In this document: in pieces, positions 1-64,000 of the stretch
Layout of the letters: each line of letters begins with the position of its first letter
How positions within the stretch are numbered: position 1 is the stretch's first letter
Assembly: GCF_001194135.2 (NCBI RefSeq)
Contig: NC_068981.1
Coordinates: forward strand, 152,792,061 to 152,856,060
Reading direction: 5' to 3'
DNA length: 64,000 nucleotides
Source: Octopus bimaculoides
Lineage: Eukaryota
Position numbers and translations under genes: made by a program
Notes under the pieces: generated by a model
What the model was told of the DNA's origin: nothing
What the model saw: the letters and a program-made list of their open reading frames with translations, nothing else
Database searches by the model: none

Positions 1-780
1 ACATACACACACGTGTATCTAGTGTCCTATAGACGAGTGATTGAAGCAATTCTAAGAATCCACATGTCAACCACATAATGTAACTTATCATTTTATACTT
101 TATTACTGGCTCATATCAGGCTTAAGTAAACTTTGTAAATAAAGATTCTTCGTCAGTATTGAAATCACCGGTTAGCAGCTGGCTGGCTGGCATAAACTCA
201 ACTGTTTCTATATTTGAAAACTTTTACCATGTATACATTTGATATTCTCGTTAACATTATTGCGATGCTGTTTCCTAGTAGAAGCTATTGTTATAACCAC
301 TGACTTAAGATGCCAGTAGTCATAAGCAGCATTGCTTTTTTCTACATGCTGACAAAACAAAGCAACTGATAAGGTATTTTTTTTTTTACCTAAACTAATC
401 AGCCACAACAAATGATTGTTCGATTAACTCAATGACATCGTCGAACATAGATTTTTCAGGTAAGTAACATGGTTAATTTTACTAGTCTAAACAGAGCGAT
501 GCATGATGTTGATAGTAACATTTCTTTTTCTAGGAAAAGATGCTGCTACAAGTGGTCTGAGGCAGTCGATTATGGTTAGCGATACGAGATTAAATGTTAA
601 TGTACGTCCTCCTTGCTCTCTAGTCATTGAAGAATGATAAATTAAATAACAGTAATATTCTATTGATGATCAAATCCATTTTATCTGTTCTCTTTATTCG
701 ATAGAAATTATTTATTTCAAATATGCTGTCATCATTTAACTCTGTTTTAAACACGCTATTTAGTTTTAATAAATTATCTC

Positions 781-955
781 GTTTAGCGGCATTTCGTCAG
801 TCTTTACGTTCTCAGTTCAAATTCCGCTGAGGCCGACTTTGCCTTTCATCCTTTCGGGGTCGATAAAATAAGTTCCGGTTGAGCACTGGAATCGATCTGA
901 TCGACTTACTCTCTCCTCGAACTTGCTGGCCTTGTGCCAAAATTTGACACCAATT
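781..955 (+). mobile_element. SINE family A copy (further copies ~9660-9780 -, 10622-10837 -, 11101-11310 +, 37250-37380 +, 45050-45240 +, 45258-45470 +, 48826-49058 -, 60976-61080 +)
   Basis: Shared consensus ...GCTTAGCGGCATTTCGTC..CTTTACGTTCTGAGTTCAAATTCCGCC..GGTCGACTTTGCCTTTCATCCTTTCGGGGTCGATAAAATAAG... seen repeatedly on both strands, with a B-box-like GTTCAAATTCC. Confidence 0.8.
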
Positions 956-1475
956 TATAATTTCGCTTTCTCTATCAATACTGACTACGCCATATTTTTC
1001 TCATGAATTTTTTTAATTGACTTTATATATTCATAAAAGTAGACAAAGAGCAAATTAAAAAAAAGCAGAAAAGCAGTTGTTTATTACAACCAAAGGAATA
1101 ACCAAGAAGACGGAAATGAAGTGAAATAAGCCAATTCTTTAATCACATTTTCTAATTATAAAAGAGTATAAATTCAAGTTTTAACATATCAATTTGAAAT
1201 TCCTAGCAAATACAATACATACTGTTGCACTCCCAAACCTGGCTTTTCGCATTTATTTCAGAGAATAAATATTGTAAATAAATTAATCTAAAATATTATA
1301 TTTTTCCACTTACAATATCTTCTCATACGGTTTTCGGGCATTGTAATATTTATAGAATTTCGATCAATACACAGTTGGAACATCTAGTATTGGAAAGTTC
1401 GAGTCCATTAGGACCCAATTGTTGTTCTATTTCTTTACATAGATTTTACATAGAACATAATTAATAAAAGTTAAT

Positions 1476-1481
1476 TTTATT
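1476..1481 (-). promoter_or_regulatory. Candidate polyadenylation signal of reflectin
   Basis: AATAAA on the minus strand ~150 nt after the stop codon. The region is AT-rich, so a chance match is possible. Confidence 0.4.
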
Positions 1482-1632
1482 AATTTGAACACAGGAAATT
1501 TCAGTTGATATGGGACTGAATTCACTAACAATAAAACAATTCATTTTCAAAAACATAATATAATTACGCTTCTTTCGATTCTCATTCAATTTCAACAGTG
1601 TAGCCAGTTAACTTTTCTTAAAATCTCGATGC

Positions 1633-2730
1633 TTAGAAGAAGTATTCATTCCAGTGGTCAAAGTGGTTCATGTAACGACCATTCATATCCATCCACTGAC
1701 CTCCAAAATCCATTTGATAATTGGACATATCAAACCATCTATGGCCTCCAGAGAAGTAAGGACTGTAATTGAAGTAGTGGTACCTGCTGTGGTAATTATA
1801 GGGAGACATTGAATGGAATTCATAATCCATATCATACCATCTCTCTGGGTTATTGTAGAATCTTTGGCCCCAGCTGTAGCTATGATAAGGGTAGTAGTGG
1901 TGATATCTGCCATGATAGCTGTAGAAGGGTGTGCAATGACGGCTATACATATCCATCCAGCGGCCATCAAAATCCATTTGATAGTTTGTCATATCAAAGT
2001 ATCTCTCTGGGTAGTTGTAATATCTTTGGCCCCAGCTATAGTTATAATAAGGATAGTTATGGTAGTATCTGCCATAGTTGGTGTAGAAAGGAGTTGAATG
2101 ACGACCATACATATCCATCCAGCGGCCATACATGTCCATCTGATAGCCGGACATATCCATGAATCTCTCGGGATAGTGCATATAGTAGAAATTCATGTAT
2201 GGATAATACATATAACGCCTGTAATAGTTGTAATAAGGGTTGCACTGACGTCCATATCTGTCCATGTATCGGCCATACATGTCCATTTGATAGTGGGACA
2301 TGTCCATGAATCTCTCAGGATAGAACCAGTTACGACCATAGCGGTAGCCAGGGTAGTGGCCATGTCTTGAAGAGTTGAACATATACCAGTAGGGACTGGA
2401 GTGGTGTCCGTGCATGTCCATCCATCTTCCATACATGTCCATCTGATAACTGGACATATCCATAAACCTCTCTGGGAAGTCCATGAAATTACCATATCTA
2501 TGGAACCTATCGTTATCATAGAAACCGTAATAGTTGTACATAGATTTACCATAGTATCTATCATTGTCAGAATATCTACCATAGAATTCATAGAATCTGG
2601 GATCTACCATTCTTCCATAAGAATCCATGTATCTGCCTTGAAAATCCATGGACATCACGCTCATTGGTTCCATGATTCCTCTGTATTTTCTGCCGAAATG
2701 ATGACGGAATTTGTTCATAAGACGGTTCAT
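1633..2730 (-). CDS. Reflectin (cephalopod structural-colour protein), 365 aa, uninterrupted coding exon
   Basis: N-terminal motif MEPMSVMSMDFQGRYMDSYGRMVDP (nt 2673-2599). Five full repeats of PER(F/Y)(M/F)DM(S/T)xYQMD(M/F)xGRWMD type (the last begins HRWFDMSNYQMDFGGQWMD) plus one degenerate PERWYDMD. Composition dominated by Y/M/R/G/D/H/N. ATG at 2730-2728, TAA at 1635-1633. Confidence 0.97.
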   Translation of the reverse strand: MNRLMNKFRHHFGRKYRGIMEPMSVMSMDFQGRYMDSYGRMVDPRFYEFYGRYSDNDRYYGKSMYNYYGFYDNDRFHRYGNFMDFPERFMDMSSYQMDMYGRWMDMHGHHSSPYWYMFNSSRHGHYPGYRYGRNWFYPERFMDMSHYQMDMYGRYMDRYGRQCNPYYNYYRRYMYYPYMNFYYMHYPERFMDMSGYQMDMYGRWMDMYGRHSTPFYTNYGRYYHNYPYYNYSWGQRYYNYPERYFDMTNYQMDFDGRWMDMYSRHCTPFYSYHGRYHHYYPYHSYSWGQRFYNNPERWYDMDYEFHSMSPYNYHSRYHYFNYSPYFSGGHRWFDMSNYQMDFGGQWMDMNGRYMNHFDHWNEYFF

Positions 2731-2749
2731 TGTTGAAATACAGGTTTGA

Positions 2750-2775
2750 CTGAAATAAAGATAAAATATTGCTTA
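2750..2775 (-). promoter_or_regulatory. Probable splice acceptor of a 5'-UTR intron of the reflectin gene
   Basis: Minus strand reads ...ttttatctttatttcAG|tcaaacctgtatttcaacaATG: a pyrimidine tract plus AG ending 19 nt before the start codon. The upstream non-coding exon was not located. Confidence 0.6.
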
Positions 2776-4086
2776 ATAATGATTAAATATGAAGGAAAAG
2801 AAAAGCAAAGAAAACAAATTTATAAACAAGAGTAAAACAAGTGTTATTCATGTCATTCTGAGAAGTAAGAGCTACACTCAAGAATTAAATTCGTATCGTA
2901 GATTTCCTTCCTTACTATTTGTGGTGTTCATCATATAATGGTGGGAGCAACCCAAGTTTTCCTGCGATTGCCGTCGTTGTTTAGTTCCGGGTTAGCCAAG
3001 TTGAAGTAGGCATATGGTCAAAAACATTCCAGATGTTAAAGCTTCATCTTTTTAGGGGTATCTAGAATTATAATGAATCCTTTCTGTCCGATACGGTAAG
3101 GTATAATATACGGTCACTGTTATTGCAATTTATTGCTAGACAAGAACTACATGTGACTATCGTTAGCTAGCGACATCAGTATCATAGAAAAATGTGAAAT
3201 TGTGAATTACGCATCTTTTCCAAAGATGTAAGCTACGTAAGAAAAATGAACATTGTAATATGCAAATTCGGCACACCATAAATTAAATACCAATAAACTC
3301 CAAACATTCAATTAATTACATCTTCCAAATTATTATTTCCTCAAAATATCAGACTAGTTGCATAAGAAGTAATAAAAACCAAACTAATTAAATGTATAAA
3401 TGAGAAGATAAAGTAAATAAAATTGCTATGAAATTAGCAAGAAGATCAGTGAGAATTACGTTTAACAAACATTTACAATCATTATATATTATTTTAGTTT
3501 TACATGAATTAGTCAGAAGAGAAATAGCCGTAGCCATGGCTTCTTAAAGGTCTCCAAGATTGTAGGAGGCAGGGTGAAAGTTATGAATGACTGCATCAGA
3601 GCAGACTCATCTAGTGGCACTTAAGAGTCAAGCAATGATGTTAAAGCTAGTGGTGGATAAAGTCTACGACCCATGGCACAGTAATGACCACGTTAGCGTA
3701 GCTAGGGAGACGAGGAAAATGGTTCGCCCCGAGTAACGCTTTTATGTGGGCAGCAGTTTTGGGTCTGCTGTATGAACCTCTATAGGCTGTATCAACCCGT
3801 GAGTGGGTGCAAAATCAAGGGCTATCCCTAGTGGCACATTCTAGCTACGATACTGGGTGGCCATCGATTATATCCCTTATTTAAATATGAGGCTTCGTGC
3901 CTATATTAGAAATCACTATATTGAGGGTGGAAAAATGACAAAAAGTAATAAAATGCTGGACTAAATAACAGAAACGGCAAACCGCTGGTCTAAATAACTG
4001 GCGCCTTTTGTTTCATGTCTTTACTTTCTAAGTTCAAATCTCTCCGATATCAATTTTTAATTCTATTCGTCTGTGACTGAGTGAAG

Positions 4087-4410
4087 ACGCGTGGCTAAGC
4101 GGTAAGGGTATTCGGCTTACGATCCTAAGATAGTGAATTCGATTACTGGTGGCGCTTTGTGTCTTTGAGCAAGACACTTTATTTCCCGTTGATCCAGTCC
4201 ACTTAGCTGGTAAAAGTGAGTAGTACCTGTATTTCAAAAAACCACGCTGAATCTGAATGGGTCACACTAAATCTCTCCGGAAACTACGTTAAGGGTACGT
4301 GTATTTGTGGAGTGCTCAGTCTCTTGCACGTTAATTTCACGACCAGGTTATTCTGTTGATCGAATCGACTGGAACCCTCGTCCGCGTAACTGACGGAGTC
4401 CCAGTTTTCT
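4087..4410 (+). mobile_element. tRNA-derived SINE
   Basis: A-box-like TGGCTAAGCGG and B-box-like GAATTCGATTAC, followed by a GTGTCTTTGAGCAAGACACT core. No ORF. Confidence 0.6.
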
Positions 4411-5031
4411 GTCATTGATAGCATAAACAACCACAGAAAAATAGAAGGTGAATTAACCTCAGACGAGCGAAAATAAATACCGTCTATGTCACTCCAGCAC
4501 CTTAGATATTTGGAGTGTATAATGAACGGTGTAAAGGTGATGAATGACAGAATATACTTGAATAACGAATAGAATGTATAGCAGTATTAAGTTTCTATGC
4601 ATTCTGATTTCAAAACGCTGCAAAATCAGATTTGCATTTCATTCGTCTGTGGTCTATAAAATTATTATTCGAAATATAAAAGTCTAGTCTATATAATTAA
4701 ATGTTCTACACGTCAAAATTTATAGACTTGTACCAAACTAGAAATCAATATATTTATGAGAAATTTAAGAAATCGTAGAAATTCTAACGTAAATGATCAT
4801 TAAAAACGAGAAATTAATACAGCAGCAAAATGGATATATTAAAAAAAAAAATACTCATCTTTGAATATAAATAGAGAAATTAATTTTCTTTCAGATTTTA
4901 TCTTTGCTACAGTGAGATACATTTTTATATTTACATGAACTTTGTCAAACTACTGACAGAGTTAAGCAAAACTAGATATACTAAAACAGCATTTAGGTAT
5001 CAATACATGTATATGGAAGCGAGCGTGTATG

Positions 5032-5035
<4 letters not shown>

Positions 5036-5063
<28 letters not shown>

Positions 5064-5082
5064 CATACATACATACATTCAT

Positions 5083-5149
<67 letters not shown>

Positions 5150-6070
5150 CATACATATTCATGTATACTCACACAAACACACACACATATATATACATTA
5201 TATATATACACACATATATGTATGCATATATATATATATAGATANNNNNNNNNNNNNNNNNNNNNNNNNNNNNNNNNNNNNNNNNNNNNNNNNNNNNNNN
5301 NNNNNNNNNNNNNNNNNNNNNNNNNNNNNNNNNNNNNNNNNNNNNNNNNNNNNNNNNNNNNNNNNNNNNNNNNNNNNNNNNNNNNNNNNNNNNNNNNNNN
5401 NNNNNNNNNNNNNNNNNNNNNNNNNNNNNNNNNNNNNNNNNNNNNNNNNNNNNNNNNNNNNNNNNNNNNNNNNNNNNNNNNNNNNNNNNNNNNNNNNNNN
5501 NNNNNNNNNNNNNNNNNNNNNNNNNNNNNNNNNNNNNNNNNNNNNNNNNNNNNNNNNNNNNNNNNNNNNNNNNNNNNNNNNNNNNNNNNNNNNNNNNNNN
5601 NNNNNNNNNNNNNNNNNNNNNNNNNNNNNNNNNNNNNNNNNNNNNNNNNNNNNNNNNNNNNNNNNNNNNNNNNNNNNNNNNNNNNNNNNNNNNNNNNNNN
5701 NNNNNNNNNNNNNNNNNNNNNNNNNNNNNNNNNNNNNNNNNNNNNNNNNNNNNNNNNNNNNNNNNNNNNNNNNNNNNNNNNNNNNNNNNNNNNNNNNNNN
5801 NNNNNNNNNNNNNNNNNNNNNNNNNNNNNNNNNNNNNNNNNNNNNNNNNNNNNNNNNNNNNNNNNNNNNNNNNNNNNNNNNNNNNNNNNNNNNNNNNNNN
5901 NNNNNNNNNNNNNNNNNNNNNNNNNNNNNNNNNNNNNNNNNNNNNNNNNNNNNNNNNNNNNNNNNNNNNNNNNNNNNNNNNNNNNNNNNNNNNNNNNNNN
6001 NNNNNNNNNNNNNNNNNNNNNNNNNNNNNNNNNNNNNNNNNNNNNNNNNATATATATATATATATATATT
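5036..6070. repeat. (TACA)n/(CA)n/(TA)n microsatellites flanking an N gap; representative of many similar tracts and gaps (e.g. 8.9-9.1, 12.7-14.4, 15.8-16.3, 24.1-24.4, 42.4-43.3, 44.2-44.6, 54.2-54.5, 56.3-57.2 kb)
   Basis: Direct reading. Most assembly gaps are bordered by simple repeats. Confidence 0.9.
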
Positions 6071-6833
6071 ATTTGCTTCAGCTATTAGCTTATGGTCACG
6101 CCTTGAAGAATGAATCGACGCCAATAGTTTCTTTTAAAGTCTGGTATTTATTCTCTCTTTTCTTTTGCCGAACCGCTAAGTTACGGGAACGTAAACATGC
6201 CAACACCGGTTGCCAAGTGGTGGTGGGGAACGAGCACAGATTTAAAGATACCAGATCTACTCACAAAGTTTTGGTCGGCCGGAAGCTATAGAAGAAGACA
6301 CTTGCTCAAGGTGCCATGCAGTATGACTGAATCCGGAACCATGTGGTTGAAAAGCAAGCTTCTTACCACACAGCTACGCCTGCGCCATGTGTGTGTGTAT
6401 GAGTTTGTTCTATACAAACAATATGCAGCTGGCGGGAAAACTGGTACGTGTACACTAATACCTTGTGTTCGGTATTTATTGCATGCAAGTTACACAAGAC
6501 ACCGTCATGTCGCTCTCTTTGTCATACTGGCTATGAGCAGGAGATTAGTCTTTTGGAAAACTGTTACGAAAGATACTATCATTCACATAATGTATAGTAT
6601 AGAAAAGAAAAGCGTACCATATTTAAACTATAATAAACCCCAAGAGCACCGTAATGATGCCCTGCAGCACCTTCCTTGCTTGCAAATTTGGCAGCAGAAC
6701 TTGCTCATCAAGCATTGGAAGTATCTGGCATAAGAGAAGCTGCAGGAAGAAAACTATGAATACCTAATGAAGTCATTCTATTCTCCGCTGCTAAGTCGTA
6801 AAGAACCTTATATATATATAATCTACCTCTAAC

Positions 6834-6868
<35 letters not shown>

Positions 6869-8089
6869 CTACCTCTAACATAAAAATCCTTTCACATACC
6901 ACATGCACCATATTTAAACATTATTTTTGAAAACATAGATAGATAAATAAATAAACACATTTTGAATAAGCGCTAAAAATGCGAAATAAATGCAATAGCC
7001 TTCCGTTTCGATCTCTTTTTAAGTTAAAAGCTTAATCATCGTTGTTTTGCTACATTAATACGAGCTCAATGTAATCTGAAATAACAGAAAAACGAAACAT
7101 GAAAACATGTTTAAGGCATCGTTTCAAACTTCAGTGATATCAGCATCGCTGAAAGAGAAATTATACAAGTTATATATAAAAAAGTTTCACCTTTCGCCGA
7201 AACTGTGGTCAGATGAGAGATCAGCTACTATAGCAGGTTGCTGGCTCAATAATCACACTGAGGTAAATTCAGAACCACTTATATATACCTTCCAGAGACA
7301 ATATTTTTTTTGCACTTTACCAATTCAACGGAAATAAATTAAATTTCTTGATTAAACGACTCTAAAGACTAATTTAGGAACACCTTTTTTTTAAATTAAC
7401 TTAGATCGTCCAATTGGAATGTTAAATTAAAATTCCAGTGATATTTCCACTGCTCATTCAAATTATGTGTAGCGTTTGTTTTTTGTATGTATGTATGTAT
7501 GTATGTATGTATGTATGTATGTATGTATGTATGTGTGTGTGTATGTATGTATGTATGTATGTATGTATGTTTGTATGTATGTATGTATGCATGCTGTCGT
7601 GATTGATTTCTTGTAGGTTAGTGTATACGGAGATTGGAGATAGTGTTATTGGTTATCCCAGGTCTAACTTGATCGAGTAGACCTGTATTAAATGGGGTTT
7701 CATATATAATCATCCCATCTTCTAAGGGATGTATATGACTTACACTACCTGTCTTCTGTCCATCATATAAGACGATAGGTTGTCATTTGAGGGAGATTTT
7801 ACTACTATTTCCCACAGTCCAACGACCACATACAGGGTCCCTCATTGGCGCCTAATGACTATATTTGTATGAGGATAATATAGGTAATTGGTGCTTTTTT
7901 GGCCTGACCGAATAAATCTAAGATCAAAGATATTCCACACTTCTATTTTTTTTCTTTCTCTTTTTAAAGTTGGGAGGGCATGAGTTGAAGCTGCTATCTC
8001 TAGCACGTCGAATGACCACGTTCCTATACTGGCCTTATATTATTGTTGTTTAGTTCTAGTCAAGCCTGCTCTAGCAAACCTCTTTTCAA

Positions 8090-8650
8090 AGGCAATCCAA
8101 GCGTGATCATCCGCTCCTTCAAAGATATTAAGTCTACATTATCTAATGTGTCTTTTTTTTTAAAAGAGAAAGAACACAATCGCGATGCAGTAGGATTAAA
8201 CTATTGTGTAAATGTCTCTCCCAAAATATATAATGTCACCAGTGAAACATTCCTAGTGGTTTATTATGAAACTGTCGAAAGGAAAAATCACCTAAGAGGG
8301 ACCTGATTGTAGGCTTCTGGCACAAAATGCTCACGTTCTACAGGGAAAATCTTATGAACCTATTAAAAAAAAAAAAATGAACGCTGAGCTAGAAATACCA
8401 AGACTCCAGGAAAAAGAGAACATTTATGTTGAATTAATGCGGAATTTACTGCTCTCGTACCCTGACTGTAATTTATCATTTGTACCTATCATCATATGTA
8501 CATTAGGTTATGTACCAACACATTTACGCAAAAAAACCCCTAGAAATACTAATTTTATCGAAGAAAGAGCAAAAGTAACTGACACGGATTCTCCAAATCC
8601 AGTCTATTTGCGACAGAGTGAAGATTTGTAAAATATTCCAAGGATTCTCC
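8090..8650 (+). mobile_element. Degenerate restriction-like-endonuclease (RLE) non-LTR retrotransposon 3' fragment
   Basis: EKENIYVELMRNL...FVPIIICTLGYVP followed in another frame by RILQIQSI..VKICK, resembling C-termini of R4/Dong/NeSL-type elements. Confidence 0.5.
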
Positions 8651-8930
8651 ACCACAGATTCTTTAAATGAATAAGACGCACGCACTTTGGCTTGTGCATC
8701 GACAGCTCAACCTACACACCAACTCAACCACATATTTACAAACACCGGGAACTCAACTCAAGAAATTTTGTTTATTTGCAACCGGCTTGAACTCTCTTAA
8801 AAAGAACTTAAACTAAAAGAAAAAGCATAAATGCTTACATATATACATGCATACATACATACATACATACAGATACATAGAAAATCTTTGATACATATAC
8901 ACGCATATATGTATGTATGTATGTATGTGT

Positions 8931-8970
<40 letters not shown>

Positions 8971-9221
8971 NNNNNNNNNNNNNNNNNNNNNNNNNNNNNN
9001 NNNNNNNNNNNNNNNNNNNNNNNNNNNNNNNNNNNNNNNNNNNNNNNNNNNNNNNNNNNNNNNNNNNNNNNNNNNNNNNNNNNNNTATATATAACACGGG
9101 AAGGACAAGAAACAAATGTATTAATTAAACGCTTGAAAGAGTCTAGACGGACCTTTCGGACGCTAATCTTTCATCAGAAGAAAGCTAGAGAGGCAAAGAG
9201 AGAGGGAGGGAGAGAGAGAGG

Positions 9222-9260
<39 letters not shown>

Positions 9261-12200
9261 GGAAGAGAAGGGAGAGAAGGTGGAGGGAGAAGGGGAGTAA
9301 TTCGAACGTAAATAAGAAATATAAGATGATCAGAGAGTACCAAATAAGTAATAAATCATTAATCTTTTTTGAGAGGATTTGATCCCGGCCGTGTAAACCA
9401 GGAAGCTATTTTTTCAACTGTTTGAGGTTCCTAGTTATTCAGTCTTAATGGAGCATTACTCTGAACCTAACCCACAATGAGTGGAAGGGGATATTCAGTA
9501 CTCTCCTTGATGGGGTAAGATGTTGATACTCCTTCCTCTTTACTATTGCTACAACATGTTGAAAGATTGGGAATTAATAGCAGTTCTATTTATTAAGTAG
9601 CCTCTGCCAGCTCTTCTTCAACTGTAAGCTATTTGTACACAGTTCTTTATTGCACAAGGAAACGAAAGGCGAAGCTGATCTCGGATAGATTTGAACTCAG
9701 AATATAAAGAGCTGTCGCAAATATTTCATAGCATTTTTTCCGACGCTGTAACGATCCTACCCATAATACTTGCCTTAGTAATGATGAAAGAATTACTTAT
9801 TAGATAAACTGTATATCAAATGGGTAGCCGTGAAAATTGTCGTACTAAAGAAACAAATCACCCTGGTTAAAGCATGCTTTAATCTTCAAGCTGTTACACT
9901 TTTATCGCTAAACCATGACACATAGGAAAAACTAATATACACTAATAAAACAAATACGGCTATATTTTCTGATGTAATATTTGGACAAAATCTTTGAACG
10001 ATGGGTTCCTACGAACTTCTGTTACTTTGCTAACAACAACATTTGTAACGAACGTTTAATCTAAATGAATCTCATCCTCGTCTGTTCTATGCATAATATC
10101 ACTTTGATGGTCAATGAAATTAAATGTTACATTGAAAATTACTTCTATGTCATCATGCGAGCAGCCCTATGATTGTCGGACATGCTAAAAATAGCAGTCA
10201 AACATTTCTCAAACTTGTCCTTACCGTCTTTAATAGACGTGATGATACACCGAATAATGTAATTTTAGCTGCATTATCTCTGAAACTAGGTGGTATTGTT
10301 ATAGCTGGAACACTTTTGATCATAGGTTTTCAACTCAAAGTTAATGTGGAGCTAAATAGGAACAGCACTTTCCTAAATCTTAGACCTAAAAACATTTCTC
10401 ATGCAGAGACTCTACAGATTGTCTCTTATTTCCTCGACAGGTCTGAAGAATTTACCTTAATTATTCGAACGAAAGGCATACTTGGGTTAACATGAAAGTC
10501 TACTAAAATTTGCTTATCAATGTTGTCAGCTATAATCTTTCGTTTAGGAATGTATTTTTACATAAATATATCATACGTAAAACTGCAATATAGCAAAAAT
10601 ATCATTCATTAACTGAGCTTAATATTGGTTTCAAATTTTGGCACAAGGCCAGCAAGTTCGGAGTGGGGTAGGTCGATTACATCGGCCTCAGTTCTCAATT
10701 GGTACTTATTTTAACGACCCCGAAAGGATGAAAGGCAAAGTCGTCTACGGCAGAATTAGAAATCAGAACGTAGAAACAAACGAAATACTGCTAAGCATTT
10801 TGCCAGACGTGCTAAAGATTCTGCCAGCTCGCCGCCTAACTATGTTTAATATTGACCAATATTATCCAACAAAGGTTGATTTTACTTTTCATTCCCGCCT
10901 TCACTCGGGAATGTGATAAAATAAGTTCATTTAGGTACTAGAGTAGATTTAATCGACTATGCCCGCTGCTAAAATGTGAAGAGTTGTTCCCTGATAAATA
11001 ATGACTATCTTCTAAATACGTACAAAGTATCATCACTACTTGATGTTAGCAATTTTTGTTTCCGGTCCATAATCTTTTAACAATATTTATGCAATCCCTA
11101 AGGCAGCGATCTGGCAGAATCGTCACCGCACCAGGGAAAATGCTTAGCGGCATCTCTTCCGACTTTACGTTATAAGTTCAAATGCTGCCGGGGTCGACTT
11201 TGTCTTTTATCTTTTCAGGATCCATAAAATAAGTACAAGTTGAACACTGGGACCGATGTAATAAACTTACCCACCTCTCATGAGGTTGCTGGCCTTGTTC
11301 CACAATTTCAAAACAGTATTTCTGCAATCATTTGTTGATAGAAATATATTTTCTGTTTCATATGTTTCGGTATTTGATTATGCTTGCATCAAGCACCAAA
11401 ATATTTGGCAATCAAGTATTTCAATCTCAATAAGGCTGGTTTTCTTCAGAACATGTTTAGAGATCATTCTTTAACGTGCGGAAATCTGCACTATGAAGAA
11501 GGAGGTTCAAGATTACTTTGATGATACACGCACCAGACTTCTCATGAGGGATCAAATCACATGGCATGAGCACAGGATTTAAAAATAGAAAAGATTTAAT
11601 GGTATCTTTTTTATAAGCTTAAAGCTCAAAACGATCACCGTGCAAATGACTAAGGAAAATAGTCTAATAATGGGGCATATAAGCCCTCGACAGAAAAAAA
11701 AAACTATATTAATTCGTAGTAGTTTTTGTAAACAAACTTTAAATGCTTTCGGTGCGAATGGTTTTGTTAAAAGATTTATTGACTCATTCCAGCCACGTGT
11801 GCTACTGTTGCTCAATGCAGATTAGGCTTTACAGGTCACTGCTACCAAACAGAAGACTACATCATATTAGATGATATTTTGGAGACTGCCACACTCTAAA
11901 AGAGAATGAAAATCACTCAACTATATTGATATTGACAGAGATACATAACATGAAATTGAGAACCTACAAAAGCTAATAAGACAGAAATTCCTGGCACAGC
12001 GTGGTGAAACATATTTCAATTTCAGCATCAAGAAATTAATTTTTATTCATTTATAAAGTAGTGAGGTGGGAGAAACAGTGGAGAACTATACTAGGGAGTC
12101 TTTCAGTATTTAGTTTCTTCTCTCCGTGATCCAACTTCAATCTTGTCCAGACCGATACGAACTTTTATCCCTGCCCAGAATCTATAAAATATATACTTGT

Positions 12201-13240
12201 TACATAAACGTATCATTCATCTACACTCCACCCGATTAATTAGCAGTCTTGTATTAATATAATAACTAATTATCTATGTATTCAACTTTATAGATGTCCC
12301 TGATTAATTTAAGTTACGAGGGAAATGAAATCATTCAAGCCATCCCCGGGTGATAACGTAAACTTTCAACGAAGGAAGTGGACTTAATCTATTGCTTGGT
12401 TTAGCTTTACTCTCTAGCCCTTGGCTACCTTTTGCAGAGTCCACTTTTTTGCAAACGTTTGAGCTATGTCTCCGGTCTGATTAAGCCATTAAAAGACAAA
12501 TAAATAAATAAATAAATAACCGACATTCCTCATATAAAAAGCTACGCTAGTTTTAATCAAATAACTCATTATCTTGCTTAATGTTATGGAGGGCTGATGC
12601 ATTTACTTTTGTAGTTAATAGCAGTTACTTTTATTCTCTTCATTTTCTTCTTATATATAAATAATCTTTCACACACACACATATATACATACATACATAC
12701 ATACATACAAACACGTTCGTACGTACGTACATGTACATGTGTACATGTATATGTGTATGTGTATATATACATACATACATACATACATACATGCATACAT
12801 ACATACATACATACATACATACACATATACGCATCTACACACACACATACACACATACGCATCTACATACATACACACACTCACGCACATACAGTATTTA
12901 TTTATATTAATTTTTGTTATAAACTAACCTTTTCCAGAAAAAATTTCCATTACTTCTACTATGTCACGACTTATTTATGTCAATAACAAAAGTGACAGGC
13001 GATATGTACATCTTACAAGACCACTTTCAACAATACATAATAATTCTCAAACTTAACTATTAAGCCCACCTTCCTAATAAAACATAAATTTTATTATCCC
13101 GATAACAATAAATAATATTAATTTATAGTAGCACATTAAACCTTCTTTATTAGCTATATTATGGCTTAATATAACTTACAAAAAGTTTACTAGTTTTTCA
13201 ATTCTTAAAATATAAATTGTCGACAGCAATATATAAACTG

Positions 13241-13275
<35 letters not shown>

Positions 13276-14435
13276 CTTGGAAATGGATGCGTGGCGTTTG
13301 ATCATATAGTAATATAAATAATATATATATATATATATATGCATATATACATGCCTACATATATATGTATATATACATGCATATATGGGTACAGGACGTC
13401 AAAAAACGTGAACAAAATGAAAAACGAGAACATAAAAAACAACAAAAACANNNNNNNNNNNNNNNNNNNNNNNNNNNNNNNNNNNNNNNNNNNNNNNNNN
13501 NNNNNNNNNNNNNNNNNNNNNNNNNNNNNNNNNNNNNNNNNNNNNNNNNNNNNNNNNNNNNNNNNNNNNNNNNNNNNNNNNNNNNNNNNNNNNNNNNNNN
13601 NNNNNNNNNNNNNNNNNNNNNNNNNNNNNNNNNNNNNNNNNNNNNNNNNNNNNNNNNNNNNNNNNNNNNNNNNNNNNNNNNNNNNNNNNNNNNNNNNNNN
13701 NNNNNNNNNNNNNNNNNNNNNNNNNNNNNNNNNNNNNNNNNNNNNNNNNNNNNNNNNNNNNNNNNNNNNNNNNNNNNNNNNNNNNNNNNNNNNNNNNNNN
13801 NNNNNNNNNNNNNNNNNNNNNNNNNNNNNNNNNNNNNNNNNNNNNNNNNNNNNNNNNNNNNNNNNNNNNNNNNNNNNNNNNNNNNNNNNNNNNNNNNNNN
13901 NNNNNNNNNNNNNNNNNNNNNNNNNNNNNNNNNNNNNNNNNNNNNNNNNNNNNNNNNNNNNNNNNNNNNNNNNNNNNNNNNNNNNNNNNNNNNNNNNNNN
14001 NNNNNNNNNNNNNNNNNNNNNNNNNNNNNNNNNNNNNNNNNNNNNNNNNNNNNNNNNNNNNNNNNNNNNNNNNNNNNNNNNNNNNNNNNNNNNNNNNNNN
14101 NNNNNNNNNNNNNNNNNNNNNNNNNNNNNNNNNNNNNNNNNNNNNNNNNNNNNNNNNNNNNNNNNNNNNNNNNNNNNNNNNNNNNNNNNNNNNNNNNNNN
14201 NNNNNNNNNNNNNNNNNNNNNNNNNNNNNNNNNNNNNNNNNNNNNNNNNNNNNNNNNNNNNNNNNNNNNNNNNNNNNNNNNNNNNNNNNNNNNNNNNNNN
14301 NNNNNNNNNNNNNNNNNNNNNNNNNNNNNNNNNNNNNNNNNNNNNNNNNNNNNNNNNNNNNNNNNNNNNNNNNNNNNNNNNNNNNNNNNNNNNNNNNNNN
14401 NNNNNNNNNNNNNNNNNNNNNNNNNNNNNNNNNNN

Positions 14436-14785
14436 CGGCCAAGGAAGCTTTTTGATCCCATTTTCAGTCAGCCATTGTTGATTCCTTTTCGCTGTGTGGC
14501 ATGAAGCCCCATCTTCTATGAATTAAAATTCACTTTTCGTAATGTTATCGTGTGAATACATTGGAAGTAGTCCTTGCTTAAGTATTTCGAAGTGTTTTTC
14601 AGAGTTTATTGTTCCAACACATTCGATCAACTCAGAATGATCGTTGCTGGTGATAGCTCCCCATACCATTACAGAGATACTGCCAGGTTTCACAGTTGGT
14701 TGGAGTCGTCTCAAATCAAATTCTAGATTGGGAAACCTCCAGACCCAAACATGTCCACTGTCTGAAAATAATGCAAATCTGGATT
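14436..14785 (-). mobile_element. Tc1-family transposase fragment (DDE region)
   Basis: Minus strand translates ...FSDSGHVWVWR...QPTVKPGSISVMVWGAITS...GTINSEKHFEILKQGLLP...EDGASCH..., typical of the Tc1 catalytic domain. Bounded by N gaps. Confidence 0.85.
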
Positions 14786-17282
14786 NNNNNNNNNNGATTG
14801 CCCAACAATACGACCTCTTTGAAAATCTGACAGTTCTGCTGAATTATTTGTGCGTGGCACGGTTACTCTTCGAAAATGTTTAATATAATGACACCTGGAA
14901 TGAAAAGGAATAATTACATTGTAAATTCTACACCGCTGAAAACATATTAAGACGCTTAGATCAGAAATTTTGAAAATTAAAGGTGTCTATTTACTTCTTG
15001 CATGCCTGTGTATGTACATATCTACATATATATGTATATATACTTGCATATATGGGTACAGGGCGTCAAAAAACGTGAACAAAATGAAAAAGGAACATGT
15101 AGGTATGTACATATATGTATGTACATATGTTCGTTTTCCATGTTTTTGTTGTTTTTTTATGTTCTCGTTTTTCATTTCTTCACGTTTTTTTAATGTTCTA
15201 TACCCATATATGCATGTATATATACAAATATATGTAGGTATGTACATATATGTATGTATATATGCATATATATATATTATTTATATTATTATATGATCGA
15301 ACGCCACGCATCCATTTCCTAGTAAGTTTTATCTTAATAATTCAGATGCGCACTCCACACTCTCTATTCTCCCTTCGCTTATTCTTCTTTCTTTCTGTTT
15401 TTCTTCTTCCCCCCTTTACCGTTCTCTTTCTCTCCCTCTCTCTCCCTTACTCTTCCCCCTTGACTCTGTCGTTGCTCACACGTGACCAGCGGCTATCGTT
15501 CTTTTTTCCTCTTGCTTTACAAGAAATATGACCTACTTTTGCCTGTCTCTTGTCACAGCTCCTTTCTCCAGCGTTCACCACTTCATCTCGTTATGGCTTA
15601 ACAGCCCTCACCGCTTGTTTTAACTATTTTGTTCTTACTGTCCTGTTTTTGTTACCACTTTAACCCTCCGCAAAAATCCCAAATTTTATTTAATTTGCTT
15701 TGCGGGAAGGACTGTTTTAACGAAGTCACGTCTTGTCTTAACCTTCGAAATGCGGAATAGATAAAACAGGGAACAGCTAATGAAGAGATTGTTCTTTATG
15801 TTGCCTGTCTCGTTTCTNNNNNNNNNNNNNNNNNNNNNNNNNNNNNNNNNNNNNNNNNNNNNNNNNNNNNNNNNNNNNNNNNNNNNNNNNNNNNNNNNNN
15901 NNNNNNNNNNNNNNNNNNNNNNNNNNNNNNNNNNNNNNNNNNNNNNNNNNNNNNNNNNNNNNNNNNNNNNNNNNNNNNNNNNNNNNNNNNNNNNNNNNNN
16001 NNNNNNNNNNNNNNNNNNNNNNNNNNNNNNNNNNNNNNNNNNNNNNNNNNNNNNNNNNNNNNNNNNNNNNNNNNNNNNNNNNNNNNNNNNNNNNNNNNNN
16101 NNNNNNNNNNNNNNNNNNNNNNNNNNNNNNNNNNNNNNNNNNNNNNNNNNNNNNNNNNNNNNNNNNNNNNNNNNNNNNNNNNNNNNNNNNNNNNNNNNNN
16201 NNNNNNNNNNNNNNNNNNNNNNNNNNNNNNNNNNNNNNNNNNNNNNNNNNNNNNNNNNNNNNNNNNNNNNNNNNNNNNNNNNNNNNNNNNNNNNTATATA
16301 TATATATATATATATATGATCTCAAAAAACGCAGTGCAATTACGACCATTTTCAAATATCCGAAGTAGGTTGTCACTAAAAGCTCCTATTTTCTTCGCCA
16401 ACAATACCCTGCATGGAGGACTAATTCTTTCTCTTATGATTCTCCAGGATGACATGAGACATGTGCAGTAGGTAATTTCCAGTATAGTTTCAAGCTTTTC
16501 GTGTTCAGATAAGAAGAACCATAAAATATTACAGATCCAACCGCTACGTAGGAAAAGTTTACATTCAGATTATCTGAGAATTTAGATTTCCATATGCTGA
16601 GACTTAAGTGCTGTTTAGCATTTGCTGATACATAGATTAACCCCCTGACTCTCTACATACTATGTTGCTCCCGAGGTTCCTAAAAATACCTACCCTTTAA
16701 AATAATAATGAAGATTACGTTGATTACTAAACCCTAATGTTAGATGCTATTTTAAAAGTTACTACATTACTTCACTGTATGGAAGATGACGCATAGGATT
16801 AAGGCTAGACAAACGGAATTCATTGGATACAACTTAGTGTGGCTTTGATAACACTGCTCGATCGCGTTCAGTTTCTCATCGTATTATTAGCGTTCTCTCT
16901 ATATTGAATAATATGTACATTCAAATAGATATAAGTCATAAAAATATCAAATAATTAGTAATGGCAGTAAAAATTTTAAAATATAACGTAATGACTGGTT
17001 TAATGTGAAGGTTTGAATAATACTTTATAAACGAGTCAAATGAGGAAAAGGAGAATGGTGAGGCGTAGCGAACATTATCATTGCCGGTTCTCCCAGACTG
17101 GTGAGATTGATGTGGTTGATATTCAGTTTGAACATATGTCCACGTCAATTTTCTGCAGGAAAGAAACCACGAGCAAAGTGAATGGCTCAGGTGTATAGTT
17201 TGAATGCTTGCAGACAAGTTAATTAGGCTAAAGTCATCAAAGAGCCAAGTATTGATGTTAAATTGGAAGAAAAAAGTAAACA

Positions 17283-17439
17283 GGCATGGCTGTGTGGTTG
17301 AGAATCTCGCTTTGCGACCACATAATTAAGGCTTCGATCCCATTGCGTGTCACCTTGAGCAAATATCTTCTACTATAGCCTCGGACTAGCCAATGCCATA
17401 TGAGTGGATTTGGTAGGCGGAAATTGAGAAAGCCTGTCC

Positions 17440-17475
<36 letters not shown>

Positions 17476-17730
17476 CGTGCGTACATGTGTGTACGAATGT
17501 GTGTGTGTGTATGTGTGTGTGTATGTGTGTGTGTATGTGTCATTGTTTTTGTATTTTCCCTTCCCCGCCACGTGACAACCATTGTTGGTTTGTTTAGATC
17601 TCCGTAATCTCGCAAAAGCGATCGACAGAATAAGTATCGAACTTTAAAAAGTTAAATACTGGGGTTGATTTATTAAAGAAAACCTCCATCCAAGCTGTGC
17701 ACATAGCCGTCGTCCAATGACTGAAACACG
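17283..17730 (+). mobile_element. SINE family B copy with internal (TG)n (further copies ~6060-6390 -, 38690-38940 -, 39870-40230 -, 44062-44170 +)
   Basis: tRNA-like head TGGCTGTGTGG...TTCGATCCC, body GCAAGTGTCTTCTACTATAGCC...GAGTGGATTTGGTAG.CGGAAA shared among the copies. Confidence 0.75.
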
Positions 17731-19246
17731 TTACATAAGAAAGAAGAAAAAAGATAGTTTTAGAGACATGTGTCTTTCTTTGAAGAAAGTTGTGTAGGAA
17801 AAGAGAAAAATGTAATTTTCTTGACAGCCAAAATTGATGCGCTCCGAGCAGTGTTTGGCGAATTTGGGCACACTAAGAACAATACCAGTCAATGTACACC
17901 TGACTCCAAGAAACAAAATACAGAGAGACATTCCATCTTACCGGTAAATGACACATATTGAATTACACAAACTTGTAGCCAATAAGAAATTAAACACTAT
18001 AAATATAAATAGTTCTAAACAACTGAATTCTTAAATTAAAATATTTGCAGATTTAATTAAAGACTTGAAATATATATAAAAAAAAATAATCTATTTCTGA
18101 AAATCAATTTTTCAGATGTTGTTTCAAGATGTTAGTATTTTCTTCTAAGTTGGCTGTGATGAATATTGCAAATGCTGGGTTCAATTATCTAGCCAATAAA
18201 AGAAGAAATGTTGATTTACATACACTAAGTGGCTATTTTTATTAATTTCTCCACCCTTTGATTAAGACGAATAATTATAAAATGACAATTGAAGGTTAAT
18301 GTTGAAACAAGCATACACACACACGCACACACATACACACACATACACACACACACATACACGCACACATACACACACACACGTATATATGTAAGTATGT
18401 ACATGTATCCTTTTATGTATGACTGTATGCATGTATGTACACACACACACATATGTACACGCACGCGCACACATATACATATATATATATACACACACAC
18501 ATATATNNNNNNNNNNTACATATATATATATACACACACACATATATACATACATATATATATGTGTGTGTGTGTGTGTGTGCATTCATACACACACACA
18601 CGTACACATATGCATGGAGAGAGAGAGAGAGAGTGGGAGGAAGAAAGAGAAGGAGAGAGAAATAGAGAGCGAGACCTTTTTACCTTTTTCTTGTTTGTTA
18701 ATGTGACGGATGGTGTCAATCTAGCTTATACATGTATTTATTTATAATGATTAATGTATTGCTATAGTTGATCCGATAAATAATGTCAACTGCTTAATCT
18801 ATAACGCTCTACACACAAACATACACAGACATACCTACACACATAATATCCGTGTGTTTGTTTGTGCGTGGACACACACGCACGAGATACTCAAAAAGCT
18901 TAGAGAAGCCGTTAGGAGGAAGATGTCGAACAAGGATTCCTATTCACCATGACAATGTGCAACATACACATCTTTAGTAAAAAAAAGATCGGGCAATCAG
19001 CGAGTGTGGGCAAGTATATGTATAATTCAGGTCTAACGCCCACCGATTTCACCTGTTTGGTACAATGAAGGATAATTTTCAGAGATAGCGATTTTTTGAC
19101 AGAGACAAAGTAAAAGGGACTGTGAAGGAGTGGGTACAGTAGGGTACACCTAATTTTTTTTAAAGACTATTCGAGAGTTGGGTTCGACAACGTTTAGACA
19201 ATTTGAATAACCAATGATTCTTAAAAACGTTTTGCCCGCTTTTGTA

Positions 19247-19438
19247 CAGGGTGTCCACAAAGTCTGGGTACATGGAGTAAATAAAATCATAACATAAACA
19301 ATGAAATATAAGAAATAATAAATTCTTAAAGTATGTGTTAATCCCCATGTGGGTACATGGAGTAAATAAAATCATGACATAAACAATTTACTATAAGAAA
19401 TAATTAATCCCATGTACCCAGACTTTGTGGACACCCTG
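19247..19438. mobile_element. Tc1/mariner-type MITE, 192 bp
   Basis: Perfect 29-bp TIRs CAGGGTGTCCACAAAGTCTGGGTACATGG with TA on both sides. Internal ~37-bp direct repeat. Confidence 0.9.
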
Positions 19439-20653
19439 TATTTACTTTCGTTATAACCTTCGCGGGGGTGTGTGCTCATGATATTTTTTCCCGACGTATT
19501 GTACTCCGAATTCAAATCCCATCGACGTCAACTTTGTCTTTTACCCTTTGGGGTCAAATAAAACGCACCAGTCTGGGGCGGTGCAATGGGGCATCTGTTT
19601 AGGGTCCGGCAAAATGGAAACTGGCTTAATAATAATAGTTATATTTGTAGTTAAAATTGAAATTATTGGAAACTATAAAACATTTTCACAAGGTAGAATA
19701 CCCTGAAAGCAGCTATTTTTCAACTATCAATCTGTATGTAAACACAAAAAAATTTTCTATTCTCTCGATTCCTAATTTATTTATGTCCTACGGAGAAGAA
19801 AAAGAGAGCCATTTCATGACTTTCTCCCAGACAGTTATTATTTCCATCTTAAGGAAATTTCTCATTTCATAAAATCTTTAATAGTCACGGGTTAAGACAT
19901 ACTAAGGATCTCTAAAAAAGAATGAAATAGTGCTGTACATGATTACCAGTAACTAGAAACGTTAAGAAATTTATATTAAGTAATCAAAAAAAAAATTATA
20001 GATTTGTGAATTCTATGCATCTTTTTTTTATTATAGATTTCTAATCCTGTTTCATATTATAGCGAGATTATTATCTCCCTTGCTATAGCTGCAATCGTTA
20101 AGGGAGCTACATGAGTAAGATTAATATAATTTGTCCATTCTAAGATCATTAACAGCTCCACAGGGCGCAGGTAATTTCTTATTAATATTTTCAGCAGCCT
20201 TACAATAATATTTCGCTTGTCTCAAACTTCTCAGTAAGTAAAACATTGAGAAATATTCTTCCAGAAAACACCGTGATTCACAGACGTATGTGTAAGGGTG
20301 CTTTAATTCTGTCATTTAATTACAGTCATTCTGAACCACCATTTTCAAGAGATTTTGAATCTATTGTATCAGCCTTACTACTTTATCTGGTACTATTTCA
20401 TCTTTCTGTCGAAAGCGAAATACGAAATGGTCCGAACATTAAGAGGGGTAATAAAAAGGAAAATTAATAACGGGTATTTTTATTACCAATGCAGATTCTA
20501 CCAACCCACCTCGATACATAACATGCACACATATCCACAAAAGTATGTCTGTGTATCTATCTGTATGTACGCTTGTATATATANNNNNNNNNNNNNNNNN
20601 NNNNNNNNNNNNNNNNNNNNNNNNNNNNNNNNATATATATATATATATAAATA

Positions 20654-21821
20654 TTAGGTCGTGGTAAATTTTAACAGCTGCTCATTTTGCGCCATTATTA
20701 TATTTTGACAATCTTTATTTTTTGTTAGAAAGCTGACACGTCTATTTCTTTATTCTAACTCATTTTGCGCTTTATAAAGTATATATAAATCAATTTTTGC
20801 TACTTTTGTTTAGAGATGGATAAGTCGGAAATTCGTACAGTTTTGAAATATGAGTTCTTTCTTGGAAATACAGCATCACAGACAACTCGGAACATTAATG
20901 GAGTATTTCATTCTAATGTTATTAAACAGCGGGCAGTATCACATTGGTTTGCAAAATTTCGTTCTGGTAACTTTGACTTCACAAATGAGCAACGCGGTCG
21001 ACCAGAAACAAAGGCGGTTAATGACGGACTGAAAGCCACCGTCGAATCAGATCCATCTCAAAGTGCCCGTGAATCATCGTTGTTGTTTAGTGTTAGCAAG
21101 CAATATTGACTCACCTCCTAAAGTGAAAAAGTTGGATAAGTGGGTTCCACATGAACTAGATAAAAATCAGTAACAGCAACGTTTGGAAGCTGCTTTATGC
21201 TACTTTTTCGTCACAAAAATGAATCATTTTTGAATCAAATTGTAACATGTAATAAGAAATGGATCCAATACAACAACCGTAAACGTTCATTATAATGGTT
21301 GGACAAAGACGAGCCACCAAAACACAATCCAAAAAGCAAAATTTCTCAAAAGAATCTGATGGTGTGTGTTTGGTGGTCTGGCAGGTGTGATCCATTATGA
21401 TTCCATTAAATCTGGACCAAAAACAGCCTAGATTAGTCAACAGATCCACTCCAATTTTATTGCAAGACAACGTCAGACCACACATCACAAAAATGACAGT
21501 AGCTGGAGTTAAAAATTCTCCATCATCCACCATACTCACCTGATCTTGCCTCCACTGACTACCACTATTTCCAGAATTTGGATAACTTTTTGACAGGAAA
21601 AATATTAATTCCGACGATGCCGCAAAACAGGCCTTCCAATATTTTATTGACTATAGATTGCCAAGCTTTTACAGTTCCGGGCTGGACAAGCTACCGCTGA
21701 AATGGCAAAAGTTTATTGACAATATGGGTGCATACTTTGAAGAATAAAACTATTCCTTGTATTTATAAAACATTAGCAAACTTTTTTTTTTCTTCTACAA
21801 ATTTCATACCTGATGACCTAA
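20654..21821 (+). mobile_element. Mariner DNA transposon, near full length, inactivated
   Basis: Transposase remnants MDKSEIRTVLKYEF...WFAKFRSG (HTH), KWVPHEL, LLQDNVRPH, HPPYSPDLA and a C-terminal KWQKFIDNMGAYFEE, with stops and frameshifts. Ends TTAGGTC.../...GACCTAA flanked by TA. Confidence 0.92.
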
Positions 21822-22839
21822 TATATANNNNNNNNNNNNNNNNNNNNNNNNNNNNNNNNNNNNNNNNNATATATATATATATATATACATACACACACGC
21901 AAACACACACACATACACACACACACATATACATGCGCAGGTTTGTTTCCATGTATTTATGTATGCGTATATATATATGTACACATGTGTAAATATATAC
22001 ATGATTATATAGAGATCGGGAGAGAGGGAGAGAGAAGGAAAGAGGGAAAGCGGTGAGAGGAAACTGCGTTGGCGATCACTTTCGAAGTCTTTTCTCTAAC
22101 AATAACATTAAACAGAAGCTACAATCAATGTCAGAACTGTTGTCTTTATTTGGAGAATTTATTTAATTTATCTTAAACACAGTTTTGGATCCAGTAATTT
22201 TGCTACTATTACCGTTTGTTAAAATACCGAATTGAGAATAACAAATCCTAATCCATGATACAGATATTTTTCGAAATCGTAAATCATTTCCGGTGACTTC
22301 AACTGTACATAATTTATTTGTTTATTTATTTTTCAAGGTCTCTTCAATAACAAGAATGCACCAAGTAAACTGTTAATAATAGAATGGAAATACAGTATCA
22401 ACGTTGTGTGGCTGCGGCCAGCATCGTAAATCATCAGGTAAACTCCTATTGAGTTGCATGCTGGTTCTGTTTCCTACTCGGAGCCAATTCTCTTTACTTT
22501 CGTTGATAATATCCTTATAGAAAGTATCAACACTCTACCTCGCCTCCCTTTCTCCCACAATCAACTTAAGGCTTTTTGCCTCTTAGACGTCTACATAATG
22601 GTCAGTTAAAACGTTGCCAAATGCAACTAAAGATAACTGTAAGCTGGTTTCATGACAAGATTTCAGTTCCCTCTTATTTCACTTCTTCGCACAACTAGTT
22701 AAACCTATTAGAAAAACGACTCTGAAACTTACGATTTCAATTTTACTTTCCCAATAGATATTGAAAAGATTGTGAACGTTTAAGAAACTAATTTTATTTG
22801 ATTAATACATGATTTCACAAAATATTGAGGTCCATTTTA

Positions 22840-24060
22840 GTAACTTCCCTCACCTACCATCCCTCCACCTCCGGCGATTCCAGTCCCACCCCTCCACTTC
22901 ATACATCTTTCCCAAGCTACCCCTTCGCTCCTTCAAACGAGCCCACAACCTACGTGACCTCCTGGTCCACAGTTTCTTCCCTAACCCCACCTCCCAACCT
23001 AGCTCGTTCCCCTGCTCTCGCCCATGCTGCCGCACTTGGCCCTATCTCTCCAATACCACCATCCTCACAGACACTCATCATCGTCCCTATCGTATTACTG
23101 ACTCTATTACCTGCACTTCTAGCAACGTCATTTACTGCATCTCCTGCTCTTTCTGTGCTTCTCTATACATTGGTCAAACGGGACGCCGATTGGCTGACCG
23201 GTTCGCGGGGCACCTACGAGACATTACACTCGGCAATGACACCCTGGTCTCGCGCCATTTTTGCTCTACCGGTCATTCATTACAGCACCTGTCTGTGTTC
23301 GGATTGTCTTTGCACATGGACTATCCGGACTTCCGCCTTCGTCGTGAACAAGAATTAATCTTCTCTCTTCGCTCCTTTGCTCCACATGGGCTCAACTCCC
23401 CTCTCCTCTCTTACCATGGCACCTGCTTCCTCTCTTTACTCCTACCCACCTTCTCCCTTCATTGATACCCCTCCGTCCACACCCCGCCCCACATCCTCAC
23501 CCTACCCCCACATCCTCNNNNNNNNNNNNNNNNNNNNNNNNNNNNNNNNNNNNNNNNNNNNNNNNNNNNNNNNNNNNNNNNNNNNNNNNNNNNNNNNNNN
23601 NNNNNNNNNNNNNNNNNNNNNNNNNNNNNNNNNNNNNNNNNNNNNNNNNNNNNNNNNNNNNNNNNNNNNNNNNNNNNNNNNNNNNNNNNNNNNNNNNNNN
23701 NNNNNNNNNNNNNNNNNNNNNNNNNNNNNNNNNNNNNNNNNNNNNNNNNNNNNNNNNNNNNNNNNNNNNNNNNNNNNNNNNNNNNNNNNNNNNNNNNNNN
23801 NNNNNNNNNNNNNNNNNNNNNNNNTTCTTCCTAACTCTCTTGTCCAACTACCTTTTTCCAACCAGTCATCATGATTGACCGCTAAATCCACAATTTAAAA
23901 AAAATTCTTTCGCTCTTTATATCCTCGTGTTCGTTTCTGTTGAAGAGCGTAGGCTCGAAATGTAAAAGACTTTCTCACATTCCCGAGCGTCAAACTAATA
24001 CACCTGCTTGTTGTTTATACACATGTCTTCATCTTTTGTTTTTCTGTAAATTTCAATTAT
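22840..24060 (+). mobile_element. Penelope-like retroelement 3' fragment with GIY-YIG endonuclease
   Basis: ORF 22809-23465 contains FKRAHNLRDLLVHS, CTSSNVIYCISC...YIGQTGRRLADRF..H, RHF and EQELIFSL...PHGLN. Pyrimidine-rich tail and a pseudo-LTR-like end at ~23930-24060. Interrupted by an N gap. Confidence 0.9.
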
Positions 24061-24289
24061 ATAAATATATATCTAATATATATATATATGTATGTGCATA
24101 TATATATATATATATGCATATATGTATGTGTGTGCGTGAGTGTGTATCCGTACATATATATATGAAGGTGTATATATGTGTATATAAGTGTATATGTATA
24201 TATAAAAATATACATTATATATGTATATGTATGTCTGTGTGCATGTGTGTTTATATATGTATATGTGTGTGTTTATGTGTATATGCATC

Positions 24290-24342
<53 letters not shown>

Positions 24343-24662
24343 NNNNNNNNNNNNNNNNNNNNNNNNNNNNNNNNNNNNNNNNNNNNNNNNNNNNNNNNNN
24401 NNNNNNNNNNNNNNNNNNNNNNNNNNNNNNNGTGTTGATGATGAGAAAAACATGTAATCGTTACCAATATAGCAAGAGATTTCACCGCAAAAAGTCTAAA
24501 GTAGACTCCTTAAGTTCTCCTTGGTTATATATCCAAAATTTTAAATTTAAAAGAGAGTTTTGACGCTAATACCCATTATTTGACATAGGAATAGGAATAA
24601 ATTTCAATAATTTCAATAATAATGGATATTTGCGTCAAAACTCTCTTTTAAATTTTAAATTT

Positions 24663-24702
<40 letters not shown>

Positions 24703-25739
24703 TAGAATTATATCTTTGTATGTGTGTATATACGTCACAAAAAATCTTTATTGAATTTTAAACCTAGGAATTTCTTCAATCCATGGGTTTTAAATTAATA
24801 AAACAAACTTATGCTTATATTAATTATTTATTTATCATTAATTAACCTCTCCTGGACATATATTACTCCCTTCTTAACTCAAGGATTTTTTTTTTCGATA
24901 TTATACAATACAATATATTTTACTGCCCAATTTATGCACCCCGACAAGCCCAATCGTTAGCGAATACATGTTTTCAAAATAAATTAGCCAATCAAATTCA
25001 AATGCTCATTCGTCGAATTGAACCATACCAAATTATATATTACCATTACAATTTTATTCCATTCTGTATCACAACTGCCCGACGGACGGGAACGTGAAAC
25101 CCCGAGTAGAAATTGTTTTTGTGATGTTTTTGCAGCTTTAACAGAAAAGCATATTACTCTACCTTCGGTATTCAAGTACTATTTTTTCCACCTTGTTTTG
25201 CATTTATGTGCTTACTCGTGTGTAGGGTATATATATATAATACAAAAATGGGACAAGAAAGCAACACATCCAGACAGTTAGGTGATACAAAAAAGGGACA
25301 ACAAACATCCAGACAGACAAAGAAAAGAAAAGGACGGGTCATTCGGAGTTTTCTATCCTCAGTCGAGTTCCAGATCATCTCTGCAATTTTGGCTGGTTAC
25401 ACTCAAGAATGCTGAGAGCATTCTTGTGCAATGCAATGATAGCTACCAAAATTAATTATCTATATAATAATCTGTTTGTTCGTTCATCCATTATACTTTG
25501 GTTAGTTAGAGAGGTGGAGATGAAGTGAGTGAGAGTTGGAAATGGATTGAGTGAGAGGTGGAGTAAAAATGAGAGAAAGAGAGGAAAGAAATGAAGGCGT
25601 AAATTCTTTCAAAATCTATATTATGTTTCTTACACCAATAAATACAAAACGCTGTTTTCTCTTTTATAAGTAATTTCTATTGTTTTCTTTTCCATTTTAT
25701 TTCATAGATATTATCATCAGGCTTGTTCCTTGACGGATA

Positions 25740-25821
25740 ATGAACACTATCCTTAAGTACTTCTCGAAGAAAATGTCAAGTGAAACCAAGCCTATGGCAA
25801 ATGAAACCAAGCCTGCTGAAG
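25740..25821 (+). CDS. Possible alternative first coding exon (MNTILKYFSKKMSSETKPMANETKPAE) of the transglutaminase gene
   Basis: Exon-like unit 25708-25821: strong acceptor ttttcttttccattttatttcatAG, ATG at 25740, consensus donor GAAG|GTAAGC in phase 1. In frame with the acceptors at 55286 and 60707, but not with 52126. No homology support. Confidence 0.35.
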
Positions 25822-26476
25822 GTAAGCTAATGTTTATATTTCTACTAACAAGCTAGTGTTTGTTATGTTTCTACTAACAAGTCAGTGCTTGTTATGTTTC
25901 TACTAACAGGTGAGACGAGAATGTGAGATGGTGCAGAAATGAGAGATGGTGCAGAAATAAGACAACAACGTATGTTGAGGAGACAGCTCGTAGCATAGGG
26001 GAGCGGGAGTTTAAAGAGGAGAAAAGCTCGTCCGTGCTCTATCAACATGATCAATTAGTATATTGAAGATCGGTTGATAACATAAATGTTCAGGCATTAT
26101 CAGCGCATAGAACAAACACGATACTGAGACAGATTAGAGAAGCCACACAGATTGTAATAGACAGACCTAGCCTCAGTAGAAAACAAGAATGGAACAATAA
26201 CTCCCTCATTATCACACTACGCGACTAAATGTAGAGTGGAATGAAAACAAAAGAGACACAATTACAAACAGTATAATACATAAAGCCATACACACACACA
26301 CACGCACAAAAGACACACGTACCTAAGACGAAATCGAAAAAGAAATAGAGAAATTAATAAGTAAATAAAAAAAACTAAATAAAGGGCGCGAATACAAACA
26401 GTATAGTAAGGAAACCCATATACACACACGCAAAACACCAATACAAAACACATAGACAAGCATGCACACACGTACA

Positions 26477-26514
<38 letters not shown>

Positions 26515-26946
26515 TACAGACGTAAACGCATGCGCAGATAAGGATACACACCACAGAAAGATTGAATGGACTAAACAGAACAGGAGGAGACATGTGGGAT
26601 GGAGGGTCGCTGAAGAGGTCACAGGTTGTGTGACGAAAGATCTCCAGACAGTGGACATAAAATAAGAACAATAATAAATCTGAAGTGAAGTAAAAAAATG
26701 ACCGTCCCAAAATATAACAATATCATTATTATCATTAAGCTATATTCTCTGAATATATATATATATATATATATGGGAGAATGTACGAAAAAAAACAACA
26801 GACGAGGACAGGGTGTGTGTGTGTGTGTGTGTGTGTGCGTGTGTGTGTGTGTGTGTGCGTGTGTGTGTGTACGTGTGTGTGTGTGCGTGTGTGTGTGTAT
26901 GTGTGTGTATATATATATATATATATACATACACACACACATATAT

Positions 26947-26981
<35 letters not shown>

Positions 26982-28437
26982 GATATGTTTAAGTGTATTT
27001 ATGTATGCATATACTCATTCATTCATTCATTCATTCATCAGGGCATATGTCTTCAGCTGAAGGAACCCCTCTCACACACCACCAGCAATTTCGTGCTGAC
27101 GGAGTCATATGTTTCTTTAATTAATTGAAAAAAATGAACGCGCAAGATTTGTTTGAAAGCCAAGAAATTATTTCTACATATGCGAAAGCTTGTAATGCAT
27201 AATTTTTGTGCCATATAATTAAATTACCTTTGTGCGTATGTCATTCTTAATTTGCTATCTAAAATAATACGATTTCATTCTTGTCCCAAAGTGTCTAAAA
27301 TTATAGTTTTCTTCAAATGAAATACTAGTATTGATAGCCAACTATACTGAGCACATTTCCATTTACAAATGTATGTTTTATTTGTAATGCATATACAAGG
27401 GTGAGCAAAAGTTGGTGTACAGTTGCTTAATATGAGTGAAATGTTCTTTCGTTTCTCTAATTTTTTTTCTAAACCTAAGAGATTCATAAGTCGAAAAAGA
27501 GATCTGCGGGAAATGCCTAATTTCCTCAAAGTCCAACCTTTGACCTCATCGTGGTGGGAAGGTTAAATAAGTGAGTGTCAGAGCTCTTCTGTCGGGGACT
27601 TCGAGTCCCTGGCAGGGTGGACAGGTCTGACACTGGCGGTGTAACCCGACTAACTAGAGGACAATGGTGAATTCCAGCGGCGTCTGTTCCAGAATCCGGC
27701 GGCTTCATGGTGGCGTTGGATTGCGTCAGCGGGCATCCTGCGGCGAGAAGGCGTAACACGAGGACGATCTACCACGGGTCATGTATGGTGGTTTACGTAT
27801 TCAAACGGGAACTGTTTTCACGGACTGATCATCCTTTGAAACTCCTATGAACTCACAATAGGAGCCGGCTTAATCCCTCCCGGGTGAATACGGTTATAAA
27901 ATAGGAGAAGAGGGAGATGCCTGGTTCATTGGAAGTTCTCTCTTTTGGTTTCTGGGAACTTTGAGTGAATGCTTGAGTCACTCATATTAAGCATATTAAG
28001 GTAGCGTAGAATAGTTAGTGGGCTGTTATGTAGATAATGTATGTATGTATGTATGTATGTATGTATGTGTTGGTGTATACATATACATATATATACGTAG
28101 ATAGATGTATGTATGTGTGTGTGGGTGGGTGTTTGAATATATATATGTATATGCACATGTATGTAAGCATATGGATATGAAAGTAAACACATCAACATAC
28201 AGACGGATAGTTACATAGGTTATATGAAGAAACAAGCACACATATGCAAATGGAGACTGAAACACATGACCATATATACACACACACTTTACTTCACACA
28301 AGATCACATATGGAGACACACGTCCCCACATATGGAGATGCACATCCATACATACAAGCATAAACACATAGACAGATACATATGCACACACACACATGCA
28401 TACACACACATGCATACATACATACATGCATGCATGT

Positions 28438-28475
<38 letters not shown>

Positions 28476-29063
28476 ATCCACACACATGCGCACAAACAAA
28501 CAAAAAGAACGCTGGGTGAGTAACGGACAGAGTCAACGACTATTGAAAAGGTTGCAAGACGCAACGAAAACTTTAGAAAAATAAAAAAGAAAATAAGTGG
28601 AAATTTTACCTGTGTGTGTGTTAAATTATAAGGCACCAAAAGAGAATGACTCTCCCCAGACACAACAAAATATGCTTCAACACACGAACTCACATAAAGA
28701 TTCTTGCAAACCAACTTCAAAAACGAAGTAAATATTTATATTACTGACCGCCCGTTTTGCCGACGGGGAAATTCAAATGTAAATAGAATTTCTCGTTTCA
28801 CACTTTGATCGAAAATTGAAGTGAGTTAGATGGAGTATTTTAGAATGATCGTTATGTCTTGATACCAACATTATATTGAAAGAGAAAAAAAATAATTAGA
28901 GGGCTTTATTATTTTAATCAAATTTATATCTGCATGGAATTTTGTGTTAGTTGCAACTGAAGGCCCGAATTGGTAAAATTGAAAATATTTTTGGATAAAT
29001 TAAAAGGTCCATTTTTATAATCCAGTTTCTGAAATTCCACTTGAATTTCCAAGTCTGAATGTA

Positions 29064-29497
29064 CGAGGATTGATTGAAACGTTCTTGGGCTGACTATGAA
29101 GGGATGATGCTTGAGCTGTGAAATCTTACATACATTAATTGCTTAATTGCAGCTCTTCTTATTAATAATCGCATTGCTTCTTTCCAAGTAAACTGATATG
29201 TATGTATGTTCAGAGAAGACTTCAAAAGCAACTAGGAGCGACTTCTTTGGACAAGAATTCGGTATCGTGGTGATATTAAGTACCTGCAGAAAAAGCGTTT
29301 AACCCCCAACGACATTCATGTTGATTTATTTGTTACATTAGATGACGCTCCAGCTTTTTCAACAGTGCAAAAAGTAGACCGCTGAGTTTTGGAGGGGAAG
29401 GGAAAGTCCTGAAGATGATCGGTCTGGACGTTCTGTAACTGCCACTACCGAGAAAAAACATTGGTCGTGTTCACCACATGATGATGGACGACAGGCA
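29064..29497 (+). mobile_element. Mariner-like transposon 5' fragment
   Basis: Begins TA|CGAGG. Degenerate HTH region YRGDIKYLQKKRLTPNDIH...STVQK...EDDRSGRSVTATTE...RVHHMMMDDR. Confidence 0.7.
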
Positions 29498-31699
29498 AAG
29501 GATTAGAGTTTAATTTTGAATTAAAGATAAGTTGAAATACATAACAGTTGCTATTGGTATATATTTCAGAATATTTCGGTCGCTTTTTGCATTATTTTGA
29601 ATCAAGTTGCTTTCTTCGTGTTTAATGCCTTTCTTTTACACTTCTACATATACCCATATATATACATACATGCATACATGCATACATACATACGAATGTA
29701 CACGCACACACATTTAAATACATGTGTGTGTGTGTATGTATGTACATGTATGTGTGGTCACGGACAGATTTATTACATGAATAAATATATTAACGTTCAG
29801 ATTACTGTATATTTTTATTTGTTCACGTGATATTTAAAAAAAAAGAATTTTTTATTTTTGAATTAAACATAGTGTATAAAAGCGACATTGTTTAATCCCA
29901 GGTCATCTTTATCGAACATTCCTATAACGAGAAGTGTTCCTCCTGTGATCACCCATTCTTTTCCATATTTAGGAAGGAAGTGTTGAATATGTCTTTCTCT
30001 TCGTTAAGAGGGATTTGACTGCTATTCCTAGAAAATAGAGCTATCACATAGAATCCATCCCGTTGATACGTATTAGATATATTGTAGGGCAGTTTTCACT
30101 GATTTATCACTGGCTAATGTAAACCGATATGATTCAAGGTGTTTCTAAATGTATTAAATTATGTTAGATAGTTTAACCAGTGTTATTTATGGAAAGGAGA
30201 AATTTTCATTACCACCGCCGATTTTGTATCCACGGTTAATCTTATTATATCATTTAAATTACGGCAATTATATCATTAGAATTACGGCAATTTCCAAAGA
30301 TCATCAAGAAGAGGGACTCGCCCTCAAATGGCTGTGTAGACTGATCCTTTACGCTATAAGGCTTTTCTTTCTACCTATGATTAGTAGTTTTAAAAGTTAA
30401 GTCATTTCGCACAATGCGATTCCACTATTTAGATTTGGAGGTCTGATTACAGAGGCTACGCAGGCTAAGACGGCTGTATTGACCAGCAAGCTGTAGCTTT
30501 TACATTGATCTTCCAAGTGAATTGCCTTAAAGGGATAGAGAACTCCACCTAGCCTGAAGTTACCCGGAAGAGAGTCAAAGAGGGCACCGAGCCGCCTAGT
30601 TTCACTTCTTGATTTGCTGTTAATGTTGACACTCTTTTCCCAGGACACTCACAAGGTAGTGAGCTTTGTACTTGAAGTTTCTTCCTTAAAATGCTAATTT
30701 AATCATAGATGGGACCCTAATAGGTGCTACTACTCCCGATCAGAGTAGAGCTGGGAACAATGGTAGCTAAGAGTTGGTTCCACATCTCCTCAAAACCATG
30801 GAACTCCCGAACCAAGGCCTCGGATGCAGTTTAAAGTCATACCCAGGATTAATAATTTAAATCTAGTCCTAATATAGCTACAGTTAATAAAGTATTTTTA
30901 AAATGTACGTTCTCATACACACATGCACACATATGGTTTACTTAGATGGTTGTTTTTGGGAGGGTCCGGTTGTGCCATACACACACACACACACACAAAA
31001 GACACACGTACCTAAGACGAAATCGAAAAAGAAATAGAGAAATTAATAAGTAAATAAGCGAGTTGGGGTTTAGTCAATTATATCGATTCCCAGTACTTGA
31101 TTGATAATTTATTTTATTTACTCCAAGAGGATAAAAGGTAAAGTTGACCTCGGCGGTATTTGTGCTAGGAACATAAATAGATCGAACAAATGCCGTATAA
31201 TATTTTTTATCGAACGTCTAACGATTTTGTCAGCTCGTAATCTTTTACTAATACTTTTGAAATAATTTAATATATTTTACAACTGTACCTTGAAGTCTTC
31301 ATAATCTTTTTCTCAATCCACGTCAAATTTAACTTTATGTTGCAGACGCTTTAGAATTAAAAAGCAGTTATGGGTTGTGGTTTCTACCTCACTTTCTTCC
31401 CGTTTTAAAGAGACCCAATAAAGTCATTGGCGTTGTCCTTTCTCTGAGTAAAAGCCATTAACAAATCTCCAATGGGTTACATAGCACCTGTTGAGTGTTA
31501 AAGTTTTTTATTGCTTCATATGTATTCATAGTCATATATAGGGTTCGAGATACAGTCGTAACTCAAATCCTACCATGAGGTGAAACAATTTGCAGAATAT
31601 GAAAGTTTTAGTGAAATTATATTTATGACATGAGACGACGGACGAAGGTTGCAAATTGACTCAACCAGCATCTCAAAAGTAGCGAAAGGTCCCGCCTAA

Positions 31700-32760
31700 A
31701 AACGACACTGATGGAGATTGAAAAAAGGCTGCAACAATCCTATGTGAGGGAGAGAGCAGACAAAGAAGTCTGGGTTATAAAAAACATTAAGTCAAACGCA
31801 AAGGCCTTTTTTCATTACGCGAAAGAAACAGCCTCAGTACGCTGCAAGATAGGACCCCTCTTCGAAAAGGATGGCTCCCTCACAGAGAGTCCAACTAGGA
31901 TCAGTGAGGTACTGAATGACCAGTTCAAAAGTGTCTTCACCACCCCGTTGGAACACAGACAAGTGAATGAACTAGTGGAATTCTTTGCCATCTCCCCTAT
32001 AACCAGCGAGGCAGTTACGATGGAATACATCGACATTAGCGAAGATGTACTACTAGCAATAGATGAAGTGGACACAAACTCAACTGCTGGTCCTGATGGT
32101 TTCCCAGCAATCCTCCTCAAATCGTGTAAGCATGCTCTGGCAAAACCCCTCCAGATTCTCTTCCAGAGCTTTCTTGCAAATGGCAGACTGCCAAGCAACA
32201 AAGAAGATTGTCTCTTTGCAACTGCTCAGCTACTGGGAAAGGCTGAAATAACTAAGACTCTGCTAGAGAAGGCGGGAGAAGTATGCAGTAATATACATCT
32301 GGAAGATCCTGGAAGGAATTGTGCCAAATTTTAGCATTGAAAGTTACACCAGTNNNNNNNNNNTCCTGGAAGGAATTGTGCCAAATTTTAGCATTGAAAG
32401 TTACACCAGTGCCAGAACGGGACGACACTGCATAGTGCCAAAGATCCCAGCAACACGATCGCGCTTCAGGACCAGTTACTGCAACAGTTTGATTTTCAGG
32501 GGCTCACAACTTTTTAATATTCTCCCAAAGAGCCTGAGGAACCTGCATAAAGTAGATGTAGGTGTTTTAAAATCAAAGCTGGACCTCTTCCTGTCGAGAG
32601 TCCCAGATGAACCTACCTCACGGCAAGAGGTGCAAATGAAGGTAGCTACATCAAACTCCATTCTTCACCAAGCACCACATATTGGAGGAGGCTCTCAGTA
32701 ATAACAGTGTAGCAAAACGGCGGTGCATCAGCATGGCCGCAGCTCTGAGCTGAAACTAGA
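31700..32760 (+). mobile_element. CR1-clade LINE remnant (internally deleted ORF2)
   Basis: IKSNAKAFFHY, LNDQFKSVFT and AGPDGFPAILLK...LAKPLQILFQSFL..G.LP (pre-RT region) joined to a CR1-type C-terminus (LFNILPKSLR...KSKLDLFLSRVPDEP). The RT core is missing. Confidence 0.85.
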
Positions 32761-33725
32761 GGGAAAAAAAAGAATGTACAGTATTTTTAGGATGTTTCCT
32801 TATATATGTTTTGGTTCTTTTCAAAGAAAATAGTTTGTCGTTTTCTCTAAATCAGAACATTATTGAGTTTCTTGGGCTTTATTTCATAGAAGTGATGCAT
32901 GTTTGGTCAGAGTTCGCAGATCGAAATTTGCACAAGTGCGTAAGACAGGTTATAGTAGAGAGAAGAAAAGTATGACCAGCATAGTTAGAGGGTTAAATGT
33001 ATATAGTGAAGAGCTCACTAACGAATTAACAAACCTGTATGGAAATCATAATCAAAACCTTACGGTATATCAGACTTGATGAAACGTCTTGTCCTACATT
33101 TTAGTTCCTGTAAATTTTGTTTTGCTTGACACTTTTTTTAACATCTCATTCGAGTTGTTAATCATTTACTGAACTAATTCACTCTTTGTTAATTTATATT
33201 GTCATATTTTATAATATTGACATCTGTAAATAGATTATATAATTATGCACATTGTAGCGGCGTCAAAATATTGCATTCTACAACTACGTTATTTCATTCT
33301 TCACATGCTAAAGCTGTTAGCAAATTCCTTTGTGTGGTAGGATATTTAAAGGCAATGAGCTTGCACCGTTTGACATAAAATTGGCAAATGCCAGTCATTC
33401 TGTTTTCCATATCTTTCCAAAAGTGAAAAATATTCAGAATTCAAATTGCAGTATAAATAGATTTCGATTTCATTCATTAATTCCAATTTTTAATACAAGG
33501 GTAGATTCAAAATTATAATTAATAATAGCAGTAATGCGTTGGTATAGCAACAGAAAGTACGTGCATTATGTGTGTATATGGACACACACACACAGAAGCA
33601 TGTGATACACGTACACACATCAAACACGTAAACACATCATACACACACACTACACACACACACACACATACACACTCATATACATTTATTATTTTATTTT
33701 TAATAAGATTGGCAATGACTTCGAA

Positions 33726-33760
<35 letters not shown>

Positions 33761-35345
33761 TATATTGATATATTTGAACTAGTACCTTCATCATAGTCGT
33801 TATAGACACAATATTTCAGCAGTTGTAGTCTTCAGTCTTCTTAAGATGCCCTTCGTTTTTAGTAATATTCACGGAATTTCAAACCGAATCCTTCTTTATT
33901 AAATCCACGGGGAAAAAGTGTCCATACGAACCCTTCTCTCTCTAGTTAGCTTCCTTTCTTCTAATGTCGCTTACTCGTTTGTTTGTCTCATTCAACCTCT
34001 GTACACCTACCGAGAATCGTTTCAAATTCACATACAAATGAGATGTGTTCTGGTTAGTATTCGGATCACAGTAACGATCTCCTCTCAAGAAAATCGACGC
34101 ATTACTATCATTTTTTGTCTTCTTTTATAACTAGATTTAAAATCATATATTTTAGAAACAAGGAACTTGGTATATTATTTTGATATTTATTGCTTTCCTT
34201 TACAAAAAAAATCATTAGTAACAAAATTCTCAAGATTTTTTACATTAGGACCCCTTGTTTTCTCTTTTACTCCGATGGACCCCATTAGCCATTCGATGTT
34301 TAAAAAAAAATCATATTTCTATTATTAAATTTTATTAGGAATTGTATTTAAAAAATTAAAATATTTTGTGGATTGTAGAGTAACAACCAATTTATGGCAG
34401 ATAAATTTTAACAACAAAATCTTATATGGGCCACCAAAGGCCATATCGACCCTGGTTGAGAACCACTGCGCTAGGCTCTTCTTGTTCCACTGCGCTTATT
34501 ACAAATCGTGCCAGTTTTTACTCCATACAAAAACAGTCTTTTAACGGAGCAAAAATATATTTACAACTACAAAGGCTTGCTCCGGTTATTAACTCCAAAA
34601 ACATTTATAATCACGTGAATTTACTCTATCTTGGATAAATGGTTTTAAAAAGGTATGGACAATCTTCGTCATGAATTTTACCGTGATATGAGTATTAATG
34701 TTGTCCATCTAGACTATTACATTTTATCAATTGTGGAGTGTTCTTCACTGGGCAAAACAGCTAAGAATAAAACTGAAAAGTTCCTCCTACTACCCTCATA
34801 ATCTTTCAAGATTAACCCACTGGCAAAGTCACCGTTTTTCTGATTAACATAATCTTGTAATAGGCGCAGACATAGCTGTGGGGTAAAGAAGTTTATTTTT
34901 CAATTAAGATAGAGTGGGGATTGACTGCTTGGGCTAGGTGTGTCCCATTATAACCTTACAATGACTTTGGATATTAAATTTGTACGAGGCGGTTTTACGG
35001 AAAACGGTCACCACCCCTTCCTCCACTCATCCACCCACCTACCCACACAAAAACAGAAAGAGAGGAAAGAGAGAATGAGAGAAAGAGAGAGAGAAGAAAT
35101 AGAGAGAGAAGGGAAAGAGAAAAATAGAGAGAAGAGAGAGAAAAGAGAAGAGAGAGAGATGAAAGTAAGAGAGAGATGAAAGTAAGAGAGAGAAGAAAGA
35201 GAGAAGAGAGACATATACACATACAGCATTACCTAGTTTTATCCTGTTTTTGTTTTTTTTAACAGTGGAAATAAGCACAATTGTATTTAGTTTGCAAGAT
35301 TCTTGATGTGAACTCCAGTTTTGAAAAAAATTTTGTTTTTGCTTA

Positions 35346-35700
35346 TTACCTCCGCCAAGGAAGGAGGTTATGTTTTCATCGGTGTTGGTTTGTCCGTCTG
35401 TCTGTCTGTGTGCAAAATAACTCAAAAAGTTGTGAATGGTATTTGATGAAACTTGCAGGAAAAGTTGGTAATGACACAAAGAACAGATGATGAAATTTTG
35501 GTGATGATCCGGGAATTTTTATGGATTCTTGAAAGATTTTTCATTTGTTATTTCTACTTTACATTATACCCCTTGAAACACGCTCATCGTTTCCACGTAA
35601 CCTATGGTGGCGTTGCTGATTCCAAAGTTTATTTTCGTCTCTCTATTTGTAATTTTACTCGCGCATCTATCTTAAAATGAACTGCTTGACGGAGGTCTGC
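35346..35700 (+). mobile_element. Non-autonomous Helentron/DINE-1-like element
   Basis: 5' TTACCTCCGCCAAGG..GGAGGTTATGTTTT and 3' GCTTGACGGAGG subterminal inverted repeats, with a GTCT microsatellite near the 5' end. The 3' end abuts a CR1 fragment. Confidence 0.55.
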
Positions 35701-35704
35701 GGAG

Positions 35705-36095
35705 GATGACATGACAAGCCTTGACTATTGGGATCGACTCAAAAAGCTCAGGCTTTGCTCCCTCCACCGCCGCTGTGAGCTCTATATCTTCTGTAAGATG
35801 TGGAAAATATTCCATCAACATTGCCCATCGTCCGAGGCTTGGCTCCCGTGCCATCCGTCCACTACAAAAATGTTCGTGTCGTATCACAACACTATGACAG
35901 AACTATTTCACCTCAATTGGCCCTGCTCTTTTCAACATCGTGCCAGACACACTTAAAGGAGGAAAGTGACTTCATGGCATTCAAACGATCCTTAGCTGAT
36001 TACCCCCAACAAATACCAGATAAACCACCCACACCCAGATCTGTCTCTGAAAACAATAACCCTCTGCTTGAATGGGCTACGGTTCCCCAGAGCTG
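35705..36095 (+). mobile_element. CR1-clade LINE 3' fragment
   Basis: LDYWDRLKKLRLCSLHRR and FKRSL...QIPDKP, typical of the CR1/L2 ORF2 C-terminus, with frameshifts. Confidence 0.75.
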
Positions 36096-36713
36096 ACTGT
36101 GTATCTCTTCCATGTAGTGCTATTAAATTAAAAATGGCATGAGTCAACTTCGGCTGAAAGTTATCTAAGTAATCTAATCTATGCTGTAACCTATTAATCA
36201 AAGCATGACAACGTGAGGAGAGGCTGATATCTTAACATTTCTGATGGTCTTAAGTATTAAAAAAATATTAAAGAATTACATTTAGAGTATATTTATAAGC
36301 TATTGCGTTTAGACCTGGTTTCTATCCTCAAACTATTCCGTTTTGTAAATGCATTTTATTTTTAATAAAGCACTCCGAAATTAGAAAAATCAAAAATCTG
36401 CAACAATCTCGGTCCCATGAGTATCGGATAATGGATTTTCAACTGTGTAAAGAAACTGATTGTGGTGATCGTAGTTTTGACGGTGATTGTGGTGAAAACA
36501 GAATCAGTGTTGATGATGAGGATGGTCGAGATAAGTACGGGAGGAGGATAAAATAGTATCGGTGGTTATAATGGCGACAGGAGCGGTGTGATGTGTGATA
36601 CTGAGGTGATGGTGGTAATAGTGGTGTTGATGATAGTGTTAGTTGTGTGAAGGTGATATTGTAGTGGTTATACTGGTTGTGGTAGTGAAAGTGACTGTGT
36701 TTTTTTGTTTTTT

Positions 36714-36843
36714 TTACCCCCGCCAAAGAGGTTATGTTTTTGCCGGTGTTGGTTTGGGAAATTGGGCGATTTTCTGCATGCGTGTATATGGGTGGAAATG
36801 AGCTGCTTGGCGGAGGTCTGCGCTCTCCGAGTGCCTTTCTAGT
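36714..36843 (+). mobile_element. Short Helentron/DINE-1-like element, same family
   Basis: CCGCCAAAG ... CTTGGCGG subterminal inverted repeat, then GCGCTCTCCGAGTGC mini-hairpin and CTAG. Confidence 0.55.
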
Positions 36844-37446
36844 TATTATTATTGGCGTAATGAAGACAGTGAGTTGGCAGTATCGTTAGCACGCCGAACA
36901 AAATGATTAGTGGCACTGTCCGTCTTTTTTTCTATTTTTTCGCCCTTTCAAAGCCTAGCCAGGCTCATGGGCCCGGTTTCCCGGTTTCTACGGCGTATGT
37001 GTTCCCCCAGCTGGACGGGACACCAGTCCATCGCAGCGTTACTCAAGAAACAGGAAGAAAGAGTGAGAGAAAGTTGGAGCAAAAGAATACAATAGGGGTC
37101 GCCACCCACCCCTGCCGGAGCCTCGTGGAGCTTAGGTGTTTTCGCTCTATAAACACTCACAACGCACTGTCTGGGAATCGAAACCGCGATCCTCTGACCA
37201 CGAGTCCGCTGCCGCTAACCACTGGGCCATTGCGCCTCCACCCTGTCCGTCTTTACTTCTGAATTAAAAACTGCCGAGCTCTACTTTGCTTTTCACCCTT
37301 TCGGAATCGATAAATAAGTACTGGCACCGATGTAATTGACTAGACCCTGCCACCAAATTTTCAGGCTTTATGCCTATTGCAGAAAGGATTATTATTGATG
37401 CAACGACTCTCCCAAGTTGCAGCAACGGTTGTTTGAATTCACTATA

Positions 37447-37647
37447 CAGTAATACCTCGACTATCGCAGGTGTTACGTTCCAAAACTCCCGCGATAGATG
37501 AAAATCCGCGAAGTATAAACAGTACTGTATTTTTTTTTATTAAGTTTGTAATTTGTATATATTTATTTTATTATAAATGCAAAACAACACCATAGAAGAA
37601 TCGACGTAAGCTTAAGTAATAAGCCGCGATACGGCAAGGGATTACTG
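37447..37647. mobile_element. pogo/Tigger-like MITE
   Basis: TA|CAGTAATACCT... and ...AGGGATTACTG|TA imperfect terminal inverted repeats with TA flanks. Confidence 0.6.
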
Positions 37648-39309
37648 TATTTTGGATAAATAGTTTTAAAAAGACACTGAAAATCTTTAGTTGATCCGGG
37701 AATGTTGATTCACAAAGAAATATTGCATCCAGATAATTCAAAAGTTTATTCAAGGTGGGCTTTGTAAAAATGAACAAATTTAAATCATAAAATAAAATAT
37801 TAATCTTACATTTGAAAACTGTTTTCCTAGGTAAATTTACTTTCATTCGAAACATAGCAATAATTTATATAACTTCTCGAAAAGAATTATTTTACTCGGT
37901 AAATTATTTTATCAATTACTATTAATAGATAAAAATTTTAAATAAAAATAAGATTTTCTCTTTAAAAAGTAGTAGGAAAGTCAGCTTATGATTTTGCCCT
38001 TGAAAAATGTGCCGTTAAGCAAACTTTTAGCTAGCAAAGCGCCTTGTGCCGTGCAGGCATACCGTTGTGTGTGTGTGTGTGTGTGCCTGCGTGTGTGTGC
38101 GTGCGTCCGTGTGTATGCGTGTCAGCTCTCCCCTTGCGTTCCACAAATGTTATTTATTGGTATAATTGTTTGTCGAGAAATAATTCAGATCTGTGAAAGT
38201 TTATTCCAATATATTTTCATTCTTTTAATATTGATATTAAATATTACACGGTATTGATAGATCACTAGTTCAGATACTTCTTAGTATGTGACATGGTCCG
38301 CTAAAGTATCGATTTAATGTGCTTCAACTCGCACTCCACCAAATGGACTTTGTGCCGTAAAAGCAGAAGTTCATATTTAATTATTTTCTATAACAATTTT
38401 ATGTAAGACGTCTTATCTGGATTTTAAGAAAATAACAGCTACTCTTGTAGCTGTTTTGTCCAGGTCAACCCTAATTAAAAAATATCCTAACCATAACCGT
38501 CTCATCTGTTTGTATATTAAGAACTAAATAACTTAAAATGTCCTTCGTGTTTCAAGATGCAAGTCTGTGATTTTCAAGAACTGGAGTGTTATTGCTCGCA
38601 GGTCGAGTGACTGCGTAGAGACTCCTTGTAATACAAGGTTAGTGGTTCCAAATAAAAGTATTTTGGTGCATTCTGAACATGGATTAAAGGTCCATGCACA
38701 ATTTTTTAGTCGTTTGAATCAACCCTATTACTTTTTTTTTTTAAAGCCTGGTACTTACTCTATCATTTTCTTTTGCCAAACCGCTAAGTTACGGCACGTA
38801 AACTCACTAATATCGGTTGTCAAGCGGTGATGGGTGGGGACAAACACAGACACACAGACAAACTTTTCCAAGGTGCCGCACTGCAAGACTGAACCAGGAA
38901 CTATGTGTTTGGGAAGCAAGTTTCTTACTACACAGCCACTCTGAAAACTACTTTGCAATATTTCTTCTGGCATTTTATGTTCTTTGTTCTAGTCCTCCAA
39001 TGGTCAACTTTGCCATTCATTCTTTCGACATCGATAAAATAAAGTAGCATTCAGCTAGGATCGATGGCATCGACTAGTTTTTCCCTCTCGGAATTACTTG
39101 CCTTCAATCTAAATATGAAATTATTACGTTTACGTAACATCTAACAAAATCTTGCGGGCGGCACACCGCTAGGGTACTATTGCTCTTGAGTTTGAAGACC
39201 CAAGTTGCGCTTTATGTTTGCTCGCTTTGTATATTGTTTTAGTGAAATGTAAATAAATTAGTGTATAAGACAAGAGTACTGTTTGTGTATCCCCTAGTTA
39301 TTACAGTTA

Positions 39310-39681
39310 TTACCTCCGCCTTAGCAAATGTGAGAGTATTATTTTCGGTCGCGTTTGTTTGCTTGTTTGTCCGTGGACAAGATATCTGAAAAACCGCTAG
39401 ATGGATTCGGATGAAACTTTTAGGGATGTTTGGTCTCGTGACTGGCACGAACTGATTAGATTTTGGGATTGATCCGGTACTGGACAAGGATTCTGGATTA
39501 CATTACCGTCTTTTTTTTTACTTAATTTTTTAAAACGGCCGGGTGCATTTTTAGTATTCTCGTTTGTGAGAACAGTCGAGTTTATTTCAGATATTCTCAT
39601 TTTAAAAATCATCTCTGGCTAATCGTTGAGAGGACGTTGGTGTTGCCTCGGCGGAGGTTTGCGCTCTATGAGTGCTCTTGT
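39310..39681 (+). mobile_element. Helentron/DINE-1-like element, related family
   Basis: TACCTCCGCC ... GGCGGAGGT subterminal inverted repeat, then GCGCTCTATGAGTGC hairpin. Confidence 0.55.
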
Positions 39682-40413
39682 TTTAATTACCTTAATTCTT
39701 TCTGATGTAGTGTTGCATTGTGTCTGAATAAACAACTACAACTAAGTTTTCTTTTATTCTGGAACTATAATAGTATTGCAATCTAGAATGAAATTGTTAC
39801 TTCGAAATGATTATTTTATAATCATATTCTGGTATAAAATTTTGTTCTTTTACTTATCTTTTACTTGTTTCAGTCATTTCGACTGCGGCCATGTTGGAGC
39901 ACCGCCTTTAGACGAATAAATCGACCCCAGGACTTATTCTTTGTAAGCTTAGTACTTATTCTACCGATCTACTTTGCCGAACCGCTAAGTTACGAGGACG
40001 TAAACACACCAACATCAGTTGTCAAGCGATGGTGGGGGACAAACACACAAACATATAGACATACATATACGACAGGCATCTTTCAGTTTCCGTCTATCAA
40101 TTCCACTCACAAGGGTTTGGTCGGCTCATTGGTTATAGTAGAAGCCACTTATCCAAGGTGCCATGCAGTGAGACTGAACCCGGGACCATGTGGTTAAGAA
40201 GCAAGCTTCTTACCACACAGCCATTCCTGCACCTACAAATCTTTTATCTTTTACTTATTACGGTCATGCTAGGGCACTGCTTTGAAGAATTTTTAGTCGA
40301 ATGAATTGACTCTAGTACATTTTCCTAAGACTGGNNNNNNNNNNNNNNNNNNNNNNNNNNNNNNNNNNNNNNNNNNNNNNNNNNNNNNNNNNNNNNNNNN
40401 NNNNNNNNNNNNN

Positions 40414-40466
<53 letters not shown>

Positions 40467-42349
40467 CACGACATGCTTCTTTCAGTTTCCGTCTAACAAA
40501 TCTACAGTGGTAGAAGACACTTGTCCGAGGTGCCACCCGGACCATGTAGTCGGGAAGCAAGTTTCTTATCACGTCTGCGTCACATGTTCAGTATATTTAT
40601 AAAATATATTATTAACAAGGGATTGATAGATCACAAGTCCAGATGTGCGTAACATTGAGCTTTAAAGAATCGATTTAATGTACTTCGATACACCCACTCC
40701 ATCAAAATAGGCTTTGTATCTTTAAACAACAGAAATTCCTAGCTAACGCCACCACCACCACCACTACTATCAACGCTTCCACCACCATCAACAACAACAA
40801 CGCTTCCACCACCACCACCACCACCACCACTACTATAAAGAAATTCTTCAACACTGAGGTCAAGAAAACATGTTTTCTCTTTTCACTTATCAGCAACATT
40901 ATCTTGTATGATTACTGTCTTCAGGAAAAAAATGATTAAAAAAAAAAAATCAAAAAAAAAAACAGAAAAAAGAAATAATTTATTCATCCTGAAAAAAGTG
41001 TATGAATCATTTAGATCTTGAACATTTGACAGAAACACACGTATATTCGAGAATGGCATGGATTGTCAGTTCATTGGAGGCGTGTATTCTACTTTAACGA
41101 AATGCTTACCATTGTTTGAGTTCTTGCAACATAGAATCGGCTTCGTATAAATAAATCCAATTCTAAAAAAAAAAAAAATTCTTCTGTACATTAATTCCTG
41201 TTAATTAATAACAATAATTAAACGAAAAGACATCTGCAATAAAGATTTAAGTCGTGTAAATAGGAACTAGGTCTTTCTATTTTAGCTTAAACGACTTTCA
41301 ATCAACTAAAACGATTAAAGGACATTGGCGGCACTAAAGCTTATTGGAGAATTTAATAAACTAGGTGGTGACACAAAGTGTTATTTGTATATATGGGCGG
41401 GATTGGAAGGCGGGTAGGTACTAGCTTTAAAAGGAATTGTTGATTAAATAATTGCCTATATGGATTTAGGTCTATATATTTGTAGTAAGAACGCTGAGCG
41501 GTGCTCGTAGTCTGCTGTCACAGCCAAAGTAAACAGGTCTCTCTGTACGATAGGACGAATCCGAAAGGTCTCAAAGAGTTTACAAACAAACAAACAAAAA
41601 GGTAAACGTTACATCTGGTTTATCTTTATTCGCTTAATTTTTACTGTCTTCATTGTACATTTTTGTTATTTTCCCTGTTTCTATCAAATGCAACGCCATA
41701 CATATTTTGCTTGTTCAGTTCCATACATTATAGTTGAGCATACAATAAACAGTGGTTTCAAATCCTGTCTACCACCTAAACACCTTTAAACACCTAAACA
41801 AAATATTTCAGATTTATGTCGAACAATTTTTTCTAATTTCAAACAGAATAAATCTTAGAATTATACACTTGCGCACGCACACACGCTGACATACATGCAC
41901 ACACACATATCCTACGGATCTCCGACAGTTTCGACAATTAGTATTCAGGCTTTGATGTCCTCGATTGTGAAACTATCTGCATAATATCTGCGTGCGCGTG
42001 CGCGTGTGTGTGTGCGCGTGTATGTGTGCGTGTGCGTGTGTACGCGCGAGCATGTGTACATGTTAACGTAAGAACCCTTCTTGAGTTATAGCATTAGTGG
42101 CTGAATATTCCACAGACACGGACACCGTTCATGTAACAGTGACTGACAAGGTTGGACATGCGAACTATTGGTACAACCCTGCCAACGGGATTCGACACAG
42201 TTCCATTCCACCTATTTCTATTCACACAGCAGGACTGACTCGAGATTTTAGCAAAAAACACTAGCCCAACGTGTCATGCAGTGAGACCGAACCAGCAAAC
42301 TCTCGATTGAGCGAAATCTTTAACTACTCGGTCATTATTGTGTCCACAT

Positions 42350-42394
<45 letters not shown>

Positions 42395-43698
42395 NNNNNN
42401 NNNNNNNNNNNNNNNNNNNNNNNNNNNNNNNNNNNNNNNNNNNNNNNNNNNNNNNNNNNNNNNNNNNNNNNNNNNNNNNNNNNNNNNNNNNNNNNNNNNN
42501 NNNNNNNNNNNNNNNNNNNNNNNNNNNNNNNNNNNNNNNNNNNNNNNNNNNNNNNNNNNNNNNNNNNNNNNNNNNNNNNNNNNNNNNNNNNNNNNNNNNN
42601 NNNNNNNNNNNNNNNNNNNNNNNNNNNNNNNNNNNNNNNNNNNNNNNNNNNNNNNNNNNNNNNNNNNNNNNNNNNNNNNNNNNNNNNNNNNNNNNNNNNN
42701 NNNNNNNNNNNNNNNNNNNNNNNNNNNNNNNNNNNNNNNNNNNNNNNNNNNNNNNNNNNNNNNNNNNNNNNNNNNNNNNNNNNNNNNNNNNNNNNNNNNN
42801 NNNNNNNNNNNNNNNNNNNNNNNNNNNNNNNNNNNNNNNNNNNNNNNNNNNNNNNNNNNNNNNNNNNNNNNNNNNNNNNNNNNNNNNNNNNNNNNNNNNN
42901 NNNNNNNNNNNNNNNNNNNNNNNNNNNNNNNNNNNNNNNNNNNNNNNNNNNNNNNNNNNNNNNNNNNNNNNNNNNNNNNNNNNNNNNNNNNNNNNNNNNN
43001 NNNNNNNNNNNNNNNNNNNNNNNNNNNNNNNNNNNNNNNNNNNNNNNNNNNNNNNNNNNNNNNNNNNNNNNNNNNNNNNNNNNNNNNNNNNNNNNNNNNN
43101 NNNNNNNNNNNNNNNNNNNNNNNNNNNNNNNNNNNNNNNNNNNNNNNNNNNNNNNNNNNNNNNNNNNNNNNNNNNNNNNNNNNNNNNNNNNNNNNNNNNN
43201 NNNNNNNNNNNNNNNNNNNNNNNNNNNNNNNNNNNNNNNNNNNNNNNNNNNNNNNNNNNNNNNNNNNNNNNNNNNNNNNNNNNNNNNNNNNNNNACGTAC
43301 CTCTCTCTCTCTCTAACTCTCTCTCTCTCGATATATATACATATATATATATACACACATATATATACATACATATATATATATATATGTTCAAATTTCT
43401 TAATTCAGGCTTTGATATCCTCGATTGTGAAACTATCTGCATATCTGCGTGCGTGCGTGCGTGCGTGCGTCCGTGCGTGTGTGCATGTGTGCGCGTATGT
43501 GTGTGCGCGCGCGCGCTTGTGTGTGTGTACGCGCGAGCATATGTACATGTTAACGTAAGAACCCTAACCGCGGTCTTCCGGTTTACTATGATTAGACACA
43601 TCACTGTCTAAAAAATGAAGATGGATATGTATACGTGCATAAGTATAAACACGTAAGTAACCTGTCGTTTAAAAATGGATAAATATGCTACATAAATT

Positions 43699-43733
<35 letters not shown>

Positions 43734-44188
43734 ATATGTCTATAAGCGCGCGTGTGTATGCCTNNNNNNNNNNTGTGCATATGTCTATAAGCGCGCGTGT
43801 GTATGCCTAAGACGTAACTAACTAACGTTTTGCAAATTGCCCACATTCATACGTTCGGAAAATGAGTTAATTACTCCGTTATCTTACTCTTCTGATTTCA
43901 CATCTATCTTCCTTCTGAGTCCATTTAAATATGTAGTGGCTGTTGTTATTGCTTAACCCTATGATAGACCTGGATTGAACTGAGCTATGATTAAGTGCAC
44001 ACTAGCCATGACCATCCACCATTTTACCCTTTTATTTCGACCTAATGCGTGTGTGTGCATACGTACAGGCTTGGCTATGTGGTAAAGAAGCTTTGAAACC
44101 ATGTGATTTCGAGTTCAGTCCCAGCGAGCAGCACATTGGGCAAGTGTCTTCTACTTTAGCCCGGAAATTTTGTTGAAGTCTATGCTAG

Positions 44189-44232
<44 letters not shown>

Positions 44233-46041
44233 NNNNNNNNNNNNNNNNNNNNNNNNNNNNNNNNNNNNNNNNNNNNNNNNNNNNNNNNNNNNNNNNNNNN
44301 NNNNNNNNNNNNNNNNNNNNNNNNNNNNNNNNNNNNNNNNNNNNNNNNNNNNNNNNNNNNNNNNNNNNNNNNNNNNNNNNNNNNNNNNNNNNNNNNNNNN
44401 NNNNNNNNNNNNNNNNNNNNNNNNNNNNNNNNNNNNNNNNNNNNNNNNNNNNNNNNNNNNNNNNNNNNNNNNNNNNNNNNNNNNNNNNNNNNNNNNNNNN
44501 NNNNNNNNNNNNNNNNNNNNNNNNNNNNNNNNNNNNNNNNNNNNNNNNNNNNNNNNNNNNNNNNNNNNNNNNNNNNNNNNNNNNNNNNNNNNNNNNNNNN
44601 NNNNNNNNNNNNNNNNNNNNNNNNNNNNNNNNNNNNNNNNNNNATATATATATATACATACATATACACACACACATGTATATGACAGCACAATTCATTG
44701 TACGTCTTTGGTATTCCTAGTAAGTCGATCAGACGTATAATCAAAGTAATTCAAACCGAAATCATCCAGTCTTTTCATAAATCTAGAACTCAGTAGAATC
44801 GTTTGAGCAGCGAACAAAATTCCTTATGATGCTTTTTCGGTTTCTGAGCGCAAATCCCACCGAGGTCAACTATACCATTCATCAACTCTACAGTCGATAA
44901 AACATAGCCCGAGTCAAATACTGAAAATCGATGATATCAGCTAACATCCACCCACAAAATTTCAGGTTTTGAGATTGTATTAGCAATTATGATTCAATGC
45001 ATATTTCCTTATATAAGTTGTTTGGGTATGCACTGAAGGAAATTGTATGGCTGGCACGCAAGACAAAATGCTTAGCAGCATTTCGTCCGTTTTACGTTCT
45101 GAATTCAAATTAAGCTGAGGTCAGCTTTGCCTTTCATCCTTTTGGGATCGATAAAATAAGTTCTTGTCAAATACTAGGGTCGATGTAATCGACTTAGTCC
45201 CTATTGCAAAATGTCAGGCCTTGTGCCTGTTGTAGAAAGGATTATTATTATTAAAAGTAAAGCAGCGAACAGGCAGAATTGATAGCAGATCGGACAAAAT
45301 GCTTAGCGGTATTTCAACCGTCTTTACGTTCTGAGTTCGAATTCCACCGTGTTCGACCTTACCGTTTATTCTTTTAGGGTTGATAAAACAAATACTCGTT
45401 GAACACTGGGGTCGATGTAATCAACTTACCCCTCCTTTCAAAATTGCTAGCCTTGTGTCTAAATTAGAAAGAAAAAAAAATATTTTTAAAAGTCAGTTTA
45501 GACTAGCTATAACCACTTAGACAATAATTATCAGTCAATTGTAAATATGACTTTCATTGCTTATTTTGTCTATGGCTGTTGTTGTTGTTTAACCCCAGGT
45601 CGACTTACTCAAACAAACATATCGTCGAAGACGTCCCAAAGATTATGTTATCCATGACAAGGATTACGTTATCCAATGTAATCTTTCGCTTTTCAGACCT
45701 CACAGTATTATTTGAAGGAATCTGTCTGTTAATTATGGCAAGCTCAGCAACCACATAGTGGCTACCGTATTAGCTATCTTCCAATCGAGACTTAGAAGAA
45801 AGCTTGTAAATTAATCAGTTTGTAACAGGAAATATTTATGTAATCAAGATTGATTTCACAAACATTGTTGTCCAGATGATAATGTCATTAAAGCCAGTTT
45901 CGTAAACGATGTATTCATTACAAAAGTAATGAAGACTAATCAACGTAAATGAGAATTTCTCGTTCTGAGTTTATGACAAGGGAAATAGGCCAAACTATAA
46001 ATAAAAGCACTCTTTCCCATGACAGTTCTGTCTTTTCTATG

Positions 46042-46079
<38 letters not shown>

Positions 46080-46196
46080 CACTACATTATCCTTTGTATA
46101 CTTACCTTTTTCAAAAGTGTATGATATGAGGATGATTTGGCTATTATTTTTCACATGTCGATCTACCACACAAGTTCCTCCGTTGATATAGTGAAG

Positions 46197-46248
<52 letters not shown>
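46197..46248. repeat. (TAG)n microsatellite (a second one at ~53083-53140)
   Basis: Direct reading. Confidence 0.9.
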
Positions 46249-48250
46249 AAGAAGAAGAGGCAGCAGCAGCAGTAGCAATAGTTAATGTTGTCGGTGTTTG
46301 TTTCGAGCCAATGATGACAGACATGCTTGGTATTCACTGCAGTTGTGTGGCGATTGAAATGAATGCTTATGATGGTGAATCTCGTTCACACTCCTTTGAC
46401 GTAGACGATCCTGACTTAAGATTAGCTTTGATGACTGTTCTGATCTGATCTGCTGTGATGGGTCGAGAGGTTGCTGATGAGCCCTAAAATAATAGGTTGT
46501 AATCACATGTTGTTCTACAGAATATATGTAGCTACCGTCGAAATGAACAAAACGCACCAATTTAGCGGATAATCAATCAGTTTTTAATAGTCGATATTCT
46601 TATTTCACATTTTATAGCGGTTTATTTACTATAACTGTTAGCCTCAGATACTGTAACCAATTTCTACTCTGTGCTTCATTATTTTTTTTATTTTGTCACT
46701 TAATGGTTCACAGTCATATGACTTTATTCTCAAAAGACCGAGAAATTTTACCTAAATTTCTTCCGAAATTTCAAAGGCTACACAGGAAAGTATTTCTTGA
46801 TGCTTTATCTTCGTGTGTTTCCTGTCATCTTTCTATAAATAGTTCAAACAGAATCTACATACTTCATGGTTTCTCGTCATTGCCTCAACTTAGAGATTAG
46901 GACGTACAGTAGGAGTGAAAATAAATGCATGAAACAGTCACAACAGAAAGTGGTTCATCATTATCATGACAACAACGGCTTAAACCAGTGGGTTTCGAAA
47001 AAAAGTAAAAAGATGAAGAGGAAAGCACAAAATACAGGAGATGCATCACAGATTTACTTCCAAACAACTTGTAAAAATAACTTATAATTAAAAGTTTGGG
47101 TAGCTTACATTTAGATAAATATAACTTACATTTAAATTGAAATAAAAATAAAGTTAATAAGAATATATTTAAAGATCTGATAATTTACACCAGAAAATAT
47201 TTGCCTGACTCTTTTCAGAAAACAGTAAAGCATTTATTTGAAAAATAGATAAAATAGGAAATAGCTACTACTCGCTGTTGGTTTAAGGTGCCAGACACTA
47301 AAAATGATCGACAATTTTAGTTTAAACGAACTTAAGAAAGGCAAACTGAAGGCATTATCCAATCGAAAAAAAAGTAAGCCAACGAAGGACCTCTAGATGG
47401 CCGCTCAAGCTGTTAGATACAGCAGCAGATAATGAAATCACACCATATTGTCTCAAAAAACGAGTGGAAGGATATGCTGAATAATATAGCTCAAAACACT
47501 GTCGCAAAAAAGATGTTGAGATACGCAGGCAGACAAACATTTTAAAGAGCCAATGAAGTGCCTCTATGCGGTCATTCGGTCTGCTAGAACTAGAAGCCTA
47601 ATCGCCTTCTAATAAAAAAAAAATAGCTGTTGAATAACATGGTCTTAGATTCCCTTCAAATAGAAAAAAGATGACATGAACACAGCTGATGTGCCTCTGA
47701 AAGTGGTCTTCTCGACCTGGGACTAAATAACAACCCCGGAGAAACTGCCTCGTTCTCTTCCAAATAAGGAAATATTATATTATCCACTGTGTGCAATTGT
47801 ATATAATCTTCTCTGAAGTTATTTGTAATGGCGATGGTGCTGGGCTAATAGAAAATAATACAGACAAGAAGCGCTTAGCATTGCATTATATTTTGAGTTC
47901 GAATCACATAGTGTCTCGACTTCACTTGTTCTATTATTGCTGAAGTAGGCGAACAGAAGCTTTATATCGATTCAATTAATTCTACCCTGTCACTTATAAC
48001 CTTGTCCTTCTACCAATAAACCATATTTTCTAAATAAAATCTCCAAAGAATATGATGCTAAATTCTTGAAATAAATTACTTTTGAAGAATATAAAACATC
48101 TGGAAATAACCAATCTGTATTCTTCTGTTCAATAAATATTATATACAACTATACTTTAAGCGTTCCATTTATTTGTTCGTTTGAAAACTGTTTTAAAAGA
48201 AACATGTTTCTAAGAGAATATATTTAATCCGAGAGTTTGATTTATTAGGA

Positions 48251-48507
48251 CAGTGGTTCTTAACCAGGGTCTATATGGCCCTATGGGGATCCATATAAGA
48301 TTTTGCTGTTAAGATTTATGCGCAATAAATTGGTTATATTTATACAATACACAAAATATTTTAACAGTATCATTTATACAATTCCTTAAAATACTTAGTT
48401 ACAAAAATACAATAGGGATTTTTTAAACATAGGATGATTATGGGAGTCCAATATAAGCAAACAAGAATTAAAGGGGTCTATATGCAAAAAATGGTTGAGG
48501 ACCACTG
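48251..48507. mobile_element. hAT-like MITE remnant
   Basis: Terminal inverted repeats CAGTGGTTCTTAACCA / TGGTTGAGGACCACTG. No clear 8-bp target-site duplication remains. Confidence 0.5.
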
Positions 48508-51221
48508 ATTTAAAGAATGAAAAAGTAAAATTTATAATCGGTAGTAAATTCTCAAGAATGACAATATTTGAAAATGTTTGAATAAGACAACACTTATTGG
48601 ATGAAAATTGAACCCAAGTTTTGTCTTAGAAAAATGAAATAAGAAGAAAAGTAATTAGAAAAGCCGCCGCTTTTAATACAATACCGTAAATTATATTTCT
48701 GGTGTGAATGGATGGAAAGTATGCTTTAGGCATTAAATTAAAGTGAGTTTGAACACATCGAAAATATGAAAGAAATATTAGTCGGTAAACTATGATCAAA
48801 TAAAAATGAAATTATTCAACAACTATGTAATCGACTTATCTACTTCTCCGAAATTGCTGGCTTTATGCCAGCAATTTCCGGAGAAGGGGCAAGGTAATTA
48901 CAACGACCACAATGTTCAACTGGTTCTTATTTTATCGACCCCGGAAGGACAAAAAATGAAGTCTACTGCGGCGGATTTGAACTCAGAATGTAAAGAGGGT
49001 CGAAATGCCGCTAAGTATTTTTGTCAGACATGTTAACGATTTTACCTGCTTGTCGCCTCCATATTGATGAAATATATTAATATTTTAATTTTCTTGACAC
49101 AGAACTACTTTCTAGGTAATAATAATTTAGAATACAGCATAGCATTAAATATGATTAGGTCTCGAATCAGTCCTCTTTGGAAGTAGAGGTATTAGCTTTC
49201 ACATGAAGCTAGAATATTTTTGAAATGCCCTAATCAATGGTGGAAATATGGAGGGTATGCAAGGAAACGGCGTTCCCCTGCCTTTTTGATCAAGTTGTCC
49301 GGGAGTCCATCAGACCTTGATGACTCTTTTCATGGGATCTAGAGTATAACACCATATATTTTTGAAGGCCCGGAGTGAGGGCAGTTGGCAAACTCAAGGG
49401 TTGCCCCAGGCCAAGTTATAATACCTAACCCTCTTCTCTTCCGAATCTTAACCTCATTGACCCCTTGTTCTTTGAATTCATTTCCTTTACTGACCCTAAT
49501 GGACCTTCACACGACTAACCTTCCGGTTTACTACCTCCTGTATAATATATAATCTAAATTAGAACTCAGTTAACTCTCGTTTCAATCAGTTAATTATAAT
49601 GGAATAATAGCTTCATTTTTGTGAATCTATGTCGAATATTGTAACGGATTGATAAATTCATCGACAAAATACAATCAACAGAGAATCGATTAAAACAGTA
49701 TATATTTGATATTATTAGTTCGTAGGTCACCTTTATAATCGTTTAAATCGATTGATTACCCTAGGTCAATGCAGAGCACAAATCTCTTTGTCTAAACCAA
49801 GACTACCTTATCCAATGTGTTCGTTTTGGTTTACGATAGCTGAGTGTGATTTGAGGAAGATTTGGTTGCTATTTCTAGCAGAACTAGGAACCATGTAGAG
49901 GCTCTGTATAATGGATTCACTCATTTAATAAGTGAGTAATCGATAGGAACTAACAAGGGGAAGAAAAGGGCTACATTAGCCCTATTACTGTTAATTAATT
50001 ACATTGCTGACAAATTAGAAACATGACAATCATGTTTAAAATGCAATTGAGGGCCACTTATGGTGGTCTAAGTCTCACTGTGTCGCCAAGAATGTGTACC
50101 TACATCTGTTTTATAGATTCTTTGATTGCAAAGCTATTTCTCCACATTCTTTCGGTAATTGGTTACTGAATTATAAATGGATATTTTAAGACACATTAAG
50201 TGGATGTTATCAAATGTTGAAAGCTAGTGTGTGTATGTGTGTGTAATTTAATTTACACTCACACACACACACACACACATACACACACATACACACACAC
50301 ATACACACACACATACACACACACACTCGTATATATGGACTGCTGTCAGTCAACTCCATCTTGTTGTAGGCTTTCGCCGTTGCAGCAAGAACAGTCGAAA
50401 GAGCCTCCTGTCTGAGGGTCACAATATCACAGATTTTGTTGCCAATTGCAGCTTTAGAACTCACTCTCTACAGAGTTTGGTGTTGCCTGAAGACTCCTGA
50501 TGTTAAAGAAGCTGCCGTCTTGCTTGAAGTCCACAACCACACTCCTATTTCGCTGAACCTCATTGTAGAGAATCTTGGTGACACAGAAAAGGTACATGTT
50601 GAATAACACAGGTGATAGCATTACATCTCACCCTTATCCTATGCGTACAAGAGAAAGCTTGGACATTTGTTCACCTATCGTGGAATTGAAGTAGCATGGT
50701 AATAAATTTACTGAGACAGCTAAACCAGAGAACATTTAACAAGCGTTTTCTATGTGCCATCTCGAATGCTTAGATGAGATCAACAAAGGTTAAAATATAA
50801 GTGCTAATGTTTTTACGGTGTTATACTTGGAGCTGTCGGCTTTTGAAAAGCATATTGGCCGTGTGCCTGGTCTTCTAAGATCTATTCAACCTTTCAAGCA
50901 GCGTTGACTCAAAGTTGCTGCTGCTGAGTCTCGGAAATCGTACCTTAACCAGGGCCCTACTAGCAACAGAAAGGAACTGTAAATCACTGTTTTTACCGTA
51001 GACGGCCTAGTCACACTTGTCTTTAAAATGACAACTATACTAACATCTCCCCGTTGCAGTACGATATATTCGTCACTTCTTGATGATATATTAACAAAGG
51101 CTCAGCGCTCGGGCTGGCTTGTTCTTAGAACACAATGTATTCACATGCACACACGTTTGCACACAAACACATACATATATGCATACATGCATCTTTTTCT
51201 CTCCTCTCTCTCTCTCTCTCT

Positions 51222-51224
<3 letters not shown>

Positions 51225-51259
<35 letters not shown>

Positions 51260-51457
51260 GTGTGTGTGTGTGTGTATGTGTGTGTGTGTGTAAGTGCGTG
51301 TGCGTGCGTGCAGATAAATATGAACTTTTTCATTATGTTAATAACTATGGGAATACATTACATACAGCTGAATTCAACATACTAAAAAACAGTACAAGTA
51401 TAAAATATATACAATGTATATTTGAAGCTTAAGCTTCTATTAAAATTGTTTATCAGT

Positions 51458-51492
<35 letters not shown>

Positions 51493-51840
51493 GTCTGTCT
51501 GTCTGTCTGTCTATTTATCCATCTCTTTGTCTGTCTATCTACTTGTCTGTCTGCCTATCTATTTGTCTGTCTATCTGGCTAATTTTTGGCCTGCCCATCT
51601 ATCTATTTGTCTGTCTGTCTATCTATTTGTCTGACTATTTGTCTAGTTGTTTGTCTGTCTATCTGTCTGTCTATCTGTCTGCCTATCTACTGTTTATCTG
51701 CCTATCTGCTTATCTATCTATCTATCTATCTATTTGTCTGTCTGTCTGTCTGTCTGTCTGTCCGTAAAATTTTCTATCTGCCTGTCTATTTATCTATCTA
51801 TCTGTCTATGTATATATCTGGTTGTCTGTCTCTCTATCTA

Positions 51841-51913
<73 letters not shown>

Positions 51914-51915
51914 AT
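51225..51915. repeat. Compound (TCTA)n/(TCTG)n microsatellite field
   Basis: Direct reading. Confidence 0.9.
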
Positions 51916-52125
51916 ATCAGTCTACAGACGTATAACCATACGCATATTTATTATGTCTTTTTATTTATCTCGTGTTTATATATATATAAATTTAAATATC
52001 TGATATTTCATTCATTATCTGCATGTATAATACTTCTATATACAATTATTATTTTCCAACATTTAGATCAACTGTAAAAGCTTTGTATTCATCACCTGCC
52101 CTATATGTTCCTATTTTGACTTCAG

Positions 52126-52231
52126 ATGGACAAACGCCATCAACAAGGAAGCACAGACCGTCTTAAACACTGGCCTTTTCTCAACTATTTTAACCGATCC
52201 CGAAACATGCCTCCTGTCTGCCCCCCACCTG
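52126..52231 (+). CDS. Predicted first coding exon of the reflectin-motif transglutaminase (MDKRHQQGSTDRLKHWPFLNYFNRSRNMPPVCPPP)
   Basis: Preceded by acceptor ttcctattttgacttcAG directly before the ATG. Ends cct g|GTTCGT (phase 1), matching the phase-1 acceptor at 55286 (G+AC=Asp). Pro/Met tail resembles the next exon. The donor is weaker than the others. Confidence 0.55.
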
Positions 52232-53081
52232 GTTCGTACAGTTATTATATGTTGTTATTGTTGTTTAATACCTTGGTCAATTCTGATACACCCAAGGTAT
52301 TCCAGCCGTGACAATCCCAGTTTTTTTCTCGCAGAATCATATCTATGATTTCTTCATTGTTAAGACAGAGTATTGTGATTGACTCGAAGAATTTATAGGA
52401 TGATTCGATTACCAATATATACTAGTATATATGGCGATCACTTAACCTTAAAATGTCCCCTTAAAAGGAAGTGTCTGTCTTATATTCTGGATATAAAATA
52501 TGCACATTAATTGCTAGTGATGTACTTATGGCTGATAGTAGGCTAAACCATGCCTTCCTACCCATGCGTTGTCTTATAGGCCCTGCAGTTGATATATTCA
52601 CATATATGGTGATTTGATTACTGTGGAGGGGCGTACGATTTAACGTTTCGGGATTTGCTCTTCGTCAAAAAAAAAATGAAAACGGAAGGACATTTAATTG
52701 CTAGTTCTGGCTGGTCAAGTAACCACTTAGAGATTCTACCAATGACATGTTATTACATCATTGTTGTTTTAGATTTTAATTATTTAATGTAACTATGGGA
52801 TCGCCGTTTCATTTTTTTTTAATAATTTTATATTTACTTGTTCTTATTTTTGTTCTTTAATGTTGCGGATGTTAATATAAATATTAATCAAAGAGAACGA
52901 TCTCAAATTCTTGGTAAAGAAGTAGTTGTAATGATGGTTGCAATGATAGTGATAACGATGAGGATAGTGATGAAAATGGGGCAGAAGAAGAAGAGGAGGA
53001 GTAGGTTGACGTCCACGACAATGTAGCTGCTTCTACTGTTCTTGATAGTTTTAGTTTTCTCGCTGATATAATTACAAATGC

Positions 53082-53141
<60 letters not shown>

Positions 53142-53223
53142 TGCTGTTATTGTTGTCGTCTTCGTTGTTTAGCCCCAGGTAATCTCTGAGCAATCTATGA
53201 TCAAAAGCATTAGTGTTATTTTT

Positions 53224-53254
<31 letters not shown>

Positions 53255-53534
53255 GTATTGTGTTCCTCGAACTACATTTTTTTTCTACTGTGTCCTTTTT
53301 TTTAACACTTTGAAGTGTGATCTAAAGGAGATTTGGCTGCTATATCTAACAAGTCGAACGATCACGTGGAAACTCTCATATTGTAATCGTCTCTCGCTCT
53401 AAACAGAAATTTATAGTAACCATCTTTGAAGAAACTTAAATAATATTTTACACAAGTTCATCGTAAACTTTGTAGCGAAACGTTGAAACTTATGTTTATA
53501 TATTCTGGATTTCACGTTGTTGTCGGTGTTGTTG

Positions 53535-53770
53535 TTGAGCTCCAGATCAACCCAGTTCGAACATCTATTTACGAATGCGTTCCAGTCATGACCAACCTGT
53601 CATCATGCTTTTATTTATATATATTTTATTTATTATTATCTTAATATATAAGTATATAAAGCTCTACTGCATTGTGTAATGTGTTCTTCATTATTTTAGA
53701 AAATAAGGTGTGATTTAAGGGAGATTTAGTTCTTATTTCCAGCAGGCCGAGCAGTGACAAACAAACTCCC
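53535..53770 (+). repeat. Interspersed repeat family C (related copies ~7650-7850, 38420-38620, 45580-45780, 49750-49910, 53160-53390)
   Basis: Recurring blocks GTTGTT(G/T)A.CCCCAGGTC.A...GA.CTAT...TTCCAG.CATGACCA and GTGTGATTT.AGGGAGATTTGG.TGCTATTTC.AGCAG. Class not determined. Confidence 0.55.
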
Positions 53771-54359
53771 ACTATGTGGGGTAACTAGAAATGTTAGAGT
53801 ACCGATGATATGAGAGCTTAAGGAAGAGTTCGTTGCACGAGTATTAGCTTTTTTCCTTTTCTGCTGAGTAGACTGGAGTACCGTGAAACAAAGAACCTTT
53901 TTTCAAATATACAACGCGTTGCTCGATTCAGGAATCGAACTTAAGACCTTAAATTCGTGAGTCCAATACACTAACCGCTGGATCACGCGCCTTCATTAGA
54001 GAATAGTTAAAGTAGATAATAATTGAAGTCAGGTCCTATAAATTGATATTTTAAATCCTTATAGTAAATATTTACGAAATCATGTCATGATATGTGTGTA
54101 CGCGCATGCGCGAAAATGTGTGTGCGCGCGCCTTAAAACACTATGGTTAAAAGCTTCATCTTTTCCAACTAACAACAAAGTGTTCAGTATCTGTCCGCAT
54201 AGAAGCTTGCAGAGCGCAGTATGCATACATACATACATACATACATATATGTGTATCATACGTGTGTGTATATATGTATGTGCGTATATATGCATATTTA
54301 CATATGTATGTATATTTACACACACATATATCTATCTATATATATATATATATATCAGC

Positions 54360-54428
<69 letters not shown>

Positions 54429-54496
54429 CATGTATATATATATATATGTATGCATGCATATATATATATGTATGTATGTTTGTTTATATGCATGTG

Positions 54497-54530
<34 letters not shown>

Positions 54531-55285
54531 ATGTTTTTAATGCCCGTAGTTACTTTTTCGCCGTTTTATGAGAAATTTGGAGACCGAGATTTTCAGGAGA
54601 CTTTTGTTGTAATTGGCGAAGCAAAAGATAAACCAGTGGCATGTCCAGATGCTTCACATCGGCGCTTTATTTGTTGCCCTGAAAAGTAGCATCAAAATTA
54701 TCATTCTGTCTGCAAGTCGGCAATGGCTTTGTCTTATTGATCGTCAATAGCAAAAGGTGGTTTATAATATGATATATCACAGCAGACCTAACTTGTACCG
54801 TTTTGAGAAGATACTGAATGGGGTAAATTTGTCGAAGATAAACCAAGCAATATCGGTAAACATACGGCATCTTTTTGCTGCTAAATGTGCTTCGAGAATA
54901 ATGTAGTATGTCCATTGTGATGATGTACGAAAGAGCTCATGAGCTAGTATCTAATGCATGAGTAAATATATAGTGAATGAGTCTATAGCAAATATAAAAA
55001 TCGAAGTATTGTGCTTTACTTCGACTTAATAGCAAACTCATCACGGCCGACTGTATTAGCACATGAGCTCTTTCAAGTATCACCACAAAGAAAATACAAT
55101 ACTTGGTTAACACAACAGTACAAATATTGTTGTGCTACCAGCTCCGGTTATATCCGAATAGGACTATGTTACGTGCGTAGATAAAAATATAAAAACGTAT
55201 TGGAATATGAAAGAAAATAACAGGTAAGAAACTGAAAAACTGCTTACACGAAAGTATGAATTGTTGTTATTCGATATTCTTCCAG

Positions 55286-55499
55286 ACACAAGCAGCAAAG
55301 ATAAGAAAGATCCTATGGGGAGAATGCCGAGGGGAAATGTAAGACATTTTGGTCCCCCCTTTATGGGTCCGCCCATGCCAGGTGATGGTTTTGAAGGGTT
55401 TCCACCACCACCACCTCCTTGTGCAATGAATCCTCCCCAAACGAGAAAGAAAAAAAACGCCGAGAAAGAGCGCTTGCAGGACGTGGAAGGCGAACCTAG
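55286..55499 (+). CDS. Exon of transglutaminase N-terminal extension: Pro/Met/Gly-rich then basic/acidic (DTSSKDKKDPMGRMPRG...PPPPPPCAMNPPQ...EGEP)
   Basis: Acceptor gatattcttccAG (55284-55285), donor AG|GTGATT (55500). 214 nt, phase 1 in and phase 2 out. The 138-nt intron rejoins in frame (AG+A=Arg) to the next exon. Confidence 0.85.
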
Positions 55500-55637
55500 G
55501 TGATTATGACTTATCGTAATAAATACTTTATGACAAACTTTCACAATTGATCAGAACTTCTATGCAATATTTTTTTAATGTGAAGGATGAGAGGTATTTT
55601 TTTAATGGATAGTACATGTATGGTTGTATTTTCTTAG

Positions 55638-56209
55638 ATATGAGGATAATACAGAGAAACGACCTAAAAGCCCGGCAGCGACGCAGGAACGAAAATCGGA
55701 GGCCAAAGAAAAGGATGTAAGAGAACCCAGGCAAGAAAATCACCATAACAGAAATGATCCCTGTGACAAACAAAGTGATGTTGGCAGTCAACATCGAGAT
55801 TCTTCTGCTTTTGACACTGAATCAAAGTTTTCGGATTTAGAGAAGAGTAATAGATTTTACCCTTATCCAGAATTCGACAGGCATGGTATGATGCCTCCAT
55901 TTGGTATGATGCCTATGGGTTACGGTCCTCCTGACGGCATGAGACCTCCAGTGTATATGAATTATCCAGAAAAGCCTGTAGATATGTCTCGCATGACAAT
56001 GGATTTCGAAGGCAACTACATGGACAATAATGGACAATTCATGGATCCCTTAGATATGCAACAGCATAACGAAATGGATCTTCCTAGGGAGAATATGAAC
56101 TTCCGTCCTCCATATATGGACCAATTTCATGGAGATATGGATGGTTGTGTGGATATACCTCCCATGGAAATGAAACGTTACACTCAAAGACGGAAAGATG
56201 GGTTTGATG
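55638..56209 (+). CDS. Exon carrying a reflectin motif (YMNYPEKPVDMSRMTMDFEGNYMDNNGQFMDP, 55954-56049) in a charged then Met/Pro-rich segment
   Basis: Acceptor gtattttcttAG (55636-55637), consensus donor G|GTAAGT (56210-56215). 572 nt open, phase 2 in and phase 1 out. Motif is 13/22 identical, without gaps, to the N-motif of the reflectin at 2730-1633. Confidence 0.88.
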
Positions 56210-56342
56210 GTAAGTAGGAAAGAAATCCATTAAATTGTATGGTGTCTCCTTAATATAATTCATGCTTGCACATATAGACACACTTAAATTGCAAACACAG
56301 AAAACCCTTGGGATACAAACTATACATACATACATACATACA

Positions 56343-56390
<48 letters not shown>

Positions 56391-56980
56391 NNNNNNNNNN
56401 NNNNNNNNNNNNNNNNNNNNNNNNNNNNNNNNNNNNNNNNNNNNNNNNNNNNNNNNNNNNNNNNNNNNNNNNNNNNNNNNNNNNNNNNNNNNNNNNNNNN
56501 NNNNNNNNNNNNNNNNNNNNNNNNNNNNNNNNNNNNNNNNNNNNNNNNNNNNNNNNNNNNNNNNNNNNNNNNNNNNNNNNNNNNNNNNNNNNNNNNNNNN
56601 NNNNNNNNNNNNNNNNNNNNNNNNNNNNNNNNNNNNNNNNNNNNNNNNNNNNNNNNNNNNNNNNNNATAGTAGAAAGAATTATTATTATTATTATTATTA
56701 TTATTATTTTAAAAACAGTTTGATACAGCACCATGTAACTTAAAGTTTCTTAGGCTAGTTACAGGAACCTAGCTCGTCATGCTCAGAGGACGAGCTAGGT
56801 TCTCGCGATGAGCCTACGAAACCTTAACCCTTATAGGGTCGAATCAAACGGTTTTTTTTTTTAATAATAATTTATATAACTCCTACCAAAAGTGTTAAGG
56901 GTCTCTTACTTTCGCTTGTCCACTTACTCGTATGTATGTATATATGTATGTATGTATGTATGTATATATGTATGTATGTA

Positions 56981-57033
<53 letters not shown>

Positions 57034-57183
57034 NNNNNNNNNNNNNNNNNNNNNNNNNNNNNNNNNNNNNNNNNNNNNNNNNNNNNNNNNNNNNNNNNNN
57101 NNNNNNNNNNNNNNNNNNNNNNNNNNNNNNNNNNNNNNNNNNNNNNNNNNNNNNNNNNNNNNNNNNNNNNNNNNNNNNNNNNN

Positions 57184-57215
<32 letters not shown>

Positions 57216-58206
57216 ATAAACACTGTTACTTAAGTTTCGTAAAATGTTCCTGGAAGTCTTAACTATTTCATAAAATCTTCCCGTAAAAGGAAAGAAGAGG
57301 AATCATACAACAACAATATATAAATATATAAGTATATTTAAGTATATAAGTATATAAATGAATTAAGCATCAGGGTCTTACTTAATAAAGAGATGGTAAT
57401 AAAGCGTGTAAATAAATATTCATTCTCTAATGTGCCTATGCATGTTCGAAAAAAAACTACTTCTGATGTTATAGCTAACGATTTATTTATATGCAATACT
57501 TTTCATTTATTTATAATTACGCAAAGAAAAATTATATAAATGATAATATAGTAGTGTATTAATATAATGGTGATATATAATAACTGCAGGCTGATATACT
57601 CATATGCACAAAATATAGTAAATTTTTCAGTCATAAAATTTATACAATATTCGTAAGCCTATTTGTGACAAAGGTCGCGTTTCCATTACGGCTTAAAATG
57701 ATCAGACTCTAAGAGAAATCGTCCGATAATTGCCATTTGAATGGGAATATTATTTTCACTATAAAACACATATTGCTAGGTTCATACCACCCCTTTGAGA
57801 CCCAACTACAGTCTAGCTGAAAAATATAGACTAACTCATAAGTAATATAAACGTTCTAAATTCAGTGGGGGCGTTAATGAAGATGTTAATTTAATGTGTT
57901 AAACTTATATTTATTAATGTATATCGAATTATACATAGATATATTAAAGATTTACACAAATATAAGAGTTAGAACTTGTGATCCGCATGTGGAACTTTTT
58001 CTTAGGAAATTTTTGCCCGCCGCACTAAAAAGTTTCCCCGACCCTGGTTTAGAGTAGCTAACAAAAAACTGTTCCTTAGTTTATCGGAGGGAGAATTCCG
58101 TAAAAAATATGAATAGAAACTTAGCTACGATAACTACAACCTATATTACCTCATAGATATAGAGTTAAGTTATAGTAATGGATATCAAAATATTACTAAG
58201 TTTTTC

Positions 58207-58246
<40 letters not shown>

Positions 58247-58682
58247 AATTCACATGAACAATCAATTCAAATAAACGAGTGAAATTAACGGAAAACAAGA
58301 TGATGTGCACAAAAAATGTATTAGCTTGATGCTCGGTGAAAAGAGAGAAAGGGAACATTCCAAAGAAGGAAAAGAAATCGCCAACAGCACGTGTGTAATT
58401 ACATTGTTGATGTTTATGTGTGTCTGTTTATATGCGTATATACTTGTGCATGTGCACACTCACATGTGCACACTCACATGTGCACAAATTTCTCTTTGTT
58501 ACAGTTTTCGTTTGGCCATATCAGTCATCTGAAAAGGCGTGAGCTTGCAGAAACTCAAGCATAATTATTATCACTAAACCCGTTAACTTAAATATTCTTT
58601 TCTGTTAGTACTGAGTACTTTTTCACCCATTCGTTCTTATATTTAAACGACTTGTGTGCATGTATGTGTTTCTGGGTGTGGT

Positions 58683-58909
<227 letters not shown>

Positions 58910-59064
58910 GCATTACATTATAATAATGTATTTTAAATGTACACATATATATTTAATAAATATGAGCTCAGCTCCGCTGTGTCAATAGTAAATCGGATGA
59001 AATAGACATTCACGATGAACTGATAATAGCTGAAGAAACTAGTCGTATTGTAATTTACAACGTA

Positions 59065-60441
59065 CAGGGGTTGGACAAAATAATGGAAACACCTAGCATC
59101 ATAGCATCATAATTTTGAAATATCTATAAAACCGTCAAAAACTTGTTTACTTTTATGTCTTTTGATTTATTATTAATGTTGCTTAATATGTTTCGTTAAA
59201 ATTGCTGTTTCTTTTCAGATATCATCAGAGAAAGGTAATTAAAATTCATTAAAATGTCAGATCTATCGGACTTTCAAAGAGGTCAAATTGTTGGTGCTCG
59301 TATGGCAGGCGCTAGCGTAACGTAAACAGCCAAAATGTTTCGTGTATCAAGAAGTACTGTCTTGAAAGTAATGACAACCTTTGAGAAAGTGGCAAAAACA
59401 TCCTCGTCGAAACAAAACTCCGGAAGAAAACTAAAGCTTTCAGATAGGGACCGTCGGACTCTTACGCGAATTGTTAGAAAGGATCACAAAAGTACAACTC
59501 CCAAAATTACTGCAGAGCTTAATGACCACCTCGAGAACCCAGTTTCNNNNNNNNNNNNNNNNNNNNNGCTACAACCAGAAAACCATTACTTTCAAAAACA
59601 AACGTTGGAAAGCATTTAGAATGTAGTAAAAACCTACATGATTGGTTCCTAGAGCAGTGGAAGAATGTTATTTTCTCGGACGAGTCATCCTTTACTTTAT
59701 TTCCAGCCACCGGCCGAGTATACGTGTGGAGACAGCCATAAGATGCATTTGACCCAGACTGTCTTCTTCCAACTGTTAAACACGGAGGAGGATCTGTGAT
59801 GATCTGAGGGGGGGGGGGCTATATCTTGGAAATCCGCCGGCCAAATGGTTTCCCTTCATGGCAGAATTAATAATTAAGACTATTTAAGCATTTCATCTGA
59901 TCAAATTCATCCCATGGTTGCGGAACTGTTTCCGGAGAGAAACACAATCTTTTAGGCTGATAATGCACCAATTCACACAGCTAAAGCTGTTACTGAATAG
60001 CACGAGTGAAGTTGAACATCTAGTGAAGTTGAACGTCTAGTGAAGTTGAACGTCTAGTGAAGTTGAACATCTAGTGAAGTTGAACATCTAGTGAAGTTGA
60101 ACATCTAGTGAAGTTGAACATCTAGTGAAGTTGAACATCTAGTGAAGTTGAACATCTTATTTGACCACCACAGTCCCCAGATCTCAATATTATTGAACAT
60201 TTATGGTGCATTTTAGAAAAACAATTAAGGAGTCGATATCATCCACCATCATCACTTCAAGAACTGGAGACTGTTTCAGCTGAAGAATGGACAAAAGTTT
60301 CTTTGGAAACAATTCAAACTTTGTATGAATCCATACCTCGTAGAGTTCAAGCTGTAATTACTGCCAAAGGCGGTTCTACCCAATTTTAAAATTAATTTGT
60401 TTGAAATTTTAAAGTGTTTCCATTATTTTGTCCAACCCCTG
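59065..60441 (+). mobile_element. Tc1-family DNA transposon, full length but inactivated, in the intron between the reflectin-motif exon and the first transglutaminase-domain exon
   Basis: Perfect 28-bp TIRs CAGGGGTTGGACAAAATAATGGAAACAC (59065-59092 / 60414-60441) with TA on both sides. Transposase from ATG 59254 (MSDLSDFQRGQIVGAR...) with FSDES, DNAPIH and PPQSPDLNIIEHLW motifs and internal stops. Confidence 0.96.
60005..60157 (+). repeat. Tandem repeat, 9 x 17 bp (AGTGAAGTTGAACATCT), inside the Tc1 transposase
   Basis: Nine contiguous copies counted directly; copies 2 and 3 carry an A>G variant. No spacers. Confidence 0.95.
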
Positions 60442-60706
60442 TATATCTGTACATAAATTTACATACACGCATACATACTTATACCACACACACACACACA
60501 AACGATTATCTTAATCGAAGGATTAAGAAGACCACTATTGAATATAGAACTCAAAACGTTGACTTCACTCGTTTAAGAATTAGTTTGTGCGTGCGTGTGT
60601 GTGTGAGAGAGAGAGTGTGTGTGACATGCGAAATTGTAAGTAAAGCGAATACGAAAAAAACAGAAAAGGAAAATATTTTAAAGTTTAAAATATTATTATT
60701 TTTCAG

Positions 60707-60925
60707 AGATGAGTCCTCAAGAACTCATGGAAAATGGAATGCTGATCGTTACTCACGTCGACTATCACTTGGATGAAACTTTGAGGCTTCATCACACTGA
60801 CCAATATGATATTGGCCAGAATGGTCAACTGATAGTTCGACGTGGACAACCATTTATGTTGACTATTGAATTTCATGAAGAATACAACGAGGAGAAACAT
60901 AAGATAAGATTCATCTTCCAAATTG
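60707..60925 (+). CDS. Transglutaminase N-terminal beta-sandwich domain exon (MSPQELMENG...HHTDQY...LIVRRGQPFMLTIEF...FQI)
   Basis: HHT.xY and L(I/V)VRRGQPF are hallmark motifs of the transglutaminase N domain. Acceptor attattatttttcAG (60705-60706), donor G|GTTAGT (60926). Phase 1 to phase 1. Confidence 0.93.
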
Positions 60926-61143
60926 GTTAGTATTTCTGTGATCGATTACCGAATTAAAATTATTTATTTATACGCTGGCAGAATCGTTAGCCCACCGGGA
61001 AAAATGCTTAGCGGCATTTCATCCGTCTTTAGGATCTTTGTTCAAATTCCGCCGAGATCGATACTAGCTTTGAAACTAAAATTATTTATTCATTTATCTA
61101 TCAATTTACAAAACAATAATATGGTTTTCTTTGTTTCCATAAG

Positions 61144-61392
61144 GTGAACACCCTCTACCATCAAAGAAGTCTGACATCAGATTTGGCCTGACCGACAAAT
61201 GGTATCCAGAAGAATGGGGAGCAAAATTGGTGTCCAGGAGAGGCAGAATAATTACTGTCTGTGTTCACCCTGCTTGTGATTGTATTGTAGGAGTGTGGGA
61301 TTTTATGATTAAAACTACAGTAAGCGGTAAAGGAAGCTACATTTTCGACAATTTTGAGCAAATCTACATCCTCTTCAACCCTTGGTGCCAAA
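61144..61392 (+). CDS. Transglutaminase exon (GEHPLPSKKS...WGAKL...CIVGVW...IYILFNPWCQ)
   Basis: Conserved P.PSK, CIVG.W and YILFNPWC motifs. Acceptor tttgtttccatAAG, donor A|GTAAGT (61393). 249 nt, phase 1 to phase 1. Confidence 0.95.
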
Positions 61393-61508
61393 GTAAGTTG
61401 CTGGAAATAAATAGCAATCTAAGATATGTGATCTATTCGAGTATTTGTTGTTCATAGATGTGTGAGTGAAGACATGCATGCTTGACTTCTCGTGTCCAGA
61501 AGTGTACT

Positions 61509-61582
<74 letters not shown>

Positions 61583-62835
61583 CTGTATGCATGCGAGCGT
61601 GAATGCGTGCGTGTGTGCGCGCGTGTGTGTGTACGCCGTCTCATTGAATTATTTAGTTGCTACTAAATTTAACCCCTTATATGTATATGTGTATGTATGT
61701 ATGTATGCATAGCACATTCAACTGCTTTTTTATTTATTGGTCTGGTCTAGAAGTAGAGGCTGTGCCCAAACCTTCACAGGGCCTCAGTTAAGATTTTATA
61801 TGAACTGTTAACCTTCTAGGAATGAAATTCTAGGGTGGTGAGGAGTAATGTTCTGAAGCGGAAGAAATGAGCGAAGGGTTTAGTGCTGTGTATGGTGGGG
61901 ATAACGTGTGAAGGAGGTAACAGGGCTAACGTGTGTATAATATGCATAACGTGTGAAGGAGTCGAAGGAGTCAGGACTGCTTGAGTGGAGAAAGCGCGAC
62001 ACCAGCCACTTCCAAGGAGTCGAGGCCGCGACAGTAGTCGTAGAAAAAGCAAAGAGCAATAGCACGTTTGTGTGGTAGCGTAGCAGTAGTAGAGGAGGAA
62101 ACGACAAGAACGGTCCACCCCGGACGACGCTTTTGTGGGACCAACATTTTTGTGTTTGTTGTATATGCTTTGAGAGAGGTGGTGCGGTCAGACTCAAGGG
62201 TTGTCCCGGACAGCACACTTTCTAGTCACGCCAGAGAGACAGTTGTTAGAGTGTGAGGTGTGCGACTTTATAATCGCTAAATCGAATGACCTTTCTTTGG
62301 GTGTAGCCTGGTATGTCTACGTGTATAGCAACAGCGCTATGTCAGACTTGGAAGCATTACTCTATTGTTGGTTTTACGTGAGCTTTGTAGAGGATCAGTA
62401 GTTGTTGTGGGGAGGGGTACGACATCTCTGCAGAAGAAGGCAAGGCTTCGTAATGCGATTTTTACTGTAATGAGGATGTGTGTTCATCCTTAATGATAAA
62501 AGAAAGGCCTCTCATTTGAAGTCATCGTGAATTTTCTAGTTGCGTGTCGAGAGGTGGATTGTGATGGTGTATTCTTGATATGTGTAGCGATTGTGTTTTT
62601 TTTTATTTGTAAATATGTATAATCTATTATATATCTAAATGGGCAAGTATGTGTGTAAATTTGCATAAATATTATTTAAATATTAGAAAGTCTCACTTCG
62701 GATGTGATGAGAATGAAAGTGTTCGCTTTCTTATTACATTCACGGAAGGGCTTTCCAAAACATTAATTTCAGTTTTGACTTAGGCCATGTTGCATATAAA
62801 AGAGATATCTTAGTTCTATATTTAAGAGATGAGGA

Positions 62836-62979
62836 ATTATGTACATTATTTACAATTGACGGAGATTTGTCCCCATCTTGTTTGCTGTTAGCACAACGTT
62901 TTGGCTGATATACCCTCCAGCCTCCAGGTGTTTTGGGGAAATTTCGAACTTGGATTCTCATTCCTAAGGTATTTTTCGA

Positions 62980-63014
<35 letters not shown>

Positions 63015-63100
63015 TCACTACCTGGAATCGAACTCGGAATCTTGAAGTTAGTAGTCCGCGCTCTTAACCCCAAGATTCCAAGTTCGATTCCAGGCAGTGA

Positions 63101-63131
<31 letters not shown>

Positions 63132-63288
63132 GATAATAATAATAGAAAATACCTTAGGAATGAGATCCCAGGTTCGAAATTTCCCCAAGACACCTGATGA
63201 AGGCTGGAGGGTATATCAGCTGAAACGTTGTGTTAACAACAAACAAGATGAGGACAAATATCCGTTAATTGTAAATAATGTAAATAAT
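62836..63288. repeat. Long imperfect palindrome: two head-to-head copies of a Penelope-like/tRNA-headed repeat with (AAT)n; arms 62836-63044 and 63071-63288, 26-nt spacer
   Basis: The arms are reverse complements, e.g. TTCAGGTCACTACCTGGAATCGAACTCGGAATCTTG vs CAAGATTCCAAGTTCGATTCCAGGCAGTGACCTGAA. Confidence 0.92.
63189..63234 (+). ncRNA. Minimal type-I hammerhead ribozyme motif of the Penelope-element type
   Basis: GACAC-CTGATGA-A-GGCTG-loop-CAGCT-GAAA-C-G-T-T-GTGTT: stem I GACAC/GTGTT, intact CUGAUGA and GAAA core, stem II GGCTG/CAGCT, loopless stem III AC/GT, GUU cleavage triplet. Confidence 0.6.
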
Positions 63289-63421
63289 AGATATCTTATT
63301 TATGTATTCTTACCAATGCCATCCTCCTCCTCGTCTTCCTCCTTTATCCACGTCTATCTATTTCTGTCTCTTCTTTCTGTCAACATGTCTATATTTCAGT
63401 ATAAATTGTTATTCTTTCCAG

Positions 63422-63543
63422 CTGATCAAGTATACATGGAAGATAAAGACCTCCTCTATGAATATGTGCTAAATGACCATGGACACATATTTCAAGGAAG
63501 CGGATGTTCTTCCGTTTACCAGAAACCCTGGAATTATGGGCAG
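63422..63543 (+). CDS. Transglutaminase exon, start of catalytic core (TDQVYMEDKDLLYEYVLNDHGHIFQGSG...KPWNYGQ); gene continues beyond the window
   Basis: Conserved D.VY, EYVLN..G.I..G and PWN.GQ motifs. Acceptor ttattctttccAG, donor CAG|GTATGC (63544). The catalytic GQCWVF Cys lies downstream and is not in the window. Confidence 0.95.
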
Positions 63544-63716
63544 GTATGCTTTAAAAGTGACATGTTACTTTCGTTTAACACTTTTCCATCATTAAGCACA
63601 GAAAAAATAACTGAGCGTCTTCTAGCAGATCAGTTTCGGGAATACTTCTTCATCAGATTTCGTATGTGTATTTCGTGTGCAAGATTCTTGATGTGGATAC
63701 GTGTGTTGAAAGAAAT

Positions 63717-64000
63717 ACAATTAAACCTTGGGAGAGGCATTATGCCAGTAATAAACACACGCACTGGTTCAGTCCTTTATTAATTTATATAGTTTTTTGT
63801 TAAATTATTTCATTGCACTCTTGCAATCTCCTTAGTAACTTGTCTCTCCACTTCCATTTATTTAAGTGGAGAGACAAGTTACTGAAGAGATTGCAAGAGT
63901 GCAATGAAATAATTTAACAAAATACTATATAAATTAATAAAGGACTGAACCAGTGCGTGTGTTTATTACCGGCATAATGCCTCTCCCAAGGTTTAATTGT
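63717..64000. repeat. Near-perfect foldback palindrome (arms 63717-63853 and 63864-64000, 10-nt loop); may extend past the window end
   Basis: 137-nt arms with 4 mismatches by manual comparison; loop CCATTTATTT. Confidence 0.95.

What the first reader, a model, noticed from the sequence alone, without database searches (positions are those of the whole stretch)
55954..56049. The transglutaminase motif is a hybrid of the two reflectin motif classes
Seen: the left half YMNYPEKPVDMS matches the lead-in of the internal repeats of the neighbouring reflectin (YMHYPERFMDMS). The right half MSRMTMDFEGNYMDNNGQFMDP matches the N-terminal motif, including the closing DP that internal repeats lack. Both alignments are gap-free. 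DNA similarity is also visible (atg gat ttc gaa ggc aac tac atg gac vs atg gat ttt caa ggc aga tac atg gat). Inference: this may preserve an ancestral single motif from before the N-type and internal motifs diverged. That allows either direction: reflectins arising from this exon of an older gene, or capture of a reflectin segment by the enzyme gene. It would bear on the debated origin of reflectins.
Basis: partly seen in the sequence, partly recalled or inferred. Interest (0 to 1): 0.75.

Follow-up and report, generated by a model that had tools for sequence, protein, structure and literature searches.

The report
Reflectin-type motif on an octopus transglutaminase
A conserved cephalopod transglutaminase, encoded next to the reflectin gene cluster, carries a disordered N-terminal extension with a real reflectin-type motif of an intermediate sequence class, which bears on how reflectins arose but does not show that the motif is their single ancestor.

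Summary
Window 55954-56049 (+) encodes YMNYPEKPVDMSRMTMDFEGNYMDNNGQFMDP. Its lead-in matches internal reflectin repeats and its core matches the N-terminal reflectin motif. The similarity is far above composition: score 78 against shuffles of 31.5 +/- 5.1, 0 of 5000.

The motif lies in an internal coding exon (55638-56209) of an Octopus bimaculoides transglutaminase gene. A six-exon model from the window (494 aa) is 97.4% identical to an O. vulgaris gene model that continues into a complete transglutaminase. Argonauta, Euprymna and Architeuthis have the same fusion. The exon is under purifying selection (dN/dS 0.19), and in Argonauta the gene ID follows directly on the reflectin cluster.

The "hybrid" layout is not unique. 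It is a third motif class, shared with long reflectin-like proteins.

The "single ancestral motif" reading is only partly supported. Decapodiform orthologues carry a separate N-type motif in the same exon, and octopus keeps its decayed remnant, so the N-type/internal split came first. The motif is an internal-type repeat, the least diverged from the N-type. It is ancient, not a recent capture.

The gene models are public and sit in a 2026 reflectin catalogue, but I found no paper that describes the enzyme fusion. Function is inferred.

The parts
52126..52231 (+). First coding exon of the transglutaminase gene (MDKRHQQGSTDRLKHWPFLNYFNRSRNMPPVCPPP, plus 1 base; donor G|gttcgt)
   Evidence: tblastn with the O. 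vulgaris model, 92% identity. Boundaries printed. The core W-P-x-x-x-YFNRSR-x-MP is conserved in Argonauta and Euprymna.
55286..55499 (+). Exon A: Pro/Gly/Met-rich and Lys-rich segment (DTSSKDKKDPMGRMPRGNVRHFGPPFMGPPMPGDGFEGFPPPPPP...EGEP); acceptor ccag|AC, donor AG|gtgatt
   Evidence: GC 0.50 against 0.27-0.35 in the flanks. Homologous exon with the same splice phases in L003. Present in the O. vulgaris, A. argo and E. scolopes models.
55638..56209 (+). Exon B: reflectin-like exon, 190 full codons; acceptor cttag|A, donor G|gtaagt (phase 1)
   Evidence: 203-codon open frame (P about 4e-8 from local composition). Boundaries and phases identical in L003 and L006. dN/dS 0.19 between those two species. 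phmmer hits to reflectins.
55639..55719 (+). Decayed remnant of an N-type reflectin motif at the start of exon B ((R)YEDNTEKRPKSPAATQERKSEAKEKDV)
   Evidence: Fixed-register comparison with the decapodiform N-type motifs at the same exon position: 6-8 of 28 identities, P <= 3e-4 against shuffles.
55852..55953 (+). Pro/Gly/Met-rich lead-in (RFYPYPEFDRHGMMPPFGMMPMGYGPPDGMRPPV)
   Evidence: Aligns with the MEPMSMRYMDPGRFGMPME region of L003 and L006. Coordinates.
55954..56049 (+). The reported motif YMNYPEKPVDMSRMTMDFEGNYMDNNGQFMDP. Lead-in 55963-55989, RMT 55990-55998, core MD-X5-MD-X5-MD-P 55999-56049.
56098..56163 (+). Second, degenerate motif (NFRPPYMDQFHGDMDGCVDIPP) that keeps one MD-X5-MD spacing
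   Evidence: Read from the sequence. Conserved in O. vulgaris and A. argo. Not tested statistically.
60707..60925 (+). Transglutaminase exon 1 (acceptor tttttcag|AG ATG...; E-MSPQELMENGMLIVTHVDYHLDETLRLHHTDQYD...)
   Evidence: In phase with the exon B donor. 98.7% identical to O. vulgaris. Start of the Transglut_N domain.
61144..61392 (+). Transglutaminase exon 2
   Evidence: Pfam Transglut_N. 70% identical orthologous exon in L004.
63422..63543 (+). Transglutaminase exon 3 (TDQVYMEDKDLLYEYVLNDHGHIFQGSGCSSVYQKPWNYGQ). The gene continues beyond the window end.
1633..2730 (-). Neighbouring single-exon reflectin gene (365 aa; N-type motif at 2673-2599, five internal repeats), used for the comparison
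   Evidence: Identical to Ocbimv22031000m in Table S1 of bioRxiv 10.64898/2026.04.14.718489.

Best explanation
What it is.
- The 96 bases encode a genuine reflectin-type repeat. It sits inside a conserved, intrinsically disordered N-terminal extension of about 297 residues (three exons) on an Octopus bimaculoides transglutaminase.
- The closest solved relatives of the enzyme part are factor XIII A and TG2. [quoted passage not shown]
- The gene lies about 50 kb from a reflectin gene. The same reflectin-domain/transglutaminase gene exists in both coleoid superorders, so the fusion predates their split.
- The motif belongs to a third motif class, PE[RK]xxD[ML]S-R[FYM]T-MDF[EQ]Gx[YF]MDxxGxx[VIFM]DP, shared with long reflectin-like proteins. 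This class is internal-type by descent but has diverged less from the N-type motif than the canonical YQMDMxGRWMDM repeats.
- In decapodiforms the exon resembles a mini-reflectin: N-type motif, degenerate repeats, then this motif. In octopods only this motif has stayed intact.

How it most likely works (inferred, not shown).
- The Met/Asp/aromatic motif acts as a reflectin-compatible 'sticker'. It would let the enzyme co-assemble with reflectin condensates or platelets, or self-associate, so that Ca-dependent cross-linking or Gln deamidation takes place where reflectins are packed.
- In all 7 orthologues the enzyme's own motif has Thr and Glu (TMDFEG) at the two positions where reflectins usually carry Gln (YQMD, MDFQG). 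That would spare the enzyme from modifying its own motif.
- Translation from the ATG at 60709, or alternative first exons, could also yield enzyme without the extension.

Confidence 0.85 applies to the identity and architecture. The targeting mechanism alone I put at about 0.35.
For: - Motif real and significant.
- Gene model: six exons with AG/GT boundaries, in frame, 494 aa, 97.4% identical to O. vulgaris OctVul6B023351P1.
- The orthologous models continue through GQCW, FHVWNDVW and DPTPQE, the catalytic Cys, His and Asp contexts.
- Transglutaminase identity: Transglut_N E 1.7e-27, factor XIII A E 5.5e-26.
- Conservation of exon B with identical splice phases in three genomes, and dN/dS 0.19, interval 0.10-0.32.
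- Fusion present in A. argo Aargo020157, E. scolopes cluster_14373 and cluster_12890, and A. dux pred2_34325.1.
- Aargo020157 follows the argonaut reflectin cluster Aargo020153-6.
- Class assignment: gap-free scores 90-99 to motifs of P0002, P0008 and P0007, against <=84 to canonical repeats and <=64 to canonical N-type motifs. Motif tree.
- Glu/Thr instead of Gln at the two positions: column table and the orthologue sequences.
- Established knowledge for the mechanism: reflectin motifs drive charge-regulated assembly and phase separation (bioRxiv 10.64898/2026.03.13.711711). Transglutaminases act on protein-bound Gln.
Against: - No transcript or protein data for O. bimaculoides were available. 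The splice junctions rest on sequence signals and on orthologous gene models, some of which are computational predictions.
- The catalytic core lies outside the window.
- My protein searches did not retrieve an annotated O. bimaculoides model of this gene, but those word-indexed searches also missed most molluscan transglutaminases, so this says little.
- Nothing here shows where the enzyme is expressed, or that it meets reflectins.
- Reflectins are poor in Lys, so classical Gln-Lys cross-linking among reflectins is not an obvious reaction.
- The extension is rich in Pro, Lys and Glu, unlike reflectin linkers. N-terminal extensions of other transglutaminases (factor XIII A, TGM1) serve activation or anchoring instead.
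Confidence: 0.85

Rival explanations
1. The extension is an ordinary regulatory, pro-peptide or anchoring region of the transglutaminase, like the factor XIII A activation peptide or the TGM1 N-terminus. On this view the reflectin-type motif is an evolutionary leftover kept for reasons unrelated to reflectins, such as self-association or autoinhibition.
For: - N-terminal extensions are common in this enzyme family (established knowledge).
- The ATG at 60709 aligns with the natural start of TG2, so the extension is an add-on.
- Octopods have let the N-type motif decay.
- The composition of the extension (P 14.5%, K 6.7%, E 6.7%) is unlike reflectins.
Against: - The one motif that is kept is kept very precisely. 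D-[ML]-S-R-x-T-M-D-F-E-G-x-Y-[ML]-D is nearly invariant across seven species and both superorders, with dN/dS 0.19.
- It retains the exact MD-X5-MD-X5-MD spacing that defines reflectin assembly motifs.
Confidence: 0.3
2. Origin, direction 1: an intronless reflectin, or a tandem copy from the adjacent cluster, was captured as an exon by the older transglutaminase gene in the coleoid stem lineage.
For: - Transglutaminases are ancient and reflectins are cephalopod-specific (established knowledge).
- In decapodiforms exon B looks like a reflectin ORF missing only its first ~15 codons. Homology to the reflectin N-terminus (KYRGIMEPMS against RYDGHMECMS) starts at the first codon of the exon.
- The gene abuts the reflectin cluster.
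- N-type and internal motifs were already distinct.
Against: - Exons 0 and A, which are not reflectin-like, also had to be gained.
- The exon's motifs belong to the less derived class and do not nest inside canonical reflectins.
- No outgroup data are available.
Confidence: 0.45
3. Origin, direction 2: reflectin genes arose by duplication of this transglutaminase exon, which then gained its own start codon and promoter and multiplied next door.
For: - Linkage of the TG gene and the reflectin cluster is conserved in Octopus and Argonauta. The Architeuthis gene IDs are close together, and its reflectin and reflectin-like genes share a scaffold.
- The exon's internal motif is the internal class closest to the N-type, as expected of a less derived state.
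- The fusion is as old as crown coleoids.
Against: - The tree is unrooted and rests on 29 columns; only one split is well supported.
- The reflectin-specific N-terminal MNRxMNRF... has no counterpart in exon A.
- The long reflectin-like proteins are equally good candidates for the 'old' state.
Confidence: 0.25
4. Exon B is not part of the transglutaminase. It would belong to a separate upstream reflectin-like gene, or be a dead reflectin fragment.
For: - No O. bimaculoides transcript was seen.
- The open frame stops right after the donor (GGT AAG TAG).
- The transglutaminase has its own ATG two bases into exon 1.
Against: - The phase-1 donor directly after the frame is conserved in three genomes.
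- dN/dS is 0.19.
- No other conserved exon lies between exon B and TG exon 1.
- The junction is in frame.
- Gene models of four other species join the two.
Confidence: 0.03
5. The resemblance is a by-product of Met/Asp/Gly-rich composition, or of recent gene conversion from the neighbouring reflectin.
For: - The region is compositionally biased.
- A reflectin gene lies 53 kb away.
Against: - Shuffle tests: 0 of 5000 and 0 of 2000.
- HMMER E 2.7e-15.
- Synonymous codon matches are at expectation, 6 against 4.5.
- The motif is closer to squid long reflectin-like motifs than to any O. bimaculoides reflectin motif.
Confidence: 0.01

Closest known systems
Canonical reflectins (Crookes et al. [quoted passage not shown]
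   Same: Same MD-X5-MD-X5-MD spacing. PE[RK] lead-in as in RMs. SRMTMDF.G.YMD..G...DP core as in RMN. Significant HMMER similarity. Chromosomal neighbour of the reflectin cluster.
   Different: - One intact motif, plus one or two degenerate ones, instead of four to six.
- Multi-exon gene rather than single exon.
- The surrounding sequence is rich in Pro, Lys and Glu rather than Arg, Tyr and His.
- Thr and Glu replace the usual Gln residues.
- It is the N-terminus of an enzyme.
Long reflectin-like proteins (P0002, 1103 aa, single ORF in L002; P0008, 1270 aa; near-identical stretches appear in Table S1 of bioRxiv 10.64898/2026.04.14.718489 in a D. pealeii entry and in E. scolopes Esc_cluster_2805p)
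   Same: Same motif class, FPERYMDLSRYTMDFQGRFMD..GR.[VI]DP. These give the highest gap-free scores to the window motif (83-99). Pro/Met/Gly-rich flanks.
   Different: Five tandem motifs in one large ORF with an acidic, coiled-coil-like tail, and no enzyme domain. I do not know whether octopods have one.
[quoted passage not shown]
   Same: Same gene: same exons, same junctions, same motif. Identity is 97% (O. vulgaris) and 72% (A. argo N-terminus).
   Different: Decapodiform versions keep an intact N-type motif at the start of exon B, which octopods have lost. These models are listed as 'reflectin sequences' in the 2026 catalogue, whose main text does not mention transglutaminase.
Reflectin C of Doryteuthis opalescens (A0A088MRL7; proline-rich GMXX region plus one poorly conserved RM; said to have no close homologues, bioRxiv 10.64898/2026.03.13.711711)
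   Same: Same order of parts: a Pro/Gly/Met-rich stretch followed by a single aberrant motif. Weak collinear similarity to the TG extensions (score 78-84 against 46-53 +/- 8-9; 3-4 of 1000 shuffles).
   Different: The similarity is marginal and partly compositional. Reflectin C is a small stand-alone protein. Its motif (RRYIDRHDRSMDMPYGRYMDMPQGRY) differs at many positions.
Transglutaminases with N-terminal extensions (factor XIII A activation peptide, TGM1 membrane-anchoring region)
   Same: The catalytic body is preceded by a lineage-specific, non-globular N-terminal add-on. The closest solved structures are factor XIII A and TG2.
   Different: The extension here is about 297 residues and carries a motif from a structural-colour protein family. 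No cleavage or anchoring signal was examined.

Membership tests
Reflectin family | Repeat motif with [M/F]D(X)5MD(X)5MD(X)3/4 spacing | tested here: met
   VD-MSRMT-MD-FEGNY-MD-NNGQF-MD-P at 55981-56049. MD-X5-MD-X5-MD is exact, preceded by VD at the same spacing.
Reflectin family | Sequence similarity to reflectins beyond composition | tested here: met
   phmmer E 2.7e-15 to an O. bimaculoides-type reflectin and 1.5e-8 to a Sepia reflectin. Shuffle tests: 0 of 5000.
Reflectin family | [quoted passage not shown] | tested here: not met
   In O. bimaculoides only a decayed remnant remains at 55639-55719 (6-8 of 28 identities). Decapodiform orthologues do have it.
Reflectin family | Several repeats separated by Arg/Tyr/His-rich cationic linkers; little Lys or aliphatic residues | tested here: not met
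   One intact motif and one or two degenerate ones. The extension has P 14.5%, D 9.8%, K 6.7% and E 6.7%.
Reflectin family | Small stand-alone protein from a single-exon gene | tested here: not met
   The motif lies in the third coding exon of a multi-exon gene and is fused to an enzyme.
Transglutaminase (papain-like, factor XIII / TG2 type) | N-terminal beta-sandwich domain (Pfam Transglut_N) | tested here: met
   Spliced exons 1-3: PF00868 E 1.7e-27 over profile positions 2-113 of 114. Factor XIII A E 5.5e-26.
Transglutaminase (papain-like, factor XIII / TG2 type) | Catalytic core with the Cys-His-Asp triad | not testable with these tools
   The core lies beyond window position 64000. The 97%-identical O. 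vulgaris model has YGQCWVF, FHVWNDVW and VDPTPQE.
Transglutaminase (papain-like, factor XIII / TG2 type) | The motif exon is part of the same mRNA and reading frame as the enzyme | tested here: met
   Canonical splice sites, compatible phases and an uninterrupted frame. The same junction appears in the gene models of O. vulgaris, A. argo and E. scolopes. There is no O. bimaculoides RNA evidence.
Third ('hybrid') reflectin motif class, as in the long reflectin-like proteins | PE[RK] lead-in together with R-x-T-MDF-[QE]-G...[VIFM]DP in one unit | tested here: met
   Highest gap-free scores are to motifs of P0002, P0008 and P0007. Column table. Nearest neighbours. The class is not a supported clade (bootstrap 0.07), so it is a grade rather than a proven lineage.
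Reflectin C-like | GMXX proline-rich region followed by a single aberrant RM, with detectable homology | tested here: inconclusive
   Collinear local alignment, score 78-84 against shuffles of 46-53 +/- 8-9; 3-4 of 1000 shuffles reach it.

The most novel reading that the evidence does not exclude
This transglutaminase exon, rather than a bacterial transposon, is the source of the reflectin family, or its closest surviving sister. On this reading reflectins arose in the coleoid stem lineage by local duplication of a coding exon of an enzyme gene, which still sits beside the reflectin cluster and keeps the least-derived motif form. The enzyme would still interact with its descendants, using its reflectin-type tag to act on reflectin assemblies.
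Probability: 0.2. Interest if true: 0.85.

Novelty: new variant of a known kind. Interest (0 to 1): 0.6.

Why it matters
Reflectins are treated as an orphan, cephalopod-only family of small single-exon genes. Their origin is debated, and the published proposal is a Vibrio transposon (Guan et al. 2017, as cited in PMC9779258 and PMC9259870).

A conserved, selected reflectin-type domain on an ancient enzyme, linked to the reflectin cluster in octopods and present in both coleoid superorders, gives that debate a concrete locus. One can ask whether Nautilus, Vampyroteuthis and other molluscs have the extension on the orthologous transglutaminase.

It also suggests something not considered in reflectin biophysics: an enzyme that could be recruited to reflectin condensates and modify them covalently. 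That is a possible handle on the difference between static and tunable reflectors.

Practically, it shows that 'reflectin' catalogues already contain enzyme fusions. These should be separated out before motif statistics are computed.

Tried and rejected
- Word-indexed protein searches with the exon peptide, the transglutaminase exons and an exon-B alignment returned almost nothing from cephalopods. Their silence about an annotated O. bimaculoides model is therefore uninformative.
- I tried to link exon B to the enzyme physically in a second genome. The contig with the orthologous TG exons (L004) ends 2.9 kb upstream of exon 2, and the contig with exon B (L003) ends 4.1 kb downstream. TG exon 1 is on neither.
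- A metagenome scan for further orthologous loci found nothing.
- The source organisms of ERZ21867824, ERR12921340 and SRR27666076 could not be identified from the literature. From their sequences they look decapodiform.
- Pfam has no reflectin model. The exon, the reflectin, P0002, P0007 and P0008 gave no meaningful hit.
- I first thought exons A and B might be an octopus reflectin C. Once the real reflectin C sequence was found, the similarity proved only marginal.
- I considered that exon B could be a terminal exon, because a stop follows the donor. I rejected this because the donor is conserved in three genomes and the orthologous models splice there.
- My first exon coordinates were off by one or two bases. 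They were corrected from the printed junctions.
- DeMartini et al. 2015 (PMC4463464) is not held in the library.
Full report
**What is at the coordinates.** Window 55954-56049 on the plus strand translates to YMNYPEKPVDMSRMTMDFEGNYMDNNGQFMDP. The window comes from Octopus bimaculoides, assembly GCA_001194135.2, chromosome CM046601.1. The 'neighbouring reflectin' is a single-exon gene at 1633-2730 on the minus strand. It encodes 365 aa, with an N-terminal motif and five internal repeats. It is identical to Ocbimv22031000m in a published catalogue.

- The left half gives 8/12 identities to YMHYPERFMDMS.
- The right half gives 13/22 identities to MSVMSMDFQGRYMDSYGRMVDP.

The 32-mer scores 78 against the reflectin by Smith-Waterman. 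Across 5000 composition-preserving shuffles the score is 31.5 +/- 5.1, and none reaches 78. Shuffling only the Met/Asp-rich half of the exon gives 85 against 42 +/- 7.4, 0 of 2000. A full HMMER search of 1.84 billion proteins with the exon returned reflectins and reflectin-like proteins (best E 2.7e-15) plus two spurious repeat proteins.

Identical codons occur at 6 of 10 degenerate identical residues, with 4.5 expected. That also argues against recent gene conversion.

**Which gene does it belong to?** The motif lies in a 203-codon open frame, which has a chance of about 4e-8 from local base composition. The frame is bounded by cttag|A and G|gtaagt, and its GC content is 0.42 against 0.27-0.32 in the flanking introns.
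- Upstream, a Pro/Gly/Met-rich exon (exon A, 55286-55499) joins it in phase.
- Downstream, the next exon on this strand (60707-60925) has the acceptor tttttcag|AG followed by ATG AGT. It joins in phase (G+AG = Glu) and begins a transglutaminase N-terminal domain.
- Spliced, exons 60707-60925, 61144-61392 and 63422-63543 give Pfam Transglut_N at E 1.7e-27. Their best solved relatives are factor XIII A (5.5e-26) and TG2.

Two other genomes contain the same reflectin-like exon with the same acceptor position and the same phase-1 donor directly after the frame. These are L003 (ENA ERZ21867824) and L006 (ERR12921340); L003 also has exon A with the same phases. Between those two species the exon has dN/dS 0.19 (bootstrap 0.10-0.32) at dS about 0.9. 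It is therefore a selected, internal coding exon. No other conserved exon lies between it and the transglutaminase exons.

**Decisive support from published gene models.** Table S1 of Armendarez et al. (bioRxiv 10.64898/2026.04.14.718489) lists 141 'reflectin' sequences, and several of them are this gene.
- O. vulgaris OctVul6B023351P1 and P2 read ...EGEPR|YEDNTEKRPK...YMNYPEKPVDMSRMTMDFEGNYMDNNGQFMDP...RRKDGFD|EMSPQELMENGMLIVTHVDYHL.... They continue through YGQCWVF, FHVWNDVW and VDPTPQE, the Cys, His and Asp contexts of the catalytic triad.
- E. scolopes Esc_cluster_14373p and 12890p and A. dux pred2_34325.1 have the same fusion.
- So does A. argo Aargo020157. [quoted passage not shown]

Mapping the O. 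vulgaris protein onto the window also located the first coding exon at 52126-52231. The six window exons have canonical boundaries, are in frame, and encode 494 aa that are 97.4% identical to the O. vulgaris model. Identity to the Argonauta N-terminus is 72%.

The gene ID Aargo020157 follows the argonaut reflectin cluster Aargo020153-6. The linkage seen in this window is therefore conserved among octopods. The Architeuthis IDs (34310, 34311, 34325) are also close together, and that genome paper reports its reflectin and 'reflectin-like' genes on one scaffold.

**Is the motif a hybrid?** Descriptively, yes.

| Part of motif | Mean score to internal repeats | Mean score to N-type motifs |
|---|---|---|
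| Positions 1-9 | 25.6 | 1.7 |
| Positions 10-12 (RMT) | -2.5 | 11.0 |
| Positions 13-29 | 45.2 | 61.0 |

But the layout is not unique. Its best gap-free matches (scores 90-99) are two groups of motifs:
- the internal motifs of long reflectin-like proteins (P0002 and P0008, with five units such as FPERYMDLSRYTMDFQGRFMDTHGRYVDP);
- the orthologous TG motifs.

All canonical repeats score 84 or less, and all canonical N-type motifs 64 or less. The 'closing DP' is also found on terminal repeats of Sepia, Euprymna and Doryteuthis reflectins.

**Is it an ancestral undivided motif?** Three results say no in the strict sense.
1. In decapodiform orthologues the same exon begins with a good N-type motif. 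One example is RYDGHMECMSKMTMDMQGRYIDSQGRFVDP, 67% identical to the reflectin N-terminus from the first codon of the exon. The hybrid motif comes about 100 residues later.
2. The start of the octopus exon is a decayed copy of that N-type motif, with 6-8 of 28 identities in fixed register (P <= 3e-4).
3. In a motif-level neighbour-joining tree of 56 motif units, one split is strongly supported (bootstrap 0.99). It separates {reflectin N-type plus the TG gene's N-type} from {TG hybrid, long-reflectin-like and canonical repeats}.

The two motif types were therefore already distinct in the common ancestor of this exon and the reflectins.

What remains of the idea is this. Among internal-type motifs, the TG class is the closest to the N-type (mean distance 0.56), ahead of the long-reflectin-like motifs (0.61) and the canonical repeats (0.70). 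Canonical repeats form a weakly supported clade of their own (0.60). That pattern fits a less-derived internal motif, but the tree is unrooted and short.

The exact RMT match to the N-type is specific to Octopus. Argonauta has RLT and decapodiforms have R[FY]T.

**Age and direction.** The fusion is present in Octopodiformes and Decapodiformes, so it predates their split. The refutation test 'nests inside a recent reflectin subfamily' fails. Whether a reflectin was captured by the enzyme gene or reflectins sprang from this exon cannot be decided without outgroups. I lean slightly towards capture (0.45 against 0.25), because the exon in decapodiforms looks like a reflectin reading frame that lost only its first ~15 codons to a splice acceptor.

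**Function (inferred).** The extension is disordered in character: Pro 14.5%, and no Pfam domain. Reflectin motifs mediate charge-tuned assembly and phase separation.

The most economical mechanism is that the motif tethers the enzyme to reflectin assemblies, or drives its self-association, placing cross-linking or deamidating activity there. In all seven orthologues the motif has Thr and Glu where reflectins usually have Gln, which would protect it from self-modification. I give this mechanism about 0.35. A generic regulatory or pro-peptide role is the main rival at 0.3.

**Novelty.** Two whole-word searches of the held literature for 'transglutaminase' with 'reflectin' or 'reflectins' returned six papers, none about cephalopod biology by title or abstract. 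The catalogue that lists the fusions does not mention transglutaminase, exons or introns in its text. The sequences are public, so this is not a new gene. What appears undescribed is the recognition that a conserved coleoid transglutaminase carries a reflectin-type domain of an intermediate motif class, next to the reflectin cluster.

Noticed in passing
L002 10001-13312 (P0002) and L005 152-3964 (P0008): Long proteins of 1103 and 1270 aa, each a single uninterrupted reading frame (genomic for L002; L005 is a sequencing-run assembly contig of unknown type). Each has a Pro/Met/Gly-rich N-terminal part, five tandem 'hybrid-class' reflectin motifs and an acidic, coiled-coil-like tail. No Pfam domain. 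Near-identical stretches appear in the 2026 catalogue in a D. pealeii entry and in E. scolopes Esc_cluster_2805p. They are as good a candidate for the 'old' reflectin state as the TG exon.
   Followed up: partly
window 55999-56016, and orthologues: All seven TG-type motifs read TMDFEG: Thr where canonical repeats have Gln (YQMD), and Glu where N-type motifs usually have Gln (MDFQG). For a Gln-modifying enzyme this could mean avoidance of self-modification, or mimicry of a deamidated product.
   Followed up: no
D. opalescens reflectin C (A0A088MRL7) against the TG N-terminal extensions: Weak but collinear similarity: the GMXX region aligns with the Pro/Gly/Met-rich stretch, and the aberrant RM aligns with the TG motif (3-4 of 1000 shuffles reach the score). 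Reflectin C is said to have no described close homologue, so it might derive from this exon lineage.
   Followed up: partly
window 52126-52231: The first coding exon has a core, W-P-x-x-x-YFNRSR-x-MP, conserved from octopus to Euprymna. It is preceded by an acceptor-like ttcag, so a 5' untranslated exon probably lies further upstream. O. vulgaris isoform P2 uses a different first exon (MYTILKYFSKKMSNKTMPAE). That exon has no convincing match in the window; the only hit is a weak 59% match at 25740-25826.
   Followed up: partly
window 60709: The ATG two bases into TG exon 1 aligns with the natural N-terminus of TG2. An extension-less enzyme could therefore be made from an internal start or an alternative promoter.
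   Followed up: no
window 60165-60386 (+): Fragment of a DDE-type (Tc1/mariner-like) transposase in the intron between the reflectin-like exon and TG exon 1. Pfam DDE_3 E 1.9e-5, below the gathering score.
   Followed up: partly
window 31660-32698 (+), 22806-23462 (+), 14526-14843 (-): Other long open frames that look like mobile-element remnants, judged from the sequences alone. None had a Pfam hit at E <= 0.01.
   Followed up: partly
Table S1 of bioRxiv 10.64898/2026.04.14.718489, entries 24 and 105: Small squid proteins of about 100 aa (D. pealeii Dopeav2126409m, A. dux pred2_34310.1). They have an N-type motif reading MDFEG, like the TG motif, followed by a non-reflectin tail (...DDYESRL.LYTGMN.DFHDNFE). 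This is another non-canonical family member. The table also holds a plain transglutaminase fragment with no visible reflectin motif (Esc_cluster_13228p).
   Followed up: no
window, 18 runs of N (for example 56391-56666, 57034-57183, 59547-59567): Assembly gaps, three of them inside the 4.5-kb intron between exon B and TG exon 1. A very small extra exon hidden there cannot be excluded from this assembly, although the orthologous models do not have one.
   Followed up: no
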